From contig CBDBLV010000004.1 of assembly GCA_965207225.1 (NCBI GenBank), forward strand, positions 576,001 through 640,000: 64,000 nucleotides of DNA, read 5' to 3'. The position numbers and the translations under genes are program-made. This document shows positions 1 through 64,000 of this stretch, piece by piece (the first letter of the stretch is position 1; every line of letters starts with the position of its first letter). The notes beneath the pieces were generated by a model, which was given only the letters and a program-made list of their open reading frames with translations, was not told where the DNA came from and did no database searches. The stretch is from Dehalococcoidia bacterium (lineage in GTDB: Bacteria; Chloroflexota; Dehalococcoidia; Plut-88900).

Positions 1-2
1 GC

Positions 3-629
3 TCAGGCGGGAAGGTCTTCTCCACCCGGGCCCCGGCTGAAGTCCTCACCTTCACCCAACTGGCCCGGCACCTGCATGAAAACGACCTCCCGACCAAGTA
101 CGAAGGCTCCTTCGCCTACAAGTTCGCCAAGACCTACAGCGAAAAGTCCAAGCAGCAAGCCTTCGACCCGGTGACCGGTCAGGGCTCCAACTGTGACGTG
201 TTCGCCTACGCAACCTGTCTTGCAGAGCTGGACGTGAATACGGAGACCGGGCAGGTGAAAGTCCACCGCGTCACCTACGTCGCCGACTCCGGCAAGATCA
301 TCCACCCCCTCAGCTTCGAGGGCCAGTGCCAGGGAGGGGTTGTGTATGGCCTCGGGCTTGCGCTCAGCGAACAGTACATCCCCGGCGAGACCCGCACCAT
401 CAAGGACTACGGCCTCACATCCATCAAGGAAGCTCCCGTGGACATTGATGTCATTACGGTAGAAGGCAGCTACTCCCAGGGGCCCTTTGGGGCCAAGGGC
501 GGCGGCGAGATGAGCGATGTTCCCATCGTCGGGGCCATCATCAACGGCATCGCCGACGCCACCGGCGCCCGGGTCTTCGACCTCCCCGCCACCCCCGAAA
601 GGGTCCTCGAAGCCCTGGCACGGCGTTAG
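3..629 (+). CDS. Xanthine dehydrogenase/aldehyde oxidoreductase family molybdopterin-binding subunit, C-terminal part (5'-truncated by window)
   Basis: Frame open from base 3 to TAG 629; motifs DSGKIIHP..EGQCQGG..GLG.ALSE, GPFGAKGGGE, LPATPERV. Confidence 0.9.
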   Translation, partial: SGGKVFSTRAPAEVLTFTQLARHLHENDLPTKYEGSFAYKFAKTYSEKSKQQAFDPVTGQGSNCDVFAYATCLAELDVNTETGQVKVHRVTYVADSGKIIHPLSFEGQCQGGVVYGLGLALSEQYIPGETRTIKDYGLTSIKEAPVDIDVITVEGSYSQGPFGAKGGGEMSDVPIVGAIINGIADATGARVFDLPATPERVLEALARR

Positions 630-651
630 TTTCAAGCCTTTCGGCAATGCG

Positions 652-1884
652 TTGAACACCATCCTGGCGATCCGGGAGAAGCGGGCTTACGGCTGGGCCG
701 TCCTGGTCTCCTTTACCGTCAACTACGCCTTCGTCGTTGTGGTGTTCATGACCCTCGGCCTCCTCCTGCCTGACATACGGGAAGACCTCGGCATCGACGT
801 GCGGGGCGCCGGGTGGCTGGCGTCATCTCTACTCATCGCTAACCTTTTCCTCGAAATCCCCCTGAACTGGACCCTGTCAAAGTTTCGTCCGTGGCGGGTG
901 TCCGTTGTCGCGTTTTTTGGCACCCTCGCCATGGTCCTGCTTCATGCCTTCTCACCCACTTTTGCCGTTCTGATCGTTGCAAGGGTTGGACTGGGCATCT
1001 TCTACCTGTCATCTCAGCCTCCCAGGACCCTCCTGATCCTCATGTGGATCCCAAAGAAGAACGTAGGGTTGGCCAACGGCGTACTTTTCGGCATCATGGC
1101 CGTTTTCGAAGGCCTGGGCTTTGTCCTGATTCCTCGGATCAATGACTGGACCGGAGACTGGCGGGAAACTCTCCTGGTCTGGGCAATCCTGTGCGCCGTG
1201 GGCACTCTCGTCTGGACCATCATCGGCGTCGATCGAAAGTCCATGCAGCTCGAACCCAGCCCCGAGCCCCCTCCCGCAAACCAGACCCCGCTCAGGGCGC
1301 TGGTAAAGTACAAGGAGCCTTGGGTACTGGGATTTGGCATCGCTGCAACGATTGCCGGCAGGCTCACCTTCGACACCTGGTGGCCTACCTTCATCACCGA
1401 GACCTATGGTATTGAGAAAACGACCGCCGGACTCATTCTCGCCGTAATTTCTGTTTCCGGGTTCCCGTCGTCCCTCGGCCTCTCCGCTATTCCCTTCCTC
1501 GTCCGCTACCCGGGGATCACGATGATCGGTGGGGGAATCGTCCTTGCGGCCACCTACATGGGCATGCTTTTCACGGGGTCGCTGCCGCTATTATTCCTGC
1601 TAGGGCTGGGGAACGGTTTGGGCTTTGGATTCTTCGCCATAATGATGGCTTCCTTCTACACATTGCGCGGGATACAACCCAGGGACCTGGCAATAGTCGT
1701 GGCCGTTTTCTACACCATCATGTGGGGTGGAGCAGCCATAGGACCTGTCCTTGCGGGCTTCATCGCCGGAGAGGACGAGAACCTCAGGCTCGGCCTCTTT
1801 GTTCTCTGCTTGGCGCCACTTGGCCTCTCCGTCGTCGGTTTGTGGCATCTGCTCCGCCGACGCCCTCCCATACCCGACTCTTAG
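652..1884 (+). CDS. MFS transporter
   Basis: About 12 hydrophobic helices; paralogous to 1914 and 6039 genes; TTG 652 chosen to avoid overlap with upstream gene (start uncertain). Confidence 0.85.
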   Translation: MNTILAIREKRAYGWAVLVSFTVNYAFVVVVFMTLGLLLPDIREDLGIDVRGAGWLASSLLIANLFLEIPLNWTLSKFRPWRVSVVAFFGTLAMVLLHAFSPTFAVLIVARVGLGIFYLSSQPPRTLLILMWIPKKNVGLANGVLFGIMAVFEGLGFVLIPRINDWTGDWRETLLVWAILCAVGTLVWTIIGVDRKSMQLEPSPEPPPANQTPLRALVKYKEPWVLGFGIAATIAGRLTFDTWWPTFITETYGIEKTTAGLILAVISVSGFPSSLGLSAIPFLVRYPGITMIGGGIVLAATYMGMLFTGSLPLLFLLGLGNGLGFGFFAIMMASFYTLRGIQPRDLAIVVAVFYTIMWGGAAIGPVLAGFIAGEDENLRLGLFVLCLAPLGLSVVGLWHLLRRRPPIPDS

Positions 1885-1913
1885 CATGACAACCTGGATT
1901 ACCATTTAAACCT

Positions 1914-3158
1914 ATGGCCTCCCAACCCGAATACATAGGTCCCTACCGCTGGGTAATCGTCAGTTCCGTCACCGCTCTGACCGGGGCACATCTGGCACTT
2001 ATCTACATCATTGGCCTGCTGCTCCCGGACATAGTCGATGACCTCGGCCTCTCCCCAACCGAGCAGGGCTGGCTCGGCTCTTCCGTACTGCTGGCCAACC
2101 TCGTTCTTGCCATCCCCCTTAACACGCTGATATCCAGGTACAGGCCCTGGCGCGTGATAGCCATAATGTCCCTGGCCGCCGCCTGCTTCGGGCTCCTTCA
2201 AGGCTGGTCTCCAATACTGGCCGCCCTGATCATCGGCAGGGTAGGCGTGGGGTTGTGCTTTGCCGCCACCATGGCCCCCCGAGCCCTGATGCTCCAGCAA
2301 TGGTCCACCCAGCAGCGCATTGCCCTTACCAACGGCGCCTGGGTCTCCGGCGTCGACGTCGTGATGGGTATAGGGTTCCTGGTCACGCCTTTCATCCTGG
2401 ACTGGGTCGGAAACTGGCAGGGCGTGTACTACTTCTGGGGGTTCTTCAGCCTCGGCCTGGCCGTAGTCTGGCTCGTGTTCGGGAGAGAACGGTCCACCGG
2501 CGAGTACCGACAAAGGATGGAGTCCCAGCTCGAAAGTCCACTGACCGTCTTCCGCAGGTATCCCGAGCTTTGGATCATCGGCATTGGCATGTTCGGAGGC
2601 ATGACCGCCAACACCGGCTTCCAGACCTTCTGGCCCCGACTCGCCGACGAGCAGCTGCTCATAGACCCGAAGATTGTCGCCTTGACCCTCGCCCTACAGG
2701 CCATTGCCACGGCCCCTCTCGGCTTCCTGGTCAATGCCGTCCCCCGATTCGTCGGGAGGCAGACCCTCATCCTTGCCGTTGGCGGGGTGGCGGTTTCTGC
2801 TTCCTACATCGCCCTGCTGTTCGCCACCTCCACGCCTCTTGTCCTTCTGCTCGGAGTGGCGGAGGGCCTGTCCCGAGCCTACTTCCCCGTCCTGATGACG
2901 ATGGTATTCCTCCTCCCGAGGGTCAAGCCCCGGGAGGCGGGTATTGGCCTGGCCTTCATCGAGACCTGCATCTGGGGAGGCGGGGCGCTCGGGCCCGTGA
3001 TAGTCGGGTTCGTGGAAGAGGCTACCGGCGACCTCCGGACCGCCATCATGGTTATCTGTTTCGCACCCCTGGTCCTCGTCCCCGCATCCCTGCTTCTCGT
3101 CTTCCGACGCTGGGACCCCTTCGCCAACTTCACTACAGCCCGTGCCGCCGAGTCCTAA
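1914..3158 (+). CDS. MFS transporter
   Basis: 414 aa, YRW N-terminus, 12-TM pattern, paralog of neighbours. Confidence 0.88.
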   Translation: MASQPEYIGPYRWVIVSSVTALTGAHLALIYIIGLLLPDIVDDLGLSPTEQGWLGSSVLLANLVLAIPLNTLISRYRPWRVIAIMSLAAACFGLLQGWSPILAALIIGRVGVGLCFAATMAPRALMLQQWSTQQRIALTNGAWVSGVDVVMGIGFLVTPFILDWVGNWQGVYYFWGFFSLGLAVVWLVFGRERSTGEYRQRMESQLESPLTVFRRYPELWIIGIGMFGGMTANTGFQTFWPRLADEQLLIDPKIVALTLALQAIATAPLGFLVNAVPRFVGRQTLILAVGGVAVSASYIALLFATSTPLVLLLGVAEGLSRAYFPVLMTMVFLLPRVKPREAGIGLAFIETCIWGGGALGPVIVGFVEEATGDLRTAIMVICFAPLVLVPASLLLVFRRWDPFANFTTARAAES

Positions 3159-4399
3159 CCCACGAATCTCCAGTCGAAGGGCGCCTGGGATATCACCTCT
3201 GGGCCGTTGCTGGTGATGATAACCTGCTCTTCCAGCTTCACCTGCTCCAGCCCATTCTCCCGACCCCAGCTGGACTCCACCGAAATTACCATGTTCTCTT
3301 CCAGGTGGCCGGGATAGTTCCCCAGCCCCGTGTCGCTCCTGTCCGGGAAGAAGATCGCCGGATATTCGTCGGACATCCCGTCCCCGTGAGCGAGAATCGT
3401 GTACCGGTTGGCCTTGTACTCGTCGGGCACCTCCGGGGACTTCTCCGCAATCTCCTGGAAGCTCGCTCCGGCCCGGTATAGCGGCAGACACCGCTGCAGG
3501 AACTCGTAGGCTCGCTTGTAGGCATCGTCTTGCTCCTCGCTGGGGGTGCCGTCTCCACACAGATACGTGCGGGAAATGTCGGCGAAGTAGCCGAGCGGTC
3601 CGGCCATGTCCGTGTCTATGGTTATAAGGTTGCCCGGAAGCACCAGCCTGTCCGACGCCTCTCTCTTCAGCCACGGGTTCGTGTTGCCTCCCGCGCAAAG
3701 CAGCTTGGAGTCAGTTCTCTCTCCCCCGAATCTCAGGTTGGTAGCGGCCAGAACTGCGTACAGATCGTTCTCGGTTACGCCCGGTTCGATGGCACCCTGA
3801 ACGTTGGCCAGGGCCACGTCCCCTATGGCACTCGCCTGCCTGATGAGTACCAGCTCGTCCTCGGTTTTCACTGCCCGTGCCCTGTCCATAGGCAAAAGCC
3901 CGTCTTCTAATACAACCCCCTGCTCCTCCAGGGCACGTATGGTCGCCATATCACCCTTATCTAGTCCTATCGGCTCACCGACGATATGTAGCTCCGTCAA
4001 CAGGTCCTTGAACTCCACTGCCCACCGTCTGGTTGCATCCCACATGAACTCCGCCGTCCTCCACGACGCCATGTTGAACACCGGCCGACCTATCACGTCG
4101 TCCCCCAGCACCGGGGCCTCCGTGATCGATGGCATGAACAGCACCGGCTTACCTTCCCGAGGCACCAATGCGTGCCGACCCTTCAAATGTAGAAAGAAGG
4201 TCTCGAAATTCCGGGTTCCAGTAGCGTAGCGCACGTTTATCGGGTCGAAGAGAAGCAGCCCTCCCAGGTCGGCCCGGGCCAACTCTGCCTGTATCCGCCC
4301 TATCCTTTCCAGCCGCAGCCTCCGCACGTCCACCCGCTCCTCGAAATCGACCACCTGGGTCCCGACAACATCCCTTTCGTGCAACTGTTTGGCACACAC
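3155..4399 (-). CDS. M24 metallopeptidase family, DddP (DMSP lyase)-like
   Basis: LLFDPINVRYATG, TNPW, DTD..DISR, HGxGxxDEYP, VE, KLEEQV, PFD C-terminus. Confidence 0.8.
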   Translation of the reverse strand: MCAKQLHERDVVGTQVVDFEERVDVRRLRLERIGRIQAELARADLGGLLLFDPINVRYATGTRNFETFFLHLKGRHALVPREGKPVLFMPSITEAPVLGDDVIGRPVFNMASWRTAEFMWDATRRWAVEFKDLLTELHIVGEPIGLDKGDMATIRALEEQGVVLEDGLLPMDRARAVKTEDELVLIRQASAIGDVALANVQGAIEPGVTENDLYAVLAATNLRFGGERTDSKLLCAGGNTNPWLKREASDRLVLPGNLITIDTDMAGPLGYFADISRTYLCGDGTPSEEQDDAYKRAYEFLQRCLPLYRAGASFQEIAEKSPEVPDEYKANRYTILAHGDGMSDEYPAIFFPDRSDTGLGNYPGHLEENMVISVESSWGRENGLEQVKLEEQVIITSNGPEVISQAPFDWRFVG

Positions 4400-4576
4400 T
4401 TTGCTAGCCCTCGATTCTTGTTTGTTGGGACCATATCCGCCGGTGCGATTCTAGGAGTGGGGTAGCGTGTGGTCAATGAACCATGGTTTGCCATTGCCTC
4501 TCAGCATTGCGGCCTGTAGGATTGTGCAATCCGCCCTGACGGGCTCGAAAATAAGGTAACAACAAGGGAACACAAC

Positions 4577-5740
4577 ATGCAGCAGAAAGTCGTGTCCGCC
4601 GACTGTCACATTGACCTTAGCTGGCTGCCCGAGGACCTGTTCACCACCCGGGCCCCGGCCCACCTGCAGTCCTCGATGCCCACGGTCCAGGAGACTGACG
4701 ACGGACGCTGGTGGAAGATTGACGACGCTGTCATCTCCCGGGTTGCCGGCTCGGGCTTCAGCGGGACCGCCGAAAAATACGTCCCGGGCGCATCCCTGCA
4801 CCTTGACCGGATGGAGCAGGAAGGCTTCTTCTCCGATGCAGCCAGGGGCCTCTACCACCCCACCACCCCCGAGCTCCGGCTCCGCGACCAGGACATCGAC
4901 GGCATTAGCGGCGAGGTGATCTACGGCATTCTCGGGGTTGCCAGCGGCTTTGCAGCAGGCGGAGACGCCGTACGCAACTCCGAGGTCCTGGCAACCGTTT
5001 ACGACATCTACAACCAGTGGGCCTCCGAGTTCTGTTCCACCAACCCCGAACGCTTCATAGGACTGGCCTGCCTCTCCAGCCACGACCCCCAGGTCGCCGC
5101 CCAACAGCTGTCCAGGGCCGCAGATCTCGGCCTACGCGGCGCCGAGTTCAACGTTTCCAGTGCATCCTCCCCCATCTACCAGCCGGAATGGGACGCCCTG
5201 TGGACCGTCTCAGCTGAGCGAAACATGCCCATCTCCTTCCACACCGTGGGCCTTCCATACCGAAAGCCCGACCCAGGCGCCCCCGAATACTGCGGCTACG
5301 TCGCTATGGGCATCAACTTCACCTTGTTCCAGCTCTCAGGCGCGGAGTTCTTGACCAGCATCATCCTCTCGGGCGCATGCTCCAACCACACCGACTTCAA
5401 ATTCGTGCTTGGGGAGTGTGGAGTGGGGTGGATTCCCTACGTCCTCCACAGGCTCGACCAGGAGTACAAGGACCGGCTTTTCCACCTGGAGCTGGAGATG
5501 GAGCCCAGCGACTACTGGCGTCGGCAGGGATACTCCACCTTCCAGGACGAGGTGATCACCCAGGAAGTCGTAGACCTCGTCGGCGAGTCCAACATCATGT
5601 GGGGCTCCGACTACCCTCACCCCGACGGCATCTGGCCCGAGTCCCGGCAGCTCCTCGAAACCAACCTCGCCAACCTCGACGAGGAGACCCGCACCAACAT
5701 AACCTACCGCAACGCCGCCGAACTCTACCGCTTCAACTAA
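4577..5740 (+). CDS. Amidohydrolase_2 family protein
   Basis: SADCH, EVIYG, FHT, GECGVGWIP, MWGSDYPH. Confidence 0.92.
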   Translation: MQQKVVSADCHIDLSWLPEDLFTTRAPAHLQSSMPTVQETDDGRWWKIDDAVISRVAGSGFSGTAEKYVPGASLHLDRMEQEGFFSDAARGLYHPTTPELRLRDQDIDGISGEVIYGILGVASGFAAGGDAVRNSEVLATVYDIYNQWASEFCSTNPERFIGLACLSSHDPQVAAQQLSRAADLGLRGAEFNVSSASSPIYQPEWDALWTVSAERNMPISFHTVGLPYRKPDPGAPEYCGYVAMGINFTLFQLSGAEFLTSIILSGACSNHTDFKFVLGECGVGWIPYVLHRLDQEYKDRLFHLELEMEPSDYWRRQGYSTFQDEVITQEVVDLVGESNIMWGSDYPHPDGIWPESRQLLETNLANLDEETRTNITYRNAAELYRFN

Positions 5741-5810
5741 CCCCTCTCCATCATCGCCCCCACCCTCAAGTTGGAATCGATCCCTTGGGGTCTGGGGCAG
5801 CCCCATCCCT

Positions 5811-5905
5811 CGTAGGGGCAGGTTTCATGCCTGCCCTCCCCGGTGGCGGGGCCGCTCACCCTGAGCGCAGTCGAAGGGTCGAGCGGGGGGAGGCTCGCGC
5901 CCGCT
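5811..5905 (+). repeat. REP-like cluster (GTAGGGGC hairpin plus CCCTGAGC..GTCGAAGGG element)
   Basis: GTAG-GGGCAGG-tttcatg-CCTGCCC; related reverse-complement copies at ~22590-22616 and ~59530-59606. Confidence 0.7.
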
Positions 5906-6038
5906 AATCCGTAACGTTCTATCAGCAGACCGGGACGCCTACGCTTTCATCCCATAACCCCGCGAGGGATATCTCACGCCTGCCCTTAAGACCCACCTAT
6001 ATTCAACTACCCTCCCCACGCGGTATATTCCCCTCCGC

Positions 6039-7268
6039 ATGAGCGCACAGCCCACCCACCCCGACGCGCCCCAGTCATCCAACTACCGGTTTGTCGTAAT
6101 AGCCGCATGGATGATTCCCCACGTATTCGGCTTCATTTTGCTGGAAAGCCTGGGCCTCATGCTGCCCAGCATCAACAGGGAGTTCAACCTCACCGCTACG
6201 GAGGAGGGCATTCTCGGCTCCGCCCCGAGGGTCGGAATGATGCTCCTGGCGCTACCCGCCGGATGGTGGCTGTCCAAGTGGAACGCCAAGCGTACAACCA
6301 CGATAACCTTTGTCGTAGGGGCGCTGCTCGTGGTGCTCCAAGGCTGGTCGCGCTCCTTCTACCTCCTGGTCCTCGCGCGGGCCATGTACGGCATCACCAT
6401 GGTCGTGCGGGAGCCGGTCAGGGCCATGCTGGTGCGCCAGTGGGCCCTGCCCAGAGAGGTCGTCATCGTCAACGCCATGTCCAACATGCTCTGGGGAGTC
6501 ACCGCACTCGGTTTCATCCTCGTGCCCGTCCTCCTCGAAGTCCTTGACGACGACTGGCGCACTACCTTCTACATCTTCGCCCTAGGCACCCTCGGCCTCA
6601 CAATCATCTGGCAGGTCTTGGGCAAGGAACGTACCTCACCCCAGTATCTCGCCGAGATGCGAGACCAGACCTGCAGCCCCCTGTCCTCCATAGTCCGTTA
6701 CAAGGAGATATGGTTCCTGGCCTTGGGCCTCATAGGTAACTCCATGGCTTGGTCTGCCTTCGCCGTTTTCTGGCCGACCCTGATGCTGGAGCAGTATGGA
6801 GTCAAAGAGCTTACATCCGGCATCATCATTGCTATTGGCGGTGGAGTGTCTTCTTTCGCAGGAATCGGTGTTGGGCTCCTTACCAACAGAATCGGCAAGA
6901 AACGCGTCATACTATGGTGGTGCGGGGTGGGGATGGCGGCTACACAGGTCGGGTTCCTGTGGACCGGGTCCTTTGGGTGGCTGGTGCTTCTCACCGCCGT
7001 GAACGGCGTAGCCTGGACCTACTTCCCCATCACCCTCTCCATCCCCTTCCAGCTACCCGGAATCAAGCCCCGGGAGATAGCCACTGCGATAGGTTTCCTG
7101 GAAACGGCCGTATGGGGCGGCGCATTGATCGGCCCTCTGCTGACCGGTGTGCTGGAAGACTACGCCCTGGAGCCCCGCCTCGCGCTCATGGTGGCATCCT
7201 CCATGCCTATCAGCCTGTCCATTTGCGCGATGCTGCTGCCCAAGAAGTGGGACGAGATCAGGTACTAG
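6039..7268 (+). CDS. MFS transporter
   Basis: 409 aa, 12-TM pattern, paralog of 1914 gene. Confidence 0.88.
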   Translation: MSAQPTHPDAPQSSNYRFVVIAAWMIPHVFGFILLESLGLMLPSINREFNLTATEEGILGSAPRVGMMLLALPAGWWLSKWNAKRTTTITFVVGALLVVLQGWSRSFYLLVLARAMYGITMVVREPVRAMLVRQWALPREVVIVNAMSNMLWGVTALGFILVPVLLEVLDDDWRTTFYIFALGTLGLTIIWQVLGKERTSPQYLAEMRDQTCSPLSSIVRYKEIWFLALGLIGNSMAWSAFAVFWPTLMLEQYGVKELTSGIIIAIGGGVSSFAGIGVGLLTNRIGKKRVILWWCGVGMAATQVGFLWTGSFGWLVLLTAVNGVAWTYFPITLSIPFQLPGIKPREIATAIGFLETAVWGGALIGPLLTGVLEDYALEPRLALMVASSMPISLSICAMLLPKKWDEIRY

Positions 7269-7281
7269 CGGCGCCGGCGGG

Positions 7282-8409
7282 CTAGTTGCTGTTCAGCTTC
7301 ATGTCGAAGAGGCGGATGGCATTGTCCCGGGTGATCTTCTTCTTGATCTCGTCGGACACCCCTTCAAAGTTCCGGGCAATGTATTCGTGGGACTTGGGCC
7401 ACGTGCTCTCCCAGTGGGGGTAATCATTGGCCCAGATGTAGTTGTCTGCCCCGATGATGTCCGTGTTCTTCACCCCGACCGGGTCGTCCATGAAACAGGC
7501 ATAGATGTTGCGCTTGAAGTAGTCGCTCGGGGCCATGTCCGGTACCTCCACCCGAGAGTCCTGCCGCATCCGGTATTTGTCGTCGGCCAGCCAGAGGTAG
7601 TGGGGAATCCATCCTATGTCCATTTCGGCCAAAACGACCTTCAACCCCGGGTACCGGTCGAAGACGCCCCAGTAAATCAGGTGAGACAGAGACCTTTGCC
7701 CCGGGTGGTGGAGGCAGGTCTGGCTGATCCGGTCCTGGCCCAGCTGGTCCTCCGGCCCGAAACCCGTGAAAGCGTGCAGGCTTATTGGAATGCCTGCTTC
7801 CTGGGCCGCGGCCCAAAGCGGCTCGTACATAGGTTTTTCATAGGTGTATTCGGGCTCCGGCCACGAGTTTATAAGCGCACCCCGAAGACCCATGGCAGCA
7901 CAACGCTCCAACTCCGCTACGGCCTGGTCCACATCGTATATCGAAATCAGCCCGATCCCCAGCAGTACATCCGGCGCGTGGGAGCAGAACTCGGCCAGCC
8001 AGTCGTTGTAGACGGAGAACAGCGCCCGCTGGAAGGGCGGGTCCTGTAGCCGGTACAGTGTGAGGGCATAGGAGGGGTATAGCACCTCGGCCTCCGTCCC
8101 ATCTATCTTCATGTCCTCCAACCGAGCCGCGGGGTCGTATCCCCCGGCCCGCCCGTCCCGATACGAGACTTCCTCAATGTGTGACTCAAACTCCGAGTAG
8201 CTCTCCCGACTCGCCCCCGCAAAAAAGGCCATGGACGCTGTTACAGTCGGCAGGTCCTCGCATACCCACCTATCCCCCTTCTCTCCGGGCGGGTCCTTGA
8301 CGATTCTCGGGGCCCGGTCCCTGAACTCCAGCGGCAACCGCTCAGTCCACAGGTCCGCAGGGTCGGTGACGTGGGAGTCTCCCGAAATGATCTTGTAGTC
8401 GGCCATCAT
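7282..8409 (-). CDS. Amidohydrolase_2 family protein
   Basis: SGDSH, EVLYPS, SLH, AEMDIGWIP, WANDYPH. Confidence 0.92.
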   Translation of the reverse strand: MMADYKIISGDSHVTDPADLWTERLPLEFRDRAPRIVKDPPGEKGDRWVCEDLPTVTASMAFFAGASRESYSEFESHIEEVSYRDGRAGGYDPAARLEDMKIDGTEAEVLYPSYALTLYRLQDPPFQRALFSVYNDWLAEFCSHAPDVLLGIGLISIYDVDQAVAELERCAAMGLRGALINSWPEPEYTYEKPMYEPLWAAAQEAGIPISLHAFTGFGPEDQLGQDRISQTCLHHPGQRSLSHLIYWGVFDRYPGLKVVLAEMDIGWIPHYLWLADDKYRMRQDSRVEVPDMAPSDYFKRNIYACFMDDPVGVKNTDIIGADNYIWANDYPHWESTWPKSHEYIARNFEGVSDEIKKKITRDNAIRLFDMKLNSN

Positions 8410-8439
8410 CGCTCTCCTCAGCCCCGAGTCCCCTCTTAT

Positions 8440-8478
8440 CCCCTCTCCCTTGATGGGAAGGGGTTAGGGTGAGGGTGG
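8440..8478 (+). repeat. REP-like repeat (CCCCTCTCCC..GGGAAGGGG-TTAGGGTGAGGG)
   Basis: Same family as the hairpin at 13915-13971 and reverse copies at 21788 and 22905. Confidence 0.65.
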
Positions 8479-8533
8479 TCCTATTCTGGGCTTCTTATTG
8501 TTGGATTATAGTCCCGACCCCCAGGTCGGGCCA

Positions 8534-9283
8534 CTAGGTGTTCACCCGACCCCCGTCTATTGGCAGCTCCACCCCCGTCACGTAAGAAGATTCATCCGAC
8601 GCCAGGTAAAGCGCCCCATACGCAATCTCCTCCGGCGTCCCGATGCGTCCCATCGGAATGTTCCCAATAGCGTCGCCTTGTTCGGCCATCTCTCGGGTCT
8701 GGGCGTGGAGCATGGGCGTGTCTATGGGGCCCGGGTGGATGGAGTTGGCCCGGATCCCTTCTCTGGCGTACTGGTGGGCCGTCGTCTTGGTCAGAATCCT
8801 GATCGCGCCTTTGGCCGGGCCGTAGGCCGTCCCGTCGGCATTACCCACTATCCCCGCACCCGACGACATGTTCACAATCGATCCCCCACCCGACCTCTTC
8901 ATCTCCGGTATAGCATGCTTGCTCCCGAGAAACGTCCCTGTAGCGTTCACCGCCATTATCCGCTCCCAGGTCTCCAGAGGGGTGTCGGCGACCAACTCAG
9001 GGCTGTAGGCCCCTGCATTGTTCACCAGCACGTTCAGCCCCCCGAACCGCTCCACCGTTGTCGCAACGGCCCGCTCCCAGTCCTCTTCTTTGGTGACATC
9101 CAGGTCTATGTAGATGGCTTCACCACCCGACCCCGTGATCTCCGTCACCACCCCCTCCCCCCGCCCCGAGTCCACGTCCGCCACTACAACCTTCGCCCCT
9201 TCTGACGTAAACAGCCGGCAAATCGCCGACCCTATTCCCCCCGCCCCACCCGTCACCAGCGCTATCTTCCCTTCCATCCTCAT
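8534..9283 (-). CDS. SDR family NAD(P)-dependent oxidoreductase
   Basis: TGGAGGIG, NNAG, YGPAK, NSIHPGPIDT. Confidence 0.95.
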   Translation of the reverse strand: MRMEGKIALVTGGAGGIGSAICRLFTSEGAKVVVADVDSGRGEGVVTEITGSGGEAIYIDLDVTKEEDWERAVATTVERFGGLNVLVNNAGAYSPELVADTPLETWERIMAVNATGTFLGSKHAIPEMKRSGGGSIVNMSSGAGIVGNADGTAYGPAKGAIRILTKTTAHQYAREGIRANSIHPGPIDTPMLHAQTREMAEQGDAIGNIPMGRIGTPEEIAYGALYLASDESSYVTGVELPIDGGRVNT

Positions 9284-9328
9284 GGCTTGACTAACGCCCG
9301 AATGCCAAAAGACCTTACTCTTGATCGG

Positions 9329-9571
9329 CTAACGTAAATGCTTCCTGAAATCATCCGCCGTAATCTCCAGGTCGGTAAGCACTGACTTCAAAATCCGCTT
9401 TGGAACCTCTTTTCTCCCTAAGACAATCGTCGATGTCACCTTACGACTACCCACGTAACGATAAACGAATTGATGGCTGCCCCTGCTTGACCTGTTCATT
9501 TCGCATCCCAGCTGTAGGAGACAGGCCAGAATGCTTTTGCCCAAACATAGCGGAAGGTCAGTGTATTTCAC
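9329..9571 (-). CDS. hicA: HicA-like toxin
   Basis: 80 aa, basic, RGSH motif, downstream of HicB-like gene. Confidence 0.7.
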   Translation of the reverse strand: MKYTDLPLCLGKSILACLLQLGCEMNRSSRGSHQFVYRYVGSRKVTSTIVLGRKEVPKRILKSVLTDLEITADDFRKHLR

Positions 9572-9573
9572 CT

Positions 9574-9900
9574 CTAAACGGGCACGGCCAATTTATACGT
9601 GTTGAGTTGCTTTGACCGACCCACGTGCTCGAAGGTGGAAAGTGATAAAGGCTTGTCGACATCTGCGGAATAATCCGATTCTCGCTCTATCCTGACACCC
9701 TTCTCCCCGAACACCTTGTCCCGCTCCCCAATCTCCTCCAGCCCCTCGATATAGACTTCCAGAGCATCAAGGAGATTCGCCTTTGCCTCCTTTATCGTGT
9801 CTCCGCAAGTGATGGTTCCCAACTCCTTGCAGTAAGCCAGGTACACATCCCCTTCCTTTTCGATGATTACCGTCAAACGAATGAAGACGGCATCGCTCAT
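9574..9900 (-). CDS. hicB: HicB-like antitoxin
   Basis: VIIEKEGDVYLAYCKEL.GDTIKEAKANLLDALEVYIE is the HicB N-terminal signature. Confidence 0.85.
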   Translation of the reverse strand: MSDAVFIRLTVIIEKEGDVYLAYCKELGTITCGDTIKEAKANLLDALEVYIEGLEEIGERDKVFGEKGVRIERESDYSADVDKPLSLSTFEHVGRSKQLNTYKLAVPV

Positions 9901-9955
9901 CCTTCAACCTCCGTCAGGATTTTGCTCATGTCTTGCCCCATCATACCTTGTAAGG

Positions 9956-11038
9956 CTACCCCTGCTCCGTCATCACCTTCCGGCAGAACGTCGCAGCATT
10001 CACCAGGTCCGGTATCACCACGAACTCCCTGACAGTGTGCATCTCGTTTGTCGCCATCCCGACCACTATGCACTCTATCCCCTTCTGCCTCATCACGTTG
10101 GCATCCGTCCCTCCCCCCGAGGGCTCCAGCCTCAACGGCAGCCCCATCGAGTCCAGTGTGCGCCTCGCCATCTCCAGCATCTTCTCGCCAGGCTTCACAG
10201 TGTAGGTGTTGAACTCCACGGTGAACCCGTCCTCGATAATCGCTTCTTTGTACCGGTCACGCACCTGGTCGAAGATGCCCCGGGCCTGGAGCTGCAGCAG
10301 GTCCAGGGTCTCCAGGTTCACGCTTCGGAACTCGCCCGTGAAGGTCGCCTGCTCCGGGACGGCGTTCCGGACGCTTCCCCCCGAGATAGTCCCCACGTTA
10401 AACGTCGTCTCCTCGTCCAGCCGACCCTGCGGGAGCTCGCTGATGATCTCCGCAGCTATCTTGATGGCGGATAGGCCCTTCTCAGGCTCGACACCCGCGT
10501 GCGCCGACCTCCCGATAACCTTCACCTCGAAGCTCACGTAGGTCGGGCTGGACGCCGTGAGCTTGTTGACCGGGCCATTCCCGTCAAAGACCACAGCCTC
10601 GTTGGAAGTAATCATGGAGTAGTCCATGTTCCGGGCCCCGACCAGCCCGATCTCCTCGCCCCTGGTGAAAGCAAGCTGAATGTTCCGCCGGGGTAGATCG
10701 TCCTCAATGGCTGATTCCAGGCCCTCCAATATGGCTGCCACCCCGGCCTTGGCGTCGCCCCCGAGTATCGTAGTCCCATCGGAAACGATACGATCGCCCT
10801 CCACCCTCGGCTTGATCCCCCGGCCCGGCTCTACGGTATCCATGTGCGCCGAAAGCAGGAGTGGGTTCTCTCCCTCCTCCCGTGCGATCAGGTTCCCGTG
10901 GGCGTCCCTCAGCACCTCGAATCCCAGCTCCGACAGCCTTCGCGTTAGGTCTTGCGCAACTTCCTCTTCCTCGTCCGACGGGCTGTCTATCTGCACAAGG
11001 TCGCAGAAGGTCTTCACCAGGCGGTCTTCTTTGATCAT
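9956..11038 (-). CDS. M20 metallopeptidase (peptidase T-like)
   Basis: AHMDTV, GGDAKAG, EEIGL, AHAG, GGGTDAN, MH. Confidence 0.92.
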   Translation of the reverse strand: MIKEDRLVKTFCDLVQIDSPSDEEEEVAQDLTRRLSELGFEVLRDAHGNLIAREEGENPLLLSAHMDTVEPGRGIKPRVEGDRIVSDGTTILGGDAKAGVAAILEGLESAIEDDLPRRNIQLAFTRGEEIGLVGARNMDYSMITSNEAVVFDGNGPVNKLTASSPTYVSFEVKVIGRSAHAGVEPEKGLSAIKIAAEIISELPQGRLDEETTFNVGTISGGSVRNAVPEQATFTGEFRSVNLETLDLLQLQARGIFDQVRDRYKEAIIEDGFTVEFNTYTVKPGEKMLEMARRTLDSMGLPLRLEPSGGGTDANVMRQKGIECIVVGMATNEMHTVREFVVIPDLVNAATFCRKVMTEQG

Positions 11039-11051
11039 CGTTGCTCCTCGG

Positions 11052-12236
11052 CTATTTGCGAAACTCGTTTATGCGGGACATGCGGTTCCGGACTATCTCC
11101 AGGGTTTCCAGTTTCTTGGGAAAGGCGAAGCGCACGAACTGCTTGCCATGCTCCGGACTGCGGTAGAACGCCCGACCCGGCACAGGCGTCACGCCTATGG
11201 TCTCGGCCATGAACATGGCGAAGGCCAGGTCGTCGTCATAGCCGCAGTCCGGGTATTCGGTCATAACGTAGTAGGCCCCCTGGGGCGTGACGTAGTCGAA
11301 TCCCGACTCCCTCAATATTTCCAGCGTCACGTCCCGTCGTGCCTGGTATTCGGCTGCCAGTCCCTCGAAGTAGCTCATTGAAAAGCTCATACCCTTGGCA
11401 GCAGCCATCTGCAAGGGGTGCGCCGCCCCGACCGTCAGGAAATCGTGCGCCCGACGTATCGCCGTGCACAGCGTCGCATCCATCACTATCGCCCACCCGA
11501 TGCGCCAGCCCGTAACGCTGTACGTCTTGGACACGCTGTTGACAGTCACGGTCCGCTCCGCCATCCCCGGCAGCGACGCAATGCTCCGGTGCTTCAGCCC
11601 GTCGAAGATGATGTGCTCGTAGGGTTCGTCGGAGAAGACCAGGGCGTCGAATTCCTGGCAGAGCTCGGCAATGACGCCTAGTTCCTCGTCTGAGAACACC
11701 TTGCCGCACGGGTTGTGAGGGGTGGTGATTACCATCGCCTTCGTCTTGGATGAAAAAGCTTTTCGGAGCTCATCGGGGTCGAACCTGAACTCGTCTCCCA
11801 CCCGACGCAGCGGCACGTACACAGGCTTCCCGCCTGATATCAGTGTGTCCGGCCCGTAGTTCTCGTAGAACGGCTCGAAGATGATGATCTCATCGCCCGG
11901 GTCCACCAGCCCGAGCATCGTGGCCATCATCGCCTCGGTGCCGCCGCAGGTAACCGTCACGTGGGCGTCGGGCTCGGGTGTCAGGCCGTTATACCACCCG
12001 AACTTCTCCGCAATCGCCTCCCGCAGAGGCCCGGCCCCCCACGTGTTGGCGTACTGGTGGAAGTCGCCCCTCAGGGCCCCCTCTGCAGCCTCCACCAGAG
12101 CTGTGGGTGGCGGAAAGTCGGGAAACCCCTGCGCCATGTTCACCCCGCCCAGGTTGTTGTTTATCCGAGTCATGTCCCGGATTATCGACTCGGTAAAATG
12201 CTGGACCCGGTCCGCCGTGTGTCTTTCGCTGGACAA
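11052..12236 (-). CDS. Class I/II PLP aminotransferase (YbdL-like)
   Basis: QGFPDF, TPHNPCG, SDEPYE, SKTYSVTGWRIG. Confidence 0.93.
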   Translation of the reverse strand: MSSERHTADRVQHFTESIIRDMTRINNNLGGVNMAQGFPDFPPPTALVEAAEGALRGDFHQYANTWGAGPLREAIAEKFGWYNGLTPEPDAHVTVTCGGTEAMMATMLGLVDPGDEIIIFEPFYENYGPDTLISGGKPVYVPLRRVGDEFRFDPDELRKAFSSKTKAMVITTPHNPCGKVFSDEELGVIAELCQEFDALVFSDEPYEHIIFDGLKHRSIASLPGMAERTVTVNSVSKTYSVTGWRIGWAIVMDATLCTAIRRAHDFLTVGAAHPLQMAAAKGMSFSMSYFEGLAAEYQARRDVTLEILRESGFDYVTPQGAYYVMTEYPDCGYDDDLAFAMFMAETIGVTPVPGRAFYRSPEHGKQFVRFAFPKKLETLEIVRNRMSRINEFRK

Positions 12237-12422
12237 AACAACCCCAAACTTCTAGCCCGTGAAATCGGCCCATTCTAACACGTACCCTCCTTCATCCCCG
12301 ACACCAACCCGTAAACCCATCCCCGGATCAAGGCCGCCCATGCTGGGATCTGCATCAATGGGAATATGATGAGGGTGAACCTTGAGCTAATTGGTGTACA
12401 ATGGACGAATAGGTGAGCAGCA

Positions 12423-12623
12423 ATGACTAGTCTGGCCGAAATCAAGGAAGCCATCCAAAACTTGCCCCCCGCCGACTTCGCTGAAATAGCCCAGTGGTTC
12501 AATGACCTGCAAGAGGACTTGTGGGACCAGCAAATCGAAGCCGATGCAGATGCCGGCCGTCTTGACTTCTTCAAAGAACAAGTCGAGCAGGCCCTGGCAG
12601 CCGGCACTGTGAGAGACCTGTAG
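12423..12623 (+). CDS. Small acidic antitoxin-like protein
   Basis: 66 aa, WDQQIEADADAGRLD motif typical of partners of ParE-like toxins; AGGTG RBS. Confidence 0.75.
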   Translation: MTSLAEIKEAIQNLPPADFAEIAQWFNDLQEDLWDQQIEADADAGRLDFFKEQVEQALAAGTVRDL

Positions 12624-12877
12624 CGCACCGTACCATACCCCAGTTTTGGGAACACCTCGCCTCCCTGCCCGAGCCGATTCAGCAGGTCGCCCACCGTAAC
12701 TTTCAACGCCTCAAGGAAGACCCTGCCTACCCATCCCTCCGCTTCAAGAAAGTCGGAGACTACTGGGTAGCTCGCGTCGGACCTAATTGTCGTGCCCTCG
12801 CCGTGACCAGGGGGGCAGACCTGTTTTGGGTCTGGATCGGCCCTCATGACGCCTACGAACGAATAATCAGTTCCTGA
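12620..12877 (+). pseudogene. ParE/RelE-like toxin reading frame lacking a canonical start codon (missed by ORF track)
   Basis: Manual translation VAHRTIPQFWEHLASLPEPIQQVAHRNFQRLKEDPAYPSLRFKKVGDYWVARVGPNCRALAV..WIGPHDAYERIISS*; first codon GTA. Confidence 0.75.
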
Positions 12878-12899
12878 TTCCCCCATCCCCGTCTCCCCA

Positions 12900-13106
12900 T
12901 CCCGTCATCCCCGCCACAGAGAGTCGGAATCCATCCCCGGGCGGTGAGGCCGCTCATGCTGAGAGGCCCTCTTAAGCATGCCCCGAGTCCCTCGAGGGGT
13001 ATGAGCGGGGGGGAGGCTCGCGTACAGTCCACCCGTCGCGCCCTTCCACATCCACTCCCCTCTCTGTCATCCCGAGGCCCCGCGAGGGATCTAGGACTTG
13101 CCCACC
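12900..13106 (+). repeat. Cluster of REP-like palindromic repeats upstream of cassette 1
   Basis: GTCATCCCCG..GGAATCC, GCCGCTC..GAGCGG and GTCATCCCGAGGCCCCGCGAGGGATC units; reverse copies at 23065-23357, 58730-58797 and 59717-59745. Confidence 0.75.
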
Positions 13107-13159
13107 TACATCTTTCCATGTCATACCTTCCCTTCTCCCCCGACCCCACCTCCCACCTA

Positions 13160-13187
13160 TTGATTTTGTAAATGTATGTGCTATACT
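13160..13187 (+). promoter_or_regulatory. sigma70-like promoter of cassette 1
   Basis: TTGATT-16-TATACT with TG extended -10, in an AT-rich patch. Confidence 0.65.
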
Positions 13188-13379
13188 TATGTTCGTGGCA
13201 CCGGCCTCGTTACCCGGGCCACCAAACCAGGAAAGGACTAAAGGAGTCCCATGAGCCGCATAGGCCTCACATGGCCCCGTCGCACCCGGTCGGTATGGGA
13301 CCGACCCTCTGCCGACACGCACCTCCTCCCCACTACCTTTCCGCCTACCGTGTCCCTCAGCCCTTCACCCTTCCCCCGT

Positions 13380-13808
13380 GGAAGTTCAAAGCCCAGCGCC
13401 CCCTCTCGACCACTGTCGTCCGGCGTCACTAAGGAGCCGCAACTTACCTTGCTGCCCCACCCGGACGTGGATGCCCGCGGTTTTCCGCGGAAGGACCCCA
13501 CCTGCGCCCATAGCGGCGTACGGATGGATGCCTGCTTTCACTCGCTGCAGATGTTCCCACGGCTAACCCCCGCGAGTGCCCCCCTCCGCCGTGGATGCCT
13601 GCCCAGGCTCGCCGCAGATGTATTTCCCACAGCTAACCCTTTGCGAGCTTTCCCCTCCGCTGTGGATGCCCGCGCCTTTGCGCGGAGGTACGCCCGCAAC
13701 GCCCTACCCGGCCTTGCGAAGATTGCCCGGGCCAACGCCCAGGCGATTGCCCACGTTCCAACCCCCGACGCCCCGGCTTACGCCGCAGAGGGGGCGCTGG
13801 CAACTTCC
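13380..13808. ncRNA. Putative structured non-coding domain, cassette 1 (unknown family)
   Basis: Perfect 14-bp terminal IR CCAGCGCCCCCTCT (13393-13406)/AGAGGGGGCGCTGG (13787-13800) plus outer GGAAGTT/AACTTCC; four TGGATGCC-led modules. Confidence 0.5.
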
Positions 13809-13853
13809 TCATTTAGTTCCTCTTCCTCCTACGCCATCCCCTCCCTTATTCCT

Positions 13854-13971
13854 AGTACTGAACTAGAGGCAAGCGCCTGCGCCATGGCGCAGGCGCTTGC
13901 CTCTGTTTTTTCCTCCCCCTCTCCCTTGAAGGCCCTAAGGGAGAGGGGGATCAAGGGGGTAAGGGTTCCCC
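13854..13971 (+). repeat. Variable-palindrome repeat, copy A
   Basis: AGTACTGAACT + perfect 40-bp palindrome 13865-13904 + TCCCCCTCTCCCTT hairpin. Confidence 0.8.
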
Positions 13972-14175
13972 TCCCCGCCCCTTAAACAATCAAACCCATG
14001 CCTGAAACCCCAATTCAATCAAAACCTCCCTAGAATCCGGGAGTCCCTTCCCCCACAATTGAATGCCCCGGCCACCGTCCGACCCCCGGCCGCTTGACCT
14101 GAACGCCCATAGGCGTAACAATGGCGCCCACAGGCCGGTCTTTACCCAATCGACTAGACGCAGGGGGTGAACGGG

Positions 14176-15276
14176 ATGGGATACCGGATTATTTCAGCGG
14201 ACAGCCACCTCGATCTGCAGTGGCTTCCCCACGACGCCTTTACTTCCAGGGCCCCGGCTGAGTGGAAGGACAAGGTCCCGTACGTCGAGGCCCGCCCCGA
14301 CGGCAACTACTGGATGGTCGAAGGCCGCACCATGACCCGCGCCGGCTGGTATGGCCCGGGCGTCAACGGCGGCAAGCGCGGCGAGATGCTCGAAAGGGAG
14401 GGCTTCACCGTCGGCGACCTCCGCTGCTCCGACTACCAGCTCAGAAAGGCCGACCAGGAACGCGACGGCGTCGACGCCGAGGTCATCTACGGCATCCTCA
14501 CCACCGACCGCAGCTTCGACGACAAGGAAGCCCTCGCCGCCACCTACCGCGCCTACAACGACTACATCTCCGAATGGCAGCAATACGACCCCGACTGGCT
14601 CGTGCCCCTCGGCGAGATCCCCAACCATGACGGCAAGGCCGCCGGCGGTGAGCTCTCCCGCCTGGCCGAGATCGGTGTCCGCGGCGCTGAGTTCGCCCCG
14701 GCAACCATGACTCACCCCTTCTGGAGCGACGAGTGGGAGCCCCTCTGGGATGCCGGCGAAGAGACTCAGCTTCCCGTCTCATTCCACGCCTTCAACATCT
14801 CGACCACCTTCTCCGACAAGGACCACCCCTCCGCCGCCGCCGTCAGCCTCTGTCTCGCCCCATCACGCGCCGACGAAGTCCTCTGCGCCCTCATCTTCTC
14901 CGGCGTCCTCGAACGCCACCCGAGACTCAACGCCATCCTCGGCGAGAGCGGCATCGGCTGGCTGCCCTTCATGCTGGAGCGCATGGACTACTCTTACGAC
15001 CGCCGCCTCACCGACCTCGAACTCCCCCTCCTCCCCTCCGAGTACTTCAAGCGGCAGGTCTACGCCAGCTTCATCATCGACTACTGGGGCACAAAGGCCA
15101 TGTGGGAGCTCGGCTACCTAAAGAACATCATGTGGTCCACCGACTACCCCCACCGCGATGGCTCCTGGCCCGACTCCCAGGAGATCATCGACCGCACCTT
15201 CAAGGACCTCCCTGAGGACGTCAAGAAGGCCTGCGTCCACGACAACGTCGTCCGCCTCTTCAACCTCAACGACTGA
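14176..15276 (+). CDS. Amidohydrolase_2 family protein
   Basis: SADSH, EVIYG, SFH, GESGIGWLP, WSTDYPH. Confidence 0.92.
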   Translation: MGYRIISADSHLDLQWLPHDAFTSRAPAEWKDKVPYVEARPDGNYWMVEGRTMTRAGWYGPGVNGGKRGEMLEREGFTVGDLRCSDYQLRKADQERDGVDAEVIYGILTTDRSFDDKEALAATYRAYNDYISEWQQYDPDWLVPLGEIPNHDGKAAGGELSRLAEIGVRGAEFAPATMTHPFWSDEWEPLWDAGEETQLPVSFHAFNISTTFSDKDHPSAAAVSLCLAPSRADEVLCALIFSGVLERHPRLNAILGESGIGWLPFMLERMDYSYDRRLTDLELPLLPSEYFKRQVYASFIIDYWGTKAMWELGYLKNIMWSTDYPHRDGSWPDSQEIIDRTFKDLPEDVKKACVHDNVVRLFNLND

Positions 15277-15299
15277 CCTCTACATTCCCACCAACGACA

Positions 15300-15331
15300 A
15301 ATCGGCGGGTGCGATATCGCACCCGCCGATT
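15300..15331. terminator. Perfect 32-bp palindrome between convergent genes (probable bidirectional terminator)
   Basis: AATCGGCGGGTGCGAT|ATCGCACCCGCCGATT. Confidence 0.6.
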
Positions 15332-15359
15332 CATTTGTTGAACTTATCGAAGCTTAGGG

Positions 15360-16274
15360 CTATCCGATTGCCGGCGCGGCCTCTCGGGCCAGGACGCCCA
15401 AGTCGCTCATCAGACCTTCCAGCCTCGATTCCTGCTCCGCGGTCAGGGGCCTGAACGGGGAGCGCGGAATGCCGATGTCCACGCCAGCCATTGCCGTGGC
15501 GGCCTTTGCGGTAGCGGCGTATCCCTCGGTCTCGAAGAAGTGGTTCAGGCGGTACAGCGGTCTCCACAGTTCGCGGGCGGCGTGCCAGTCCTTGCGCTCA
15601 ACCACCAGCTCGAAGAGCTCCACACAGCGCCCGGGAGTCGCATTGGCTACGCCCCACACGCAGCCCTTGGCCCCGTGCAGCAGCCCGGCCAGAGAACCGG
15701 TGTCCGAGCCGTTGAAGATGATCAGGTCTTCAGACCTCTCCTCCAGCACCCGTTGGAACTGGACTAGGTCCCCGGTGGAGTCCTTGATCATCTGGACGTT
15801 GGGTATTTCCACCAACCGGGCCAGGACCTCGGGGGTGAGATTGACCTTCGAGTGGGCGGGGATGTTGTAGACCATGATTGGCAGGGGGACCGCATCGTTG
15901 ACGGCCTGGTAGTGGTCGACCAGCTCCTGGGTGGTGGGCACCTCGTAGAAGGGCGGCACGATCATCAGGGCGTCGCAGCCTGCGGCCTCGGCGTGCTTGC
16001 TCAGCTCTATCACTTCCCAGGTGCTGCATGCGCCCGTGTGGGCCATGACCGGCACCCGACCCGCCACCTGGTCTACGGTCATCTCGGTGACCCGCTTCCG
16101 CTCCTCGAAGCTCAGGCTTGCGAACTCGCCGGTGCCGCCGCATGGGATGATCCCGTGGACACCGTTCTCCAGCTGGAACTCGATGAGCCTTCTCAAGCTC
16201 CCCTCATCGATGCTCTGGTCTCCCCGGGAGAAGGGGGTACAGATAGGGGTATAGATACCTCTGAATTTGCTCAC
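15360..16274 (-). CDS. DapA/N-acetylneuraminate lyase family aldolase
   Basis: GGTGE, YNIP, IKDS; GTG start after AAGGAGG. Confidence 0.92.
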   Translation of the reverse strand: MSKFRGIYTPICTPFSRGDQSIDEGSLRRLIEFQLENGVHGIIPCGGTGEFASLSFEERKRVTEMTVDQVAGRVPVMAHTGACSTWEVIELSKHAEAAGCDALMIVPPFYEVPTTQELVDHYQAVNDAVPLPIMVYNIPAHSKVNLTPEVLARLVEIPNVQMIKDSTGDLVQFQRVLEERSEDLIIFNGSDTGSLAGLLHGAKGCVWGVANATPGRCVELFELVVERKDWHAARELWRPLYRLNHFFETEGYAATAKAATAMAGVDIGIPRSPFRPLTAEQESRLEGLMSDLGVLAREAAPAIG

Positions 16275-16431
16275 ATTACTCCTCCTTATTGGTGCAGTCC
16301 CGTTGGACTGCCCTTGCGGTCTCAGTGGTTGAATGCTAGCAAAGCCCGACACCCCTGACAACTCCGCAATAGGCCGTGCTAGAATCCTCCCGAATGGCCC
16401 GAAGACTATACCCACCTTTTGGAGGAATAAC

Positions 16432-16884
16432 GTGCAGGTAGAACAGAAGCTGCAAGAACTGGGCATAACCTTGCCCGAGGTCCGGGACCCGGTCGGCAAC
16501 TACGTCCCGACCGTCCGAACCGGGAACCTTCTCTACGTCTCAGGCCACATAGGAGACCTGACCGACGCCCTCGGCCAGCTGGGCACGGATCTCACGGTGG
16601 AGGAGGGGTACGAAGCCGCCCGAAAGACGGCAATTGCACTCCTTGGTTCAGTGAAGGGCGCCATCGGTGACCTGGACAAGGTTAAGAGGGTGGTCAAGCT
16701 GCTGTGTATGGTCAATGCGGCAGTCGGGTTCACGCAGCACCCCTCGGTTGCCAACGGATGCTCGGACTTGCTGGTGGAGGTATTCGGGGAAAAGGGTCGG
16801 CATGCCAGATCAGCCATAGGCTTCTCCGGCCTTCCCGGCAACGGCTGCATCGAGATAGAGATGATCCTCGAAATCGAGGATTAA
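16432..16884 (+). CDS. RidA family protein
   Basis: GNYVP, LYVSG, ANGCSDLL, GRHARSAIG, EIE; GGAGG RBS. Confidence 0.92.
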   Translation: MQVEQKLQELGITLPEVRDPVGNYVPTVRTGNLLYVSGHIGDLTDALGQLGTDLTVEEGYEAARKTAIALLGSVKGAIGDLDKVKRVVKLLCMVNAAVGFTQHPSVANGCSDLLVEVFGEKGRHARSAIGFSGLPGNGCIEIEMILEIED

Positions 16885-16908
16885 GGAGTGCCTTCCTAGG
16901 GAGCCGGC

Positions 16909-17208
16909 ATGGATATCAGTGCCCCGATACATCCCAGAGAACATTTGGCCGAAATCATAGAAGAGTTGGATATAAGCCAATATCGCCTTGCCGTCACTAT
17001 TGGAGTGCCGCCCAGACGAATCAACGAGATTGTGCATGGCAGGCGCTCCATAACTGCCGACACAGCACTCCGAATTGGCAAGGCCCTTGACATGACTCCC
17101 GAGTTTTGGCTCAACCTCCAGCGGATGTTTGATCTGGATGTCGCTAGTGCGACAACGGATGTCTCCGGGATTGATACGCTCGTCCCGAGTCCGAAAGGCT
17201 CCCCGTGA
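16909..17208 (+). CDS. higA: HigA-family antitoxin (no adjacent toxin)
   Basis: PIHP.E.L, ISQYRLA, RINEIVHGRRSITADTALR, FWLNLQ. Confidence 0.9.
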   Translation: MDISAPIHPREHLAEIIEELDISQYRLAVTIGVPPRRINEIVHGRRSITADTALRIGKALDMTPEFWLNLQRMFDLDVASATTDVSGIDTLVPSPKGSP

Positions 17209-17231
17209 AAGCAGGTCTTCCTCGATTTGCG

Positions 17232-19916
<2,685 letters not shown>

Positions 19917-19998
19917 TGGTCTCTCGTTTACGAAGTTTGTGGAAAGGCATCGGCGGGACGGCTCACGGGTGGGAGTATATCACGCAGCACCGAGCAGA

Positions 19999-21372
19999 TT
20001 AGGCGAGCTCTCGTTCCACATCCGAGAGCACCTTGTCCACCTGCCCGACCACGTAGTCGATCTCGTCTCGGGTGACGATGAGCGGGGGAATCAGGAATAT
20101 GATGTCGCCCCTCTGTCGGGCGAGGAGGCCGTGGCGGAGGAAGGCTGCGGTAATCTTTTGGCCGAGAGCTGCGTCTGCCGGGAAGCGCTCGCGGGTGTTC
20201 CTGTCCTTGACCAGCTCAATGCCGCAGAGGAGTCCCAGGCCGCCACGTATGTCTCCGACTATGGGGTGTTCGTAGAGGGTCTGTAGCTGGTCGAAGAGGT
20301 AGGCGCCCATCCTGGCGGAGTTCTCGACCAGGCCTTCGCGGTCGAGGATGTCCAGGTTGGCAAGCGCTGCGGCACAGGCGGCCGGGTGTCCGCCGAAAGT
20401 GAAGATGTGACGGAACATCTCGCGGTCGCCGCCAATGAAGGTGTCGGCGACTTTCCTGGTGGCGATGGCGGCGCCGATGGGCTGGTACCCGCTGGACAGG
20501 CCCTTGGCCCCGACCAGGATGTCGGGCACGAGGTCCCAGTGGTCGGAGGCGAACATCTTGCCCGTGCGACCAAAGCCTGTGACCACTTCATCGGCGATGA
20601 TGAGGACGCCGTAGCGGTCGCAGATGGAGCGGACGGTGGGCCAGTAGTCGGGGTGGGGGACGGTACAGGTGGCGGCGGAAAGGGGTTCGGCGACGAAGGC
20701 GGCGACAAGCTCGGGACCCTCGTCGAGGATGGCCCTCTCCACGTCCTGGCCGCACTGCAGGGTGCATTCGCCCATCTGGCTGCAATAGAGGCAGCGGTAG
20801 GGGTTGGGCATGGAGACGTGAACGTTGCCCGGCATCAGGGGTCCGAAGTCCTTGTCACCAGCGCCGGCCCCTCCGCCGAGGCTGATGGTGGCGAGGGTGC
20901 CGCCGTGGTATGAGCCGATCCTGCTTATGACCTTGTAGCGGCCCGGTTCGCCGCGGAGCTTGTGGTATTTCTTGGCCATTTTGAGGGCGGTCTCAATGCC
21001 CTCGGAGCCGCCGCTGACCAGGAAGACCCGGGACTCCTTGTCGGGGGCGAGGGAGGCGAGCTTTTCGACGAGGCGCAGTGCTGGCTCGTTGGTGGTGTGT
21101 TCCGGGGAGTAGTTGATCTTCACCAGCTGGTCTGCCACTGCGTCTGCGATCTCCCGACGGCCGTAGCCTACATTCTGCAGCTGCATCCCGGAGATGAGGT
21201 CGAAATAGCGGTTGCCGTGGATGTCCTCGACCCAACAGCCCTCTCCCCTTTCGACGATGTTGAGGCCGCCGGGCTGGGATAGCTCCGCGACCTGTTGGGA
21301 ATGAGGCCAGAAGTGGTCGGCGGCGATCTGCTGGAGCCGGTCGAAGCGTTCAGATGGGGTCGGGGATATCAC
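19999..21372 (-). CDS. Class III PLP aminotransferase (omega-amino acid type)
   Basis: SGGSE, YHG, ADEVVTGFGRTG, AKGLSSGY; start uncertain. Confidence 0.92.
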   Translation of the reverse strand: MISPTPSERFDRLQQIAADHFWPHSQQVAELSQPGGLNIVERGEGCWVEDIHGNRYFDLISGMQLQNVGYGRREIADAVADQLVKINYSPEHTTNEPALRLVEKLASLAPDKESRVFLVSGGSEGIETALKMAKKYHKLRGEPGRYKVISRIGSYHGGTLATISLGGGAGAGDKDFGPLMPGNVHVSMPNPYRCLYCSQMGECTLQCGQDVERAILDEGPELVAAFVAEPLSAATCTVPHPDYWPTVRSICDRYGVLIIADEVVTGFGRTGKMFASDHWDLVPDILVGAKGLSSGYQPIGAAIATRKVADTFIGGDREMFRHIFTFGGHPAACAAALANLDILDREGLVENSARMGAYLFDQLQTLYEHPIVGDIRGGLGLLCGIELVKDRNTRERFPADAALGQKITAAFLRHGLLARQRGDIIFLIPPLIVTRDEIDYVVGQVDKVLSDVERELA

Positions 21373-21451
21373 AACAGCAACCCTAAGATGCCGGTTTCCT
21401 GAGGAACGTTCGGAAAGGAGGGCAAGAAGCAGACTCAAAGAAAAAAGGCAC

Positions 21452-21568
21452 CCGGCGGCGACCTATTTTCCGCGGAGAGTTGCCCCTCTAGTATCGTCGG
21501 CGCAGAGGTGTTTCACTTCCGTGTTCGGAATGAGAACGGGTGGGCCCACCTCGCTATAGCCACCGCAG
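21452..21568 (-). rRNA. rrf: 5S rRNA, unlinked from 23S
   Basis: Reverse complement GGTGGCTATAGCG..CACCCGTTCTCATTCCGAACACGGAAGTGAA..GCGCCGACGATACT..GGAAAATAGGTCGCCGCC; flanking AAAGGCAC/GTGCCTTT stem and U-tract. Confidence 0.95.
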
Positions 21569-21587
21569 TGCCTTTATTCAGGGACGA

Positions 21588-21616
21588 ATTCTACTATGAC
21601 ACCGATGTCGGCGCAA
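21588..21616 (-). promoter_or_regulatory. sigma70-like promoter for the 5S gene
   Basis: TTGCGC-17-TAGAAT just upstream of the 5S precursor stem. Confidence 0.65.
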
Positions 21617-21787
21617 GGGCTTGTGTTCGTTCCGGAGGTTGGCGACATGCTAAGTCTCTATTCAGTTGTGGGGGGTGGGGTTTTGGTTGAACGTTGATTG
21701 AACTCGTAGCTGGTTTGATTGAATGACGCCTAAAGGGATTGCTGAGAATTTCGCGTGGTGCGGGGAGGGGATGCCTCCAGCCCCGCG

Positions 21788-21905
21788 GGGGAACCCTCAC
21801 CCCCTTGGTCCCCCTCTCCCTTGGGGCCTTAAAGGGAGAGGGGGAGAGAAGAACAGAGGAAGAGGTTGGCGCTGCAGCGCCAACCTCTTCCTCTAGTTCA
21901 GTACT
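21788..21905 (-). repeat. Variable-palindrome repeat, copy B
   Basis: Perfect 40-bp palindrome 21855-21894 with the same flanks as copy A. Confidence 0.8.
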
Positions 21906-22036
21906 GGTAAGAGGGGAGGGTATGACGCATAAGGAAGCGCAGGGCGTGGATTCCCGCTTGGGGGCCGGAATAGCGGGATTGGAAGTTATTCAGTTTGGGG
22001 GCACGTTGTCGGTTCTGTCTGTTGGGGTTTAGGGTC

Positions 22037-22495
22037 GGCGATGGAAGACGCACCTGGAGCGGTGACCCCGCAGGGTGTCGCTGGCCCGGCCGTACGGGGT
22101 CGGTCAGTCCGGTCCCGCCTCACTGGACGGTCGGACTGCGGCCGGCAGAAGCCCCTTTCTTTAGTGTCGGCTTGGAGGCGTCCCAGGGCTGGGGACGTGT
22201 CTCCGCCGCTGCCTAGATCTGGCTGTGTAGGCGGACATACGGGTCCGTCATCCGTCACAGGTTCCAATAAACGGGTTAGCTGCGCTGTAAGTGAATACAG
22301 GAAGGGGAATGTCCAGAGTCATGTCCCCACGCAGGAGTACGGGGTTTCCAGTTCGCCGCCTGTATCCAGGAACCCGGAGTGGCGGTCTGCCCAGTTTCAT
22401 TTGCTGAAGCGGACGGAGAGCCGAGCGGTCCTCGGCTACGGGCGACCCCGTTCCGCTCCTTAGGTCGGGTTGCTCCAGGGCGTCTTTCCATCGCC
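22037..22495. ncRNA. Putative structured non-coding domain, cassette 2 (unknown family)
   Basis: Terminal IR GGCGATGGAAGACGCACCTGGAGC / GCTCCAGGGCGTCTTTCCATCGCC; ends and one internal hairpin shared with 58885-59332. Confidence 0.6.
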
Positions 22496-22832
22496 TGGGG
22501 GGACAGGGGAATGTGATGGGTCGGGACGATGTGGAGGAGATGGCGCCTTTCGCTTGTGCCGCAGGCCTCTCTTTTATCCGTTCTTAATACCCTTCGACAA
22601 GCTCAGGGCGAACGGAACGGAGAAGGCCGTTGGGATGGGCCAGGACGTTGAGTCCTCCGGGCGCCGGGATAGGAGATGGCGTCTGTCGCTTGTGCCGCAA
22701 CCTGTCCGCCTCACAAGGGAGGGGAGAGGCATTGGGATGGGCTTGGGCGTTGAGTCCTCTCGGGCGCCGGGGTTGTTCCCCTTGGGTTTTCGGGTTCCTC
22801 CTTAAGGTGGTGTCGGGTCTAGACTTAGAACA

Positions 22833-22861
22833 AATATAAAGCTCAAGTGTTTGCATGTCAA
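22833..22861 (-). promoter_or_regulatory. sigma70-like promoter of cassette 2
   Basis: TTGACA-17-TATATT. Confidence 0.7.
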
Positions 22862-22904
22862 GGGGTATGTTACGTTTATGGAGGGAATATCCCCCGGTCC
22901 CCCA

Positions 22905-23044
22905 GGAAACCCTCACCCCCTTGATCCCCCTCTCCCCCTCGAGGGACTCGGGGCAGGCTCTTAGGGCCTTTAAGGGAGAGGGGGAAAGAAGAACAGAGAC
23001 AGACGTGGGTGCGTTGCACCCACGTCTGTCTTTAGTTCAGTACT
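22905..23044 (-). repeat. Variable-palindrome repeat, copy C (with nested short insert)
   Basis: 16-bp perfect stem AGACAGACGTGGGTGC-GTT-GCACCCACGTCTGTCT, same flanks. Confidence 0.8.
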
Positions 23045-23064
23045 GAGGGGACAGAACCCCGCCC

Positions 23065-23357
23065 CAGATTCCTCGCGGGGCATCGGAATGACAGTGAGGG
23101 GTGTGATTGGCTATGGAGGGATGCGACGGGTCGGCAGGATGTGGGCCTCGCCCCGCTCATACTTCGAGGGCCTCAGCACGAGCGGCCCCACCCCAGGGCA
23201 ATCCTTTGTGATTGCCGCTACGCGGGAGGGGATACCCCCAGCTCCACGGGATGGATTCCCGATCGGAGTCGGGAATGACGGATGTGAGGAGGGATGCCAG
23301 GGGTGAGGGACGTGAGTGGGCAAGTCCTAGATTCCTCGCGGGGCATCGGAATGACAG
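23065..23357 (-). repeat. Cluster of REP-like repeats upstream of cassette 2
   Basis: AGATTCCTCGCGGGGCATCGGAATGACAG twice; GGATTCCCGA..TCGGGAATGAC; CCGCTC..GAGCGG. Confidence 0.75.
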
Positions 23358-23479
23358 GGGAGAAGGGGGCGGGGCGATGGGGAAGGCGGTAGTGATCCAG
23401 GCAGAACATGGATTGTTCCCGTAGCTGTATGATTGTTTTCGAGAAAACTCTCTATGAGATTAGGAGAAGGGGGTTTGGA

Positions 23480-24274
23480 GTGTCGGGTAGAGATGAGTGT
23501 CGGGAGGGAATCCTGGACTCGGCGGAGTTTCCCCGTTCGGCGAAGTATGATCCTGAATGGGTCCTGGAGAACATGATGGGGCCGAACGCCCTGTGGTTGA
23601 CGGAGTCCCTGGCAGGGTGCATGAATTTCGAACCGAATATGCGGGTCCTGGACATGGGCTGCGGCAAGGGGCTCAGCTCCATATTCCTGGCGAAGGAGTA
23701 CGGGGTGGAGGTCTGGGCGACGGACTTATGGGTAGATGCGAGCGATAACTTTCAGCGCTTTTGTGCGGCAGGTGTTGAAGACAGGGTGTACCCCATACAT
23801 GCGGAAGCGCACGCACTGCCATACGCCGACGGCTTCTTCAACGCCATTGTGAGCGTGGACGCCTATCACTATTTCGGGACGGATGACCTCTACCTACAGA
23901 CCCACATGGCGAGGCTTATCAAGCCCGGTGGCCAAATGGGGATTGTGGTCCCCGGGTTGGTGGAAGAGCTGACAGCGAACGAGCCCCCGGAACACCTAGA
24001 GAACTATTGGGAGCCCGCCTTGTTCAGCCTGCACAGCCCGACCTGGTGGAGGCGTCACTGGGAACGAAGCGGCCTCGTGACAGTCGAACTTGCCGATTTG
24101 ATCCCGGATGGATGGAAGCTCTGGATGGTGTCGGACCGGGCCTGGTCTGAGCGGCTGGGCAAGCCCAGCGAAGAGGCCGATATGCTGGCCCTGGATGGGG
24201 GTCGTGCCCTGGGGTTCACACGCATGGTTGCCCGCAGGAACGAAAGGCCGGCGGCGCGGCTGGATGCGCTGTAG
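23480..24274 (+). CDS. SAM-dependent methyltransferase
   Basis: MMGPNALWL, VLDMGCGKGLSS, DAYHYFG; start uncertain. Confidence 0.9.
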   Translation: MSGRDECREGILDSAEFPRSAKYDPEWVLENMMGPNALWLTESLAGCMNFEPNMRVLDMGCGKGLSSIFLAKEYGVEVWATDLWVDASDNFQRFCAAGVEDRVYPIHAEAHALPYADGFFNAIVSVDAYHYFGTDDLYLQTHMARLIKPGGQMGIVVPGLVEELTANEPPEHLENYWEPALFSLHSPTWWRRHWERSGLVTVELADLIPDGWKLWMVSDRAWSERLGKPSEEADMLALDGGRALGFTRMVARRNERPAARLDAL

Positions 24275-24415
24275 CAGGGAAGGGATCAAGTCGGGCAGGG
24301 TTCGCGGGCCAATAGGGGATTGCGTGGAGGCGTTGTCGAGAGCAGGCAATGGGGAAGGGGTTGGGCCCGGACTACTAAGTGCTGGGCCAGCAGGCTTCGG
24401 TAAGCGGGGCCGTCA

Positions 24416-24706
24416 CTACATCTTTTCAATCAGCTCTACGGCCTGGGACTTGGGGAAGGCTTTTAGGGTAGTGAAGCGGATGTTGCCTTCTTTGCCGGTG
24501 CCCATGGAGAAGGTGAGCATTGTCTCGTCGTCGGGGAATTCGAAGATGCCTACGAAGTCGTGGGCGCCGAGGGTGAAGTAGATGGCTTCGATCCTGCCGC
24601 CCAGCTTTTCGACCCTGGCAGCAGCGCTAGCCATCCTGTCGGGCGCTGCCTTGACAGCCTGAATGCCCTTGTCGGTGTAGTTTCCAAGTACCACGTAATA
24701 CGGCAT
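24416..24706 (-). CDS. GYD domain protein
   Basis: YTDKGI..R..A..LGG..YFTLGAHD..GNIRFTTLKAF. Confidence 0.88.
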   Translation of the reverse strand: MPYYVVLGNYTDKGIQAVKAAPDRMASAAARVEKLGGRIEAIYFTLGAHDFVGIFEFPDDETMLTFSMGTGKEGNIRFTTLKAFPKSQAVELIEKM

Positions 24707-24757
24707 GTTTTGCTCCTTATGTTCAGCGCGCCGAAAGTTCAGTCGGGTATAGGCCCA

Positions 24758-25825
24758 CTATCCGGGACTCGTGAAGGCCAGGGCCCGGGCGGGGTTCCCC
24801 ACCAGAATCTGATCGATCTCCTCTGCGAGGAAACCTTTGCGTCGCATGATGGGCATGACATTCTCGATGATATGGGCGTAGCCGTGGCCACCGTACTGAG
24901 TTAGACGGTGCTTGTTACAGATATCGTGGGCCATGAGGGCCTGCCCTAACCGGCCCGTGTCCCGAAGGTGCAGGAAGTAGTCCAGCCTCTTGCCGTCGTT
25001 GGGCATGTCGATGGGGGAGAAGGGATAGAAAGTAGTCTCGGAGCCGAATAGGTCGAACTCGATGAAGCAGCCGGTTTCGGCGAGCTTATCGAGGGTGTCG
25101 TTATCAAAGATGGTGCGGTCGACGTGGCTCATTATTGAGCGGGTCGGGTCTCCGCCCGACTCCCGGACAATCTCCATGATCTCGAGGGGTGCCTGGGGGT
25201 TGCGGCCGGGGTGGATGAGGAGGGGGGCGCCGGTGATGGTCTGGGCCCGGGCGGCGGCGCGCAGGCTCTTGCGTTCGTTGTCGTGGAGGGGCCACGTACA
25301 CCCGACCTCGCCAATGACACCCGACTTGATTCCCGTGTCCCCAACGCCTTCGGTGATGTCGCGCACTATTTCCTCGACTATCTCGTCCTCGGACTTATCG
25401 TTAATGCTGGCCGGCTGGTATTCGTGGACGTAGTAGCCGGAACCCATTATGACGTTGAGGTCGGTGGCCCGGGCTATACGGGCCAGGCCGAGGGGGTCGC
25501 GCTTGATCCCGACGCTGGTGGCATCGACGATGGTCCGGCCACCGGACCTCCTGAAGCGGGCTGCTTCCGTTACGGCAGTGTCTTCGTCCAAAAGCTCCAT
25601 GTTGTCCTTGTTGCCACCATAGTTGTAGCGGACCCACCAGAGGTTATCCATGGTAACGGGCTGGTAGGCGAAGGAGTAGCTGGAGGCATCGTCGGGGGGT
25701 TGGAAGGTGGAGCCGAGGTCGACCAGCAGGTGTTCGTGGGTGAGGGAGATCCCGAGCTCGTCCGCGGCTACGGGACCCAGGACGGTCTGAGCTTTTCCGG
25801 CGAGTCCTGAATCAGGCATGGTCAA
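24758..25825 (-). CDS. Phosphotriesterase-related protein
   Basis: THEHLL, GIKRDP, GEVG, IHPG, SHVDR, HDIC. Confidence 0.92.
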   Translation of the reverse strand: MTMPDSGLAGKAQTVLGPVAADELGISLTHEHLLVDLGSTFQPPDDASSYSFAYQPVTMDNLWWVRYNYGGNKDNMELLDEDTAVTEAARFRRSGGRTIVDATSVGIKRDPLGLARIARATDLNVIMGSGYYVHEYQPASINDKSEDEIVEEIVRDITEGVGDTGIKSGVIGEVGCTWPLHDNERKSLRAAARAQTITGAPLLIHPGRNPQAPLEIMEIVRESGGDPTRSIMSHVDRTIFDNDTLDKLAETGCFIEFDLFGSETTFYPFSPIDMPNDGKRLDYFLHLRDTGRLGQALMAHDICNKHRLTQYGGHGYAHIIENVMPIMRRKGFLAEEIDQILVGNPARALAFTSPG

Positions 25826-25923
25826 GCCTCGATTCCCTTATAGCGACCGTAGTGGACGGCCGCGACTGCATGCGACACCAATTGCGAGCTGGCCCCACTA
25901 AGCTCCAAGTTGTACGGTGGGAT

Positions 25924-27219
25924 TTAGCCTCGGGCCTGGTCGAGGGCGTAGTCCATGGCCTCGATGGTCTTGGCGATGTCGTCGTCGGAGTGGGCGCTGG
26001 CGGTGTAGAACTTGGAGTCGCCCTTGAGAACCCCGGACTCCAGCATGGCGTGGTTGAAGCGGCCCATCATCGAGCTGTCGGCCTTGAGGGTGTCACGGTA
26101 GTTCTCCACTTCATCAACGCCGAAATAGACATCGAAGCAGGGGGCTTCACCTACGACGGTACCGTGGATCTCCTTCTCTTTTAGCATCCTGTCCATCTCG
26201 GCCATCAGCTTGTTGCCAGTGGACCAGAGCCGGTCGACTCCACCTTCCTTGAGGATCTTGAGGGTCGCCAGGCCAGCGGTTGCTGCAACCGGGTTGCCGC
26301 TCAGGGTTCCGACGCCGGGGACGAAGGTGCCGTCCTCCTTGGAAACGGGGTCGAAGACACGCATGATCTCTTCACGGCCTGCGACCGCGGAGAGGGGGTA
26401 ACCGCCGCCCACTGCTTTGCCGAAGGTAGCCATGTCGGGGGTGACGCCGTAGTACTGCTGGGCGCCGCCGTAGGACCAGCGGAATCCGGTTACGACCTCG
26501 TCGAAGATCAAGGGGATCTGGTAGTGGCTGGTGATCTCGCGGAGGCCCTGGAGGAAGCCGGGTTTGGGCGGGATGATGCGCTGGCAGCACTCGGTGATGA
26601 CTGCGCCGAGCTCATCGTGGTGCTTTTCGATGACTGCCTGGGTGGTTTCGAGATCATTGAAGGGGCAGATGAGGACCTCGTTCTCCAATACCGCGGGGAT
26701 GCCGGCGGAATTGCGGCTGGGTCGGGGGAAGTCGCGCATTTCGGTCGGGGTTACGCTCATGAGGGCGTAGTCGTTGGTGCCGTGATAGCCGCCTTCGAAC
26801 TTGAGGATCTTGTCCCGGCCCCGGAAGGCCCGAGCTGCTTTCATGGCGAAGTAAGTGGCCTCGGAGCCGCTTGAGAGGAATTTCACCTGCTCGGCGCAGG
26901 GAATGGCGTTGACCATTTCCTCGGCGAGGTTGACGGCTGCGCCGCCGGTGGCGAAATAGGTGCTTCCCTTGCCAATAACTTCGGAAACGGCGGCAACGAC
27001 GTCCGGGTGGGAGTGACCAACGAGCATGGGGCCGGAGCCCAGCAGGTAGTCTATGTACTCGTTGCCGCTGTAGTCCCAGACCTTGGAGCCCAGGGATTCT
27101 TTGATAATCAGCGCATCTTCAGGTTTGAAAAAGATGTTGCCGGTCGAGCCTCCGGGGAGGTACTTGGCGGCCTTGGCCATCATGGCTTCTTCTTCGGGTG
27201 TCCTCTGCTGTCTCGACAT
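25924..27219 (-). CDS. Class III aminotransferase, glutamate-1-semialdehyde aminomutase-like
   Basis: GNEYIDY, SGSEAT, KFEGGYHG, FDEVVTGFR, GKAVGGG. Confidence 0.92.
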   Translation of the reverse strand: MSRQQRTPEEEAMMAKAAKYLPGGSTGNIFFKPEDALIIKESLGSKVWDYSGNEYIDYLLGSGPMLVGHSHPDVVAAVSEVIGKGSTYFATGGAAVNLAEEMVNAIPCAEQVKFLSSGSEATYFAMKAARAFRGRDKILKFEGGYHGTNDYALMSVTPTEMRDFPRPSRNSAGIPAVLENEVLICPFNDLETTQAVIEKHHDELGAVITECCQRIIPPKPGFLQGLREITSHYQIPLIFDEVVTGFRWSYGGAQQYYGVTPDMATFGKAVGGGYPLSAVAGREEIMRVFDPVSKEDGTFVPGVGTLSGNPVAATAGLATLKILKEGGVDRLWSTGNKLMAEMDRMLKEKEIHGTVVGEAPCFDVYFGVDEVENYRDTLKADSSMMGRFNHAMLESGVLKGDSKFYTASAHSDDDIAKTIEAMDYALDQARG

Positions 27220-27356
27220 GGCTTCTCCCTCGGGGCTGGATTTGCCCATAGAATATCACGGGGGGAGTCGGTAAGGAACCGATGGGCAGACTTGACACTG
27301 TATTCCCCCTTTACCTATGTTTAGCGATGCACTCGGGCAGTAAGAGGAGGTCCAAA

Positions 27357-27809
27357 ATGCTAAAGGCCGGAGACCAGGCCCCCGATTTCGAGGCGGTGCT
27401 GGACAATGGAGAGAAAGTATCGCTCAGTCAGTTCAAGGGCAAGAACGTGGTCCTATACTTCTATCCTAAAGACAACACGTCAGGTTGAACCAGGGAAGCA
27501 TGCGACTTCCGGGACAATATCTCGTCCCTGGAAGACAAGAACGCCGTGGTTCTCGGCGTCAGCCCCGACAGTGTGAAGTCTCACCAGAAGTTCAAGGACA
27601 AATTCGACCTGCCATTCCCGCTCATTAGCGACGAGGCCAAGGACGTAGCGCAGGCCTATGGTGTGTGGCGAGAGAAGAAGATGTACGGGAAAACGCGCAT
27701 GGGGATCGTGCGTTCGACCTTCATTATTGATGGCGATGGCATGATTGCCAAGGCCTACGATTCAGTGAAGGTTGCCGGACACGCAGATGACGTGATAGCG
27801 AGCATCTAG
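27357..27809 (+). CDS. bcp: BCP/PrxQ peroxiredoxin, selenocysteine at UGA 27486-27488
   Basis: FYPKDNTSG-(TGA)-TREACDF in frame with the downstream half; TGA occupies the peroxidatic Cys of PxxxTxxC; GAGGAGG RBS. Confidence 0.85.
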
Positions 27810-27839
27810 CCTTCAGATTGCCTACCGCCGGAGGACACT

Positions 27840-28631
27840 ATGAGGCCGAACAAGATTAAACAGCTCTGGAGAGAAGGCAAGCCTGCGGCGATAGCGTGGG
27901 TCGGGAGTGCGGACCCTTACATGGCCGAAGTGCTGGCCAACGTGGGCCTCGATGCGCTGGTGCTGGACATGCAGCACGGCATGGGCATCGGGCCCGACAG
28001 AGCCGCGCAGTGGTTCCAGGCAGTCAGTACGACGGGCACCGTACCGATGGCCCGGGTCCCGTGGAACGATCCGGTCTGGTTCCAGTGGGTGCTGGACGCG
28101 GGAGCGTACGGGGTCATCGTGCCCCTGGTGAACGACGGTGAAGAGGCGGCGAAGGCGGGCATGTCCTGTCGATATCCGCCCATCGGGTTCAGGAGCATCG
28201 GGCCGAACAGGGCCACGCTGTACGCAGGCTCCGACTACCTGGCGCAGGCTAATGAAGAGATCATCTGCCTAGTGATGGTAGAGAACATCAACACGATCCC
28301 TAACCTGGAGGAGATGGCAAAGGTCCCGGGAATCGACGGGTTCTACATCGGGCCGGCGGATTTGGCTATTTCTATGGGGGTCAATCCGCGGGACTACCGG
28401 TCGAGTAAAGAGCACGCGGAGGCTTCTCAAAAGGTGCTGGACGTGGCTCGGGCGAACGGGATCGTTGCAGGAACGCATTGCGGAAGCCCTGAGGAAGCGA
28501 AGGAGCGGTTCGAGCAGGGATTCGTGATGTGCCCTGTGCTTTCGGATGCGGGGTTGCTGGCGTCGGCGGCTCGGAATGCGCTGGAGAGAGCTAAGACCCC
28601 GGAGGTCGACGCGGCGAAGCCGTTCTACTAG
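27840..28631 (+). CDS. HpcH/HpaI aldolase family
   Basis: DMQHG, ARVP, LDAGAYG, YPPIGFRS, MVE, IGPADL. Confidence 0.92.
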   Translation: MRPNKIKQLWREGKPAAIAWVGSADPYMAEVLANVGLDALVLDMQHGMGIGPDRAAQWFQAVSTTGTVPMARVPWNDPVWFQWVLDAGAYGVIVPLVNDGEEAAKAGMSCRYPPIGFRSIGPNRATLYAGSDYLAQANEEIICLVMVENINTIPNLEEMAKVPGIDGFYIGPADLAISMGVNPRDYRSSKEHAEASQKVLDVARANGIVAGTHCGSPEEAKERFEQGFVMCPVLSDAGLLASAARNALERAKTPEVDAAKPFY

Positions 28632-28635
28632 GCCA

Positions 28636-29889
28636 TTAAGGCATTCGGTTCTTCGGTCGTTGGAAAGGCACGCCCCTGGAAGCGATGGCGAAGGGGGCTG
28701 CGACGATCGTCGCAATCCCGAAGGCTACGAACACCCAGGTGTATTCCCCCATACGGTCAAAGGTCAGGCCTGCGAGGTAGGGGCCCAGGATTGCCCCAAT
28801 GGCATAGGGCGCCGATAGCATTCCTTGAATTGCGCCGATGTGCCTGTGGCCGAATTCGTCGGCCAGGAGAGGGTAGAGGACCGACCCGTAAGACTGCGCC
28901 GACAAACCGAAAATGCCTATGAACAAGGCAAGGGTCCAAGTGCTTTCCACGTTGGCGAGGGCCAATATGCCCAGCCCTTGTAGCAGATATGAGGCCGCCA
29001 GTACGATTCGCTTGTTCAACACGTCTCCCAGCCAGCCAAAACCCATCTTGGGCACAAGCCCGAGCACAGTGTAAGACGCGACTACCCAACCGCCCGTAGT
29101 GGTGGAAAGGCCCTCGGCTTCCAGGTGGGGCAAAACGTGGACGTAGACGGCGGCCAGCCCGAATATGGCCAGGAGCTGCCCTATGCCGAGGGCCCAGAAG
29201 GTCCACGTTTTCAGGGCTTCCGCAAGGGTGTAGTCTTGACCCTCGCCGCGGGTGAGGGCCGGTGCGACCGGAGGGGGACGGTCCAGGCCGTCCGGGTGGT
29301 AGCCGTACTGCTCGGGTTTGTGGCGGAGGGCCGCGGAGGTCGGGATTCCGACTATGACGAGGCCAATGGCAGCGGCCACGGAGGCCGTCCTCCAGCTGTA
29401 GGCGTCGATTATCCAGACAAGAAGCGGGGCAAGGAGGCCCCCGACATTCGATCCGCCCAGCAGTACACCATTGGCCTTGCCCCGGTGCTTGCGGAACCAA
29501 ATCGCCGCCAAAGCCGGGCCGATGCCAGCGAAGAAGATGGTCCAGCCGACGGAGAGGATGGCAAAGTCGAGGTAGAAGCTCCATGCGGAGTCGCTAACGG
29601 CTAGAAGCAGCAATGCTCCCGCGCCCAGGGCCGTGGCGATGAACATGAGGAGTCGGCCCCCGATACGGTCGAAGAGCAGGCCGACAACCACAGACCCGAC
29701 TCCCGCCATACCCTGTTGCATGGAAAAGGCAAGGGAAGTGGCTGCGCTGGAAAGTCCGAAGGTCTCCTTCCAAGGGTTGAAGAATGCCGTGAACCCGGAC
29801 CCCATCACGCCCGACCAGTAGAAGTTGATAAAGAAGAAGGAGATGGCTATCCACCATCCGTAGAAGATGCGGGGTCGGCGGTCCGGCAT
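28636..29889 (-). CDS. MFS transporter (OFA/MCT-like)
   Basis: FYGWWI, DRIGGR, WFRKHRGKA. Confidence 0.9.
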   Translation of the reverse strand: MPDRRPRIFYGWWIAISFFFINFYWSGVMGSGFTAFFNPWKETFGLSSAATSLAFSMQQGMAGVGSVVVGLLFDRIGGRLLMFIATALGAGALLLLAVSDSAWSFYLDFAILSVGWTIFFAGIGPALAAIWFRKHRGKANGVLLGGSNVGGLLAPLLVWIIDAYSWRTASVAAAIGLVIVGIPTSAALRHKPEQYGYHPDGLDRPPPVAPALTRGEGQDYTLAEALKTWTFWALGIGQLLAIFGLAAVYVHVLPHLEAEGLSTTTGGWVVASYTVLGLVPKMGFGWLGDVLNKRIVLAASYLLQGLGILALANVESTWTLALFIGIFGLSAQSYGSVLYPLLADEFGHRHIGAIQGMLSAPYAIGAILGPYLAGLTFDRMGEYTWVFVAFGIATIVAAPFAIASRGVPFQRPKNRMP

Positions 29890-30003
29890 AGGGGTGTTTC
29901 TCCTGAGGGACACTCAGGGCCGCGTGCGGGTCACGGGCATGATAGACACAAGGCCAGTCGGCAACAAGGGGAAGGGAGGCGTTGGGGAAGAAGGAATGGG
30001 GGG

Positions 30004-31302
30004 TTAAGTCGGGGCGGGGGCGGGGTTGCCGGTCCAGTAGATGCGGCGCATGGTGGGCCCTACTCCACTGACAAGGACCACCGCAAGGAATGCCAAGCCA
30101 CCGACGGCAAGGAGCCAGAAGGGATCGAACAGCTCGGCCAGGGCCCCATTGCCGAAGTTGGCGAAAGACATGATGCCGCCTGCGTGGATGATGTAGATGC
30201 TGGATATGCGGCCGCGTACGGCGTCGGGGACCATGGACTGCATCATGGTGAGGGTAATGACCATGTAAGCGGTCTGGGTGGCGCCCATGGCGCTGGCAGC
30301 AAGCATTCCGATGGCCATATTGGGGGCGAAGGCGAGCGCCAGGGGTGCAAAAGCGCTGAGGACTCCGGTGGTCAGAAGCAGTTTGCCTCTCAACCTGTCC
30401 GACCGTATTCCAGCCAGGTAGATGGACGAGACCATTGCCCCAGCCCCGACGGCCATCATCAGGTAACCCACACCGCTGCCTCCCCACCCGAACCGTTCGT
30501 CGGAGAGGACAGGCAGGAGGGCCTCGAAGGACATGGTGAGTCCGCAGTGGAAGGTTATCAGCAGGACTATCATCGTCAGCGGCGGTCTTTGATATACGTA
30601 TTTGAACCCGGCGACGAGGTTGAACAGGAACCCTTTTGTCTTCTCCATGACGCCGGATGACACCGTGCGGATGTTGAATACCAGCAGCAAGCTGAGTACA
30701 AATGGAGCGTTGCATGCGGCGAAAACCCAGCCGGGTTCCACGGTCGCCAACAGGGGAGCAATCAGTCCCGCACCGACAAGCCTGGATGCGTGGAATGTCG
30801 CCGAATTCAAAGCGTAGGCGTTGACCATCAAGTCCCTGGGGACCAGGTTTGGGACCAGGGAGAAGGCGGTTGGAGTCTGAACGGCCCGCGCTGAGCCGTT
30901 GACAAATGACAGGAACACGAGGTGCCAGAGCTCCAGGGCCCCGACGAGCGCGAGCCAGGTCAATGCGACACTTTGGGCCAGGGCCAGGACGAAGGTAAAG
31001 GCGAGGACGTGTTTTCTCACGAAGCGGTCGGCGAGATAGCCAGCGATGGGCGGGACAAGGATGAAAGGGATCATTCCGGCGAAGACGACGACGCCCACCC
31101 ACAGGTCGCCCAGCTCGTCCGCTATGTCACGGGCCACGACGGCCCGGGCGGTCATCAGGGCCCAGGTGCCCGAATCTGAAGCGAGAATGGCCGTCCAGAG
31201 GAGACGAAAGTCCCGGTGGCCGAGCGCCGGGAAGTAGCGACGGCCAACCCCACGGCTAATGTTGTCTAAAGAAGTCAATCGCCCCGGGCCTGCCTCGGGC
31301 AT
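30004..31302 (-). CDS. MFS transporter (DHA3/MFS_3-like)
   Basis: ALGHRDFRLLW, GYLADRF, RGRISS. Confidence 0.9.
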   Translation of the reverse strand: MPEAGPGRLTSLDNISRGVGRRYFPALGHRDFRLLWTAILASDSGTWALMTARAVVARDIADELGDLWVGVVVFAGMIPFILVPPIAGYLADRFVRKHVLAFTFVLALAQSVALTWLALVGALELWHLVFLSFVNGSARAVQTPTAFSLVPNLVPRDLMVNAYALNSATFHASRLVGAGLIAPLLATVEPGWVFAACNAPFVLSLLLVFNIRTVSSGVMEKTKGFLFNLVAGFKYVYQRPPLTMIVLLITFHCGLTMSFEALLPVLSDERFGWGGSGVGYLMMAVGAGAMVSSIYLAGIRSDRLRGKLLLTTGVLSAFAPLALAFAPNMAIGMLAASAMGATQTAYMVITLTMMQSMVPDAVRGRISSIYIIHAGGIMSFANFGNGALAELFDPFWLLAVGGLAFLAVVLVSGVGPTMRRIYWTGNPAPAPT

Positions 31303-31315
31303 TCAGGGTTGATGT

Positions 31316-31816
31316 CTATTGTTTCCCCCAGCCGGGATTGTCGCCCCGCATTCGATTCAGCCAGTCGTCTCTTTTCTCGGGGGTGAAGATCTGTGCGGAG
31401 GCGTCGGCCATTACACCTTCTGTTAAGTCTATACGCTTGTCGGCCCCGGCCAATGAGAGGAGGCCAGGAACCGAGTATTTGCCGTAGGCACGATGCTCCC
31501 CCTCGAACCGGCCGCCGATTATGAGGGTGTCAATGCCCGAGTTCATGATGGCCCCGCAGCACATGGGGCAGCATTCGAAGGTGATGTACATGGTGCAACC
31601 GGCCAGGTAGGGGGAGCCGATGTTGGCGGCTGCATTGCGGATGGCGAGGAGCTCGGCGTGGGCGGTGGGGTCGGAGTCAACCATGACGCGGGGCTCGCTC
31701 TGTCCGATTATTTCACCGTCCTTCAGGATGATTGCAGCGACGGGGACGTCACCGTGGGACTCGGCTGTCTTGGCCAGGTCCAGGGCTTTCTGCATTATTT
31801 TTTGGTCGATTGCCAT
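31316..31816 (-). CDS. Zn-dependent nucleoside/nucleotide deaminase
   Basis: HAE and CPMC motifs. Confidence 0.9.
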   Translation of the reverse strand: MAIDQKIMQKALDLAKTAESHGDVPVAAIILKDGEIIGQSEPRVMVDSDPTAHAELLAIRNAAANIGSPYLAGCTMYITFECCPMCCGAIMNSGIDTLIIGGRFEGEHRAYGKYSVPGLLSLAGADKRIDLTEGVMADASAQIFTPEKRDDWLNRMRGDNPGWGKQ

Positions 31817-31825
31817 GATTGCCTC

Positions 31826-32347
31826 CTATTGCCAAAACCGGTTGCAATACTCCTGTAGGGAGTCCCTGGTACTAGGAAATGCCAGGTCGTCCCAAGGGAT
31901 TTCGTCTCGGTTGAAGAATTCTATGCCAATGGACTCGTCCAAAGCTCGGGGTTCTCCACCTACAATCTCCCCCGCATATACGATGATCACTACGGGAGAG
32001 CCATCGTAAGAATAGGCGCCTACCAGTCCCCTAATAGAGACCTCGATGCCGGCCTCTTCCATCGACTCGCGTTGGGCTGCACCTTCCAGGGTCTCGCCGG
32101 CATCAACAAAGCCCCCTGGGAAGACCCACTTCCCGTAGGCAGGCTCGATGCCCCGCTGCAGGAGCAGGAGTTTGCCGTTCTGCCGCACGATTGCGCCGGA
32201 GGCGACTCTGGGGTTCAGGTACTGGATGTAGCCGCAAGACTGGCAGACGAGACGCTCGGGCTCTCCGTCTTTCACCAGCTTGAGTTTGAGGCGTCCTCCA
32301 CAGCGAACACAGAAGTTGTAGCCGGTGTCTTTGTGTTGATGGGGCAT
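31826..32347 (-). CDS. NUDIX hydrolase with N-terminal Zn ribbon
   Basis: CxxC..CxxC; PGGFVDAGETLEGAAQRESMEEAG. Confidence 0.93.
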   Translation of the reverse strand: MPHQHKDTGYNFCVRCGGRLKLKLVKDGEPERLVCQSCGYIQYLNPRVASGAIVRQNGKLLLLQRGIEPAYGKWVFPGGFVDAGETLEGAAQRESMEEAGIEVSIRGLVGAYSYDGSPVVIIVYAGEIVGGEPRALDESIGIEFFNRDEIPWDDLAFPSTRDSLQEYCNRFWQ

Positions 32348-32488
32348 AGCGTGGTTGCAGGCCGAAAATGAGCCTTGCCTCGGCCGCGGAGTTTAGGGTA
32401 GGTTACTCTGAATGGTAGACTGCCCGCAAACATCAAACCGACAAAGGGAGTCGGCGGGAGGTCTGCTCCCAAAGCAAGGAGGTTGCAG

Positions 32489-33304
32489 GTGAAGCCCATA
32501 AACTACGTAGCCAAGCTGAATGCGCATTACCAGGGCCACGGGTTTCCGCCGTACAGGTGGTCCGTGTTCCGCACCACGACCTGGGCGCCGTTTGAGAAGC
32601 CGCTGAACAAGGCCAAGGTTGCGCTTCTTTGCTCCTCGGGGATGTCGCGTCGGGACCAGGAGCCCTTCGACCCCCTGGCCAGGAGCGAAATGAGCTACCG
32701 TGAGATACCCAAGGACACGCCGACCGAAGACCTGGTCATAAACTACGACTACTACGACCATCGAGACGCCGACAAGGACCCCAACGTCATCCTGCCCCTG
32801 GACAGATTTCGAGAGCTGGAGGAGGAGGGGTACATCGGGGAGCTGGCCGAGACCAACTACGGGCTCGGCATGGGAAGGATGTACAAGCGGACTGCTCTCC
32901 AGACGCAGCTGGCGGCCGAGATTGCCAGGAAGGTGAAGTCGGCGAAGGTTGATGTCCTGTTCTGTGTACCTGCCTGACCTCTCGACCACCAGTCCGTTGG
33001 ACTGCTAGCGAGAGTAGTTGAAGAGGTGGGAGTCAGCACGGTTTACGTGGGGTCGGTAAGGGATATGATGGCGCAGGTGAAGCCGCCCAGGCCGGTGTTC
33101 GTCAATTTCCCGTTGGGACATCAATGCGGCAAGCCCTTCGACAAAGCGCTGCAGACGAACATCATCAAGGATGCCCTCGGGACTCTGAACTCGCTGGATG
33201 AGCCGGGTCGGATTACCGACCTGCCCTACGAATGGGGAGAGGAATTCGTATACGAGACAGGGAAAGGGGAATTGCCTGCGGACCAGAGGCCACCGGGGCG
33301 GTGA
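32489..33304 (+). CDS. Glycine/betaine/D-proline reductase selenoprotein B (PrdB/GrdB)-like, Sec at UGA 32975-32977
   Basis: KPLNKAKVAL..DKDPNVILPLDRF..VPA-(TGA)-PLDHQSVGLLARVVEEVGVST..PPR..FPLG; both halves in frame; AAGGAGG RBS before GTG. Confidence 0.85.
32979..33014 (+). promoter_or_regulatory. Putative bacterial SECIS
   Basis: CTCTCG/CGAGAG lower stem, CAGTCC-GTT-GGACTG upper stem; loop starts with G, 18 nt after UGA. Confidence 0.75.
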
Positions 33305-33346
33305 TGGGGGTGGGAGGCGTCGTGAAGGCAGCGGCCTGTACGGCGT

Positions 33347-33724
33347 CTATAGACTTTGCACGTGCTCTTCTAGCCACGAATTAAGCTGCGCGAACTGGAA
33401 CGTGCCGGTCTCAAACAAATGCATGAAGAAGGCATACGCCTCCTCGTTGCTGCAGTCGATGAAGCTGCCATTCACACGGAGAAATGCATCTGTCACAGCG
33501 AAAGCTACCCGCTTGTTGCCATCAATGAATGGATGGTTCATTGCCAGGCTTTCCATCATGGCTGCAGCTTCCTGGATGAGGCCATCGTAGTAGCCGATTT
33601 GGGGCCTCATGATGGCGGAGGCCAAGGCTCCTTCGTCACGTAGTCCCTGGGCACCGCCGTGAGTGCGGATCAAGAGGTCATGCGTCGCTATGACGTCCTC
33701 AAGGGTAGGGAATATATGAGTCAT
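33347..33724 (-). CDS. doc: Doc/Fic family toxin
   Basis: HPFIDGNKR motif. Confidence 0.92.
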   Translation of the reverse strand: MTHIFPTLEDVIATHDLLIRTHGGAQGLRDEGALASAIMRPQIGYYDGLIQEAAAMMESLAMNHPFIDGNKRVAFAVTDAFLRVNGSFIDCSNEEAYAFFMHLFETGTFQFAQLNSWLEEHVQSL

Positions 33725-33948
33725 TGGGCGAGGAGTTCAAGAAGTCGACGGTTTCGCTCCATACTCGCCCTAGCGTGGGCCATGAACACCGGGTTGGGTT
33801 TCCCTCCTTCTCTGCTCTCGATATATTCCCGAAAGGCGTCTTCCAATACGGCTTGAAACTGACGACCTTCTTTACGCGCTATCTCACGCATGGCCTTTAG
33901 CAGTTCGGGTGAGGCCTGACTTGAGAATTTTTCTCGAGAAGCAACCAT
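33721..33948 (-). CDS. Antitoxin (RHH-like) of the Doc module
   Basis: 75 aa, ATGA overlap with doc; upstream TTGACA and palindrome CAAGATATATCTTG (34005-34018). Confidence 0.8.
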   Translation of the reverse strand: MVASREKFSSQASPELLKAMREIARKEGRQFQAVLEDAFREYIESREGGKPNPVFMAHARASMERNRRLLELLAQ

Positions 33949-34033
33949 GTGATAAAGCTCCTTTGTGGCTTATCCACATTATCCTGTTGTCTATCAAGTA
34001 ATGTCAAGATATATCTTGCTCGCACTCACTCAA

Positions 34034-35557
34034 CTATCCCAACCCCCGAGGCCTATACTGGACGGCTTCTGCGACATGTGTAACCTCGATGCGTTCGGAG
34101 GCGGAGAGATCGGCGATGGTGCGGGAGAGCTTGAGGATGCGGTGAAAGGCGCGGGCGGATAGCTGCAGCTGCTGGGTGGCCTGCTGGAGAAGGCCTCGGG
34201 CGCCGTCTTCCAGGATGCAGACGTTCTTCACCTGGGCGGGGCCCATGTCTGCGTTGCAGGCCAGGGTAGTGCCTTCAAAGCGGGACAACTGGAGACTCCT
34301 GGCATCTTCTACCCTTTGCCGGGCGTGTTTGGAGTTCTCAGCGTTATCGGGCTTCATGAGTTTTTCGTAGTCGACTCTCGGGACTTCTACGAACATATCG
34401 ATGCGGTCAAGAAGGGGGCCGCTGATGCGCTTCTGGTATCGGGCCACGAGCCCCGGGGCACAGGTGCACTCCCTGACGGAGTCACCGTAGAAGCCGCAAG
34501 GGCACGGGTTCATGGCGGCGACCAACATGAAGTTGGCAGGAAAGGTAACTGTGCCTTGAGCGCGGCTGATGGTGACGACTTTGTCCTCGATTGGCTGGCG
34601 GAGGACTTCGAGGGTGTTGCGGCCGAACTCGGGGAGTTCGTCCAGAAATAGGACGCCGCGGTGGCTGAGGCTGATCTCTCCGGGGCCGGGCTTGCGGCCT
34701 CCACCTACCAGTCCTGCGTGGGAAATTGTGTAGTGGGGCGAACGGAAGGGGCGCTGTCTCATCAGGGCCGTGTCGGATTGAAGGAGGCCGCTCACGCTGT
34801 ATATCTTGGTCACTTCCAGGGACTCGTCGGGGGACATCTTAGGGAGGAGGGATGGAAGGGACCGGGCCAGCATAGTCTTTCCGCTTCCGGGCGGGCCGGT
34901 CATCAGAATGTTGTGGCCTCCCGCGGCAGCAATCTCCAGGGCGCGCTTGGCGTGTTCCTGACCCCTAATGTAAGCGAAGTCGGACTCATAGAAATCGGGG
35001 GCTTCATCGGCGGGCACAGCTCCATTACCGTGGTGAGGGGCAAGGGGTTCGTCGCCGCGGAGATGGTTGACGAGTGACGGCAGGGTGGCCACCGGGAAGA
35101 TGTCAATGCCTTCCACGACGGCGGCTTCGGCCTTGTCGAGGTCGGGGACGAAGACACTGCGAAAGCCTTTGTCCTTGGCGATACCGACCATCGGCAGGAC
35201 CCCGTGGGTGTGTCTTACGGAACCTTCCAGTGAAAGCTCACCCAGGAATATGACCTCGGTAGCGTCAGTCTCGATCTGGCCGGAGCTCATCAGGATGCCG
35301 ACGGCGATGGGGAGGTCGTAGGCCGGGCCTTCTTTACGGAGGCCGGCGGGGGCGAGGTTGACAGTGATCCGCTTCATCGGGAACTGGAATCCCGAGTTGC
35401 GGATGGCAGCGCGGACTCTCTCCCGGGATTCCTGGACTGCGGTGTCGGGGAGGCCGACTATATTGAAAGCCGGAAGTCCTGGGGAGATGTCTACTTCGAC
35501 TTCTACTATGGCCCCTTCGAGGCCAACGACTGCACAGCTTCTAACTCTGGCTAACAT
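34034..35557 (-). CDS. comM: YifB/ComM Mg-chelatase-like AAA+ ATPase
   Basis: VGLPD, NLAPA, GPPGSGKT, FLDELPEF, NPCPCG, DRID. Confidence 0.93.
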   Translation of the reverse strand: MLARVRSCAVVGLEGAIVEVEVDISPGLPAFNIVGLPDTAVQESRERVRAAIRNSGFQFPMKRITVNLAPAGLRKEGPAYDLPIAVGILMSSGQIETDATEVIFLGELSLEGSVRHTHGVLPMVGIAKDKGFRSVFVPDLDKAEAAVVEGIDIFPVATLPSLVNHLRGDEPLAPHHGNGAVPADEAPDFYESDFAYIRGQEHAKRALEIAAAGGHNILMTGPPGSGKTMLARSLPSLLPKMSPDESLEVTKIYSVSGLLQSDTALMRQRPFRSPHYTISHAGLVGGGRKPGPGEISLSHRGVLFLDELPEFGRNTLEVLRQPIEDKVVTISRAQGTVTFPANFMLVAAMNPCPCGFYGDSVRECTCAPGLVARYQKRISGPLLDRIDMFVEVPRVDYEKLMKPDNAENSKHARQRVEDARSLQLSRFEGTTLACNADMGPAQVKNVCILEDGARGLLQQATQQLQLSARAFHRILKLSRTIADLSASERIEVTHVAEAVQYRPRGLG

Positions 35558-35572
35558 GAGTGGTGGAGGTGA

Positions 35573-36481
35573 CTAATCGGAATCTGCGCCCGTCCCCCTA
35601 ACCTTCACTCCGGCCCGCTCTTCGATAATCAGGTCGGTGGCGTTGAAGTTCCTGTCGCCCCAGCCCCGGTCCATAGCCTCAAGCTGGATCTGCTCCGCAA
35701 TGGAGGAAAGGGGCACGGGGGCACGGACTTCCCTGGCCAGCTGAATTGCAAGGGACGTGTCCTTCTGAGAAAGCTTGAGTGCGAAGCTGGCAGGATCGAA
35801 TTTTCCGGACAGGAGGTCGTTCTCCAGGCCGCCGACAGGAGAGGCCTGACCATACATGCCGCCCCCAACGGCCTTAAGAAGGGTCTCGGCGTCGACCCCC
35901 GCTTTTACTCCGAGGGTCATGCCTTCCAGGACGACCATCCGGGTAGCAGCACCCATGACGTTGTGCACGAGCTTGCATACCGAGCCGCTGCCTATGGGCC
36001 CCGTGTAGAGGATGTTATTGCCGAGGTGGTCGAGCAAGGGTTTCACCCTGTCGAAGATTTCTTTGTCGCCGCCGATCATGATGATCATCGTGCGGTTAGT
36101 GGCCCCGACTTCGCCGCCGCTCACAGGGGCATCAAGGATATGGGCTCCCTTTTCCCTGAATGCGGGGTACATTCTTCTGGCCAAGGATGGTGAGATGCTG
36201 GAAAGGTCTGCGTAGACGGCACCTTCAGAGATACCGTCGAGAATGCCGTCAGGGCCGAGGGCAACAGCTTCGACCTCCACGGGGCCCGGGAGGGAGCTCA
36301 GGATGATCTCGCTGCCCTCGGCGGCTTCGCGGGGGGTTGCTGCCCAGTCGGCGCCCAACTCTTCGAAGCGTCGTACCGCTTCACGGTTGATGTCATTAAC
36401 TTTAACCTTGTAGCCATCTTCAAGAAGGTTGCGGACCATAGGGCCACCCATGTTGCCGACACCAATAAATCCCAGATTCAT
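35573..36481 (-). CDS. Beta-hydroxyacid dehydrogenase (3-hydroxyisobutyrate DH family)
   Basis: GFIGVGNMG, DAPVSGG, KLVHN. Confidence 0.93.
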   Translation of the reverse strand: MNLGFIGVGNMGGPMVRNLLEDGYKVKVNDINREAVRRFEELGADWAATPREAAEGSEIILSSLPGPVEVEAVALGPDGILDGISEGAVYADLSSISPSLARRMYPAFREKGAHILDAPVSGGEVGATNRTMIIMIGGDKEIFDRVKPLLDHLGNNILYTGPIGSGSVCKLVHNVMGAATRMVVLEGMTLGVKAGVDAETLLKAVGGGMYGQASPVGGLENDLLSGKFDPASFALKLSQKDTSLAIQLAREVRAPVPLSSIAEQIQLEAMDRGWGDRNFNATDLIIEERAGVKVRGTGADSD

Positions 36482-36636
36482 AGCAATCTCTCCTGTAAGG
36501 AATGAATCGACCACTGATACAAGTCTGCCAGAAGGCCATTATAGCAATCGTTGTGTGCCTTGACACCCCGTAAGCCGGGGAATAGCCTTCGGGCTAGTCG
36601 GGCGAAGAACAAGGTAGAGATTGTCGGGAGGGAGTC

Positions 36637-37755
36637 ATGGCAAGAAACGGTTTCAAGGTGATGGACTCCGACATGCACGTCATAGAGCCGATGGACTTAT
36701 GGCAGACCTACATGGACCCCGAGTTCCGGGACCGCGCGCCGAAGGGCGTCACCCGGTTCCAGGGCGACATGATGATGGAGGTGAACGGCCAGAACGTCCC
36801 GTACTGGATGCCCGGCAAACGGTACCATGACTGGCAGAAGCATACTGCAAAGGAGCAGGACGCCGCCTACAAATACTCCTACGAGAGAGACTGGAACTCG
36901 GCGACGCAGGTAAGGGCGATGGATATCGAGGGGCTGGATGTGGCATTTCTATACCCCAGCCGAGGGCTGTACACGCTGGCGGTAGACGGGATGGAGCCGC
37001 AACTGGGGGCAGCAATTGCGACGGCCTACAACCGTTGGATGTACGACTTTTGCTCGATAGCCCCCGACCGGATGTACGGGGCTTCCATGGTGTCCGCGTT
37101 TGACGTGGAGTCGGGGGTGGCGGAGGCCCGGGCGAGCGTCCGGGACCAGGGGATGAAGGCGATATTCATCAGGCCCAACATTGTCAACGGTCGCAACTGG
37201 CATGACGCCTACTACGATCCACTCTGGGGCGAGATCGAAGCACTGGGTGTGCCCCTCGGGTTTCACGAAGGTGCAAGCGCTCGGCTTCCTCAAGTAGGCA
37301 GCACGTTCGAGACCTACATGATGCACCACACCGTGTGTCACCCGTTCAACATGATGATGGCTGTGGTGAGCTTCATTGGCGGCGGGATACTCGAGCGGTT
37401 CCCAAAGTTGAATGTCGGGTATCTGGAGGCAAACTGCGGATGGGCGCCCTGGCTGTTGTGGAGGCTGGACGAGCACTATGAGATGGTAGGGCGGTTCGAG
37501 TCGCCGGAGCTAACCCTGGAGCCACAGGAGTATTTCCTGAGACAGTGCTTTGTGTCGGTGGAGGTTGACGAGGAGCCGGCGGAATACGTGGAGAGCACGG
37601 GCCTGGGGGACACGGTGGTCTTTTCCACCGACTACCCGCACAACGATTCGAAATACCCAAGGGCCACGGACACGTTCCTGGAAATGCCGTTTCCCGAGGA
37701 TTTCAAGCGGAAAATCCTGTGGGATAACTGTGCTCGGATGTATGGATTCAACTAA
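36637..37755 (+). CDS. Amidohydrolase_2 family protein
   Basis: DSDMH, LYPS, GFHEG, LEANCGW, FSTDYPH. Confidence 0.92.
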   Translation: MARNGFKVMDSDMHVIEPMDLWQTYMDPEFRDRAPKGVTRFQGDMMMEVNGQNVPYWMPGKRYHDWQKHTAKEQDAAYKYSYERDWNSATQVRAMDIEGLDVAFLYPSRGLYTLAVDGMEPQLGAAIATAYNRWMYDFCSIAPDRMYGASMVSAFDVESGVAEARASVRDQGMKAIFIRPNIVNGRNWHDAYYDPLWGEIEALGVPLGFHEGASARLPQVGSTFETYMMHHTVCHPFNMMMAVVSFIGGGILERFPKLNVGYLEANCGWAPWLLWRLDEHYEMVGRFESPELTLEPQEYFLRQCFVSVEVDEEPAEYVESTGLGDTVVFSTDYPHNDSKYPRATDTFLEMPFPEDFKRKILWDNCARMYGFN

Positions 37756-37855
37756 GTACACCGCGCAGCGTAGATTCGTAGTATCCTAGGCTGCAACAGG
37801 CAGTGTCTGAACGGAATAGAAATCGCCACCTAGTGGAAAGGAGGTCGGACAAGAA

Positions 37856-39103
37856 ATGAAAGACGGAATGAGGTTTGTAGACTGTGACATGCACATCATG
37901 GAGCCGCAGAGCTTGTTCGACCGGTACCTGGACCCGAAGTTCAAGAGTCGGGTCACCTCCATGGTGGCAGCGGATGGCTCGGCCAGGGCCAACTGGTATA
38001 TAGACGGGGTGCACCCATCGGAGGACACGGAGCTTTCCCAGTACCGGAAGCCGATACGACCCAACAACGCCGACGCCTCGATTCTCAGCCCATCCCTGGG
38101 CAACCTTACGAGCTCACGGCTGGTGGAAACGGGCCGGATGGACTTCGCCTTGAATCGGAAGTACAACGAGGAAGCCCAGGTCATGGCAATGGAGATGGAG
38201 GGGATAGACATTGCGGTTCTGTTCCCCACCTCGGGGCTGAACCTGATAGCCAGGGATGACCTGGACCCGTGGATGTCGCTGGCCTTGTGCGAGGCGTACA
38301 ACAACTGGATTCACGAATTCTGCCAGTACAGCCCGGACCAGCTGAAGTTCGCGGCCATGCTCCCGATGCACGACGTAAACTTGGCATGTCGGGAACTGGT
38401 AAGGGCAGTCACGGAGCTGGGGGCAGTCGGGTCCTTTGTGCGCCCCAACCTGCTAAAGGGACGCTACTGGCACTCCAACTACTGGGACCCCCTCTACTCC
38501 CTGCACGAAGAGCTGGACGTGACCTGGGGCTTTCACGAGGGCACCGGGCCCTGGTACTCCTACATGAACCGGCTATACGGGGAAAACAGGTTCTACCGCC
38601 ACGTGGCCAGCCACTGGATAGAGATGCAGCACGCGATGATTGCGCAGATCATCGGCGGAGTATTCGAGTTTCACCCGAATCTCAGGGTCGGGTACCTGGA
38701 GGCACAGAACTCATGGGTCCCGGGTCTCCTGACCCGGATTGAATGGGACTATCCAAACTACCGGGAGACCCACGCACCGTACCTGTCGATGACGCCCAAG
38801 GAGTACTTCCAGCGCAACTGCTGGGCTGCCGTTGAGGGGTCGGAGCCGGAAATTGAGCCGACGGCCAGCCTGATCGGGTCCGAGCACATGTGCATGTCCA
38901 CGGACTACCCGCACTTCGACTCCAACTTCCCGAACGTGTCCAGCAACCTGCTGGCAACGGCGAGTCGGGAGACGGCGAAGAACATCATGTACGGCGGAGC
39001 GCTGCTGTACAACTTCTCGGATGCAGACTTTGCAAAGGCCGACGGTGCAATGGCGGCGTTCCAAGCCCGCAAGCAGGAGGAGAGGGCGCCGGCGGTGGGT
39101 TAG
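37856..39103 (+). CDS. Amidohydrolase_2 family protein
   Basis: DCDMH, LFPT, GFHEG, STDYPH. Confidence 0.92.
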   Translation: MKDGMRFVDCDMHIMEPQSLFDRYLDPKFKSRVTSMVAADGSARANWYIDGVHPSEDTELSQYRKPIRPNNADASILSPSLGNLTSSRLVETGRMDFALNRKYNEEAQVMAMEMEGIDIAVLFPTSGLNLIARDDLDPWMSLALCEAYNNWIHEFCQYSPDQLKFAAMLPMHDVNLACRELVRAVTELGAVGSFVRPNLLKGRYWHSNYWDPLYSLHEELDVTWGFHEGTGPWYSYMNRLYGENRFYRHVASHWIEMQHAMIAQIIGGVFEFHPNLRVGYLEAQNSWVPGLLTRIEWDYPNYRETHAPYLSMTPKEYFQRNCWAAVEGSEPEIEPTASLIGSEHMCMSTDYPHFDSNFPNVSSNLLATASRETAKNIMYGGALLYNFSDADFAKADGAMAAFQARKQEERAPAVG

Positions 39104-39131
39104 GTTCCTACTACTAACACAGAAGTACAAG

Positions 39132-39162
39132 AAGGGGCGGTTGGCCAAGCCAACCGCCCCTT
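39132..39162. terminator. Probable bidirectional terminator hairpin
   Basis: 14-bp stem AAGGGGCGGTTGGC-CAA-GCCAACCGCCCCTT between convergent genes. Confidence 0.7.
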
Positions 39163-39195
39163 AACTTTGCGAGAGAGGAAACGTGCGTCTACCGT

Positions 39196-39552
39196 CTACA
39201 AGTAAGTAGTGTGCTTTTCGGTGAAAGCTTCGGAGACGGGGAAGAAGATTAAGAGCTTTGCCGGCTCGGGACCTACGACGGTGAAGCCATGATTGGCGTC
39301 CCTGGGGATGGCGATGGTCTGCATTGGGTAGGCCCTGTGAACTTCTCCGCCGAGATCAGCGTCAACTACTCCTTCCAGGACTACGATTAGCTCGTCGATG
39401 TCGTGGTGGTGGGGAGGCGCCCCGGAGCCGGGGTCTACGATGTGGTAGTCGAAGGTGAGGGCAAAGCCGTCTTCGTAGCCAGACAACCTTCGGCGTCGGT
39501 AGCCTGGCCTGCGGGTCTCCTCTGCAGCGCTTTCGTGGTCGATGATGGACAT
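39196..39552 (-). CDS. Cupin domain protein
   Basis: PGSGAPPHHH..DE, IP...H. Confidence 0.88.
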   Translation of the reverse strand: MSIIDHESAAEETRRPGYRRRRLSGYEDGFALTFDYHIVDPGSGAPPHHHDIDELIVVLEGVVDADLGGEVHRAYPMQTIAIPRDANHGFTVVGPEPAKLLIFFPVSEAFTEKHTTYL

Positions 39553-39557
39553 GGGGC

Positions 39558-40064
39558 CTAGCCTCCGTAGAAGACCATATCGCCGAGGTCCTGCATCCAT
39601 AGGGTAGCGTTGTCGACGCGCCCATCGCCGAGGTCGGCAGGGGTTCCGGCTTCGATAACCTCACCGACAAAGATGGAGTGGTCGCCCTTTTCAATGGTGT
39701 CGGTGAGCTTGCACTCGACCCATGCGGGGGCGCTGTCGAGGATCGGGGCGCCTGAGCTGCCAGCCTGGAAGGACTCACCGCCGATGGAATTGCCGTCCCT
39801 GTCGTGGGACTTGAAGAAGTTGAAGGCGAGGCCCTGCTGCCCTTTGCCAAGAATATTCAGTACGAAGCTGCCACTGTCCTTGACGATAGCGTGGGCGCCA
39901 GAGTCAGCTTTCACGCCAACGGCCACCAAAGGCGGGGCAAAGGAGGCCTGGGTAACCCAATTTACGGTAGCGGAGGCCACGGATCCGTCCTTCCCTTCTG
40001 CTGTCATTACGTAGATGCCGTAGGGGATCATTCTGAGCGCGCTTTTCTTTGCATCCTGATCCAT
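39558..40064 (-). CDS. Flavin reductase-like protein
   Basis: PYGIYV, QASFAPPL, GDHSIFVGEV. Confidence 0.92.
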   Translation of the reverse strand: MDQDAKKSALRMIPYGIYVMTAEGKDGSVASATVNWVTQASFAPPLVAVGVKADSGAHAIVKDSGSFVLNILGKGQQGLAFNFFKSHDRDGNSIGGESFQAGSSGAPILDSAPAWVECKLTDTIEKGDHSIFVGEVIEAGTPADLGDGRVDNATLWMQDLGDMVFYGG

Positions 40065-40175
40065 CTTTTCCTCCCAATTGGTGCTGAATCCGGTGGCCGG
40101 CGAGGCCATTATAACAGCCCGTTTGACACCTGATTTTCGCGGCATGATACTTGCCGAAGGGAGGGAGATGCAGCT

Positions 40176-41345
40176 ATGGAATACAAGACTATTTCGGCGG
40201 ATACACATATCGACATCCCGTGGCTTCCGGCAGACCTTTTCGTCTCCAACGCGCCCGAACAGTACAAACCGCACATGCCCAGGGTGGAGGATACAGACAA
40301 AGGAAGCATGTGGAAGGTGGACGGGCAGCTATTGGGTTGGGTAGCGGGCGCCGGATTGAAGGGTACATGGGAACCTTATAAGGCCGGGCTGTCCAATCAT
40401 CTTGATCAAATGGCGGCGACAGGATTCTTCGCTGATGGAGACAAAGGAGACTTCCACCCCACCACCCCTCACCTCCGGCTAGGAGACCAGGACCTGGACG
40501 ATATCCAGGCTGAGGTAATCTACGGGATTCTCGGGCTTGGAGGCGGATTCTCTGTCGGGGCGAATGACTATGGAATCACCGACGCTGACCGCACCGTATT
40601 AATGTATGACATCTACAACGAATGGCTGGCAGGTTTCTGCAACAGCAACCCTGACAGGTTTGCCGGCCTGGCGTGCCTCACGAGCCACGATCCCGAGGTA
40701 GCGGCAAATCAGGTCAGGAAGGCTGCCGAGATGGGATTGAGAGGCGCCGAGTTGAACGTCAGCCAGGCAGTCAAGCCCGTCTACCACGAGGCGTGGGACC
40801 CCCTTTGGATAGCGGCAGAGGAATGCCGGATGCCGATCTCTTTCCATACGCTCGGGATCGGGTACCGAAAACCCGACCCCGAAGACCGGAAGAAGTTGGA
40901 GTGGGTAGACTTCGGGATCTTGCTGGTGACCTTCCAGCTATCGGGGGCAGAATTCCTGGCAAGCATGGCGTTCGGAGGGGCTTGTGACCGGTACCCGGAT
41001 TTCAACTTCGTGCTGGGGGAGTGCGGAATTGGGTGGATACCCTATGTCCTCTACAGGATGGACGAGGAATACAAGGAGACCCTATTCCACCTTAACCTGA
41101 GCATGCTGCCTAGCGAACTGTGGTGTCGGCAGGGGTATTCGACGTTCCAGCACGAAAGCCCGGGGCACGAGGCCATTGCAGCCATTGGTGAAAACAACAT
41201 CATGTGGGGCTCCGACTATCCCCACCACGATGGCGTTTGGCCTGATTCTCAAAAGGTGATCAAAGAGGACCTGGGACACCTAGAGGAGTCGGTGGTAGAC
41301 AAGATCACCTGTCAGAATGCTGCAAGGCTGTACCGTTTCAATTGA
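40176..41345 (+). CDS. Amidohydrolase_2 family protein
   Basis: SADTH, FHTLG, FQLSGAEFL, WGSDYPH. Confidence 0.92.
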   Translation: MEYKTISADTHIDIPWLPADLFVSNAPEQYKPHMPRVEDTDKGSMWKVDGQLLGWVAGAGLKGTWEPYKAGLSNHLDQMAATGFFADGDKGDFHPTTPHLRLGDQDLDDIQAEVIYGILGLGGGFSVGANDYGITDADRTVLMYDIYNEWLAGFCNSNPDRFAGLACLTSHDPEVAANQVRKAAEMGLRGAELNVSQAVKPVYHEAWDPLWIAAEECRMPISFHTLGIGYRKPDPEDRKKLEWVDFGILLVTFQLSGAEFLASMAFGGACDRYPDFNFVLGECGIGWIPYVLYRMDEEYKETLFHLNLSMLPSELWCRQGYSTFQHESPGHEAIAAIGENNIMWGSDYPHHDGVWPDSQKVIKEDLGHLEESVVDKITCQNAARLYRFN

Positions 41346-41378
41346 ACGAACCGCCGGATGATGACGAGGTAATTCCAA

Positions 41379-42257
41379 GTGGCATTCGGCCGATTTAGCG
41401 TTTTTCGATTGCTCAGGTTCGCGCTGGCGATAGTAGCCCTATTGGTGTTGGGCGCTTGCGTACTTGACGCTACCCCCACAACAGAGGCCACCCCACCATC
41501 ACCTACCTCAACGCTGCCAATCCCAACCAGCACACCACTGCCTACAACATCCGAATTATCTTCCCCGACGCCTGAATACAATCGTGATGAATGGGGTGGG
41601 TGGATCGATGCCGATGGAGACTGCCAGGACACACGGGCGGAGATTCTTATCGAAGAAAGCCAGGTAGATGTTGTTCTGGATGGGTGTCGGGTGGTGGAGG
41701 GAGAGTGGCTTGATCCGTGGGGCGGGCAGACATACAACTCCGCAGGTGACGTTGATATCGACCATCATGTGCCACTGGCCCATGCGCACGAGACAGGCGG
41801 GGCAGGGTGGGATGAGGAACGCAAGGTGGAGTTCGCCAACGATCCCGAGAATCTCAATGCGATGTCGTCATCGCTCAACCGGAGCAAGGGGGCCAAGGGG
41901 CCGGATGAGTGGCAGCCCCCCGAGGAATCCTCACATTGTGAATATGCGAGGCAGTGGGAGGCGGTGAAGAAGAAATATCAACTGGAGGTCGACCGGGAGG
42001 AACGACGGGCGCTGGATGAGATGCTGTCTACATGCGACCTGGCGTTGCCGACACCGACGTCGCCTTCGAGATACCTGCCCGTTCAACCCAGCCCTACGCC
42101 TTACACTACGGGGAGGGTGTACGATAGCTGTGAAGATGCGGAGGACGCCGGGGAGCTGCGTATCAAGGGGAGCAAAGGAGACAGTCGGGGGTTTCCGAAG
42201 GAGATGGTGCCGAGTAAACGAGACCAGGACAATGACGGGGTGGTGTGTGAAGAATGA
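41379..42257 (+). CDS. Lipoprotein with HNH/DUF1524-like nuclease and Excalibur Ca-binding domain
   Basis: VLGAC lipobox, P/T linker, DIDHHVP..N..NRSKG, C-terminal DQDNDGVVCE. Confidence 0.85.
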   Translation: MAFGRFSVFRLLRFALAIVALLVLGACVLDATPTTEATPPSPTSTLPIPTSTPLPTTSELSSPTPEYNRDEWGGWIDADGDCQDTRAEILIEESQVDVVLDGCRVVEGEWLDPWGGQTYNSAGDVDIDHHVPLAHAHETGGAGWDEERKVEFANDPENLNAMSSSLNRSKGAKGPDEWQPPEESSHCEYARQWEAVKKKYQLEVDREERRALDEMLSTCDLALPTPTSPSRYLPVQPSPTPYTTGRVYDSCEDAEDAGELRIKGSKGDSRGFPKEMVPSKRDQDNDGVVCEE

Positions 42258-42270
42258 TCCGCATCGGATA

Positions 42271-42299
42271 TTGACGATAACATACCATGTTCTTAACAT
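42271..42299 (+). promoter_or_regulatory. sigma70-like promoter with palindromic operator
   Basis: TTGACG-17-TAACAT; AACAT-ACC-ATGTT in spacer. Confidence 0.5.
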
Positions 42300-42351
42300 A
42301 GCCAGTTAGAGAAGACACGCAATGGCCTCGGGCCTTATCCAGGAGGACTTG

Positions 42352-43512
42352 ATGGAATACAACGTAATCACTGCCGACACCCACATGGACGTCACCTGGC
42401 TGCCGGGTGACATGTTCGTAAAGGGCGCTCCCGCCGCTCTGAAAGACAAGATGCCCTACGTCAGCCAGAACAACGGCAAGGCCCAGTGGGAGATTGAAGG
42501 AGAGTTCATGTGCTGGGTCGGGGGCGGGGGGCTAACGGGAGCGTTTGGTGACTACGTGCCGGGGGAATCCAAACACCTGGACCGGATGGCTGAAGTAGGC
42601 TTCTTTTCGGGGATCAAGGACGGTATATATCACCCGTCGGACCCCGACCTCCGGGTGGGCGACCTGGACATCGACGGCATGGATGCCGAGGTTATCTACG
42701 GCATTCTGGGCATAGGTGGGGGCGGGTTCTCGGGGCCCGGGTTCAAGGACCCGGAAGTGACGGCTACGATTTACGACGTATACAACGAATGGATCGCCGA
42801 GTTCACGGGGTCGAACCCGAGCCGGATGAAGGGGCTGGCATGCCTGGCGAGCCACGATCCTGAGAGGGCAGCGAGACAGCTACGAAGGGCCGGTGAGCTT
42901 GGTCTGCGGGGTGCCGAAATCAACGTTGGGACGATGTCCAAGCCCGTTTATCACAAGGCGTGGGACCCCCTGTGGGAGACTGCGGCCGAATACCAAATGC
43001 CCATTTCATTCCACACTCTCGGGGTGCCCCACAGAAAGCCGGACCCCGAGGATGAAGAGACATACCACTGGCTCGAAGTTACGTTGGGATACACCCTGTT
43101 CCAGCTCTCGGGGGCGGAGTTCCTGGTTAGCGTCGTATTGTCGGGGGCTTGCGAGAGGAACCCGAACTTCAACTTTGTCCTGGGCGAGTGCGGCATTGGT
43201 TGGATCCCATACGTGGTTGAGCGAGTAGACGAGGAATACGACGACCGGGGCTTCCACATGGGATACTCCATGAAGCCGAGTGAGTACTGGAGACGCCAAG
43301 GCTATTCCACGTTCCAGAACGAGTACGTCTCCGTCGACCAGATCGAGCGGATCGGGCTGGACAACATCATGTGGGGCAACGACTATCCGCACCCCGACGG
43401 TGTGTTCCCCGACTCCAAGAGGGCGATCGAAGAGGGTCTCGGGCACTTGCCGGCAGACATCCGAAAGAAGATAGTCTGCGACAACGCGATCAAAGCCTAC
43501 AGGTTCAACTAG
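42352..43512 (+). CDS. Amidohydrolase_2 family protein
   Basis: TADTH, FQLSGAEFL, WGNDYPH; AGGAGG RBS. Confidence 0.92.
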   Translation: MEYNVITADTHMDVTWLPGDMFVKGAPAALKDKMPYVSQNNGKAQWEIEGEFMCWVGGGGLTGAFGDYVPGESKHLDRMAEVGFFSGIKDGIYHPSDPDLRVGDLDIDGMDAEVIYGILGIGGGGFSGPGFKDPEVTATIYDVYNEWIAEFTGSNPSRMKGLACLASHDPERAARQLRRAGELGLRGAEINVGTMSKPVYHKAWDPLWETAAEYQMPISFHTLGVPHRKPDPEDEETYHWLEVTLGYTLFQLSGAEFLVSVVLSGACERNPNFNFVLGECGIGWIPYVVERVDEEYDDRGFHMGYSMKPSEYWRRQGYSTFQNEYVSVDQIERIGLDNIMWGNDYPHPDGVFPDSKRAIEEGLGHLPADIRKKIVCDNAIKAYRFN

Positions 43513-43536
43513 GCCAGGTCTCGGGAGTGGGGCCTG

Positions 43537-43866
43537 ATGGCCTACGACGAATGCCTGGCCGAGAGAGTCCGCCGGGAGTTTGCTGCCTTGGAAGGGGTGT
43601 CGGAGAGGCGGATGTTCAGTGGGCTGTGCTTCATGCTGCACGGGAACATGGCCCTGGGGATCTACAAGGACCGGCTGATGGTGAGGGTCGGGCCCGACGG
43701 TTACGAAGCTGCGCTACAAAAGCCCCACGCCCGACCCATGGACATGACGGGTCGGCCAATGAAGGGGTTCGTGGTCGTGCCGCCGGAAGGTATGTCGACG
43801 CCCGATACATTAAAGGACTGGGTAAGCCAGGGTGTAGACTACTCCTTGAGCCTGCCTCCCAAGTAA
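43537..43866 (+). CDS. TfoX/Sxy N-terminal domain protein
   Basis: MAYDECLAERVR, ERRMFSGL.F, MTGRPMKG. Confidence 0.88.
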   Translation: MAYDECLAERVRREFAALEGVSERRMFSGLCFMLHGNMALGIYKDRLMVRVGPDGYEAALQKPHARPMDMTGRPMKGFVVVPPEGMSTPDTLKDWVSQGVDYSLSLPPK

Positions 43867-43902
43867 AATGCATTCGGCACTTTGGAAAGGACGGGACCTA
43901 AC

Positions 43903-45045
43903 GTGGAATACAAAGTAATCTCTGCTGACACGCACCTTGACCTCACTTGGCTGCCCGGAGACATGTTCGTAGGGGCTGCGCCGGAACATTTGAAGTCGCA
44001 GATGCCCTATATCACGGACACGGACAGCGGGAAGAGGTGGATCGTGGAGGAGGAAGATATCGCACGCGCTGGGGGATTTATCGGCTATACGCCCGGCCAT
44101 TCGAAGCACATGGACCGGATGGCCGAGGTCGGGTTCTACGATGGGGTTGGGGAGGGTGTATACCACCCGGCGATAGCTGACCTGCGGGTGAAAGACCAGG
44201 ACATTGACGGCGTGGACGCGGAGGTAATATACGGGATATTGGGGATAGCCGGTGGAGGATTTTCGGGGCCCGGGTTCCGGAACCCGGATGTGACCACAGC
44301 AATCTATGACATCTACAACGAGTGGGTGAGTGAGTTTGTGAAGGCTAACCCCGGCCGGCTCGGCGCCCTGGGGTGCGTTATTAGCCACGACCCCCAGGTT
44401 GCGTCCAAGCAGTTACGGAAGGCGGCGGAGATGGGGCTCAAAGGTGCGGAGATCAACGTGGCCAAGATGAGCGCACCGATGTACCAGAAGGAATGGGACG
44501 TGCTATGGGCCGTTGCGGATGAGTGCGACATGCCCATATCTTTCCATACGCTCGGGATTCCGACGCGGAAACCGGAAGGAGAATCGGCGGACGAATACGA
44601 TGTAGCATACGACGGGGTTAGGGAGTGCCTGTTCCAATTGTCGGGGGCGGAATTCCTGGTGAGCGCCGTTTATTCGGGGGCTTGCATGCGCTACCCCAAC
44701 TTCCAGTTCGTGCTCGGAGAGTGTGGGATCGGGTGGATTCCTTACGTAATCGAACGAATGGATGCCGAATACGAAGACCGTTACCATCCGATCGGGCTGG
44801 AAATGAAACCCACGGCCTACTGGCGTCGACAAGGCTTCTCCACATTCCAGAACGAGTACGTATCGCAGGACCAGGTGGAAAGGATAGGGGCGGAGTGCAT
44901 CATGTGGGGCTCCGACTACCCGCACCGGGACGGCGTTTTCCCGGACTCCCGCAAGGTGATAAGCGAGGGCATGGGACACCTGGATGAGGCAGTGGTCAAC
45001 CAGATTATTTGCGGCAACGCCGCCCGTCTCTACAACTTCAACTGA
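43903..45045 (+). CDS. Amidohydrolase_2 family protein
   Basis: Close paralog of 42352 gene. Confidence 0.92.
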   Translation: MEYKVISADTHLDLTWLPGDMFVGAAPEHLKSQMPYITDTDSGKRWIVEEEDIARAGGFIGYTPGHSKHMDRMAEVGFYDGVGEGVYHPAIADLRVKDQDIDGVDAEVIYGILGIAGGGFSGPGFRNPDVTTAIYDIYNEWVSEFVKANPGRLGALGCVISHDPQVASKQLRKAAEMGLKGAEINVAKMSAPMYQKEWDVLWAVADECDMPISFHTLGIPTRKPEGESADEYDVAYDGVRECLFQLSGAEFLVSAVYSGACMRYPNFQFVLGECGIGWIPYVIERMDAEYEDRYHPIGLEMKPTAYWRRQGFSTFQNEYVSQDQVERIGAECIMWGSDYPHRDGVFPDSRKVISEGMGHLDEAVVNQIICGNAARLYNFN

Positions 45046-45097
45046 TCTGACTGCGCGTAGGGCTGAACGGAAAGCCGGATAAGGTCGGGAGGAGCGC

Positions 45098-46084
45098 ATG
45101 GTCGTTATGGACCGGTTCAGCGTTTTCGCCTTTGCCCTGGGCGACCCGCCCCCCGCTGCCTTGGAGTTGATCTCAGCGGCCCGACGTGCCGATGCACTCG
45201 GCTTCCACTCAATCTCTTTGCCCCACCATCTCACGTTGCCTGCGGCCCAGGTATACACGGGATTTCCGCGTCGGGACATCCTGGACCCATTGGCGCTTCT
45301 GCCCGCCATGGCTGCGGTGACGGAGAATATCAAGGTGGGTACGAACTCGGCGATTGTGCCGGTGTTGGCGCCCTATGTGTGGGCGAGGTACTTCGCGACG
45401 CTGGACGTGATGTCGGGTGGTCGGGCGCTGGCGGGGATGGCGATGGGGTGGTTTGAGAAGGACTTTGCGGCGGCGAAGGCGGACATCAAGAGAAGGGGCC
45501 GGCATTTCGACGAGGCTCTCGGTCTTATTCGTAGACTCTGGACCGAGTCCTCTGTGAGTCACAGTGGTGAGACCTGCGAGCTGACGGAAATGGAGCTGGA
45601 GCCCAAGCCTGTGCAGAAGCCCCATCCTCCAATCTGGATTGGGGGGCACACGGCATCTATTGAAAGAACTTCGAGGCACGCTCAATACCTGTTGCCCGCC
45701 AACCTGCAGGTGGAAGAGGTCAGGGACGTTTACTTGCCTCGCCTGGAAGAGGCGAATGCGAAATTCGGGACAAATGCTGGCATATGCCTGAGCGTTCGGG
45801 TGAACGTGGGGGACAGTCGGGGCCCGGACCCCGAGATGCTGCCGCGCATTGCGCGGCTTGTGAACTCACGTCGCCGGCCGGTGAACAACATCCACAAGAT
45901 ATCCATAGCAGGCTCGCCAAGACATTGTGCTGAGAGGATAGAAAAGTACGTGGATGCGGGTATTTCACATTTTCTCCTGGACTTCCAGTATCACGGGCTA
46001 ACCAGTGTGGAATACTCTATAGGACAGATGGAGAGATTTGTGTCGGAAGTCGTGCCTCTGCTAGATGGGAAAATCCTTGAGTAA
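45098..46084 (+). CDS. LLM class flavin-dependent oxidoreductase
   Basis: ATLDVMSGGR, PKPVQKPHPPIWIGG. Confidence 0.9.
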   Translation: MVVMDRFSVFAFALGDPPPAALELISAARRADALGFHSISLPHHLTLPAAQVYTGFPRRDILDPLALLPAMAAVTENIKVGTNSAIVPVLAPYVWARYFATLDVMSGGRALAGMAMGWFEKDFAAAKADIKRRGRHFDEALGLIRRLWTESSVSHSGETCELTEMELEPKPVQKPHPPIWIGGHTASIERTSRHAQYLLPANLQVEEVRDVYLPRLEEANAKFGTNAGICLSVRVNVGDSRGPDPEMLPRIARLVNSRRRPVNNIHKISIAGSPRHCAERIEKYVDAGISHFLLDFQYHGLTSVEYSIGQMERFVSEVVPLLDGKILE

Positions 46085-46434
46085 ATCGTACTTTTGTTTC
46101 TTGACCCCATGTTTCGCAAGGAATAATGTTCCACCCACAAACAGAGCAGCTTAGTTAGTAGTTTCCTCCGGGGAAACGCAGGCGAATAGAGCAATGGCCA
46201 TAGGCCCCTTCAACTGCAGGCTCCAAAGCAGCCATGTACCCGCATCATGGTGGGCCAAGTGGGGAGTCGCGCCACCCCGAACCCTAGCTCTGTACTGACA
46301 GACCCGCGCCCCTGACTAATCTCCAAAGACCGCGAAGGTTCGGCTCTTTCCTCGTACCGCATGGAGGTTAGCGAGCATACTGCTATCGGGTCCCGGGTCT
46401 CCGACTCGACCTTTTATTGAGCAAGGGAGACACT

Positions 46435-47676
46435 ATGAAGTTTCAACTTTTTGTATTGCCTACCATTCCGGGCATCCTGACGGAGGGTGAAAAGCTCCGT
46501 CCCATTGCCCGGAACAACGACAAGTTCCAGGAGATGCTGGAGCAGGTGAGGCAGATCTGCGTCCTGGGCGACGAGCTCGGGTTTGACTGCTTCTCCACAA
46601 CGGAGCACCACTTCCACTCTGAGGGTTACGAGTGCTCGGTGGCGCCGCTGGTGCTGTATTCCAACCTGGCGGCCCAGACCAAGAGGATCAAGTTCGGGCC
46701 GCTGGGGCTGGTGCTGCCGTCCTGGGACCCGATCCGGTGCGCCGAGGAGATAGCGATGCTGGACCATCTGACCAAGGGTCGGGTGATTGCAGGCTTTGCC
46801 CGGGGCTACCAGGACAGGTGGGTGAACGTGATGGGGCAGCAGTACAAGGCGATAGCCGCCCAGTCCGACCAGAGCGCGGGCGACTCCCACAACCGGGAGA
46901 TCTTCCAGGAGATCTTCAACATCATCAAGGGCGCCTGGACGGAAGACGCCTTTTCCTACAAGGGCAAGTACTACGAAGTCCCTTACCCCTACGAGGAAGG
47001 AATCAAAAACTGGCCGGCACAGAAGTGGACAGGCAAGAACGGCGCTCCAGGAGAGCTGGATGAAGAGGGCACCATCCGCAAGGTCTGCGTGGTGCCGAAG
47101 CCCTACCAGCAACCCCACCCCCCGATCTTCAATGCCTTTTCGGTCAGCGAGAACACGGTGAAGTGGGCTGCCGAAAACGGCACGATTCCCCACATCCAGA
47201 TATCTCTACCGGAGTCATTCAACCGGCTCTGCCACGTCTACCAGGACGTAGCGCGAGAGCATGGTAGAGATCTGAAGCTGGGGGAGAGCGTCGGGGCTTC
47301 GCGGGTTGTGTATACGGGCAAGACCTACGAAGAAGCATACGCCCTAGCCGAAGAAACCCTGGGCTGGAGCTACGCCGTCTACTACGACCAGTTCGGGTTT
47401 GCGGAAGGCTTCCGGTATCCGGGCGAAGATACCCCGAGACCCCTCCGGTTCCCCAGCAAGGCCGCGGCTACCGAGCGGCTAGTGGACCAGGGTTACGGGA
47501 TAGTCGGAACGGTAGACCAGGTGAAGTACAAGCTGGAAGACCTTCAGCGCTGCCACGAGGATGGGGACCTGGAATGGTTCGGGTTCCTAGTAGATCAGGG
47601 GATGTACCCGCTGGAGGAGGCGCTGGAGCAAGTGCACACGTTTGGGTCGAAGATCATGCCGGAGTTTCAGGGTTAG
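46435..47676 (+). CDS. LLM class flavin-dependent monooxygenase (luciferase-like)
   Basis: TEHHF, AMLDHLTKGR, PKPYQQPHPP. Confidence 0.92.
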   Translation: MKFQLFVLPTIPGILTEGEKLRPIARNNDKFQEMLEQVRQICVLGDELGFDCFSTTEHHFHSEGYECSVAPLVLYSNLAAQTKRIKFGPLGLVLPSWDPIRCAEEIAMLDHLTKGRVIAGFARGYQDRWVNVMGQQYKAIAAQSDQSAGDSHNREIFQEIFNIIKGAWTEDAFSYKGKYYEVPYPYEEGIKNWPAQKWTGKNGAPGELDEEGTIRKVCVVPKPYQQPHPPIFNAFSVSENTVKWAAENGTIPHIQISLPESFNRLCHVYQDVAREHGRDLKLGESVGASRVVYTGKTYEEAYALAEETLGWSYAVYYDQFGFAEGFRYPGEDTPRPLRFPSKAAATERLVDQGYGIVGTVDQVKYKLEDLQRCHEDGDLEWFGFLVDQGMYPLEEALEQVHTFGSKIMPEFQG

Positions 47677-47690
47677 GAAAAAGTAGCCGA

Positions 47691-47721
47691 GGGCGGGCGG
47701 CGCTGGATGCGCCGCCCGCCC
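47691..47721. other. GC-rich intergenic hairpin
   Basis: GGGCGGGCGGCGC-TGGAT-GCGCCGCCCGCCC; no U-tract on +. Confidence 0.55.
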
Positions 47722-47744
47722 CGGGCACAGGAGGCATAAAGGCC

Positions 47745-48850
47745 ATGACCTCTACGGCAACGCGAACCTCGGCGCCTATTTGGAGAACCCTGCCCAGCCG
47801 ATATTACTGGGCAGAGGACATCTACGAACTGGAGAGGGAACGGATCTTCTACGATGCGTGGCTATATGTGGGTCGGGTGCAGTCGATCCCGAATCCCGGG
47901 GACTTCATAACGCAGGATATAGTGGATGAAAGCGTCATAGTTGTCAGAGACAAGAAGGGGTCCATCAACGCCTTCTCCAACGTGTGCCGGCACCGGGGGA
48001 ACAAGCTGTGCAGCGCGGCATCGGGGAAGTTCCGGGGGAGTGCAATCCCCTGTGGCTACCACGGCTGGACCTACGACCTTGAAGGAAAGCTGATTGCCAC
48101 CCCGAACATGATAGGTACGGAGGGGTTCCAAAAGGAAGACTTTCCCTTTATCCGGTGTCCCTTCACGTTTGGATGGGTTGCATTTTCGTGAATCTCTCTG
48201 CTGATCCCGAGCCATTTGACCCGGGAGTAGGGCCCCTGGAGGAGGTAATAGAGAGGTACAACCTGGCGAACCTGGCCGTTGTAGAGCGGAGGGAATATCA
48301 CCTGGATGCGAATTGGAAGATAGTCCAGGAGAACAACGTGGAATGCTATCACTGTCCTTCGATTCATCCCGAGCTATGCGCCATCCAACCGAATGTGAGG
48401 CGAGGGAATATCGGTGCGTCCAACAAGGACGGCAACCCGCTCATCGAGGGCGGCAACTCCTTCACCCTGGACGCGACGACGAAAAGGCCTCTAATCAGCA
48501 CCATAACGTCGGCGGACAAGGGTCGGTTCCGAAGCACACCGATGTGGCCCGGCTTCTTTATGGGATTCCTGCCTGACCACGTCTTTTTCTTCAACGTCTG
48601 GCCGACCAGTGTAGAGAAGAGCACGGTTGTGATGGAGTGGCTGTTTGAGCCTTCCGCGATTGCTCTACCGGACTTCGACCCGAGTGATACGGTGAGCTTC
48701 CTGGACACGGTCCTCAAGCAGGACTTCGATATCTGCCACGAGGTGCAGAAGGGGATCAAGGCCCGGGCGCACAAGCAGGGGATCTACGCCCCTAACGAGT
48801 TCCTGCCCTACGATTTCAATGAGTGGGTGAAGGCAAGAGTAGAGCGTTGA
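47745..48850 (+). pseudogene. Rieske oxygenase alpha subunit (GbcA/choline monooxygenase-like) with 1-bp frameshift near 48141-48150
   Basis: CRHRG..CGYHGW then frame switch; paralog reads TTT CCA CTC TAT, this copy TTT CCC TT TAT. Confidence 0.8.
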
Positions 48851-48914
48851 TGCTCGGACTCACCTTGCAGCAAAAAAGGTGGGGGCAATTCCGGCCAATG
48901 GAGGCACAAAGCCT

Positions 48915-50021
48915 ATGACTCTCACGGCGACTCAGACGGCGGGTGATGTCTGGACAACGCTTCCCAGCCGCTACTACTGGTCGGAGGAGATATTCGCTCT
49001 GGAAAAGGAGCGGATTTTCTATGATACGTGGCTGTATGTCGGGCGGGTGCAGTTGGTCCCGAACCCCGGGGACTTCATCACGCAGGACATTGTGGACGAG
49101 AGTGTGATCGTGGTCCGGGACAAGCAGGGATTTATTACCGCCTTCTCCAACGTATGCCGACACCGGGGAAACAAGCTGTGCAGTGTCGCATCGGGGAAGT
49201 TCCGGGGAAGCGCCATCCCCTGTGGCTACCACGGCTGGACATACGACCTTGAAGGAAAGCTGATTGCCACTCCAAACATGATCGGGACGGAGGGCTTCCA
49301 CAAAGAGGACTTTCCACTCTATCCGGTCGCCATTCACGTTTGGAAGGGGTGCATTTTCGCCAATCTGTCCTCTAACCCCGAGCCCTTTGACCCGGGGATC
49401 GGGGCGGTGGGGGAGAAGATAGACAGGTACAACCTGGAGAACCTGGCGGTCGGGGCACGCAGGGAGTACATCCTGGATGCCAACTGGAAGATAGTCAACG
49501 AAAACAACATTGAGTGCTATCACTGCCCTTCTATCCACCCTGAACTGTGTGCCATCCAGCCCAACATTAGGAAAGGGATGATCGGGTCTTCAAGCAGTGA
49601 CGGCAATCCGTTAATTGAGGGCGGCAACTCGTTCACGCCAGACGCCACGACCAGGAGACCTCTGATAAGCACGATAAAGCCGGAAGACGAGGGTCGATTC
49701 CGCAGCACCCCGATCTGGCCGTGCTTCTTCTTGGGGTTGCTGCCGGACAGCGTATTTGTCTTCAACGTCTGGCCAATAGCAGAAGAGAAGAGCAAGGTTA
49801 CGGTTGAGTGGCTGTTCGAGCCTTCAACGATAGCTATGCCGGACTTCGACCCGAGCGACACGGTGGACTTCGGGGACAACGTGCTCAGGCAGGACTTCTC
49901 GGTGTGCCACTCGGTGCAGAAAGGGATCAGATCCCGGGCGCACAGGAACGGAGTCTATACGCCCAACGAGTTCCTCCTCCGCGAATTCAACGAATGGATC
50001 AGGGCGAGGGTGGAGGGGTAG
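48915..50021 (+). CDS. Rieske oxygenase alpha subunit (GbcA/choline monooxygenase-like)
   Basis: NVCRHRG, CGYHGW, ENNIECYHCPSIH, QD. Confidence 0.93.
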   Translation: MTLTATQTAGDVWTTLPSRYYWSEEIFALEKERIFYDTWLYVGRVQLVPNPGDFITQDIVDESVIVVRDKQGFITAFSNVCRHRGNKLCSVASGKFRGSAIPCGYHGWTYDLEGKLIATPNMIGTEGFHKEDFPLYPVAIHVWKGCIFANLSSNPEPFDPGIGAVGEKIDRYNLENLAVGARREYILDANWKIVNENNIECYHCPSIHPELCAIQPNIRKGMIGSSSSDGNPLIEGGNSFTPDATTRRPLISTIKPEDEGRFRSTPIWPCFFLGLLPDSVFVFNVWPIAEEKSKVTVEWLFEPSTIAMPDFDPSDTVDFGDNVLRQDFSVCHSVQKGIRSRAHRNGVYTPNEFLLREFNEWIRARVEG

Positions 50022-50305
50022 GTCGTCAAGGCTGGCTCGAAGAGTTTCACCCACCCGGCGGCTCGCCTTGCGGGAGCTTATCTACGAAGCAGTGCCCGTC
50101 CTGAATACGAAGGGCCAGTGGGCCAATGGCATGTGAGCAGACAGGACGATAAACGAGTCCACACGCCCCGACGTTGCAACCAACATGATGGTCTTGGGTG
50201 CGTCAAGCCGACGGGTGGGTGAATTTGCCTCGCTCGGATCCACTATCCCGAACAAACTTCTCGGTGAAATTACCTGCCTGCTAGTGTGCAATCGGAGGTC
50301 AGACC

Positions 50306-51163
50306 TTGAATGAAGCGCAAAATCGCAAAGGAATCGCATTCAGGGACCTGCATTTGGCTGAAGGGATATTTGTCATGCCCAACGCGTGGAACGCCGGCAG
50401 CGCCTGCATGCTCGAAGCCGCCGGCTTCTCCGCAGTGGGAACCACCAGCGCGGGAATATCCTACTGCCTGGGGCTTCCCGACTATGAAGGCGTTCTAACC
50501 CGGGAAGCAGCCCTGGAGGAGACTGGTCGGATCGCAAACTCGATTCGGGTCCCGGTCAGTATGGATGCGGAAAATGGCTACGGACACACCCCCGGGGAGG
50601 TGGCCGAGACCATCCGAAAAGTCGCGGACACCGGCGCTGTTGGCGCGAGCATCGAGGACTATGCCTTCTCTTATGGCACCGGTGAGCTTTACGATAGGGT
50701 TTTAGCGAGGGAGAGAATCGAGGCTGCGGTGACAGCAGCGGCCTCCCTGCCGTTTCCCTTTACCGTGACCGCAAGAGCAGAGTGCTATCTTGTCGGACAC
50801 CCGAACCCCTACAGGGAATCAGTGGCAAGGGCCCAATCTTATCGGGATGCGGGAGCGGATTGCCTCTATGTGCCCGGCATTACGGACGCCGAGACCATCG
50901 GCCGCCTCGTGAAAGAAGTCGATGCACCGGTCAACGTCGTCATGGGCCTTGCCGGTAGTCCAATGAGCGTGAGCCAGCTTGAGGATCTGGGGGTAAAGCG
51001 GATCAGCATTGGCGGTTCGCTTGCCCGCGCAACCTTCGGGCTCATCCGAAGAGCTGCGGCTGAAATACGTGATCGCGGCACCTTTACCTTTGCAGATGGC
51101 CAGGTGCCGGACCCCGAGCTTTGTCAGTTCTTTTCGGACCGCCTGGATGAAAAGCGAAGCTAA
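50306..51163 (+). CDS. Isocitrate lyase/PEP mutase family protein
   Basis: PNAW, TTSAG, DAENGYG, IED, ARAE, GADCLYVPG. Confidence 0.92.
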   Translation: MNEAQNRKGIAFRDLHLAEGIFVMPNAWNAGSACMLEAAGFSAVGTTSAGISYCLGLPDYEGVLTREAALEETGRIANSIRVPVSMDAENGYGHTPGEVAETIRKVADTGAVGASIEDYAFSYGTGELYDRVLARERIEAAVTAAASLPFPFTVTARAECYLVGHPNPYRESVARAQSYRDAGADCLYVPGITDAETIGRLVKEVDAPVNVVMGLAGSPMSVSQLEDLGVKRISIGGSLARATFGLIRRAAAEIRDRGTFTFADGQVPDPELCQFFSDRLDEKRS

Positions 51164-51355
51164 CTTCAATGCCAAGTGAACCGCAAGGGAACGGCGTACA
51201 TTCGGACAACGAAATCCTGTCTCGGGAGATCAACGAGCGGATGAGGGCGAGGGCTGAGGGAGATAAGCCTATCCAGTAGTGGACTTCGCGTCGACAAGAA
51301 CGGATAATGGGCTGGCGTAGACGGCACGGTTTAGCCTATTCTGGGGAGGAATATC

Positions 51356-52594
51356 ATGGGTTACACAGGCAAGGTCATTTCCGGGGATTGCCATGTAGAC
51401 ATACCATGGCTGCCAGCAGACCTGTTCACGTCTAATGCTCCGGCGTATCTGAAGGACCGGATGCCCCACGTGCAGGATACCGATGACGGGGAGCAGTGGT
51501 TTGCCGGCGACAGACAGTTGGGATGCGTCGGGGGGGCGGGCCTAGGGTTACAACCGAGCCTCTTCTGGGACCCATACGTGGCCGGGGTGAACGAGAGGCT
51601 GGACCGGATGGAAGAGAAGAACTTCTTCACCGACGCACGTCAAGGCCTGTTCCACCCCACCACCCCCGAGCTTCGCCTTAAAGACCAGGACACGGACGGA
51701 ATTTCGGGCGAGGTGCTTTACGGCGTGCTCGCCCTGGCGAGTGGATTCGGGACGACGCAGGCCGGAGAGGAAGGGGCGGTATTAGGAGGGGACGAGGCGA
51801 GCGGCCCGGGTTACGGTCTTACGGATCCCGATGCCATCCTTACAGTCTTCGAAATCTACAACCAATACATATCCGACTTTTGCAAGACGAATCCCGACAG
51901 GCTAGCGGCGTTGGGCTGCCTTTTTGCCAGGGACCCGGAAGAGGCTGCCGGACAGGCGCGCAAAGCTGCGGAGGTCGGGTTGAAGGGCACCGAGCTCAAT
52001 GTCGCCTCCACGCAAGAGCCGATTTACTTGAAGGAATGGGACCCCCTTTGGGCAGCGGTTGATGAATCAGGTCTGCCGATCGCCTTCCACACTGTCGGGT
52101 TGTCGCCCCGGGCCCCGACGAGGGAGACCACCGCAGCAGAGAAAGCGGTGATGACCGGGGTGTCACTAACGGTGTTCCAGCTCTCGGGGGCGGAGTTCGT
52201 GTCGAGCATCATATTGTCGGGCGCCTGCGAGCGATTCCCCAACATGAAGTTCGTGCTGGGAGAGTGCGGCATCGGGTGGCTGCCCTACGTCCTGTTCCGG
52301 ATGGACGATGAGGCGGAGCGCTGGAAGATCGGTGAGCATGGGTTGAAGATGAAGCCGTCCGAGTACTGGCACCGGCAGGGCTACTCCACCTTCCAGATAG
52401 AGTACTTGACCAACGAGATGGTGGACATGGTGGGCGCCGACAACATCATCTGGGGCTCCGACTACCCGCACCCCGACTGCGTCTGGCCGGACTCCCGGTC
52501 CGTAATCGACGAGAACCTGGGGCACCTGGACAAGGACAAACTGAAGAAAATCGTGTGCGACAACACGGCCAGGCTCTACGGCTTCCCCAACTAA
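51356..52594 (+). CDS. Amidohydrolase_2 family protein
   Basis: SGDCH, FHTVG, FQLSGAEF, WGSDYPH. Confidence 0.92.
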   Translation: MGYTGKVISGDCHVDIPWLPADLFTSNAPAYLKDRMPHVQDTDDGEQWFAGDRQLGCVGGAGLGLQPSLFWDPYVAGVNERLDRMEEKNFFTDARQGLFHPTTPELRLKDQDTDGISGEVLYGVLALASGFGTTQAGEEGAVLGGDEASGPGYGLTDPDAILTVFEIYNQYISDFCKTNPDRLAALGCLFARDPEEAAGQARKAAEVGLKGTELNVASTQEPIYLKEWDPLWAAVDESGLPIAFHTVGLSPRAPTRETTAAEKAVMTGVSLTVFQLSGAEFVSSIILSGACERFPNMKFVLGECGIGWLPYVLFRMDDEAERWKIGEHGLKMKPSEYWHRQGYSTFQIEYLTNEMVDMVGADNIIWGSDYPHPDCVWPDSRSVIDENLGHLDKDKLKKIVCDNTARLYGFPN

Positions 52595-52647
52595 GGGCTT
52601 GCCGGAATAACAGCGCGAAGAGAGAAAGCACTTTTAGGAGAACAGTA

Positions 52648-53877
52648 ATGGGTTACACGGGCAAAGTTATCTCGGGAGACTGCCATCTGGACATTCCGTG
52701 GTTGCCGGAGGACATCTTCACTTCTCGTGCGCCAGCGCACCTGAAGGACAGGATGCCAATGGTTAAGGAAACGGACGCAGGCAGGCAGTGGTTTGCCGAG
52801 GACGGACTTCTGGGCTGGGTTGGAGGGGCGGGAATCGGCCTTGTACCCGGGGGTTGGGACCCCTATCAAGCGGGTGTATCCAACAGGATGGACCGAATGG
52901 AGGAACTGAACTTCTATTCGGACGCCGACAGGGGGCTGCTCCGGCCTGGAACGCCGGATCTGAGAATAAAGGACCAGGACGCCGACGGCATCAGTGGGGA
53001 GGTCATATACGGTGTGCTGGGGCTGGCCGGGTTCGCGGGCACCCAGGCTGATGAAGTTGAGACTATCCAGATGGGTGACGAACCGAGTGGCGCTGGCTAC
53101 GGGCTGCATGATGAGGAACTCATCACCGCTGTGTATAACGCCTACAGTGAATGGATATCCGAGTTCTGCAAGACCAGCCCAGACCGGTTTGTGGGGTTGA
53201 CCTGCCTGACCCCGAGCGACCCCCAAATTGCGGCCGGGCAGATGCGCCGGGCGGCGGAGTTGGGTCTCGGGGGAGCGGAGATTAACATAGGCTCGGCCCC
53301 GAACCCGCTCTACCACAACAGCTGGGACCCCCTCTGGGAGGCCGCCAGCGATACGGGTCTGCCCATATCTTTCCACACGGTGGGGCTCGAGCCCCGGATG
53401 CCGAGAGTGGAGGAATTCGACGACTACAAGTGGGTCATAAACGGGCTGTTCATCACCATGTTCCAATTGGCCGGTGCGGAGTACCTCGCCAGCATCATCT
53501 ATAGCGGAGCCCTGGACCGTCAGCCGAATATGAAGTTTGTGCTCGGCGAATGCGGCATCGCCTGGATCCCCTACGTGCTCTTCCGCATGGATGAAGAGTA
53601 TCAAAGACAGCTGTTCCACATCGGCCTGAGTCTGAAGCCCAGCGAATACTGGGAGAGGCAGGGTTATTCCACCTTCCAGATCGAGCACCTGACCAATGAG
53701 ATGGTAGACCTGGTGGGAGAGGACAAAATAATGTGGGGCTCCGACTATCCTCACCCCGACTGCATTTGGCCCGACTCACGAGCCGTGATCGATGAGCACC
53801 TCGGACACCTGGACGAGGCAAAGATACAGAAGCTGGTGTGTGACAACACGGCTAAACTGTACGGCTTTCCGAACTAG
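52648..53877 (+). CDS. Amidohydrolase_2 family protein
   Basis: Tandem paralog of 51356 gene (MGYTGKVISGDCH). Confidence 0.92.
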   Translation: MGYTGKVISGDCHLDIPWLPEDIFTSRAPAHLKDRMPMVKETDAGRQWFAEDGLLGWVGGAGIGLVPGGWDPYQAGVSNRMDRMEELNFYSDADRGLLRPGTPDLRIKDQDADGISGEVIYGVLGLAGFAGTQADEVETIQMGDEPSGAGYGLHDEELITAVYNAYSEWISEFCKTSPDRFVGLTCLTPSDPQIAAGQMRRAAELGLGGAEINIGSAPNPLYHNSWDPLWEAASDTGLPISFHTVGLEPRMPRVEEFDDYKWVINGLFITMFQLAGAEYLASIIYSGALDRQPNMKFVLGECGIAWIPYVLFRMDEEYQRQLFHIGLSLKPSEYWERQGYSTFQIEHLTNEMVDLVGEDKIMWGSDYPHPDCIWPDSRAVIDEHLGHLDEAKIQKLVCDNTAKLYGFPN

Positions 53878-53920
53878 CAGAAAACCGAGCGCCGACTGAC
53901 ACATAGCGGGGAGGAAGACG

Positions 53921-55630
53921 ATGGCTGAATTTGACGTCGTAGTCAGGAATGGGACCGTGGTTGAAGCGACGGGGATTCCCGCGTACAGGGCGGATGTCGG
54001 GATCAAGGGCGGGAAGATTGCCCAGATAAGCGGCAAGGTCCGGGGTTCGGGGGGGAAGGAGTTGGATGCCACGGATTGCATCGTGGCACCGGGGGCGGTG
54101 GAGCAGCACGCCCATTATGACGGCCAGATCAACTGGGACCCGTACTGCAGCTTGTCGGGGTGGCACGGGATGACGTCGATGACAATCGGGCACTGTGGCT
54201 ATGGCGTCGCGCCGGTCAGGCCCGAGGACCGGGAAGCCAACATGCAGCTCCATTCGCGCATCGAGGCGATACCGCTGCACTCGATGCGGGCAGGAATTCG
54301 ATGGGACTGGGTGACCTTTCCCGAATACCTGGACAGCCTTCAGCGGCAAGGGACAGGGGTGAACGTGGGGGCAATGTTTGCGTACTCACCGGCCCGGGTG
54401 TGGGTGATGGGCGCGGAGGAAGCTGCTAACCGGGGCTACGTGACGCAGGAGGAATTGGAGCAGATCCTGGCGCTGTTCAGGGAGGCGCTGGATGCGGGCG
54501 CATTCGGTTTTTCATTGAACAAGAACATGGCAGACCGTCCGGCGACCGGCGGCTACCTGCCCACCCACGTTGCCGCTGACGATGAGTTCGAGGCGATGGC
54601 GCGATTGCTGGGGGAATACGGGCTCGGGGGGATCACGATGACCCTCGGGAGCACGGATGACCAAGGCCGGGACATGCTGGTCGAGAAGATGGCCAGGGCC
54701 AGCGGTCGGCCGGTGCAGTTCGCGGCCCTGAACTACAGCGACCAGGACCCGCAGCAGTACAAGAGGCAGCTTGCCTGGGTGGAGGATGCCAAGGCTCGGG
54801 GGCTTTCGATATATGGCCAGTCTATAGCCATGCCCATCGACCCGAGGTTCAAGCTATCCGAGTTCAACCTGTTCGACGACATGCCGAACTGGTTCACGGC
54901 ACTTCTCGGGACACGAGAGGAGAGGATCGAACGACTGAACCTGAAAGAGACCCGGGACGGGATGAAGAAGGACATCGCAGAGTGGGAGGAGACGGACTTT
55001 CACAAAGACTGGTCCAAGTTCAACGTGCTGGAGACGATAAACGAGCGGAACTACAAGTACGACGGGATGAGCATTGCTGAGATAGCGGCTACTGAGGGGA
55101 AGGACCCTGTTGATGCGCTCCTGGACCTGAGCCTGGACGAGGGTCTGGAGACGGAGTTCAGTTTGTCGGGGCTGGTGGGTGGTAACCAGGCAGCAGACGT
55201 GGAGACGTTGACTCACCCGCTGACCCACCCATCGTTTTCCGATGGAGGGGCGCACGTCAGGTTCTTCACCACGAGCACATGGCCAACGTACCTGCTGAGT
55301 CACTGGGTGCGGGACGAGGGGGCACTGACCCTGGAACAGGCCCATTACAAGATGAGTGCGTTGCCTGCATGGCTGGCCGGGTTCCGGGACAGAGGAACCC
55401 TCCGGGAAGGCATGGCCGCCGACATGATCGTGTACAACCTGGACGAGATAGGCTTCGAGACGGACAAGCCCGAGTACGCCACCGACTTCCCCGGCGGCGA
55501 AAAGCGGCTCATCCAGAAGCCAAAGGGCATGCGCTACATCATGGTCAACGGCACGGTGACTTTCGAGGAGAACAGGTGCACGGGCGCACTGCCGGGCAAC
55601 GTCCTGCGGAGCTACGACATGATCGGCTAG
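53921..55630 (+). CDS. N-acyl-D-amino-acid deacylase family amidohydrolase
   Basis: HAHYD, GHCG, SDGGAH, DRGTLREGMAAD. Confidence 0.9.
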   Translation: MAEFDVVVRNGTVVEATGIPAYRADVGIKGGKIAQISGKVRGSGGKELDATDCIVAPGAVEQHAHYDGQINWDPYCSLSGWHGMTSMTIGHCGYGVAPVRPEDREANMQLHSRIEAIPLHSMRAGIRWDWVTFPEYLDSLQRQGTGVNVGAMFAYSPARVWVMGAEEAANRGYVTQEELEQILALFREALDAGAFGFSLNKNMADRPATGGYLPTHVAADDEFEAMARLLGEYGLGGITMTLGSTDDQGRDMLVEKMARASGRPVQFAALNYSDQDPQQYKRQLAWVEDAKARGLSIYGQSIAMPIDPRFKLSEFNLFDDMPNWFTALLGTREERIERLNLKETRDGMKKDIAEWEETDFHKDWSKFNVLETINERNYKYDGMSIAEIAATEGKDPVDALLDLSLDEGLETEFSLSGLVGGNQAADVETLTHPLTHPSFSDGGAHVRFFTTSTWPTYLLSHWVRDEGALTLEQAHYKMSALPAWLAGFRDRGTLREGMAADMIVYNLDEIGFETDKPEYATDFPGGEKRLIQKPKGMRYIMVNGTVTFEENRCTGALPGNVLRSYDMIG

Positions 55631-55681
55631 GTTGAGTTAACATAGGACTGTAGAAGGGGGACGGTAATCGTCCCCCTAGTC

Positions 55682-56014
55682 ATGTCCAAAACGAGAGCAG
55701 ATATGAGGATAAAGGAAGGCACGAGACAGGTTGTCCGTCGGGGGGAGGGGTTTGAGATAGAGGTGGACAGAATCCCGAGGCAGGCGTTTGAAGGGGAAAA
55801 CGTGGCCTCGGTGATGCTCGCCAGCCGGACCCGAACCCTGCGCAAAACGAGAAAAGCGGAAGAGCCCCGGGGCCTGTTCTGCGGAATCGGGGTGTGCTAC
55901 GACTGCCTCGTCGTTGTGGATGGAAGGTCGAACGTACGGGCCTGCATGACCAGGGCTTTGCCTGGAATGAAGGTGCAGACACAGGAAGGCATCGGTGGAG
56001 TGGTGGAGGGATGA
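55682..56014 (+). CDS. 2Fe-2S subunit, HcnA/sarcosine oxidase-like
   Basis: GLFCGIGVCYDC..RAC. Confidence 0.9.
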   Translation: MSKTRADMRIKEGTRQVVRRGEGFEIEVDRIPRQAFEGENVASVMLASRTRTLRKTRKAEEPRGLFCGIGVCYDCLVVVDGRSNVRACMTRALPGMKVQTQEGIGGVVEG

Positions 56015-57417
56015 GGGGCGTCGGCCTGGCGATAATCGGGGCGGGGCCCGCGGGGTTGTCGGCGGCGATTGCCGCGGCGAAATGCGGGCTGCGGCCAGTG
56101 GTGATTGACGAAAACCCAATGCCGGGAGGTCAGATATTCCGGCAGCTTCCGCGGGAGTTCCAGGTTGAGCTGCCGGAAGCGCTCGGCCTCACCTACGAAA
56201 AGGGTCAGAAGCTACTTACTCGGGCCTATGATGCGAATATAGAGCTGAAGCTGGGGACGACTGTATGGGGACTGTTCGATCCACTCACCCTTGGCCTGGA
56301 GTGCGATGGCAAGGCCGAGTCGCTTCAGTGCGGGGCCCTCGTTCTGGCCACGGGCGGCTATGACCGTGCGATCCCGTTTCCCGGTTGGACGCTGCCTGGG
56401 GTGATGACGTTGGGAGGTGCACAGACCTTGGTGAAGAACCAGAGAATGCTGCCTGGCAGGAAGATCATATTGTCGGGGTCGGGGCCGTTTTTACTGCCGG
56501 TGACGTCGCAGTTGGTGGAAGCAGGGGCGAACATCGTAGCCGTACTGGAAGCTTCGAAGCCGATGGGTTGGCTTCCAAGAGTGTCTGCGTTGTGGGGCCA
56601 GTGGGACCGGTTCCGGGAAGGTTGGGACTACCTGAAGCCACTGTTGAAAGCTCGGGTTGGGGTACGGTTTGGACAAGCGGTGATCGAGGCCTGGGGCAAG
56701 GAAAAGGTGGAGGGGGTGGTGACGGCATCCCTGGACGATGACTGGCGCCCCATAGCCGGTACTGAGAGGACGATATTGGTCGATGCCGTGGCTGTTGGAT
56801 ACGGGTTCTCCGTAAACACGCAACTCTCGCGGCTGTGCCGGTGCGAGCACCAGTTCAAGAAGGGATACGGGGGTTGGACGGTCAAAGTGGATAGCAGGCA
56901 AGGGACCTCTGTGGCCAAGGTGTTTGCGGCGGGAGAGACGACGGGAATCGGAGGGTCTGACATAGCGGCAGCGGAGGGATCGATTGCTGGATACTCGGCG
57001 GCTCAAGCCCTGGGGATGATATCGGAATCGGAAGCAAGGGCGCGACAGAAGCCGTACCTGGAAAGGCTGCGGAAGCTCCGCCCCTTCGCGCGGATGATGG
57101 CCGACTTGTTCAGCCCTCGGGACGGCTTATTCAATCTTACGTCGCCTGAAACAGTGGTCTGCCGGTGCGAAGAGGTTACAGCGGCGCAAATTCACGAGGC
57201 CATTGACAACGGGGCAAGTGACCTGACGGGCGTGAAGTCGAGGACACGGGCGGGGATGGGGATGTGCCAGGGCAGGGTGTGCGGGGCTTCGGTGGCGACG
57301 CTGGTGGCCCGACGGACGAGTCGCTGGCAGGGGGAGGTTGGCGCCTTCTCTGGCAGGCCCATAGTGAAACCCGTGTCGATGGGGGCACTAGCCAAGATGG
57401 GGCGAGGCGAATCGTGA
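56011..57417 (+). CDS. FAD/NAD(P) oxidoreductase with BFD-like 2Fe-2S, HcnB/OoxA-like
   Basis: GAGPAG, PFPGWTLPG, CRCEEV, GMGMCQGRVC; ATGA coupling. Confidence 0.9.
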   Translation: MRGVGLAIIGAGPAGLSAAIAAAKCGLRPVVIDENPMPGGQIFRQLPREFQVELPEALGLTYEKGQKLLTRAYDANIELKLGTTVWGLFDPLTLGLECDGKAESLQCGALVLATGGYDRAIPFPGWTLPGVMTLGGAQTLVKNQRMLPGRKIILSGSGPFLLPVTSQLVEAGANIVAVLEASKPMGWLPRVSALWGQWDRFREGWDYLKPLLKARVGVRFGQAVIEAWGKEKVEGVVTASLDDDWRPIAGTERTILVDAVAVGYGFSVNTQLSRLCRCEHQFKKGYGGWTVKVDSRQGTSVAKVFAAGETTGIGGSDIAAAEGSIAGYSAAQALGMISESEARARQKPYLERLRKLRPFARMMADLFSPRDGLFNLTSPETVVCRCEEVTAAQIHEAIDNGASDLTGVKSRTRAGMGMCQGRVCGASVATLVARRTSRWQGEVGAFSGRPIVKPVSMGALAKMGRGES

Positions 57418-58568
57418 GTCCTGGCGCAACAACTGTGGATGCTGTGGTGGTGGGTGGGGGCATAGTCGGGACTTCCACGGCGTATCACCTGACCAAGATG
57501 GGGGCGAAGGTTGCCCTGTTGGAGCGCGGTGCGATCGCATCCGGAACCTCGGGGGCGTGCGACGGGCAGATATTGATAGCGGACCGGCACCCGGGCCCCG
57601 AGCTTGAGCTGGGCAAGCTGGCCGCACGCCGGTGGAAAGACCTCGCACAAGAGCTGCCCTTTGACGTGGAATACGAGGCAAACGGCAGCACTTTGATAGC
57701 CGAGGTGGAGGAAGATCTAGAGGTCTTGAGGAAGCTGGTAGATAACCTGCAAAGGGAGTCGGTGGAGGCGGAACTTGTTGATGGGCGTGCGGCGAGAGAG
57801 CTGGAGCCCAACTTGGCTCAGGACATACCGGGCCTCGCCTTCTTCCCGAGTCACGGACAGGTACAGCCGCAACTCGCCTCGTGGGCAATGGCAGAGGCCG
57901 CGAGACTCAGGGGGGCTGACGTCAGGCCTTACACACCCGTTACGGCGATCGAGCAGGATGATAATGGGAGGATCTCGGGGGTTGTGGCTGGAGAACAGAG
58001 ATTTTCAACGCCCGTAGTGGTGTGCGCGGCTGGGGCATGGAGCTCGACGATTGGGGAGATGGTGGGAGTAGATGTTCCTGTAACGCCGAGGCGAGGGCAC
58101 ATACTGGTCTCGGAGCCTGCGCCGCCGATAATCAAGCATGCGGCCATGGAGGCATCCTACACCCGGACGATAGATGCGGACGAGTCGGCGCTGGTGGTGG
58201 CGTGCGTAATCGAACACACCAAGAGCGGGCCCATGCTGTTCGGGAGCAGCCGAGAGTTCATCGGGTTTGATGGGAACGAACAGATGGCGGCCGTGACCGG
58301 CATAGCGGCGAGGGCGGTGCGTTTCTTCCCGGCGCTGGCCGGAGTGCAGATCATCCGGTGCTACACGGGATTCAGGCCGTACACCGAGGATCACCTGCCG
58401 ATCCTGGGGGCATGCGACGAAGTGCCGGGTTTCTACCTGAACACGGGTCACGAGGGCGGCGGAATCTGCATGGGGCCGGCGTCCGGGATGTTGGTGGCGC
58501 AGATGGTGTCGGGGGAGGAGACGGATATCCCGATGGAGGCGTACAACATCGCGAGGTTTGTGCAGTAG
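57414..58568 (+). CDS. FAD-dependent oxidoreductase (DAO family), HcnC/OoxB-like
   Basis: VGGGIVG, AAGAWS, GFRPY, GHEG; GTGA coupling. Confidence 0.9.
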   Translation: MSPGATTVDAVVVGGGIVGTSTAYHLTKMGAKVALLERGAIASGTSGACDGQILIADRHPGPELELGKLAARRWKDLAQELPFDVEYEANGSTLIAEVEEDLEVLRKLVDNLQRESVEAELVDGRAARELEPNLAQDIPGLAFFPSHGQVQPQLASWAMAEAARLRGADVRPYTPVTAIEQDDNGRISGVVAGEQRFSTPVVVCAAGAWSSTIGEMVGVDVPVTPRRGHILVSEPAPPIIKHAAMEASYTRTIDADESALVVACVIEHTKSGPMLFGSSREFIGFDGNEQMAAVTGIAARAVRFFPALAGVQIIRCYTGFRPYTEDHLPILGACDEVPGFYLNTGHEGGGICMGPASGMLVAQMVSGEETDIPMEAYNIARFVQ

Positions 58569-58884
58569 AGGCGGCAGTGACTGCCTAGTCGGGAGTGGTC
58601 TGCCAGCGGTGCTGATTGCCCTCGTTCCGAGGAAGTGGTTTTTGATTGTTTTGCGGATTCAGGCACGGCTTTGATTGTTTAAGGAAAAAATCTTCATTTG
58701 CCTGTTCACCCTCGCCCCGCACCGCCCCTGGATTCCCGACTTCTCGGGAATGACGAGTAGAGGGGGATGGATTCCGGTTCGGGGGTGGGAGTGACGGGTT
58801 AGATGGGTGGGGATGATTGTGGGGGAGGTGGGGTTGTTTGGTTGTGGGGTCTGGGTTTGCATTTTGTCTGTTGGGTTTTGGGTC

Positions 58885-59332
58885 GGCGATGGAAGACGCT
58901 GTCCGGACTTTGACCCTGTTCCTATCCAGGCAGCTTGTAGGTGTCCCGGGGTCGGGGGACACCTGCCGCCGGCAATTGCTATGCCTCCACGTACTAAGTA
59001 CGGGCTTGCACGCCACACAGGCCGCGAGCAATCGCCAAGCGTCCTCGTACCAAGCAAGTACGGGCCGCAGGCCACTTACGCCGGTGAGTTCAACCGGCCA
59101 GGCCCAGCTCCCTGAGAGAGCGGCAGCATTGGGCCGCCGTCGAAACGGCTTTGTCTTGCCCTGCCGCCAGAGCGCATCTAGGCGCTCGGCCCGCCTCAAA
59201 CGACGTCGAAAGGACTCGCAGGGGGCCGGCCTCGACCCTCACGTATAAGAGGGGAGGCCAAGGCCTCTACCCTCATGCACTGAGGGGGAGGCCGGACGGG
59301 AACGGTGTAGACCAGAGCGTCTATCCATCGCC
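58885..59332. ncRNA. Putative structured non-coding domain, cassette 3 (unknown family)
   Basis: Terminal IR GGCGATGGAAGACGCT / AGCGTCTATCCATCGCC enclosing about nine hairpins; homologous ends to cassette 2. Confidence 0.6.
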
Positions 59333-59435
59333 TGGAAGACCAGGGAAGAGTGCATGGGACCCTGTGGGGTCGGGTGGGCTTCCCCGGTTTTTTGGTTCCC
59401 CCTTTGGATATGAATAACAGTTCGAAACTGAGGAC

Positions 59436-59463
59436 AGTTTAGCACGATTGTAATAGGGGTCAA
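59436..59463 (-). promoter_or_regulatory. sigma70-like promoter of cassette 3
   Basis: TTGACC-16-TAAACT with TG extension; AAACTG-AGGA-CAGTTT IR overlaps the -10. Confidence 0.65.
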
Positions 59464-59509
59464 GGGGTTTTGGCGTGGTTTTTGGGGGACATAGGCGGCG
59501 GGTCGGCCA

Positions 59510-59745
59510 GTGTGGGTCGCCCCACCCCAGGGCGACCCGCCGGTCGCCCCTACGGGGGAGACGAGCGCGGGTGGCGTCCAGTGTGCCCACTAGGGGCACC
59601 CCTACGAGGGATGGGTGTCCCCCCGATTTCACACAGGCAGGCCAGGGTCGGGAATGGCGGATAGGGGGCAGGAGGCGCATGGCAAGGGGCGGGGTTGGTT
59701 TGGGGCGGGGCGCTACGGATTCCTCGCAGGGCCTCGGAATGGGAC
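59510..59745 (-). repeat. GTAG-type and other REP-like repeats upstream of cassette 3
   Basis: GGGCGACC-cgcc-GGTCGCCCCTAC, GTGCCC-acta-GGGGCACCCCTAC, GGATTCCTCGCAGGGCCTCGGAATG. Confidence 0.7.
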
Positions 59746-59805
59746 ACGAGAGGGCGCCGGGATGGGACAGGTTGGGTGGACAGAGTGGAGTAGAATCGGG
59801 GTGTT

Positions 59806-60870
59806 ATGAATAGCAAAGTAGAGATTTTGACGGCTGGAAGCTGGAACACGCGAAGAGTGGCGGACCATGCCAAACTCGTGGAGGAAGGAGGCTGGCACGG
59901 TATTGGGATTTTCGATTCCCAGAACCTGGGAGGGGATACCTACGTTTCAATGACACTGGCGGCCGCGGCGACTGAGCGGATAGAGCTTAGCACGGATGTT
60001 ACCAACCCCCTGTCCCGACACCCGGCGGTAACGGCGGGCGCCATTGCGAGCGTACAGGAGATATCGGGGGGCAGGGCGGTGCTGGGCATCGGGCGAGGGG
60101 ACTCGGCGCTGGCGTATGTAGGGCATGCGCCCGTCTATGCAAACTTCTTTGAGAATTACCTGAAGGCGCTGCAGTCGTACCTAAGTGGAGGTAGCGTAGC
60201 TTTCGATGAACTGACCCACTGGCGAGGCATGGCGCCCCATGTAGACACTCTGAAGCTGGCGGACACCCCGGATGACAGCCGACTCGTGTGGCTTGACCCC
60301 AACGACAAGAAGGTTCCCGTGGCCGTCGCAGCGAGCGGGCCAAGGGTGATCGGCGCGGCGGCGAGGCACGCCGACATTATCATGTTTGCCTTGGGCGCAG
60401 ACATGGGAAGGCTCAAGTGGGGATTGGAGCAAGCCCGGGCGGCGCGTCGGGAGGCGGGCCTGGACCCGGACGGAATCCGATACGGAGCGTATCTCAACAT
60501 TGTTTGCCATCCCCAGATGGAGGTGGCCCGGGAGCTGATCACCTTCCTGGATACCTTCGTGCGGTTCTCAGTGATGCACGGAAAGACGTACGGGCCCGTT
60601 ACCCGGCAAGAGCAAGAAGTGCTGTCGGGCGTCCACAAGGCCTTCAATATGCGGGACCACAGCGACTCAGGGGTCCCGCCGGCGGAGTTCGTAGACAAAT
60701 TCGCTATTGTCGGGCCACCGGAAACTTGCATCAGACGAATCCAGGATGTCATCAGCCTGGGGATAGACAGGATCGTAGTGCTGGGGCCTACGGTGGATGA
60801 GAACACCGGAGACAAGAAACTGGCTGCAGACCTGATCGTCAGCGAAGTGCTGCCGGCTTTTTCGGGATAG
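59806..60870 (+). CDS. LLM class (Mer-like, possibly F420-dependent) oxidoreductase
   Basis: DSQN, VTNPLSRHP, LGIGRGDSA, AASGPR. Confidence 0.92.
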   Translation: MNSKVEILTAGSWNTRRVADHAKLVEEGGWHGIGIFDSQNLGGDTYVSMTLAAAATERIELSTDVTNPLSRHPAVTAGAIASVQEISGGRAVLGIGRGDSALAYVGHAPVYANFFENYLKALQSYLSGGSVAFDELTHWRGMAPHVDTLKLADTPDDSRLVWLDPNDKKVPVAVAASGPRVIGAAARHADIIMFALGADMGRLKWGLEQARAARREAGLDPDGIRYGAYLNIVCHPQMEVARELITFLDTFVRFSVMHGKTYGPVTRQEQEVLSGVHKAFNMRDHSDSGVPPAEFVDKFAIVGPPETCIRRIQDVISLGIDRIVVLGPTVDENTGDKKLAADLIVSEVLPAFSG

Positions 60871-61071
60871 GTAGTCGTACCGGACTTTTGACTGAGTGCC
60901 GGGCCCAGGAAAGTGCTGAACAAAACATTGTTCTCAACCAAAGGCAGTCCACGCTGTTCAACCGCCCATATTCAGGTGTTGGCTCGGGCCCCGGGCCTAC
61001 GAAAAAGAAGGCACCGCGTCGATGGTTGGACTCCGGATCAGGTCAGTGTTGTGGGCTAGAATCGGGGTGAA

Positions 61072-62136
61072 ATGAGCAGCAAAGTGGAATTGCTAGCGCC
61101 CGTCGAACCAAGCATCCGGTGGGTTGCAGAGTACGCAAAAAGGGTAGAGGACGCGGGCTGGGACGGAGTCTCCATCTACGACTCCCAGAACATGACCGCC
61201 GACACCTTTGTGGCGATGACTCTGGCGGCGATGGCGACGGAGCGAATCGAAATCAGTACGGATGTAACCAACCCTCTAACGCGGCACCCTGTAGTTGCCG
61301 CGGGCGCGATTGCGAGCTTGCAGCAAGTGTCGGGTGGGAGGGCGGTGCTTGGGATTGGGAGGGGAGACTCGGCGCTGGCACACGTCGGGCATGCGCCGGT
61401 ATATACGAGTTTCTTCGAGAACTACCTGAAAGCGCTGCAAGCATACCTGAGTGGGGGATGCGTGGCATTCGACGAGCTAACGTTCGGCCGGTGGATGGCG
61501 CCCCACGTGGATACTCTGAAACTGGCAGAAGCGCCACGGGACAGCCGGCTGACATGGCTCGATCTCGGCGACAAGAAGGCGCCTGTGGCTGTTGCGGCCT
61601 CGGGGCCACGGGTGATTGGGGCGGCGGCGCGACAAGCCGACATAGTGATGCTTGCCCTGGGGGCGGATATCGACAGGTTGAAGTGGGGCCTGGAACAAGC
61701 GCGGAAGGCCAGAAGCGACGCGGGGCTGGACCCCGATGGGGTGAGATTCGGGGCTTACGTGAACGTCGTCTGCCATCCGGATGTGCAGGCCGCCCGAGAA
61801 ATTATCTTCTTCCTGGACGGTTTTATGCGGTTCTCCGTTATGCATGGCAAGACGTATGGACCAATGAGACAGGATGACCGGGAGGTGCTTTCGAAGATAC
61901 CGACGGTATATAACGTGAGCAAACACGCCATGACAGGGTCCCTTCCGGCGGAGTTTGTGGACCGGTACGCGATAGTCGGGCGTCCGGAGGAGTGCATAAG
62001 GCGGCTTCGACAGATCATTGACCTGGGGATAGACCGGATTCTTGTGTTCGGCCCTACGGTGGATGAAGTTGAGGGAGATAGAAAGGTGGCGGCAGACCTG
62101 ATGGTGAAGAAAGTGCTCCCGGCTTTTGGGAAATAG
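61072..62136 (+). CDS. LLM class (Mer-like) oxidoreductase, tandem paralog
   Basis: Same motifs as 59806 gene. Confidence 0.92.
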   Translation: MSSKVELLAPVEPSIRWVAEYAKRVEDAGWDGVSIYDSQNMTADTFVAMTLAAMATERIEISTDVTNPLTRHPVVAAGAIASLQQVSGGRAVLGIGRGDSALAHVGHAPVYTSFFENYLKALQAYLSGGCVAFDELTFGRWMAPHVDTLKLAEAPRDSRLTWLDLGDKKAPVAVAASGPRVIGAAARQADIVMLALGADIDRLKWGLEQARKARSDAGLDPDGVRFGAYVNVVCHPDVQAAREIIFFLDGFMRFSVMHGKTYGPMRQDDREVLSKIPTVYNVSKHAMTGSLPAEFVDRYAIVGRPEECIRRLRQIIDLGIDRILVFGPTVDEVEGDRKVAADLMVKKVLPAFGK

Positions 62137-62237
62137 TTTGCTGGTGGAGGCTTCGCAACCACCCCTCCAGTAAGAGTGCCTACGAGAGTGCGAACGAGGG
62201 GATAGGGTGGGTATCATGGGGTACAATCCAGGGTGAT

Positions 62238-63305
62238 ATGAGCGACAAGATTGAACTTTGGACGATCGCGCTTCCGGATGTGCGCCTGATAATGGAACAT
62301 GCCCGGAAGGCAGAGGAGGCGGGGTGGGACGGCTTATCCATCGCCGATGTTCAAAGCGCCTCCGGTGACATGTACGTGGCGATGACGCTCGCGGCGATGG
62401 CGACGGAGCGGATCCTGATTGGCTCGGACGTTACGAACCCACTAACCCGGCACCCGGTGATCACGGCCGGGGCAATCGCCAGCGTGCAGCAAGTGTCGGG
62501 TGGGCGGGCGGTGCTGGGTATCGGGAGGGGAGACTCGGCGCTGGCGCACGTGGGGCGCGCGCCAGTCTACACGAAGATCTTCGAGAGCTACCTCAAGGCT
62601 TTACAGGCTTACCTGAGGGGCGACGGCGTACCTTTCGAAGAGCTCACCTTTGGCCGGGGGATGGCGCCGCACGTGGATACGCTGGAACTGGCAGAGGCTC
62701 CGGATGACAGCCGACTCACCTGGCTCGAACCCGAGGACAAGAAAGTGCCCGTAGCGGTTTCGGCCTCCGGGCCGAAGGTAATAGCAGCGGCGGCGCGACA
62801 TTCAGACGTAGTGATGTTCGCAGTGGGCGCCGACCTCGGGAGACTGGAGTGGGGAATGGAGCAGGTGCGAAAGGCGCGAGAGGAGTCGGGGCTGGAACCC
62901 GACGGAATCCGCTACGGTGTCTATCTCAGTGTGGCCTGCCATCCCGACATCGAAGCGGCCAGGAACCTCGTGCCCGAGCTGGCAGCGACGGCCCGCTTTT
63001 CAAACATGCACGGGAGGGCAAACGGGCCTGTGGCAGAGCAGGACCAAGAAGTGCTTACAAGGGTGCACCAGAGCTACGATGTACGCAACCACGGCGCGTC
63101 GCTCAAGCTGCCTGCGGAGTTCGTGGACCGGTATGCGATAGTCGGGGCTCCGGAGGAGTGTATAAGGCGGATTCGCCAAGTTGTTGATATGGGTTTTGAG
63201 AGGATAGTGGTGTTTGGTCCGACGGTGGATGCAGTCGACGGGGACAAGAAGCTGGCGGCAAACCTGATGGTGAAAGAGGTGCTGCCGGCTTTTGCGGGGT
63301 CATAG
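62238..63305 (+). CDS. LLM class (Mer-like) oxidoreductase, tandem paralog
   Basis: Same motifs as 59806 gene. Confidence 0.92.
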   Translation: MSDKIELWTIALPDVRLIMEHARKAEEAGWDGLSIADVQSASGDMYVAMTLAAMATERILIGSDVTNPLTRHPVITAGAIASVQQVSGGRAVLGIGRGDSALAHVGRAPVYTKIFESYLKALQAYLRGDGVPFEELTFGRGMAPHVDTLELAEAPDDSRLTWLEPEDKKVPVAVSASGPKVIAAAARHSDVVMFAVGADLGRLEWGMEQVRKAREESGLEPDGIRYGVYLSVACHPDIEAARNLVPELAATARFSNMHGRANGPVAEQDQEVLTRVHQSYDVRNHGASLKLPAEFVDRYAIVGAPEECIRRIRQVVDMGFERIVVFGPTVDAVDGDKKLAANLMVKEVLPAFAGS

Positions 63306-63321
63306 CCATGCCCGCGAAGGT

Positions 63322-64000
63322 ATGAAAGGCGTCTCCAGATACCGCATCCAGCATATCTCGCGCTACCGGTACTCGGCGCCGGTGCATAGCTCTGCGATGA
63401 CGCTGTGCTTCAAGCCTCGGGATGACGGCGGGCAGTCGGTCGTGGAATTCGATATCGAAACAGAGCCTGAGATTGGGCTTACACAGGAAACGGACTACTT
63501 CGGCAATACCAAGCACTACCTGATACTGCACAAGCCACACGAGTCGCTGGAAATAGTGTCTACGGCGACGGTTGATATGGCTGATCGGGAGTCGTTCCCC
63601 GATTCGGTGGGTGAGGAGACTTGGGAGGCGCTGCGGGGGTGGAGGAACTCGGTGGAGCACTGGGTGTACACGCACGAGAGCTCAATGGCACGACCATCCC
63701 CCCAGCTGGAAGCTTTCATATCGGGGCGGGGGTTGGAGGAGCCGAGCGGAGACCCATTAAATGCCTTGCAACGGCTGTCCAGCACGCTGCATGAGAGTTT
63801 CGAATATTTGCCGGGCAGCACCTCGGCGATATCACCGATCGAGGAGATCCTCCAGACGGGGAAGGGTGTGTGCCAGGACTATGCCCACGTGATGATAACC
63901 GTGGCTCGGGGGTGGGGGGTGCCGACGCGCTACGTTTCGGGGTACCTGTACGTTGAGGACGATGCGGGGAATCCCATACCTTCGGCTGCGGGACATGCGT
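63322..64000 (+). CDS. Transglutaminase family protein (3'-truncated; not in ORF track)
   Basis: Manual translation MKGVSRYRIQHISRYRYSAPV..GVCQDYAHVMI..GVPTRYVSGYL..HA. Confidence 0.88.
   Translation, partial: MKGVSRYRIQHISRYRYSAPVHSSAMTLCFKPRDDGGQSVVEFDIETEPEIGLTQETDYFGNTKHYLILHKPHESLEIVSTATVDMADRESFPDSVGEETWEALRGWRNSVEHWVYTHESSMARPSPQLEAFISGRGLEEPSGDPLNALQRLSSTLHESFEYLPGSTSAISPIEEILQTGKGVCQDYAHVMITVARGWGVPTRYVSGYLYVEDDAGNPIPSAAGHA

Follow-up and report, generated by a model that had tools for sequence, protein, structure and literature searches.

Correia elements of Neisseria and the ERIC repeats are protein-free intergenic repeats of 100–150 bp that occur in many copies, carry functional promoters, are co-transcribed with their neighbours, and form long RNA hairpins. 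Correia elements (CREE/NEMIS) and ERIC-type repeats have been named as promoter-carrying mobile elements in a commentary on putative mobile promoters, a class of highly similar non-coding sequences that lie upstream, between about -150 and -50, of genes unrelated to each other in the same genome; their mechanism is unknown, and some contain RNA motifs (Matus-Garcia, Nijveen, van Passel 2012; commentary PMC3575422). Sequences count there as mobile promoters if they share at least 80% identity across at least 50 nt in front of genes of a genome that are not paralogues (PMC3575422). The three cassettes analyzed here lie in a 64,000-nucleotide stretch of a Dehalococcoidia genome (the window). Like the Correia and ERIC elements, they are protein-free, multi-copy, intergenic, and promoter-carrying, and they fold as RNA. 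Unlike them, the cassette unit measures 0.6–1 kb, its inverted arms are internal and close a covariation-conserved domain, neither terminal repeats nor a target duplication were seen, its 3' end lies at a host -35 box, and copies exchange promoter, leader, and domain modules among themselves. Moreover, mobile promoters are a purely operational class, whereas the repeated sequence of the cassettes is one defined unit of several modules, equipped with a promoter, a conserved fold, and a -35 junction.

Other described systems share single properties with the cassettes. The flanking modules R1, R2, and R3 are short GC-rich palindromes in 130–165 copies each, as in REP/REPIN systems, but in contrast to REPIN/RAYT pairs the cassette core is not a REP and the genome (92.3% complete) has no Y1_Tnp match. 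OLE, GOLLD, ROOL, HEARO, and raiA are likewise multi-helix RNAs of several hundred nucleotides with a conserved structure and their own promoter (a predicted one in the cassettes), but each genome holds dozens of cassettes from many subfamilies, their presence varies between genomes, the family is confined to one genus as judged by BLAST, and no Rfam family matches it. The bridge RNA of IS110 and the omega RNA of TnpB/IscB are also structured RNAs, encoded at one end of a mobile unit, with a promoter inside the element; however, the cassette genome has no IS110 or TnpB gene and no recombinase gene adjacent to a cassette. No description of the cassette family was found in the portions available to us of the literature on mobile promoters, Dehalococcoidia ncRNA and intergenic repeats, SAR202 sponge symbionts, and STAB-SD. 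We interpret the three cassettes as members of a genus-restricted modular family of about 50 non-autonomous repeat units, a reading to which we assign a probability of roughly 0.6.

Architecture of the three cassettes

The cassette 1 region (window positions 12887–14122, + strand) comprises the following features.

12887..13097, +: REP-like cluster upstream of the cassette, read in the sequence
about 13066–13095, +: R3-type REP copy GTCATCCCGAGGCCCCGCGAGGGATC in the upstream cluster
13160..13187, +: promoter TTGATT-16-TATACT with TG preceding the -10 box (promoter scan)
13190..13806, +: conserved RNA unit with a 5' hairpin, SD, and ATG (homologue alignment and fold)
13241–13246, +: SD AAGGAG
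13251, +: ATG
13251..13985, +: 244-codon ORF from the conserved SD and ATG, ending in the TAA of the T1 box
13381..13801, +: helix-closed domain with arms GCCCAGCGCCCCCTC / GAGGGGGCGCTGGC (14-pair helix 8, invariant in 15 of 15 sequences)
13864..13915, +: R1 REP module, a terminator-like 19-pair GC hairpin plus TTTTTT, between domain and tail
13916..13975, +: R2 REP module with hairpin CCCCCTCTCCCTT..AAGGGAGAGGGGG, 3' of R1 (sequence and genome-wide matches)
13980..14024, +: T1 tail CCTTAAACAATCAAA-N-CAATCAAAA, boxes 29 bp apart (dyad count)
14050..14122, +: X-box-like CCCCCACAATTGAAT, then the promoter-like TTGACC-17-AACAAT (14094–14122) of the next gene
14167–15276: Amidohydro_2 gene 3' of the cassette

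The cassette 2 region (23085–21450, - strand) extends to the 5S rRNA gene, which is the gene served by the tail region.

22925..23085, -: upstream REP cluster of R3, an R1 hairpin (23031–22997), and R2
22833..22861, -: promoter TTGACA-17-TATATT, 11 of 12 consensus positions (promoter scan)
22496..22832, -: leader with AAGGAGGAACC at 22803–22793 and internally duplicated insert modules
22032..22495, -: helix-closed domain (GGCGATGGAAAGACGCCCTGG ... CCAGGTGCGTCTTCCATCGCCGACCC), fold z-score -4.7, arm duplex about -34 kcal/mol
21854..21895, -: R1 terminator-like hairpin between domain and tail
21659..21758, -: T2 tail (CCACGCGAAATT..GGCGTCATTCAATCAAACCAGCTACGAGTTCAATCAACGTTCAACCAAAA) and X box CCCCCCACAACTGAATA
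21450..21616, -: 5S rRNA gene (21567–21450), the sole 5S in the genome, with its own promoter TTGCGC-17-TAGAAT at 21616–21588

Cassette 3 (region 59775–58640, - strand) is one of the five units among 48 that are not co-oriented with the next gene; it faces the 3' end of a convergent gene.

59500..59775, -: upstream REP-like cluster (sequence and self-BLAST)
59436..59463, -: promoter TTGACC-16-TAAACT with TG before the -10 box (promoter scan)
59430–59418, -: near-palindrome CAGTTTCGAACTG after the promoter
59333..59435, -: leader with AAAGGGGGAACC at 59404–59393 and helix CCGGGGAAG/CUUCCCUGG
58880..59332, -: helix-closed domain (fold z-score -9.9)
58640..58684, -: T1 tail (dyad count)

An earlier note on this DNA had placed promoters at 13160 (+), 22861 (-), and 59463 (-), and a promoter scan recovered all three there; against shuffled sequence, the scan yielded four promoter-like sites in 10.4 kb vs 2.1 and one in 1.7 kb vs 0.5. 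The 16-bp spacer and the TG upstream of the -10 box that it ascribed to cassettes 1 and 3 are present, a REP-like cluster lies 5' of each promoter, and the purine-rich leaders AAGGAGGAACCCGAAAACCC (cassette 2) and AAGGGGGAACCAAAAAACC (cassette 3) were read directly. All three helix-closed domains also exist, although that of cassette 1 is closed by another helix. Cassettes 2 and 3 share the arms GGCGATGGA(A/T)AGACGC...GCGTCTTCCATCGCC (22495–22032 and 59332–58880), whereas cassette 1 is closed by CCAGCGCCCCCTC/GAGGGGGCGCTGG (13381–13801). With its different leader and arms, cassette 1 belongs to a separate subfamily from cassettes 2 and 3.

A genome-wide family with a fixed module order

The family comprises 48 units in the 4.03-Mb genome, 45 of them helix-armed units in 11 subfamilies and three of the cassette-1 type. 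This corresponds to about one unit per 84 kb, not one per 20 kb as the earlier note had estimated. Its view of a coherent repeated unit was upheld: rather than occurring independently, the modules of each unit lie on one strand and in one order, namely REP or terminator hairpins, a sigma70-type promoter, an SD-like leader, the helix-closed domain, and a CA-rich 3' module with an X box. The subfamilies hold near-identical copies (e.g., one set of 14, each about 312 nt long). Each of the 45 pairs of arms forms a duplex (-24 to -35 kcal/mol), and the arms covary between subfamilies (AAGACGC/GCGTCTT vs AGGTCC/GGACCT). Homology among 15 copies of the cassette-1 type starts at the cassette 1 promoter. 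Three promoter variants combine with different domains; that of cassette 2, variant "c," is found in other copies as well, and the L1 box of the leader has 41 matches genome-wide. Such mixing of promoter, leader, and domain variants could have come about by recombination or gene conversion as readily as by transposition. The REP modules are more numerous than the units (about 130 copies of R1, 165 matches for R2, and 8–46 copies for the upstream cluster of cassette 1 by self-BLAST) and partly form inverted pairs such as R2(rev)-R2. The unit itself runs from a near-consensus sigma70-type promoter, through a leader with a strong SD-like box and an RNA domain of 200–560 nt with a closing helix of 14–20 bp, to its end in the CA-rich module, composed of the X box (CCCCACAACTGAATA) and about 41–43 nt; the REP hairpins, one of them terminator-like, usually stand just upstream of it.

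The next gene is co-oriented with the unit in 43 of 48 cases. These downstream genes are functionally unrelated, and many are housekeeping genes (rpoB, nusA, rpsB, rpsO, gyrB, recA, uvrA, leuS, def, and 5S rRNA). No common pathway or ligand logic was found among the products of the 41 co-oriented genes (of 43) that were scanned, whose roles range from replication, transcription, and translation to repair and varied metabolism. Of 46 X boxes, 15 fit the pattern X box, N37-45, TTGNNN-N16-18-TANNNT, compared with 0–3 in control windows. The 3' module, the X box, and T2 blocks are found repeatedly in front of unrelated genes and so fall under the definition of mobile promoters given above. By BLAST, the family was present in all eight other genomes of the same genus and, with cassette 1 as the query, in none of 292 genomes of the class outside the genus; three sister genera lack it.

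Conservation of the RNA fold

The RNA fold of the cassette-1 type is conserved, with support from covariation. The mean identity to 14 homologues is 0.62–0.97 inside positions 13150–13800 and 0.3–0.4 outside them. In the alignment, 97.4% of cells are paired, and 17 of 138 predicted pairs show compensatory changes; the shuffle mean was 11.2, none of 500 shuffles reached 17, and slid controls gave 1–4. Variable sites make up 59 of 261 paired columns vs 179 of 290 unpaired columns. The many invariant G-U pairs fit an RNA read in the direction of the promoter. The fold z-scores are -4.2, -4.7, and -9.9 for cassettes 1, 2, and 3, respectively. For cassette 3, all 149 predicted pairs are kept in nine homologues and the changes fall in loops; because none of the 149 pairs is compensatory, this type provides no covariation information. 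Its leader helix is present in the minimum-energy fold, and the z-score for the leader by itself is only -1.1. Searches with the Rfam covariance models found only the 5S rRNA above the gathering score in the 64 kb, and at E ≤ 5 the only additional matches were chance-level microRNA or leader matches on REP hairpins.

An open reading frame in cassette 1

The description of the cassettes as protein-free in the earlier note holds in that the nine ORFs within the three cassettes gave no Pfam or PHROGs match below E = 0.08; it needs qualifying for the reading frame of cassette 1, since all 15 copies have the same SD and ATG and all but one of the 15 keep the frame open. It is very improbable, in our judgment, that the cassette-1 type and "subfamily 4" encode a fast-evolving proline/arginine-rich protein of about 191–197 residues to which the RNA structure is secondary. 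Besides the constant start, such a protein would explain why the other five frames contain 0–10 stops (shuffle P for zero stops = 0.03), why +2 and +1 indels in copies of genome G001 together restore the frame, why several copies share a TAG stop about 30 nt past the closing helix, and why gene callers predicted 48 matching proteins in public assemblies. However, none of those 48 is named or has a Pfam domain, and there is no sign of purifying selection on codons, since the variable fraction is nearly equal at codon positions 1, 2, and 3 in both paired (0.23/0.22/0.23) and unpaired (0.65/0.62/0.58) columns. Amino-acid identity is lower than nucleotide identity in 14 of 14 comparisons (e.g., 0.53 vs 0.78). 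In addition, the frame in several copies runs on through REP modules to variable ends, the ATG is missing from one subfamily-4 copy, and cassettes 2 and 3 have stops in every frame. Cassette 1 thus appears, from these substitution patterns, to keep its ORF open without selection at the protein level, and if so, translation itself would be the function.

Filled and empty sites in related genomes

The comparison with close relatives that the earlier note had proposed revealed filled and empty orthologous sites for cassette 3, at the 5S gene, and at nusA. The cassette 3 site of the closest relative (G008), whose flanks are 94–96% identical, contains only about 135 nt and no cassette, and the intergenic sequence is too diverged for a junction or target duplication to be read. 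At the 5S site, the cassette is present in five of nine genomes of the genus and absent from four. The nusA site is empty in G002 and G006, is occupied by subfamily 1 in the genome studied here (G000), G008, and G007, and holds another subfamily in G005. Between filled and empty nusA sites, homology resumes exactly at the -35 box CTTGCA, and the junctions show no clear target-site duplication, only a possible GGC/TGC match. No empty site was found at the rpoB locus within the genus, and G000, G008, and G007 all retain the cassette-1 type at one orthologous site. Upstream of the arms, conserved sequence covers the promoter and leader over about 100–330 nt, and downstream of them it continues for about 90 nt through the CA-rich module, the X box, and the following stretch; no terminal inverted repeats were found at the unit ends, the inverted arms being internal. 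Part of this variation between genomes could have arisen by deletion instead of insertion. In run X10, from a related strain, 16 letters stand in place of 12883–13057, the REP cluster upstream of cassette 1; contigs from four runs over 12300–23500 are broken at repeats and provide no clean joint across a cassette.

The autonomous partner that had been suggested was not found among the types searched for. Y1_Tnp (PF01797, RAYT-type; Y1/HUH), TnpB, and IS110 had no match in the 92.3% complete genome. Four RT genes each lie at least 16 kb from any cassette. Three of the 31 serine-recombinase genes lie within 1.4 kb of a cassette, none of them adjacent; no recombinase gene adjoins any cassette, and no ORF adjoins the representative copies.

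Possible origin and role of the units

The cassettes form a repeat family with a fixed order and orientation, sites filled in some genomes and empty in others, and a junction at the -35 box. Such units may have been spread or exchanged as DNA, landing directly 5' of the -35 box of another gene and in the same orientation, and their copying could depend on a host enzyme or on homologous recombination between shared flanking modules. Each unit would be transcribed from its own promoter, and the long closing helix may be a stem at which an RNase III-type enzyme cuts to free the domain. The SD-like box, together with sequence-indifferent translation of the ORF in the cassette-1 type, could shield the C-rich RNA from 5' exonucleases or Rho, and where no terminator intervenes, transcription would continue into the next gene.

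It is unlikely, in our estimate, that the cassettes are instead a non-mobile paralogous family of genes for trans-acting structured RNAs, with their own promoters, an incidental position, and genome differences caused by gene loss. Such genes would account for the strong predicted promoters, the conserved fold with its covariation and loop-biased changes, the terminator-like hairpin after the domain in cassettes 1 and 2, and the persistence of the cassette-1 type at one orthologous site in three genomes. They are difficult to reconcile with 11 subfamilies of near-identical copies, the bias in orientation (43/48), 3' ends at a fixed distance against the -35 boxes of unrelated genes, one site occupied by different subfamilies, the empty site in the closest relative, and the 24 of 48 units without a terminator module between the domain and the next gene. 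We are more doubtful still that the units are domesticated portable expression modules that boost or insulate the downstream gene through a terminator on the 5' side, a strong promoter, and a leader that is processed and stabilized, with an RNA domain that serves only for processing. The long closing helix, which we take to resemble RNase III processing stems, speaks for this idea, as do the co-orientation of the units with the next gene, whose promoter they adjoin, the frequent housekeeping role of these genes, the R1 terminator hairpins just 5' of the cassette promoters, and an SD-like box without a start codon in the leader. This box recalls the ribosome-bound SD elements that are reported to block RNase J1 (PMC5737220). 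However, the downstream genes retain their own -35 and -10 boxes, and orthologues do without a cassette (nusA in G002 and G006, and 5S in four of nine genomes). In cassettes 1 and 2, a terminator-like hairpin would stop read-through, cassette 3 faces a convergent gene, and the interior of the domain is covariation-conserved well beyond what a processing stem needs.

A bolder extension of the mobile-unit reading, which we consider improbable and offer as speculation, is that the unit is an RNA gene with a homing address. The structured transcript would guide or template a new DNA copy at the upstream edge of sigma70 -35 boxes with the help of a host or unlinked enzyme (e.g., one of the four RTs or 31 serine recombinases), the SD box and ORF would keep ribosomes on the RNA against Rho and RNases, and the phased CAATCAA arrays would dock a promoter protein that marks the target. 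If the reading as a modular repeat family is correct, one genus carries about 50 protein-less elements per genome, each of which places a strong promoter and a large conserved RNA fold directly against the 5' edge of other promoters, among them the promoters of rpoB, nusA, gyrB, recA, and ribosomal genes. The family would then be a concrete, dissectable example of mobile promoters and a new family of large structured RNAs, and the intergenic regions of this lineage would be assembled from a few reusable modules, i.e., terminator hairpins, promoters, leaders, RNA domains, and phased box arrays.

The tails behind the domains

The CAATCAAA boxes lie where the earlier note had reported them, but they do not make up one shared tail. 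Cassettes 1 and 3 carry T1, a dyad with 29-bp spacing, and cassette 2 carries T2, a TTCAATCAA box array phased at 11 bp, with boxes TTCAATCAAA/TTCAATCAAC/TTCAACCAAA at 21722–21683. The 29-bp-spaced dyad CAATCAAA-N21-CAATCAAA was confirmed at 13987–14023 (+) and 58677–58641 (-), i.e., twice in the window vs 0.00 expected (100 shuffles). Genome-wide, there are 20 exact T1 dyads (23 nhmmer matches) and 42 pattern matches for T2, about 39 of them real.

The earlier note had regarded the REP cluster, promoter, domain, and CAATCAAA tail as one element, with the tail as its end or as a site of mobility acted on in trans. Tails do occur within 500 nt downstream of 24 of the 48 units, always on the same strand, T1 is 88–98% conserved across the genus, and the dyad is far above chance. 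The proposal is nevertheless scarcely tenable in our view, as the other half of the units is tail-less and about half of the tail copies stand alone: only nine of 20 T1 and 20 of 42 T2 matches lie behind a unit, leaving 11 and 22 without one upstream. Paralogues of a single subfamily bear differing tails or none; where cassette 1 has T1, its paralogues have an X box or T2, and its T1 tail is common to the G008 orthologue only. At the 5S site, T2 is found in only one of the five filled genomes, the one studied here. REP insertions and a terminator-like hairpin also part the domain from the tail, the hairpin being present in cassettes 1 and 2. At the cassette 3 site, T1 is present in G007 although the cassette is missing, and G008 lacks both; the T1 of G007 could be a remnant after cassette loss, so that an ancestral composite is possible.

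Judging from this placement, the CAATCAAA tails appear to be separate promoter-proximal modules of the downstream gene and not the end of the cassette, and should be studied as promoter-upstream elements of that gene. Most likely, they would act as an array 5' of the -35 box that binds a protein or bends the DNA; to our knowledge, and by eye, the CAATCAA boxes fit no DnaA, CtrA, or IHF consensus. The median distance from a box array to the co-oriented start codon behind it is 113.5 nt, and 58 of 79 intergenic arrays are co-oriented.

The cassettes of the window

The earlier note had described three cassettes in the window, and this description was borne out. Promoter-like sites were found at exactly the three positions proposed, with 16-bp spacers in cassettes 1 and 3. 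Cassettes 2 and 3 had leader boxes of the AAGGAGGAACC type, three TTCAA(T/C)CAA boxes were seen in the cassette 2 tail, and the dyad CAATCAAA-N21-CAATCAAA occurred twice in the window (0.00 expected).

Cassette features in the window
13160, + strand: cassette 1 promoter-like site (16-bp spacer, TG before the -10 box)
13381-13801, + strand: cassette 1 closing helix, CCAGCGCCCCCTC / GAGGGGGCGCTGG (differs from cassettes 2 and 3; invariant in 15/15 copies)
13864-13905, + strand: R1 terminator-like hairpin (terminator scan)
21895-21854, - strand: R1 terminator-like hairpin (terminator scan)
22861, - strand: cassette 2 promoter-like site (promoter scan)
23031-22997, - strand: R1 terminator-like hairpin (terminator scan)
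59463, - strand: cassette 3 promoter-like site (16-bp spacer, TG before the -10 box)

The closing helix of cassettes 2 and 3 is long (GGCGATGGA(A/T)AGACGC / GCGTCTTCCATCGCC). The domains of these two cassettes were much more stably folded than their shuffles (z-scores, -4.7 for cassette 2 and -9.9 for cassette 3); the cassette 1 fold had z = -4.2. A short TTCGAA-centred palindrome (CAGTTCGAACTG or TTCGATCGAA; 59430-59418 on the - strand of the window) lies just 3' of the -10 box in two of the three promoter variants. It recurs at the same position in other copies and may serve as a 5' hairpin or as the operator of a shared regulator. The window holds no tRNA, and its sole Rfam family was the 5S rRNA (21450-21567, - strand), located just downstream of cassette 2. 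This is the single 5S copy of the genome, as in each of the nine genus genomes, and it is solitary, with its own TTGCGC-17-TAGAAT promoter and no 16S or 23S rRNA gene in the window.

A genome-wide family with a fixed module order

In the source genome (4.03 Mb, five contigs, 60-62% G+C), we identified 45 domains with GGCGATGG closing arms; they measure 202-557 nt and fall into 11 subfamilies of 14, 6, 5, 5, 4, 2, 2, 2, 2, 2, and 1 copies. Three further copies of the cassette-1 type brought the mapped total to 48; at least two additional units, whose 3' arm was missed by the search pattern, lie outside this count. The density of about one per 20 kb proposed earlier was wrong, given 48 units across 4.03 Mb.

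When 11 motifs were mapped around the 48 units, their order was constant: REP modules (R3, R1, and R2), promoter, leader, domain, X box, optional REPs, optional T1, optional T2, and X box, all on one strand. The proposal of a coherent, repeated, and essentially non-coding unit was right. The upstream parts share three near-consensus promoter variants, followed by an AAGGAGGAACCAAAAACCC box that lacks a start codon 3' of it and, next, a leader helix (CAGGGAAG...CTTCCCTG) identified by eye. Its cassette 3 equivalent (CCGGGGAAG/CUUCCCUGG) is part of the minimum-energy fold, but on its own this leader has z = -1.1. Each of the 45 arm pairs forms a duplex of 14-20 bp, the distal arm sequence covaries among the subfamilies, and a CA-rich stretch and the X box CCCCACAACTGAATA lie 3' of the 3' arm in all subfamilies. 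One promoter variant occurs with different domains and one domain with different promoters; the units are therefore mosaics.

The next downstream gene was co-oriented in 43 of the 48 units (the five others include cassette 3 and a unit at the end of a contig), and the upstream gene lacked this bias (18 same, 30 opposite). A Pfam scan of the products of 41 of the 43 co-oriented genes revealed no common function. Many were housekeeping proteins (UvrA, LeuRS, NusA, RpoB, S2, S15, class-I Glu/Gln-tRNA synthetase, GyrB, RecA, RNase HII, Def, FolD, and RibF), and the remainder were amidohydrolases, luciferase-like enzymes, and others. A riboswitch-like regulon was ruled out because these downstream genes are functionally unrelated. 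The sole mobile-element gene among the 41 encodes an IS481-type transposase (rve and HTH domains; G000:C1:39217-40344 in the source genome) and lies downstream of the cassette with its 5' arm at C1:38513.

RNA fold and open reading frame

For the cassette-1 type, RNAalifold predicted 138 pairs from an alignment of 15 sequences from four species (77-98% identity), with 97.4% of the cells paired. Compensatory changes occurred in 17 pairs, a number reached in 0 of 500 shuffles (mean, 11.2), and structures shifted by 1-3 columns gave 1-4 compensatory pairs. Variable sites accounted for 59 of the 261 paired columns and 179 of the 290 unpaired columns. Several G-U pairs were invariant, in keeping with an RNA from the promoter strand. 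The cassette-3 type (nine sequences, 84-92% identity) kept 149/149 pairs, with changes in the loops and no compensatory change, and contributes little to the fold evidence. Judging from the alignments, the RNA fold is under selection.

The earlier description of the unit as protein-free does not fully hold for cassette 1, in which a Shine-Dalgarno (SD) box (AAGGAG) and the ATG at 13251 are invariant in 15/15 copies; cassettes 2 and 3 have stops in all frames. The frame after this ATG is open in 14 of the 15 copies (the other five frames have 0-10 stops), and zero stops were obtained in 3% of shuffle trials. In the copies of G001, another genome of the genus, a +2 indel and a +1 indel bring the frame back. 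Several copies share a TAG stop about 30 nt past the closing helix, and in the window copy the frame continues to a TAA within T1. The three codon positions had equal frequencies of variable sites, whether the columns were paired or unpaired, and amino-acid identity was below nucleotide identity in every comparison. The ORF had no family match in Pfam or PHROGs, and its 48 database look-alikes were unnamed predictions without domains. We take the frame to be one that would be maintained for translation itself rather than for the protein made. In a subfamily of the source genome with the leader CAGGAAAGGAATAAGGAGT (e.g., C5:1736998 and C5:1190472), the leader-ATG frame is open for 272-500 codons, spanning the domain, REP modules, and T2; one copy has a TGA at the end of this frame that overlaps the ATG of the gene downstream (ATGA).

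Independent repeats around the cassettes

Inclusion of the tail in the unit was not borne out. T1 is CCTTAAACAATCAAAGCCGTGCCTGAAACCGCAAAACAATCAAA (20 exact dyads and 23 nhmmer hits genome-wide), and T2 consists of CCACGCGAAATCCCCAGAAATCCCTTTAGGCGTCATTCAATCAAACCAGCTACGAGTTCAATCAA and, 3' of it, 1 to about 8 further TTCAATCAA boxes with an 11-bp period (42 pattern hits, about 39 of which are genuine). T1 or T2 followed 24 of the 48 units; a unit preceded only 9 of the 20 T1 hits and 20 of the 42 T2 hits. The homology of the cassette-1 type (15 copies, four species) spans the promoter to about 13800 only; among these copies, T1 is common only to cassette 1 and its orthologue in G008, a genome of the same genus, and the paralogues finish in an X box, T2, or other sequence. 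The cassette-3 site of G008, with flanks 94-96% identical, holds about 135 nt with neither cassette nor T1, and G007, also of the genus, has T1 at the same place without the cassette. Upstream of the 5S gene, a cassette was present in five of the nine genus genomes and T2 in the source genome only. The median distance between a box array and the start codon of a co-oriented gene 3' of it is 113.5 nt. Of the 79 intergenic arrays, 58 are co-oriented, and a -35/-10 pair often occurs directly 3' of the arrays (e.g., at tRNA-Pro, the 5S gene, rpsO, and recA). By their distribution, T1 and T2 are two further repeat families, independent of the cassette.

The REP clusters are repeats separate from the cassette, with 130-165 copies per module genome-wide. 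In R1, a T-rich run lies 3' of a perfect GC hairpin of 16-19 pairs. R1-R2 usually immediately precedes the cassette promoter, about 140 nt ahead of the leader box, and cassettes 1 and 2 have an extra R1 between domain and tail. The approximately 130 R1 copies have constant flanks (AGTACTGAACTAGAGG ... CCTCTGTTCTTCT) around the perfect 16-19 bp hairpin, and the stem sequence varies from copy to copy with its complementarity remaining perfect. In related-strain contigs (DNA run X10), 16 letters replace the REP cluster at 12883-13057; therefore, REP clusters vary among close relatives independently of the cassette core. The DNA contigs compared with this part of the window are interrupted at the repeats.

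Distribution, possible mobility, and possible function

The family was found in all eight other genomes of the genus, with a weak match in one of three sister genera (E = 3e-7); cassette 1 had 0/292 matches among other genomes of the class. Presence and absence were clearest at the nusA site, where a tRNA gene and the nusA promoter are about 80 nt apart in G002 and G006. A subfamily-1 cassette occupies this site in the source genome, G008, and G007, and a cassette of another subfamily in G005. On the left, homology with the empty sites ends about 12-30 nt ahead of the -35 box, and on the right it restarts exactly at the -35 hexamer CTTGCA. Furthermore, 15 of 46 X boxes across the genome are followed after 37-45 nt by a full promoter pattern (13 at 41-43 nt; control windows, 0-3). 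The nusA junction and this spacing indicate that the 3' terminal segment of the unit stops at the -35 box of a host promoter.

Neither terminal repeats nor a clear target duplication were seen at the cassettes, and given their mosaic structure, the shared modules may well have been exchanged by homologous recombination instead of transposition. No candidate autonomous partner, as envisaged in the earlier note, was found: the Y1, TnpB, and IS110 families had no match in the source genome (92.3% complete), its four RT genes each lie at least 16 kb from the nearest cassette, and no ORF adjoins representative copies on either strand. Of 31 paralogous large serine recombinase genes, only three are near a cassette. 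These 31 integrase-type genes are an unusual load for a 4-Mb genome; the copies (at least 900 nt, 66-93% nucleotide identity) encode about 580 aa with Resolvase, Recombinase, and Zn_ribbon_recom domains (e.g., G000:C5:1036494-1038236; L091:2194-3936, - strand), six overlap a tRNA gene 3' end, and several occur as head-to-head pairs.

The observation was confirmed, and its interpretation was right on the unit and wrong on density and tail. The cassette would be transcribed from its own promoter and its transcript processed at the closing helix; translation or the SD box would protect the RNA, and transcription may read through into the next gene. The family fits the operational class of putative mobile promoters defined in a commentary (PMC3575422), in which Correia, ERIC, and REPIN elements are named as promoter-carrying repeats. 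It is unusual, and no description of it was found in the titles and abstract openings of the literature searched. The labelled DNA runs over 13000-22999 of the window (among X9, X13, X15, and X17-X24) carry the labels sponge, coral, marine, or plain "metagenome", and an X9 contig (5,044 nt) aligns to 13943-18987 with 209 differences.

Follow-up and report, generated by a model that had tools for sequence, protein, structure and literature searches.

A 429-nt domain (13380-13808) that belongs to a repeat confined to one genus of Dehalococcoidia is probably an RNA for protein docking, and neither a protein gene nor a CsrB-type sponge, because the two-hairpin unit that it carries in tandem is also repeated in genes related to a putative small terminase. 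The domain lies in a 64,000-nt window of contig C4 of genome G000, whose relatives and homologous proteins carry the Dehalococcoidia label. Its fold keeps a fixed register, its unpaired linkers are conserved, its copy number changes by whole units and an open frame runs through it without protein constraint; in addition, the unit is common to 11 small-terminase-related genes, and different family members occupy the same intergenic slots. Our favored reading, which we hold tentatively, is that the domain is a stem-closed ring of tandem units that is translated and could act as a multivalent protein-docking RNA, with small-terminase-like proteins as the most likely ligand. The array cassette is a real, undescribed variant; a search of the non-subscription literature returned no description of this element.

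Structure and distribution of the cassette

The domain forms the 3' two-thirds of a ~650-bp repeat, from about 13154 to 13802, in which a promoter, a 5' hairpin, AAGGAG-ATG and the stem-closed domain follow one another (Table 1). Three close copies (91-98% identity) lie in unrelated flanks, and the cassette head is common to 17 copies in this genome. Another 36 cassettes, all non-coding, have a closing stem of GCGATGGAA/TTCCATCGC (from an initial 45 motif pairs, three were dropped as chance and six lie among the 17 head-sharing copies), and the genome holds at least 53 cassettes altogether. The cassette has matches in all eight other genomes of the genus, while 52 other genomes yielded just two matches of 31-36 nt; among the genomes searched it was found only in this genus. 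The next gene lies in the direction of the cassette for 33 of 35 non-coding and, by simple in-house gene calls, 14 of 17 coding-type cassettes.

Table 1. Features of the cassette and its surroundings in the window.
Feature	Position	Strand	Remark
Sigma-70-type promoter, extended -10 (TTGATT-16-TG.TATACT)	13160..13187	+	common to 17 copies
5' leader hairpin	13195..13222	+	
Shine-Dalgarno AAGGAG and start codon	13241..13253	+	kept in the 17-copy head
244-codon open frame	13251..13985	+	spans the structured domain and downstream hairpin repeats
Outer arm, left	13380..13386	+	aligns, in sister cassettes, with the left stem arm that derives from the large terminase
Closing stem, 5' arm	13393..13406	+	compensatory C-G/U-A change between subfamilies
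Module 1 (57 nt)	13466..13522	+	H1 13475-13490, then second hairpin
Module 2 (67 nt)	13523..13589	+	H1 13532-13550; H2 13557-13563 pairs with 13588-13594, the start of module 3
Module 3 (71 nt)	13590..13660	+	H2 13627-13633 pairs with 13659-13665 (covariation)
Module 4 (57 nt)	13661..13717	+	H1 13670-13685
Degenerate fifth module	13718..13757	+	GGATGCC still present in some relatives
Closing stem, 3' arm	13787..13800	+	similarity between cassettes stops at ~13802
Short palindromic repeat cluster	13845..13975	.	>100 copies genome-wide; the ORF reads through it in frame
Amidohydrolase gene	14094..15276	+	downstream, own promoter; marks the slot
Cassette 2	22039..22493	-	non-coding branch, GCGATGGAA/TTCCATCGC closing stem, no module

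By inspection, the two cassette ends (~13154 and ~13802) show no complementarity to each other, the inverted repeat being internal, and no target-site duplication was seen in three copies; no clean empty allele was available for comparison, because slots also gain other DNA. Upstream, two small overlapping ORFs of 66 and 84 codons (12423-12875, +), which we take to resemble an antitoxin-toxin pair, have no Pfam or NCBIfam match; the pair is present in G008 and missing from the empty slot of G006.

A 10-mer shared with cassette 2, noted in the preliminary description, does exist but is at chance level: some shared 10-mer appeared in 27% of 5000 shuffles, and this one occurs seven times in the genome, so that a link to cassette 2 through the 10-mer is not supported. 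Cassette 2 is followed on its own strand, after about 470 nt, by a lone 5S rRNA gene (21450-21567, -), which was the sole Rfam match over the window; no 16S/23S match was found in the window. At the locus of the domain Rfam returned no family at the gathering score and sub-threshold hairpin matches only, and searches for tRNA and tmRNA found none.

A tandem array of two-hairpin units

The 429 nt fold with z = -5.8, and none of 100 shuffles folded as well. The perfect 14-bp inverted repeat first reported for this domain is confirmed by the sequence (closing stem, Table 1), as are all four occurrences of TGGATGCC (13468, 13525, 13592 and 13663), the hairpins of modules 1 and 4 and the near-duplication of modules 2 and 3 (77% over 82 nt, E 2e-8 genome-wide). 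The G-C/C-G swap noted between the outer modules is upheld across orthologues (GC 8, CG 5, broken 2; n = 15). An outer 7-bp inverted repeat (13380-13386/13802-13808) is present here but perfect in just 2 of 28 copies, and the division into separate module types A and B had to be given up, as both are one homologous two-hairpin unit.

We examined 28 array cassettes from eight genomes, picked from the cassette matches described above; 15 belong to this subfamily and 13 to a sister type. This is not a full census, as more exist. Each carries two to six unit copies in tandem, the array in the window having four to five. The unit is laid out as GYGG-AUGC-(hairpin H1)-AWG-linker-CCRC-(hairpin H2), and its length is 57, 60, 69 or 72 nt, or else comes in the pairs 67+71 and 56+58. 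In 33 arrays, five of them gene-borne, CCRC pairs with GYGG of the following unit in fully Watson-Crick fashion at 94 of 109 junctions, as against 65 of 142 for the register within a unit. The variable pair at the next-unit junctions is G-C in 56 cases, A-U in 51 and another combination in two, and a pair in H1 is C-G 59 times, U-G 47 times, U-A 36 times and never C-A, which singles out the sense strand. Covariation thus sets the fold of the tandem array, each unit pairing with the next; the closing stem covaries between subfamilies as well. The H2 helix of module 3 is weak in a single-sequence fold, which does not favor the helices of this module. Across 42 short units, identity is 0.99 in the unpaired linker, 0.95-0.96 in the stems and 0.55-0.58 in the loops; the pairs in this alignment are 97.6% intact, yet without covariation excess, since 241 of 500 shuffles scored as high. 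The motif is retained even in a frame-shifted module.

A covariance model of the unit gave 31 matches in this genome and found the module in all nine genomes of the genus and in none of 32 others. In a pattern scan of all species genomes, just two loci among the 80 listed had multiple matches, both of them Dehalococcoidia. Because copies and repeats are kin, counts of units and copies are not independent.

The repeated GGAUG had suggested a likeness to CsrB/RsmZ sponges, with which the array shares hairpin units that could titrate a protein and a repeated GGA. However, a search for csrA came up empty in all nine genus genomes (87-93% complete), with a control that was positive in 3 of 14, and the GG of GGA forms covarying base pairs here, whereas CsrA is described as preferring single-stranded GGA in loops and as binding more weakly when GGA is paired (PMC7652899); the RNA is also translated and multicopy, unlike those sponges. 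With csrA missing and GG paired, the array is not CsrB-like, and the chance that it is a CsrA sponge seems close to negligible.

Kink-turns have GA directly flanking the stem on both strands. In the array GA stands 4 nt from the stem, and PF01248 (L7Ae family) was not found in this genome; a kink-turn or box C/D array was therefore rejected.

A transcript cut unit by unit into small RNAs or guides, in a CRISPR-like manner, would fit the regularity of the units, their invariant motif and their variable loops; processing units were among the possibilities raised in the preliminary description. The loops, however, are 4-11 nt long and often identical across units, there are no unique spacers and no nuclease gene among the neighbors scanned, the frame is kept across units, and RNA contigs span several of them, which makes such processing quite improbable. 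These contigs originate from two metatranscriptome studies of sponges and match 13263-13678 and 13512-13759 at 93-95% identity; they give a weak hint of cassette expression, as they come from relatives, may stem from any copy, are strandless and have no silent-region control. They do not cover this organism's flanking genes, which we do not read as silence.

An open frame without peptide constraint

The distance from stem to stem falls into one phase in 26 of 28 cassettes, across 11 distinct lengths, and the odd units 67+71 and 56+58 compensate each other and restore the frame. The frame is open through the stem in 24 of the 28 copies, whereas shuffled sequence of that length was open in 123 of 5000 trials, and for 16 of this genome's 17 heads the frame runs through the cassette without a stop. 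Behind the cassette, over 9013 nt from the 16 intact G000 copies (one broken copy was omitted), the ORF frame contains 13 stops and the other two frames 132 and 48. As a rule the ORF stops just short of the following gene, which shares its strand in 14 of 17 cases.

It would be tempting to infer a repeat protein or peptide precursor with repeats of about 20 residues, given the strong ribosome-binding site, the open frame and unit lengths that are mostly multiples of three. However, dN/dS is 0.52-1.42 in 11 pairs of cassette ORFs, as against 0.04-0.06 in six control pairs of the neighboring amidohydrolase, and the frame switches locally between ORF homologues. Furthermore, structure prediction for the peptide gave no fold (pLDDT 50, pTM 0.11), ORF 13251-13985 has no match in Pfam or PHROGs, and its codon score is negative. 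The dN/dS values, frame flips and absent fold largely refute such a protein, which we regard as very improbable. The preliminary description named as refuting evidence that the module be absent elsewhere and that a conserved protein from this ORF explain the region; the module is found elsewhere and the ORF, with dN/dS near 1 and no predicted fold, is not a conserved protein.

By the evidence of the sequences, then, the domain appears to be translated under selection for an open frame and not for a peptide. Translation is not required by the family, as about 36 members have no open frame at all, non-coding cassettes having stops in nearly all frames. Cassette-type ORFs sit in protein databases as hypothetical proteins (22 matches), a point on which annotators should be cautious.

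Rickettsia palindromic elements are known to be inserted in frame in genes. PARCELs, too, are palindromic repeats tolerated within reading frames, with varying copy number, but they keep an amphipathic peptide, whereas here the amino acids are unconstrained and the frames flip (PMC2996958). A PARCEL-like protein-coding repeat was rejected, as there is no purifying selection on the amino acids.

Rho prefers C-rich unstructured RNA; it is present in this organism, and the sense strand is 41% C. Since Rho is described as ending transcripts that are not under translation (PMC11551753), translation of the cassette may be a shield against it.

Terminase ancestry and exchange of slot contents

In translation, sister cassettes correspond to part of a large-terminase-like protein of 462 aa, which was found in 41 of 61 genomes searched and whose gene in G000 sits with portal and capsid genes amid housekeeping genes. 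Within the gene, an inverted repeat frames the copied piece. This repeat is strong in the genus (-21 to -33 kcal/mol, nine genes); the same region in 19 genes from other genera is irregular (-10 to -28 kcal/mol). Two further points concern the large terminase. It is widespread in the class, with two to four full copies in this genus, and only in the genus do its genes (L078-L086) contain the ~15-bp inverted repeat, whose arms are 393 nt apart and alter amino acids at both ends.

Direct descent of the flagged interior from the large terminase was rejected, because a DNA profile of the segment found nine sister loci and 0 of 28 array cassettes at E<=10. The array cassettes are tied to the terminase-derived family by the shared promoter-hairpin-RBS-ATG head and by their slots, and only their arm remnants align, by eye, with the large-terminase segment; we therefore read them as having the frame of the family, with an interior replaced or diverged past recognition. 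The promoters of the cassettes and of the terminase operon look alike, and a resemblance of the unit junction to the large-terminase G-V-G-A-G-V-A codons is merely suggestive. PDB sequence searches with the terminase piece and the full protein came back empty.

Arrays of the two-hairpin unit also occur in 11 multicopy genes that are relatives of the putative small terminase, with five to six 60-nt units at five loci and two partial units at six. An HMM of the small-terminase-position protein from other genera had 11 hits in 34,531 ORFs, namely the two operon genes and nine of the 11 module genes (E 6e-4 to 0.25 for the latter, below 0.01 in four of nine), and the downstream domain of the module genes matched the first terminase-operon gene with a profile match of 96.8%. 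The label 'small terminase' comes from gene order, the gene lying before that of the large terminase, and from a single weak family match (E 3.7e-4, well under the cut-off); a fold search of the small-terminase-position protein returned nothing at E<=0.001. In G000, the module genes are at C2:367422-367766, C4:180563-180907 and C5:1098884-1099228, 1273096-1273381 and 1804516-1804860, and at C3:202639 and C5:487041, 673089, 805218, 941640 and 1137747 (L067-L077 together). In all 11 the start codon is only ~14 nt past the -10 box, the RNA module is in the 5' part, and a small-terminase-like helical domain is followed by an acidic tail.

Since the arrays sit in small-terminase-like genes, one could imagine a signal at the DNA level, with arrays serving chromosome-wide as pac-like packaging-start or binding sites for a domesticated, gene-transfer-agent-like terminase. 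Small terminases recognize pac sites (PMC7947584), and terminase, portal and capsid genes are present amid housekeeping genes. However, the one-strand G-U bias, the covarying long-range helices and the selection on the frame point to RNA, and the two operon-linked small-terminase genes carry no module; we consider this improbable.

The family is multicopy and intergenic, has its own promoter, and is present or absent at orthologous sites. In the slot before the amidohydrolase, this array subfamily is found in G000, G007 and G008, the sister array in G001, a non-coding cassette in G002 and G003, and a piece of a small-terminase-like gene in G005; there is nothing in G006, G009 and G010 and other DNA in G004 and G011. 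Other slots, defined by the downstream neighbor only, are mixed likewise, with array cassettes where G000 has a module-bearing gene. Spread as a retro-element (SINE-like) was rejected as a general rule, as the reverse transcriptase RVT_1 is in three of nine genomes, whereas the module is in all nine (the genomes being incomplete); recombination between shared flanks is therefore the likelier route. G000 has four reverse-transcriptase genes of 580-650 codons (C2:158087, C5:1548409, C5:1553980 and C5:1671488; L061, L064, L066), two of them identical in score and none linked to cassettes here.

A selfish or tolerated repeat is a possible, if somewhat doubtful, alternative. On this account the cassette is a movable promoter, its interior folds and undergoes translation only to avoid harm (Rho polarity, decay), and the modules bind nothing specific, being homogenized by tandem duplication and gene conversion. 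The high number of cassettes per genome, their orientation towards the next gene, slots that are either empty or filled by any family member, and the confinement to this genus would all be in keeping with it. It is less easily reconciled with unpaired linkers that are near-invariant beside drifting loops, with the upkeep of the motif in a shifted frame, or with a downstream gene that still has its own promoter.

Comparison with known elements and proposed role

Pneumococcal BOX elements are built from a head, a variable number of tandem units and a tail, and are intergenic, with promoter activity and a narrow host range. The BrickBuilt MITE of Porphyromonas gingivalis is similar in all these respects (PMC4596501), but the units described here are RNA modules of two covarying hairpins that stay in frame and recur in a family of protein-coding genes, unlike those of BOX and BrickBuilt. 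Likewise, the Correia, ERIC and REPIN elements, which are putative mobile promoters, are intergenic, multicopy and lineage-restricted and place a promoter before unrelated genes; unlike these promoter-bearing repeats, the cassettes have no terminal inverted repeats, occupy fixed slots with exchanged contents, descend from a terminase operon, and combine a covarying 400-nt fold with a selected open frame without peptide constraint (PMC3575422). By analogy, the array cassette would seem to work most like promoter-bearing modular repeats. It is also related to the small/large-subunit terminase operon of tailed phages and gene transfer agents, as sister cassettes are pieces of the large-subunit gene and the module is in small-subunit-like genes; in contrast to such an operon (PMC7947584), the flagged interior has no detectable large-subunit match and a packaging role is only conjectural here. 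What is added in the present case is the identity of the unit across two repeat classes, the link to the small terminase and the open frame through the downstream repeats.

We return to the protein-docking RNA. 'Repeated protein-binding units', one of the interpretations first proposed for the array, is its best reading, although the binding is putative and the protein partner is a guess from co-occurrence. Transcription would start from the cassette promoter, and ribosomes would traverse the C-rich RNA and the hairpin repeats, so that Rho and a terminator-like hairpin inside the palindromic repeat cluster (13864-13905) would fail to stop it; blocked termination would also allow read-through towards the next gene. 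The invariant unpaired AUGC/AWG linkers may be the recognition site for a ligand of the small-terminase-like family, which the cassette could titrate as a decoy for an autoregulatory site. A ribosome moving along the RNA would melt the ring, which means that folding and translation have to take turns. Copies might move and swap interiors through recombination between the shared promoter and repeat flanks, with neither transposase nor reverse transcriptase.

More speculatively, and in our view unlikely in its entirety, a domesticated phage packaging operon might have spawned ~60 self-promoted RNA cassettes and 11 small-terminase-like genes that share an interchangeable RNA module bound by the small-terminase-like proteins, forming a genome-wide RNA-protein control or decoy network in which translation is only a shield. 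If true, it would amount to a 'translated non-coding RNA' of a new sort, made from viral parts. The cassettes offer a clean natural case of a frame selected for openness and not for its product over a covarying RNA fold, and make translation as a protection of bacterial structured RNAs directly testable. Moreover, the module ties together two gene-derived repeat families that stem from a single packaging operon of phage type, and it points to a candidate binding protein.

Several minor observations concern the phage-type genes of this genus. G000 has a split gene-transfer-agent-like head set amid housekeeping genes (C5:227107-243287, L236 and L028; C1:233071-235075, L027), which comprises a small and a large terminase, a small membrane ORF, a portal, a scaffold-like gene and a capsid; a search with the SU10 capsid family had no match anywhere and is uninformative. 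In G002, an ORF directly behind a cassette (L017) has an N-terminal GAPKGNxNAxKHG-type motif, presumably a small-terminase N-terminal motif. Finally, a 141-codon frame at C5:240851-241276 (-) in G000 starts over the large-terminase stop codon and covers a palindromic repeat cluster ahead of the portal gene, where the repeats are again under translation.

Follow-up and report, generated by a model that had tools for sequence, protein, structure and literature searches.

The segment at 22037-22495 of the window (the whole 64,000-nt stretch of contig CBDBLV010000004.1 of a Dehalococcoidia bacterium, assembly GCA_965207225.1, that was analysed) is probably, with a likelihood that we put at roughly 0.6, the interchangeable central domain within a copy of a genus-specific, once-mobile and promoter-seeking element that is as yet undescribed and is predicted to encode a modular non-coding RNA. 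The original prediction, that the element is non-coding, rich in hairpins and present in many copies that keep their ends while the interior is modular, is supported by the analysis, and some of its points had to be revised. The 459-nt closed domain, which had been taken for the whole element, forms the central cassette within a unit of ~0.85-1.0 kb. Furthermore, it is the minus strand that is predicted to be transcribed: a sigma-70 promoter is found on that strand in 120 of 137 distinct units, 50-79 nt upstream of a Shine-Dalgarno (SD)-like box (41/41 in the window's own genome), versus 5/137 for the reverse complement and 5.0 for shuffled sequences.

Organization of the unit

The inverted repeat reported to close the segment was re-found in a repeat search of the window as two arms of 24 nt (22037-22060 and 22472-22495) lying 411 nt apart. 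Aligned without gaps, the arms are complementary at only 75% of positions, owing to an additional base in one of them. This extra unpaired base, first noticed in the right arm, is consistent across the family: among 119 distinct closed domains from nine genomes, 49 have a 1-nt bulge and one has a 2-nt bulge, all 50 in that arm and none in the other. As had been described, the same 15-nt terminal motif also closes the segment 58885-59332. Motif GGCGATGGAAGACGC occurs 17 times in the genome at ≤1 mismatch (12 exact occurrences), while the reversed pattern gave 0 forward and 2 reverse matches, and the proposed genome scan for terminal motif pairs yielded 14 pairs enclosing 198-553 nt. The two window copies also share the outer flank TGTCTGTTGGG.TTT.GGGTC and an inner hairpin GTCCC...GGGAC that is flanked by a C-G pair in one of them and by a U-A pair in the second, in agreement with the earlier description.

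Conserved sequence extends far past both closing arms, by about 300-400 nt towards the promoter and by about 90 nt at the tail end. This flank conservation had been overlooked, as had a consensus promoter on the opposite strand and a 5S rRNA gene 470 nt away on that strand. The unit is ordered as sigma-70 promoter, SD-like box and C-rich leader, closing helix, variable folded domain, C/A-rich tail and hairpin terminator. Its parts and neighbours, in the direction of transcription, are listed below, followed by the second window copy.

22880..23045, minus strand: upstream terminator module, ~140 nt (terminator-like match; hairpin 23031-22997 followed by a CUGUUCUUCU run)
22833..22861, minus strand: promoter P1, TTGACA, 17 nt, TATATT (11/12 consensus positions matched; 0.4 hits on average in shuffled sequence)
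22797..22803, minus strand: SD-like box AAGGAGG, close to the 5' end of the predicted RNA (read from sequence; part of the 27-nt leader motif)
22496..22796, minus strand: C-rich leader of repeated modules (repeat families D3 and D6)
22472..22495, minus strand: closing helix, 5' strand in the RNA sense, GGCGAUGGA-A-AGACGCCCUGGAGC, bearing the 1-nt bulge (repeat and fold)
22037..22495, minus strand: flagged helix-closed variable domain, class B, long type, 459 nt (minimum free energy -209.5 kcal/mol, z = -4.89)
22037..22060, minus strand: closing helix, 3' strand, GCUCCAGGUGCGUCUUCCAUCGCC (inverted repeat)
21987..22036, minus strand: C/A-rich, G-poor tail ending ...CCCCCAAACTGAATA (the outer flank mentioned above, on the other strand)
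21764..21906, minus strand: downstream terminator module, with a perfect 20-bp palindrome 21895-21854, then UUCUUCUCUC (repeats I1, D1, D2 and D7)
21617..21673, minus strand: solo tail (21673-21659) and right-end-like spacer adjoining the 5S promoter (tail motif)
21588..21616, minus strand: 5S rRNA promoter, TTGCGC, 17 nt, TAGAAT (read from sequence)
21450..21567, minus strand: 5S rRNA gene, the sole one in the genome (Rfam RF00001, 87.8 bits)
58885..59332, minus strand: second window copy, 448-nt closed domain with an interior of a different class (cluster of two with C5:1654862)
59436..59463, minus strand: promoter of the second copy, TTGACC, 16 nt, TAAACT, with TG in front (sequence)

The upstream terminator module, which probably insulates the unit against upstream transcription, matches the downstream one through the direct repeats D1, D2 and D7 (79-85% identity). 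Transcription from P1 would start near 22826, and the transcript of the window copy is likely to end, as judged from the sequence, within the downstream module. The SD-like box is a perfect complement of the 16S rRNA 3' end (...CACCTCCTT). Within the leader there are an internal duplication of ~136 nt (22535-22563 with 22671-22699; 22619-22657 with 22721-22759) and a pre-helix motif, CCCCTGTCCCCCCA. The tail may represent a Rho loading or 3'-end region. The solo tail with its spacer resembles what a further insertion at this promoter edge would leave behind; its position is occupied by the tail of a full unit in genomes G006 and G007, and in G001 the closing helix of a full unit ends there, with no tail motif scored. 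The 5S promoter was not listed by a simple promoter scan, because its -35 box matches only 3/6 positions. The 5S gene itself is a neighbour and an insertion target, outside the element.

Predicted transcribed strand and coding potential

No start codon follows the SD-like box; frames behind the box close at a median of 0.45 of the unit length and stay open in only 4 of 85 cases. Frame, Pfam and indel tests all agree with the original prediction that no credible protein is encoded. Median lengths of the longest open frame are 115 codons for forward, 112 for reverse and 111 for shuffled sequences. The strand tested for coding contains only 14.7% T, and its open-frame lengths equal those of shuffled sequence. 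No frame is consistently open among 28 homologues, which often differ by gaps of 1, 2 or 4 nt, and a Pfam search of the segment produced no match at E≤0.01. The chance that the segment is a protein-coding gene starting at the ATG within the left arm is therefore next to nil, even though the plus-strand frame 22041-22463 remains open for 140 codons in the window copy: a 97%-identical sister copy stops after 10 codons, and neither the Pfam result nor the inconsistent frames and shuffle-like frame lengths agree with such a gene.

Folding energy proved uninformative for the choice of strand, the G/U-rich complement being more stable in 38 of 41 of the genome's own single domains. Alignment folds favour the RNA strand by 9-14 kcal/mol, and in the outer nine pairs of the closing helix there are 19 G-U cells versus 4 A-C cells on the minus strand. 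A 430-nt contig from a metatranscriptome run covers 22049-22485 with 32 mismatches and 9 gaps at a depth of 8.7; it is strandless, may reflect DNA carry-over, and ends in the repeat, where assemblies break anyway. In the RNA run, represented by assembled contigs only, there is no cover of 22711-22881 and little over the tail, which is uninformative as absence. Joints seen in a DNA run, such as 21898->23045, fit recombination between terminator modules or other loci.

Folding and conservation of the domain

Compared with dinucleotide shuffles, the fold of 22037-22495 has a z-score of -4.89 on the minus and -4.49 on the plus strand, with 0/100 shuffles as good on either strand. The closing helix has a median of 15 uninterrupted pairs and reaches 24 when the bulge is included. 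The consensus fold of 22 homologues has an energy of -143.8 kcal/mol, and 98.9% of its cells are paired versus 41-50% with the partners slid. Among six orthologous domains, 161 substitutions break 38 pairs versus 54.5 +/- 4.9 expected (0/500 simulations as low); on the complement the corresponding values are 44 and 55.4 +/- 4.6 (6/500). Helices are conserved better than chance.

Covariation, which had been suggested as a test of the structure, is clear in the closing helix across classes. Pair 12 appears as G-C (38), A-U (57) or U-A (7), pair 13 as U-A (35) or C-G (58), and pair 14 as C-G (43) or G-C (49). The covariation claimed at the outset is thin inside class B, where both sides changed in 1 of 116 pairs and 85 pairs are invariant, with a borderline shuffle control (5/500). 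Concerted change in both arms would be equally expected for DNA inverted repeats. At the sequence level, orthologues share 90.5% identity in the closed domain and 90.1% in the leader; with 88.0% at third codon positions, the sequence constraint on the domain is therefore slight. The best conserved parts are the tails (94.7%) and the right end with the host promoter (96.0%).

Distribution and modular composition of the family

The window's own genome contains 38 leader motifs (27 nt) and 44 tail motifs, corresponding to about 40 units. All eight congeners contain the motifs, with 14-59 matches each; genomes of other genera have 0-4 matches each, except for two with 9 and 11. Searches with the DNA of the whole unit were positive in 5/5 sampled congeners and in 0/145 genomes from 109 other genera of the class. 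The 27-nt leader retrieved 87 stretches, and the 80 listed fall into eight records, all of them 'Dehalococcoidia bacterium' MAGs.

The interiors were sorted into 22 classes that share one frame. Class B, to which the window domain belongs, has about 50 homologues in 7/8 congeners at 78-92% identity; the sister copy at C5:911761-912219 is 97% identical to the window domain. Comparison of the window unit with this sister gave 95.5% identity for the domain (532 nt) and 84.9% for promoter and leader, and the tails could not be aligned. At the nusA site, genome G005 carries a different promoter type and interior. A long copy on C1 contains an unrelated IS21-like insertion.

Insertion sites

Behaviour as a non-autonomous mobile element, one of the possibilities raised at the outset, is supported by orthologous sites that some species have filled and other species have empty. 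The empty-site check showed that seven sites filled in relatives (eight loci fetched) are gaps of 20-336 nt in the window's own genome. The nusA site is filled in four genomes and empty in four. The nusA promoter, TTGCAA-18-TATAAT, is kept in the two filled (G000, G005) and the five unfilled (G001, G002, G003, G004, G006) sequences read, and the insertion junction lies ≤3 nt upstream of its -35 box. The 5S site is filled in 5/9 genomes. For 86 distinct tails, strict promoter matches start at +40 to +44 in 19, and every other 5-nt bin holds 0-3. The right-end motif is associated with promoters only when it stands behind a tail; it was rejected as a general promoter-upstream site, since of its 40 matches only the four that follow a tail precede promoters.

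Units share the orientation of the next gene and stand in a fixed register to its promoter. The downstream genes include those that, from their N-termini, we take to be nusA, rpoB, uvrA and mnmA, as well as a tRNA and the 5S rRNA. The second window copy runs toward the 3' end of a convergent gene, and 11 of the genome's own 30 tails are followed by other repeats. Among 11 loci of the closest genome (G008), the seven that have matches spanning or flanking a unit coincide in position with units of the window's genome, and no locus offers a clean contrast between a filled and an empty site, so that movement is not recent.

The ends show at most a doubtful likeness of ~12 nt, and neither terminal inverted repeats nor a target duplication could be clearly seen, the intergenic flanks of filled and empty genomes being too diverged. 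The nusA insertion has GCC or GGCC at both junctions, in genomes that are only 83-89% alike there and with a left flank that cannot be aligned. Searches of the window's genome (92.3% complete) for IS110 DEDD (PF01548), Y1 TnpA and TnpB (PF07282) returned 0 matches, and among the IS110, IS200/605 TnpA and TnpB domains searched no autonomous insertion sequence with the same ends was seen. Five tyrosine recombinase genes are present, unlinked to the copies. The genome also encodes RNase III (rnc-like), RNase J, Rho and a canonical anti-SD.

Comparison with known RNAs and mobile elements

The original prediction could not match the segment to RNase P, tmRNA, SRP, 6S or group I/II introns, and our search of Rfam 15, whose families include OLE, GOLLD, ROOL, HEARO, raiA and self-cleaving ribozymes, led to the same result. 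At the gathering score the window contains the 5S rRNA alone; at E≤10 there is nothing inside 22037-22495 or 58885-59332, and ten further units of other classes had 0 matches at E≤0.1. A 23S or 16S fragment left beside the lone 5S gene was rejected, as the full-length 23S gene lies elsewhere and the region has no LSU/SSU match. Phage-derived DNA was likewise discarded for class B, which has no blastn match in 50,697 phage records. In tblastx searches of the interiors against their own genome, class B gave only short spurious matches besides its own truncated copy (C3:216515), and no sign of a terminase-derived origin was found for this class. Some other interior classes are similar to a segment that occurs at both C4:456579 and C5:1617348, where the long ORFs have no Pfam or PHROG match.

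Several large bacterial RNAs resemble the unit in part. OLE, GOLLD, ROOL and raiA are several hundred nucleotides long, rich in helices and without coding capacity or a function evident from their sequence, with conserved cores and few copies; the RNA predicted here is like them in these respects apart from cores and copy number, and differs in having a conserved frame, 22 classes and about 40 copies. HEARO and the omega-RNAs of IscB and TnpB are large, structured, multicopy and mobile-like, often without an adjacent protein gene; unlike them, the element has no Rfam match, no TnpB-type zinc-ribbon domain in its genome and an exchangeable interior. The absence of DEDD recombinase and TnpB domains from that genome applies equally to the IS110 bridge RNA and the IS200-605 omega-RNA. 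Concerning retrons, no reverse transcriptase gene adjoins the unit: the four RVT_1 loci (C2:158087, C5:1548409, C5:1553608-1554405 and C5:1671488-1672288) lie elsewhere. The window neighbours are metabolic genes (aconitase, class-III aminotransferase, methyltransferase, phosphotriesterase-family protein), so that the earlier remark that no transposase or reverse transcriptase is nearby holds.

In rRNA operons a strong promoter and a leader precede a stable RNA enclosed by a long-range helix that RNase III cuts. The unit likewise combines a strong promoter, a leader and a 15-24-bp helix around a folded RNA, in a genome with an RNase III gene; unlike rRNA, the enclosed RNA does not match the LSU/SSU models, and the units are dispersed and variable. 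STAB-SD sequences are 5' stabilisers of Bacillus mRNAs, and the perfect Shine-Dalgarno sequence near the 5' end without a start codon, together with the encoded RNase J, bears a resemblance to them that may go no further. Integron attC sites carry the R/L core GTTRRRY, form hairpins of 57-141 bp and lie in an array next to intI; the GGCGATGGAAGACGC arms are without this core and stand 200-550 nt apart, and the copies are dispersed rather than arrayed.

With MITEs the element shares its small size, multiple copies, lack of a transposase gene and presence/absence polymorphism; its inverted repeat is internal, and its ends show no clear terminal repeats. Correia elements, according to the review PMC10969869, measure 204 bp with inverted repeats at their very ends, and Correia/NEMIS and other MITEs carry sigma-70-like promoters, vary in occupancy between strains and, when transcribed, form helices of inverted repeats that are cut by RNase III. 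The present element is like Correia/NEMIS in being small, protein-less, multicopy and mostly located just upstream of genes, with a sigma-70-like promoter. It differs from Correia in its length of 0.6-1.0 kb, in an internal repeat around a variable 200-550-nt domain, in a promoter predicted to drive its own long RNA, and in insertion in register with the host -35 box. Putative mobile promoters, or promoter reuse, are described in PMC3575422 as near-identical promoter sequences before unrelated genes within a genome; unlike in the cases presented there, the host promoter is kept here and the repeat adds a complete non-coding RNA unit upstream of it.

Proposed mode of action and alternative explanations

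On the reading that we prefer, a strong minus-strand sigma-70 promoter would drive a non-coding RNA of about 0.85-1.0 kb, in which an SD-like box ~25-33 nt from the 5' end is followed by the C-rich modular leader, the closing helix, the folded domain and the tail. The closing helix, of 15-24 bp with a conserved outer half, would enclose a densely folded domain of 200-550 nt. The SD-like box might bind 30S subunits and so shield the 5' end, RNase III might cut the closing helix and free the folded domain as a stable product, and the C-rich tail might load Rho, such that transcription would stop before disturbing the host promoter. In DNA form, the tail end would land 0-3 nt upstream of a resident -35 box, in the same direction as the host gene, and copies would exchange their interiors by breaking at the conserved closing helix. 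It is rather unlikely that the RNA is moreover the working part of the element, which with a host or trans-acting enzyme directs insertion to the upstream edge of the -35 box and exchanges the cassette at the helix. Such an RNA-dependent promoter-homing system would carry swappable cargo, part of it taken from other genes, as with the terminase-like fragment of a different class.

An unlikely but serious alternative is a purely DNA-level, MITE-like selfish repeat, the promoter of which is incidental or serves neighbours and the RNA of which has no role of its own. The multicopy, protein-less and genus-restricted nature of the element and its variable site occupancy would suit such a repeat, as would the near-neutral drift of the domain (90.5% versus 88.0%), the equally good folding of both strands and an arm covariation also expected from concerted inverted repeats; known MITEs, too, carry sigma-70 promoters (PMC10969869). 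However, the promoter is the most regular feature of all, present at a fixed distance in 120/137 units, and is packaged in a gene-like manner with leader, tail and terminator modules. The inverted repeat, besides, is internal rather than terminal, substitutions spare the helices (38 broken pairs versus 54.5 expected), and G-U exceeds A-C by 19 to 4 on the strand predicted to be transcribed.

The orientation of the units with the next gene in a fixed promoter register, the superior conservation of the tail (94.7%) and of the right end with the host promoter (96.0%), the identity of the downstream genes (nusA, rpoB, uvrA, mnmA, a tRNA and 5S rRNA) and the presence of Rho might instead point to a long cis-acting leader or second upstream promoter of the host gene, into which P1 transcripts would run on through the folded domain and the tail unless they were terminated conditionally in the latter, and hence to a plug-in regulator of about 40 housekeeping genes. 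We regard this as quite improbable: host promoters pre-exist intact in empty sites, in the flagged copy the tail is separated from the 5S gene by about 420 nt and by a terminator hairpin of 20 perfect bp, the second window copy faces a convergent gene, and 11/30 of the genome's own tails lead to other repeats and not to a gene. Highly improbable is a folded single-stranded DNA recombination site of the attC or IS200/IS605-end type, at which a recombinase would exchange the enclosed cassette via the bulged helix. The bulge always in the same arm (50/119 domains, none in the other), the exchange of interiors with break points near the helix and the five tyrosine recombinase genes are what such a site would lead one to expect, but no Y1 transposase was found, the arms are without GTTRRRY and, at 200-550 nt, far more distant than those of attC sites, no recombinase gene adjoins any copy examined, and homologous recombination over 11 invariant pairs accounts for the swaps equally well.

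Implications

A search of the full-text literature retrieved no such element in Dehalococcoidia or Chloroflexi, and no description of promoter-directed insertion in bacteria, of which the element is a possible case. Many of the long intergenic regions that look 'empty' in these MAGs are explained by the element, which is also a hazard for their assembly and annotation. If our reading is true, large non-coding RNAs of a single family, each with an exchangeable folded insert in a shared frame, are transcribed from about 40-60 strong promoters in every 3-4 Mb genome of one uncultured genus of Dehalococcoidia. The insertion target would be very unusual, namely the upstream edge of the -35 boxes of other genes, including nusA and 5S, with units also upstream of rpoB. 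With its promoter, 5' SD box, closing helix and C-rich tail, the frame resembles a cassette that nature has built to express stable, structured RNAs, and the family would be a testable new addition to the few large bacterial RNAs of unexplained function.

Architecture of the repeat unit

The helix-closed 459-nt domain at 22037-22495 was first described as a closed element. The inverted repeat that closes it is present as described (22037-22060 complements 22472-22495 after allowing for one extra base in one arm), and its 15-nt end motif also closes a second copy in the window, 58885-59332. When 14 copies were aligned with their flanks, however, conservation extended well past both arms, so that the domain forms only the central part of a larger unit.

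Features of the window unit and associated promoters
23045-22880, minus: terminator-like module, first part of the unit
22861-22833, minus: sigma-70 promoter TTGACA-17-TATATT (11/12 positions match)
22803-22797, minus: AAGGAGG box
between the AAGGAGG box and the closing helix, minus: C-rich leader of repeated modules
22495-22037, minus: closing helix and 459-nt domain
to 21987, minus: C/A-rich, G-poor tail ending CCCCCAAACTGAATA, after the closed domain
21895-21854, minus: perfect 20-bp palindrome of the second terminator module, last part of the unit
21616-21588, minus: 5S gene promoter TTGCGC-17-TAGAAT
59463-59436, minus: promoter TTGACC-16-TAAACT of the second window copy

Promoters matching the consensus at no fewer than 9 of 12 positions were found in 120 of 137 distinct units from nine genomes (41/41 in the own genome), with 5/137 for the reverse complement and 5.0 for shuffled sequences. 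In 119 of these 120 units the -35 box begins 50–69 nt upstream of AAGGAGG. The second window copy likewise carries a minus-strand promoter. Transcription therefore almost certainly uses the strand opposite to that first assumed. The 'outer flank' common to both window copies is the complement of the tail.

The ~140-nt terminator module (21764-21906 and 22880-23045), which has a perfect 16–20-bp palindrome and a C/U-rich run, flanks the window unit on both sides and adjoins many other units; it often accompanies the element but constitutes a repeat family of its own. Further families of short intergenic repeats (GATTCCTCGCGGGGCATCGGAATGAC-type hairpins at 23063-23094, 23326-23357, 21940-21976 and 23245-23281) are packed into this 2-kb intergenic region and also flank other units.

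Family size and distribution

The 4.03-Mb own genome contains 17 matches to the end motif at ≤1 mismatch, 12 of them exact (0 and 2 for the reversed control), a frequency far from chance; they form 14 pairs enclosing 198–553 nt. In most units the closing helix is a variant, GGCGATGGAAGGTCC...GGACCTTCCATCGCC; leader motifs number 38 in the genome and tail motifs 44. The closing motif first noted occurs 14–59 times in each of the eight congeners and 0–4 times in 32 genomes of other genera, except for two with 9 and 11 matches. Searches with a whole unit (BLAST) gave matches in 5/5 sampled congeners and in none of the 145 genomes that represented 109 other genera of the class. When 185,579 species genomes were scanned for exact copies of the 27-nt leader, 87 stretches were retrieved; the matches listed (80 of 87) come from eight records, each bearing the title 'MAG: Dehalococcoidia bacterium'.

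Probable insertion at promoter edges

Seven sites (eight fetched loci) that carry units in relatives are gaps of only 20–336 nt in the own genome. The clearest case is the nusA site, with four filled and four empty genomes. When empty (G001, G002, G004, G006), it consists of tRNA-Val, ~75 nt and the promoter TTGCAA-18-TATAAT; when filled (G000, G005, G007, G008), a unit lies between tRNA-Val and the nusA promoter, its final bases ≤3 nt from the -35 box. The promoter, read in two of the filled genomes (G000, G005) and all four empty ones, is identical. Three other filled/empty pairs have the same geometry.

Strict promoter matches start 40–44 nt past the tail in 19 of 86 distinct tails, the other 5-nt bins holding 0–3. 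The right-end spacer has 40 matches in the genome, of which only the four after tails precede promoters; these ~40 nt are part of the element. Downstream genes, which have the orientation of the unit, include a tRNA gene and, as read from N-termini, nusA, rpoB, uvrA and mnmA. Of 11 loci examined in G008, the closest relative, seven had unit-spanning or unit-flanking matches, all at unit sites of the own genome; movement is not recent. Searches for IS110, Y1 and TnpB as mobilising enzymes found none; reverse transcriptases and tyrosine recombinases are present but unlinked.

At the nusA locus (tRNA-Val(gac), optional unit, nusA promoter; L138, own C5:1034300-1037500, and L140-L147), a ~0.94-kb sequence beside the unit (first ~940 nt of L138, minus orientation) has >15 own-genome copies at 68–92% identity, is also found in congeners, and probably represents an insertion sequence or other repeat family. 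At own C1:66973-70074 a unit is split between leader and closed domain by ~2.7 kb opening with an ORF whose N-terminus resembles, on sequence reading, the IS21-family IstA helix-turn-helix. Compared with L008 (G008:C1:1236707-1239917), the own genome has at C3:216515 a 1,130-bp deletion; a class-B unit has lost its 3' part and tail there, and the host promoter is gone together with the 5' portion of a histidine-rich cation-efflux-like gene. Two repeats, 77% alike, at C4:456579-456914 and C5:1617348-1617590 (L136, L137) carry a stretch, IYVAGIDLAGES...VVVDAIG..., with a likeness both to a terminase-nuclease-like protein fragment and to the interiors of other unit classes; none of the long ORFs at these loci had a Pfam or PHROG match. 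The terminase likeness was seen only in classes other than that of the 459-nt domain.

The copy upstream of the 5S gene

The genome's single 5S gene is unlinked from the 23S gene. In 5/9 genus genomes a unit stands upstream of the 5S gene and points the same way. The own genome has a solo tail with a right-end-like spacer directly against the 5S promoter, and the full unit is ~330 nt further upstream, an arrangement suggestive of two insertions, one after the other, at a single promoter edge. The rRNA genes are dispersed: 5S at window 21450-21567 (minus, own promoter), the single full-length 23S on another contig (C5:49658-52796), and the 16S 3' end elsewhere (C4 near 512.3 kb).

Fold of the closed domain

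The 459-nt domain folds much better than its dinucleotide shuffles (z = -4.89 and -4.49 for the two strands), and the predicted inner hairpin is indeed common to both window copies, a C-G pair in one being U-A in the other. In the consensus fold of 22 short-type homologues 98.9% of cells are paired, compared with 41–50% when partners are slid. Between six orthologous domains of the own genome and G008, 161 substitutions break 38 predicted pairs (54.5 ± 4.9 expected; 0/500 simulations as low), and the complement strand passes more weakly (44 against 55.4; 6/500), these fold-test counts coming from related, non-independent copies and none being a probability.

Across 119 distinct domains the outer 11 pairs of the closing helix are nearly invariant, pairs 12–14 switch on both sides between classes, and the bulge invariably sits in the 5' arm. 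Covariation is clear only in the closing helix when classes are compared; within the class of the 459-nt domain 85/116 pairs are invariant and only one two-sided change occurs. In the unselected outer nine pairs, read on the transcribed strand, G-U cells number 19 versus 4 A-C cells. In 38/41 copies the complement has the greater thermodynamic stability, and closed domains of orthologues are 90.5% identical versus 88.0% at third codon positions. Evidence for selection on the fold is mixed, with results on both sides.

Coding capacity, expression and known families

That the domain is non-coding held up: the 140-codon frame of the window copy meets a stop after 10 codons in a 97%-identical sister copy (C5:911761-912219). 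No Pfam family fits any frame, and among 28 homologues no frame is consistently open, 1-, 2- and 4-nt indels being abundant. Open frames are of shuffled length (115 codons, 112 in reverse, 111 shuffled) on a strand with a T content of only 14.7%. As first supposed, the domain matches no known RNA family: the sole Rfam match in the window was the 5S gene next to it, ten further units from other classes gave nothing, and a search of phage DNA found no match. One 430-nt contig of a metatranscriptome run lies across 22049-22485, but such contigs are strandless and it may be DNA carry-over, so this RNA evidence is weak.

The nearest known systems are promoter-bearing MITEs (Correia elements, for example), structured RNAs that are multicopy and mobile (HEARO, for example), and large orphan ncRNAs; the element departs from each in defining features that were tested. 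A literature search found no description of such an element.

Modular interiors and a possible mode of action

The 119 distinct domains share one frame and fall into 22 interior classes. Over 532 nt of domain and proximal leader, the window unit and its sister copy are 95.5% identical, versus only 84.9% in promoter and leader, and their tails do not align. At the nusA site, where G005 was compared with G000 and G007, G005 has a different promoter type and interior between the same flanks. Interiors have therefore been exchanged between units, their break points lying close to the conserved helix.

AAGGAGG complements the 16S 3' end perfectly, and no start codon follows it. Bacillus mRNAs have 5' stabilisers; by analogy, the box may act as one in this organism, whose genome encodes RNase J. 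The closing helix, long enough for RNase III, might be cut by this enzyme, whose gene the genome also contains; the helix parallels those around rRNAs as well as Correia repeats, for which RNase III cleavage is described (PMC10969869). The C-rich, G-poor tail looks like a Rho loading site, and the genome encodes rho. Together, these steps would excise a folded, stable RNA and prevent transcription from entering the host promoter.

Follow-up and report, generated by a model that had tools for sequence, protein, structure and literature searches.

The hairpin-rich DNA at positions 58885–59332 belongs to a dispersed, multicopy family of repeat units in one Dehalococcoidia genus. All positions refer to the window, that is, the whole 64-kb stretch of DNA that was analysed, and the core under study comprises 448 nt. 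The original prediction had described this stretch as one domain. Instead, it belongs as one unit to a dispersed family of repeats, whose conserved parts extend beyond 58885–59332 on both sides. We regard it as fairly probable that the unit is a self-spreading, transcribed unit of structured RNA, dispersed, restricted to the genus and read from the minus strand.

If the units are transcribed as proposed, the genus would spend about 1% of its genome on roughly forty promoter-driven RNAs of 200–550 nt. These RNAs would have one clamp helix in common and unrelated, individually conserved folds, as in a natural modular RNA expression scaffold. To our knowledge, such an architecture has not been described for any bacterial RNA family or repeat element.

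Copy number and core classes

The copy number was determined in the genome that contains the window (G000, 92% complete) and is a lower bound: at least 39 units, or 39–47 when extra arm pairs are counted. BLAST with the left flank alone found 39 places, all of which carry both arms of the closing helix with no more than one mismatch to the arm motifs. An exact-arm scan added eight arm pairs. Some of the 39 units carry a second type of arm, with changes on both sides of the distal helix. For the stem type of the unit under study, a search allowing one mismatch gave 17 5′ arms and 14 3′ arms, which form 14 pairs with sizes of 198–553 nt; three of the 5′ arms were without a partner.

The 39 interiors were clustered into 10 unrelated core classes. 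In a BLAST comparison with 61 related genomes, full-length homologues of the core under study occurred only as four copies in G008 (83–92% identical), four in G005 (84–85%) and two in G000, the second of which lies at C5:1654862–1655307. Different species within the genus have core classes in common; G000 lacks one further class. The left-flank search missed several arm-bounded elements of G000, with lengths of 348–354 nt (C3:167328–167681, C3:255807–256154, C5:1330718–1331071 and C5:1737119–1737472) or 464 nt (C5:1005080–1005543 and C5:1189888–1190351). Their outer arm sequence is that of the units, and they may be further classes with diverged scaffolds.

Architecture of the unit

On the minus strand, a sigma70-type promoter at 59436–59463 is directed towards the core (TTGACC, a 16-nt spacer and TAAACT, with TG before the second hexamer). 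The leader of the presumed RNA follows at 59333–59435 and contains a palindrome near its start and a hairpin at 59340–59387, with arms CCAGGGAAG and CTTCCCCGG on the plus strand; in the RNA sense, an A-run at 59388–59393 precedes this hairpin. The hairpin-tiled core (58901–59316, minus strand) is enclosed by the closing helix P1. In the RNA sense, the 5′ arm of P1 lies at 59317–59332 and has one bulged base, and the 3′ arm lies at 58885–58900. Both arms were supported by the fold, the consensus fold and the listing of arm pairs. Beyond P1 stands a conserved C/A-rich, G-poor tail at 58809–58884 (minus strand), the left flank that recurs 39 times in the genome.

P1 comprises 16 bp and one bulge, and its outer 9 bp are near-invariant in all units. 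Its distal part exists in two forms, GACGC/GCGTC and GGTCC/GGACC, between which three pairs differ on both sides. The leader is conserved in other units of the family according to the flank alignment. The sense leader contains an exact AAGGAGG in 35 of the 39 units and AAGGGGG in the copy at 59333–59435; by eye, no start codon was seen behind the AAGGAGG motif. In the 80 nt past P1, this copy has 50% C and 5% G, and the mean of the 39 units is 42% C and 12% G. The template (plus) strand of the tail at 58809–58884 carries runs of three to four G with short T-rich spacers, a pattern that by eye has quadruplex-forming potential.

In plus-strand order, the flank alignment gave a G/T-rich part of about 65–75 nt, the stem-closed core, a hairpin with a T-run, and one of three blocks, all of which form a near-consensus sigma70 promoter when read on the minus strand. 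The arms of the hairpin to the right of the core frame an optional inserted module, and the T-run comes after it.

The window contains a second unit at 22037–22495 (minus strand), in which the stem motif of 58885–59332 recurs at 22479–22495. The two units agree at their ends and over about 70 nt to each side, and differ in their interiors. The second unit has a core of a different class and the same closing helix, tail and leader, and its promoter, TTGACA-17-TATATT, lies at about 22833–22861. The genome's only 5S rRNA gene (21450–21567, minus strand) is on the same strand, about 470 nt downstream of this unit. The 5S gene is unlinked from the only 23S gene (C5:49658–52796), and a promoter-like TTGCGC-17-TAGAAT was seen by eye about 20 nt upstream of it.

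Other repeats surround the units. Short palindromic repeats of the form GGATTCC...GGAATGAC (family D20) flank them at 58725–58755, 59714–59745, 23063–23094 and 23326–23357. In the DNA run X6, the contig depths in the bins at 58671–58837 add up to as much as about 7,000, which indicates that short palindromic modules are extremely abundant in that metagenome. Further common intergenic modules, such as a palindrome around GGGGAATATCCCCC and a block in which the arms GGGAGAGGGGG and CCCCCTCTCCC pair, occur at 21640–21900, at 22890–23020 and in the right flanks of many units. This mosaic of intergenic modules blurs the borders of the units.

Hairpins and folding of the core

The core lies in a 1,237-nt spacer between two plus-strand ORFs of metabolic type, at 57264–58568 and 59806–60870. 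The second of these ORFs is one of three tandem paralogues of 354–355 aa (59806–60870, 61072–62136 and 62238–63305), which are 68–79% alike at the DNA level (D4–D6 and D10). Another ORF family is repeated five to seven times elsewhere in the window (D1–D3, D7–D9 and D11).

The terminal stem pairs 58885–58900 with 59317–59332, both as read in the sequence and in the folds. Inside it, the following hairpins were read in the sequence: GTAGGTGTCCC/GGGACACCTGC at 58938–58966, GGCAATTGCT/AGCAATCGCC at 58972 and 59029, two CGTAC-loop-GTACG hairpins at 58990 and 59047, GCCGGT/ACCGGC at 59081, GGCCCA/TGGGCC at 59101, GCCGT-CGAA-ACGGC at 59136 and GAGCGC/GCGCTC at 59171. Twin GGCCTC..CCCTC-loop-GAGGG..GAGGCC hairpins at 59229 and 59263 are obvious tandem duplicates. 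The proposal that hairpins tile the core inside a terminal stem was therefore borne out, since each named hairpin is present in its place and the folds agree with it.

The folding energy of 58885–59332 was compared with dinucleotide-preserving shuffles (n = 100 per strand), as had been suggested with the proposal. The minimum free energy of the plus strand was −232.2 kcal/mol, against a shuffle mean of −186.1 (sd 5.55; z = −8.31), and that of the minus strand was −252.0 kcal/mol, against a mean of −195.4 (sd 6.09; z = −9.30). None of the 100 shuffles was as good on either strand. On the minus strand, the centroid structure of the core is identical to the minimum free energy structure, and the minus-sense consensus fold of ten homologues contains 149 pairs, with about two thirds of the bases paired. 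The sense strands of all 10 core classes gave z-scores from −2.8 to −11.6 (25 shuffles each).

Growth by duplication of hairpin modules, which had also been proposed, is plausible in view of the twin tandem hairpins and of three related core classes of 198–218, 305–307 and 446–448 nt, which have their basal helices in common and differ by internal blocks.

Conservation of stems

The ten copies of this core class were aligned in both senses, with a mean column identity of 91%. Of the columns paired on both strands, 18 of 200 are variable, whereas the figure for the other columns is 116 of 262 (Fisher p = 7e-18; ten copies, three species), a contrast to be read with the caveat that alifold favours conserved columns when picking pairs. 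Variation was seen in 85 of the 135 columns that are unpaired on both strands, and the hairpin loops are almost saturated. A single sequence alone yields the same hairpins as the alifold consensus. The stem/loop contrast holds in all seven clusters tested.

In this core class, RNAalifold with the ten copies found no compensated pair among the 149 pairs of the minus sense and one among the 140 pairs of the plus sense. A count of the pairs gave 98.6% of cells paired and no double change, and all 500 shuffles reached the observed covariation. Because compensatory change is absent from this class, the support for its fold comes from energy and from the stem/loop contrast, and these two cannot separate RNA hairpins from DNA hairpins. 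Four other clusters contain compensated pairs, 14 in total (6, 2, 2 and 4).

Coding potential and known RNA families

No frame is open across the whole core 58885–59332. A frame that starts at an ATG in the stem extends over 119 aa in this copy and over 65 aa in the paralogue that is 92% identical, and the corresponding frame of the second cassette in the window is 140 aa long there and 10 aa long in its paralogue. Single-base indels separate copies of this core class. All eight frame pieces of at least 45 aa were without a Pfam or PHROG match at E 0.1, the best values being not below E 0.3 for Pfam and E 0.7 for PHROG. The coding reading of the core was rejected, with the ATG frame unconserved between paralogues and lacking a Pfam or PHROG match. 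A phage origin of this core was rejected as well, as blastn gave no match in 50,697 phage records.

These data also bear on the idea that the core is a decayed fragment of a protein-coding or phage-derived gene, with the hairpins as a by-product of G+C-rich sequence. Its support comes from other classes. When six-frame pieces of 12 class representatives were compared with the genome, two other core classes matched the ORF at C1:233687–235075 of G000 (L045:1188–2576) in the sense orientation, with 35% identity over 94 aa (E 1.7e-5) and 47% over 72 aa (E 2.3e-8). The middle part of this 462-aa ORF resembles these cores. The ORF itself weakly matches PHROG families of the terminase large subunit (E 1.5e-4 and 7.8e-4) and has no Pfam match below E 0.07. 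For the core under study, six-frame pieces gave no tblastn match in its own genome outside the units, and the frames are broken between close paralogues. Furthermore, substitutions track stems and loops instead of codons, and the comparison with dinucleotide-preserving shuffles shows that composition does not account for the fold. We consider a decayed gene very improbable for this core.

In Rfam 15 gathering mode, the only match in the whole window was the 5S rRNA at 21450–21567. The E-value mode applied to 58560–59820 gave two weak matches in the flanks and none on the core, and on 12 other units Rfam 15 gave only sub-threshold matches to miRNA-like hairpins in the flanks. Nothing pointed to a ribozyme, with no Rfam match to the self-cleaving ribozyme families even in E-value mode. 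The idea of a bacterial Y RNA was rejected because the TROVE domain (PF05731) has no match in the genome, whereas 2 of 14 controls gave one.

Promoter and strand

With the pattern TTGACA (at most one mismatch), a spacer of 16–18 nt and TAnnnT, a minus-sense promoter was found within 400 nt of the core in 38 of the 39 units. The other side gave one in 39, and random 400-nt windows gave 47 in 2000. For the copy with the promoter at 59436–59463, one site was found against 0.2 expected. Three promoter types occur, namely TTGACC-16-TAAACT in this copy, TTGACA-17-TATATT and TTGACA-17-TATCAT; their spacers differ, their hexamers are kept, and they combine with different core classes. In this core class, all ten copies (three species) have the promoter 100–149 nt from P1 with differing spacers, and the promoter type varies between copies.

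The functional strand is thus assigned to the minus strand on the basis of the sigma70-type promoter found there in nearly every unit, and the presumed RNA, as read from the sequence, is the minus strand. The original prediction had named two hints towards this strand. The promoter proved to be a family-wide feature; the UUCG loop did not stand, since it is not conserved in the homologues.

The prediction had left the strand open and had also called the G-U versus A-C evidence mixed, and this agrees with our counts. In pairs predicted on both strands, G-U and A-C columns numbered 7 and 5 in the ten copies (100 pairs), 12 and 5 in an 8-sequence set from this class, and 41 and 26 over seven clusters. 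The counts lean to the minus sense and are not decisive for the strand.

The opposite assignment would make the plus strand the functional RNA, composed of a G/U-rich leader, the core, and a hairpin with a U-run as an intrinsic terminator. On the plus strand, a textbook terminator-like hairpin with a T-run does follow the core closely (59366–59382, formed by the leader hairpin), and a hairpin arm with a T-run was found in 30 of the 39 units. Moreover, the plus strand of this copy folds well too, and 3 of the 10 classes have their more negative z-score on the plus strand. However, the sense strand has the more negative score in the other seven, this copy has the better free energy and z-score on the minus strand, the G-U counts lean to minus, and a promoter-like site upstream of a plus-strand RNA exists in a single unit. 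We give the plus-strand assignment very little weight. The leader hairpin with its T-run also fits that reading or control of read-through.

Occurrence and insertion sites

BLAST found the family in 9 of 61 genomes, namely G000 and all eight other members of its genus. It was found in none of three other genera of the same taxonomic family and in none of 49 genomes from other families of the class. Over the class as a whole, 9 of 401 genomes and 1 of 222 genera carry it. A 19-nt string of arm and flank occurs at 60 loci in 185,579 species genomes. The partner arm lies within 720 nt at 35 of these loci, all 35 from records titled 'Dehalococcoidia bacterium'. Among the 25 loci without a partner arm, 23 are in unrelated taxa and two have Dehalococcoidia or Chloroflexota titles. 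In JGI metagenome contigs, a 23-nt invariant stretch of this core class had no match; a second metagenome scan found eight loci with the arm of the commonest class.

The orthologous sites in two related genomes are empty. In G008, a spacer of about 130 nt without a unit separates the same two genes (93% and 97% identical), and in G007 (83% and 85%) the spacer measures 457 nt, again without a unit. The unit was therefore gained here or lost there recently. Its borders at this site cannot be set because the filled and empty spacers do not align. Flanking DNA is shared by only one pair among ten loci (G000b and G008c, 1,155 nt at 93%, with the element at 88%), and the copy at 58885–59332 has only the unit of about 600 nt in common with any other copy. 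Joints in the DNA runs X5 and X6 skip 58722–59530 or 58559–59779; these joints have short sides of 22–30 letters, may come from repeats and were left out of the evidence. Run X6, a sponge metagenome, contains a relative that is about 90% alike over the left flanking gene.

Inverted ends, many copies and polymorphic insertion are also expected of a MITE-like selfish DNA repeat. The P1 arms would then be terminal inverted repeats for a transposase acting in trans, the hairpins would be DNA palindromes or functionless, and transcription would be incidental. All units have inverted ends of 15–16 nt with the near-invariant outer 9 bp, they measure 198–553 bp without a conserved ORF, and at least 39–47 copies are present. 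Related genomes carry their copies at sites that are not homologous, the site is empty in a close relative, and the stem/loop contrast and fold scores are nearly strand-symmetric. Of the features of a MITE, terminal inverted repeats, small size, unconserved frames and many copies are present; conservation does not stop at the inverted repeats, and no autonomous relative with matching ends was seen.

Several observations weigh against a MITE. The conserved repeat extends well past the inverted ends into tail, leader and promoter, and the promoter is confined to one strand in nearly all units. No scaffold without a core was found in the genome, apart from one spurious candidate, which makes the cores unlike insertions into a repeated target, and this insertion model was rejected. 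By eye, no target-site duplication was seen beside the arms, where the flanks themselves are conserved unit sequence. Inspection of the genome also gave no arm pairs 0.7–5 kb apart that could represent an autonomous element. Ten unrelated interiors on one pair of ends are unusual as well. The Y1 transposase of REPIN/RAYT systems (PF01797) has no match in the 92% complete genome, whereas 6 of 14 control genomes gave one, and REPIN/RAYT was rejected. Overall, we judge a MITE-like repeat rather unlikely, although it is the most serious of the rivals. Even if the unit were only a MITE it would still be unusual, because of its strong, outward-independent promoter and its strongly selected hairpins.

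RNA library contigs

X23 is a metatranscriptome run recorded as RNA and kept as unstranded contigs, from a relative that is about 90% alike. One 223-nt contig of X23, with 15 differences and 2 gaps, covers 59056–59225 at a depth of 46.9. Three contigs of 56–60 nt lie on 59282–59335 at depths of 19–43, and another on 59311–59362. Loose ends at 58899 and 58908 lead from the stem into other core classes. On the flanking genes, X23 has one 158-nt contig of depth 4.4 at 60748–60858. In all, 22 of 30 bins of the 5-kb stretch are uncovered, including nearly all of both flanking genes, and absence from X23 is not evidence of silence. These contigs weakly hint that the unit is transcribed, given that they are unstranded, that the library may contain DNA and that the element is multicopy.

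Proposed role of the unit

Read from the minus strand, the unit most likely yields a stable non-coding RNA. The transcript would start at the unit's own strong sigma70-type promoter and would comprise a leader of about 100 nt with its hairpin, P1, the compact multi-hairpin core and a C-rich, G-poor, unstructured tail. The leader would be longer in units with extra modules, it may carry a 5′ stabiliser, and the AAGGAGG found there in most units would be an unused Shine-Dalgarno-like motif. Promoter, leader, P1 and tail form a common scaffold, and the core is one of at least 10 unrelated classes.

A C-rich, G-poor composition is typical of Rho loading sites. The tail may therefore be a candidate Rho loading site that ends transcription, or a 3′ end region. 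P1 and its extensions, with about 30 stacked pairs, may form an RNase III-type processing site or a binding site. Genes for Rho and for RNase III are both present in the genome. The near-invariant outer 9 bp of P1 across unrelated cores point to a sequence-specific reader, a protein or nuclease acting on RNA or DNA, which would handle all core classes alike. As this reader could act on DNA as well as on RNA, the MITE-like alternative stays alive. The units would multiply as DNA by some route and exchange modules by recombination.

A bolder extension is that the scaffold is a general platform, on which one clamp-specific factor processes, binds or mobilises many different cores, some of them captured from a phage terminase-like gene. 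We regard this extension as improbable. If true, it would describe a modular 'RNA cassette' system, for example of decoy or guide RNAs against phages, or alternatively a non-autonomous element whose spread depends on its own transcript.

Comparison with known systems

In the portions of the literature on Dehalococcoidia and Chloroflexi non-coding RNA and intergenic repeats that were available to us, nothing on such an element was found. Large structured non-coding RNAs of bacteria, such as OLE, GOLLD, ROOL, HEARO/omega RNA and raiA, were discovered by comparative genomics. The unit resembles them in its length of several hundred nucleotides, its intergenic position, its many hairpins inside a closing helix, its lack of a coding frame and a function that is not obvious from context. 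Unlike them, it matches no Rfam 15 covariance model even in E-value mode, it occurs in about 40 dispersed copies per genome with the promoter inside the repeat, and it places at least 10 unrelated cores on one scaffold within a single genus. The unit shares with non-coding RNA genes in general a promoter of its own on the RNA strand.

Two further systems have ends that pair around an RNA. In retron msr-msd and DRT-type non-coding RNAs, the ends are paired by inverted repeats, and here, too, a conserved helix joins the two ends of a structured RNA. In contrast to them, no reverse transcriptase gene stands beside the units and no stop-free frame crosses the core, and the retron/DRT assignment was rejected on these grounds; the six matches to PF00078 fall in four genes on contigs C2 and C5, and the unit lies on contig C4. 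In rRNA operons, sequences on the 5′ and 3′ sides of 16S and 23S form processing stems that are RNase III sites. P1 is similar as a long helix formed from the flanks of a structured RNA downstream of a strong promoter, but it encloses an RNA other than rRNA, exists in dozens of copies, and its cleavage is putative.

Among repeats, the Correia elements (CREE) of Neisseria, BOX of pneumococci, ERIC and BIME/REP include some that have promoters and that, once transcribed, are substrates of RNase III. By description, the family shares with CREE, BOX, ERIC and BIME the multicopy, intergenic and modular character, pairing inverted ends, and presence or absence between close strains, and it is likewise embedded among other short palindromic repeats. 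It differs from them in its much larger size of about 0.65–1 kb, in the promoter, leader and tail conserved outside the inverted ends, in stems that are kept while loops drift, and in unrelated cores set in the same frame; no target duplication was seen, and the genome is without a Y1 transposase. The family therefore combines traits of transcribed mosaic repeats with those of large structured RNAs, and it is not a new category.
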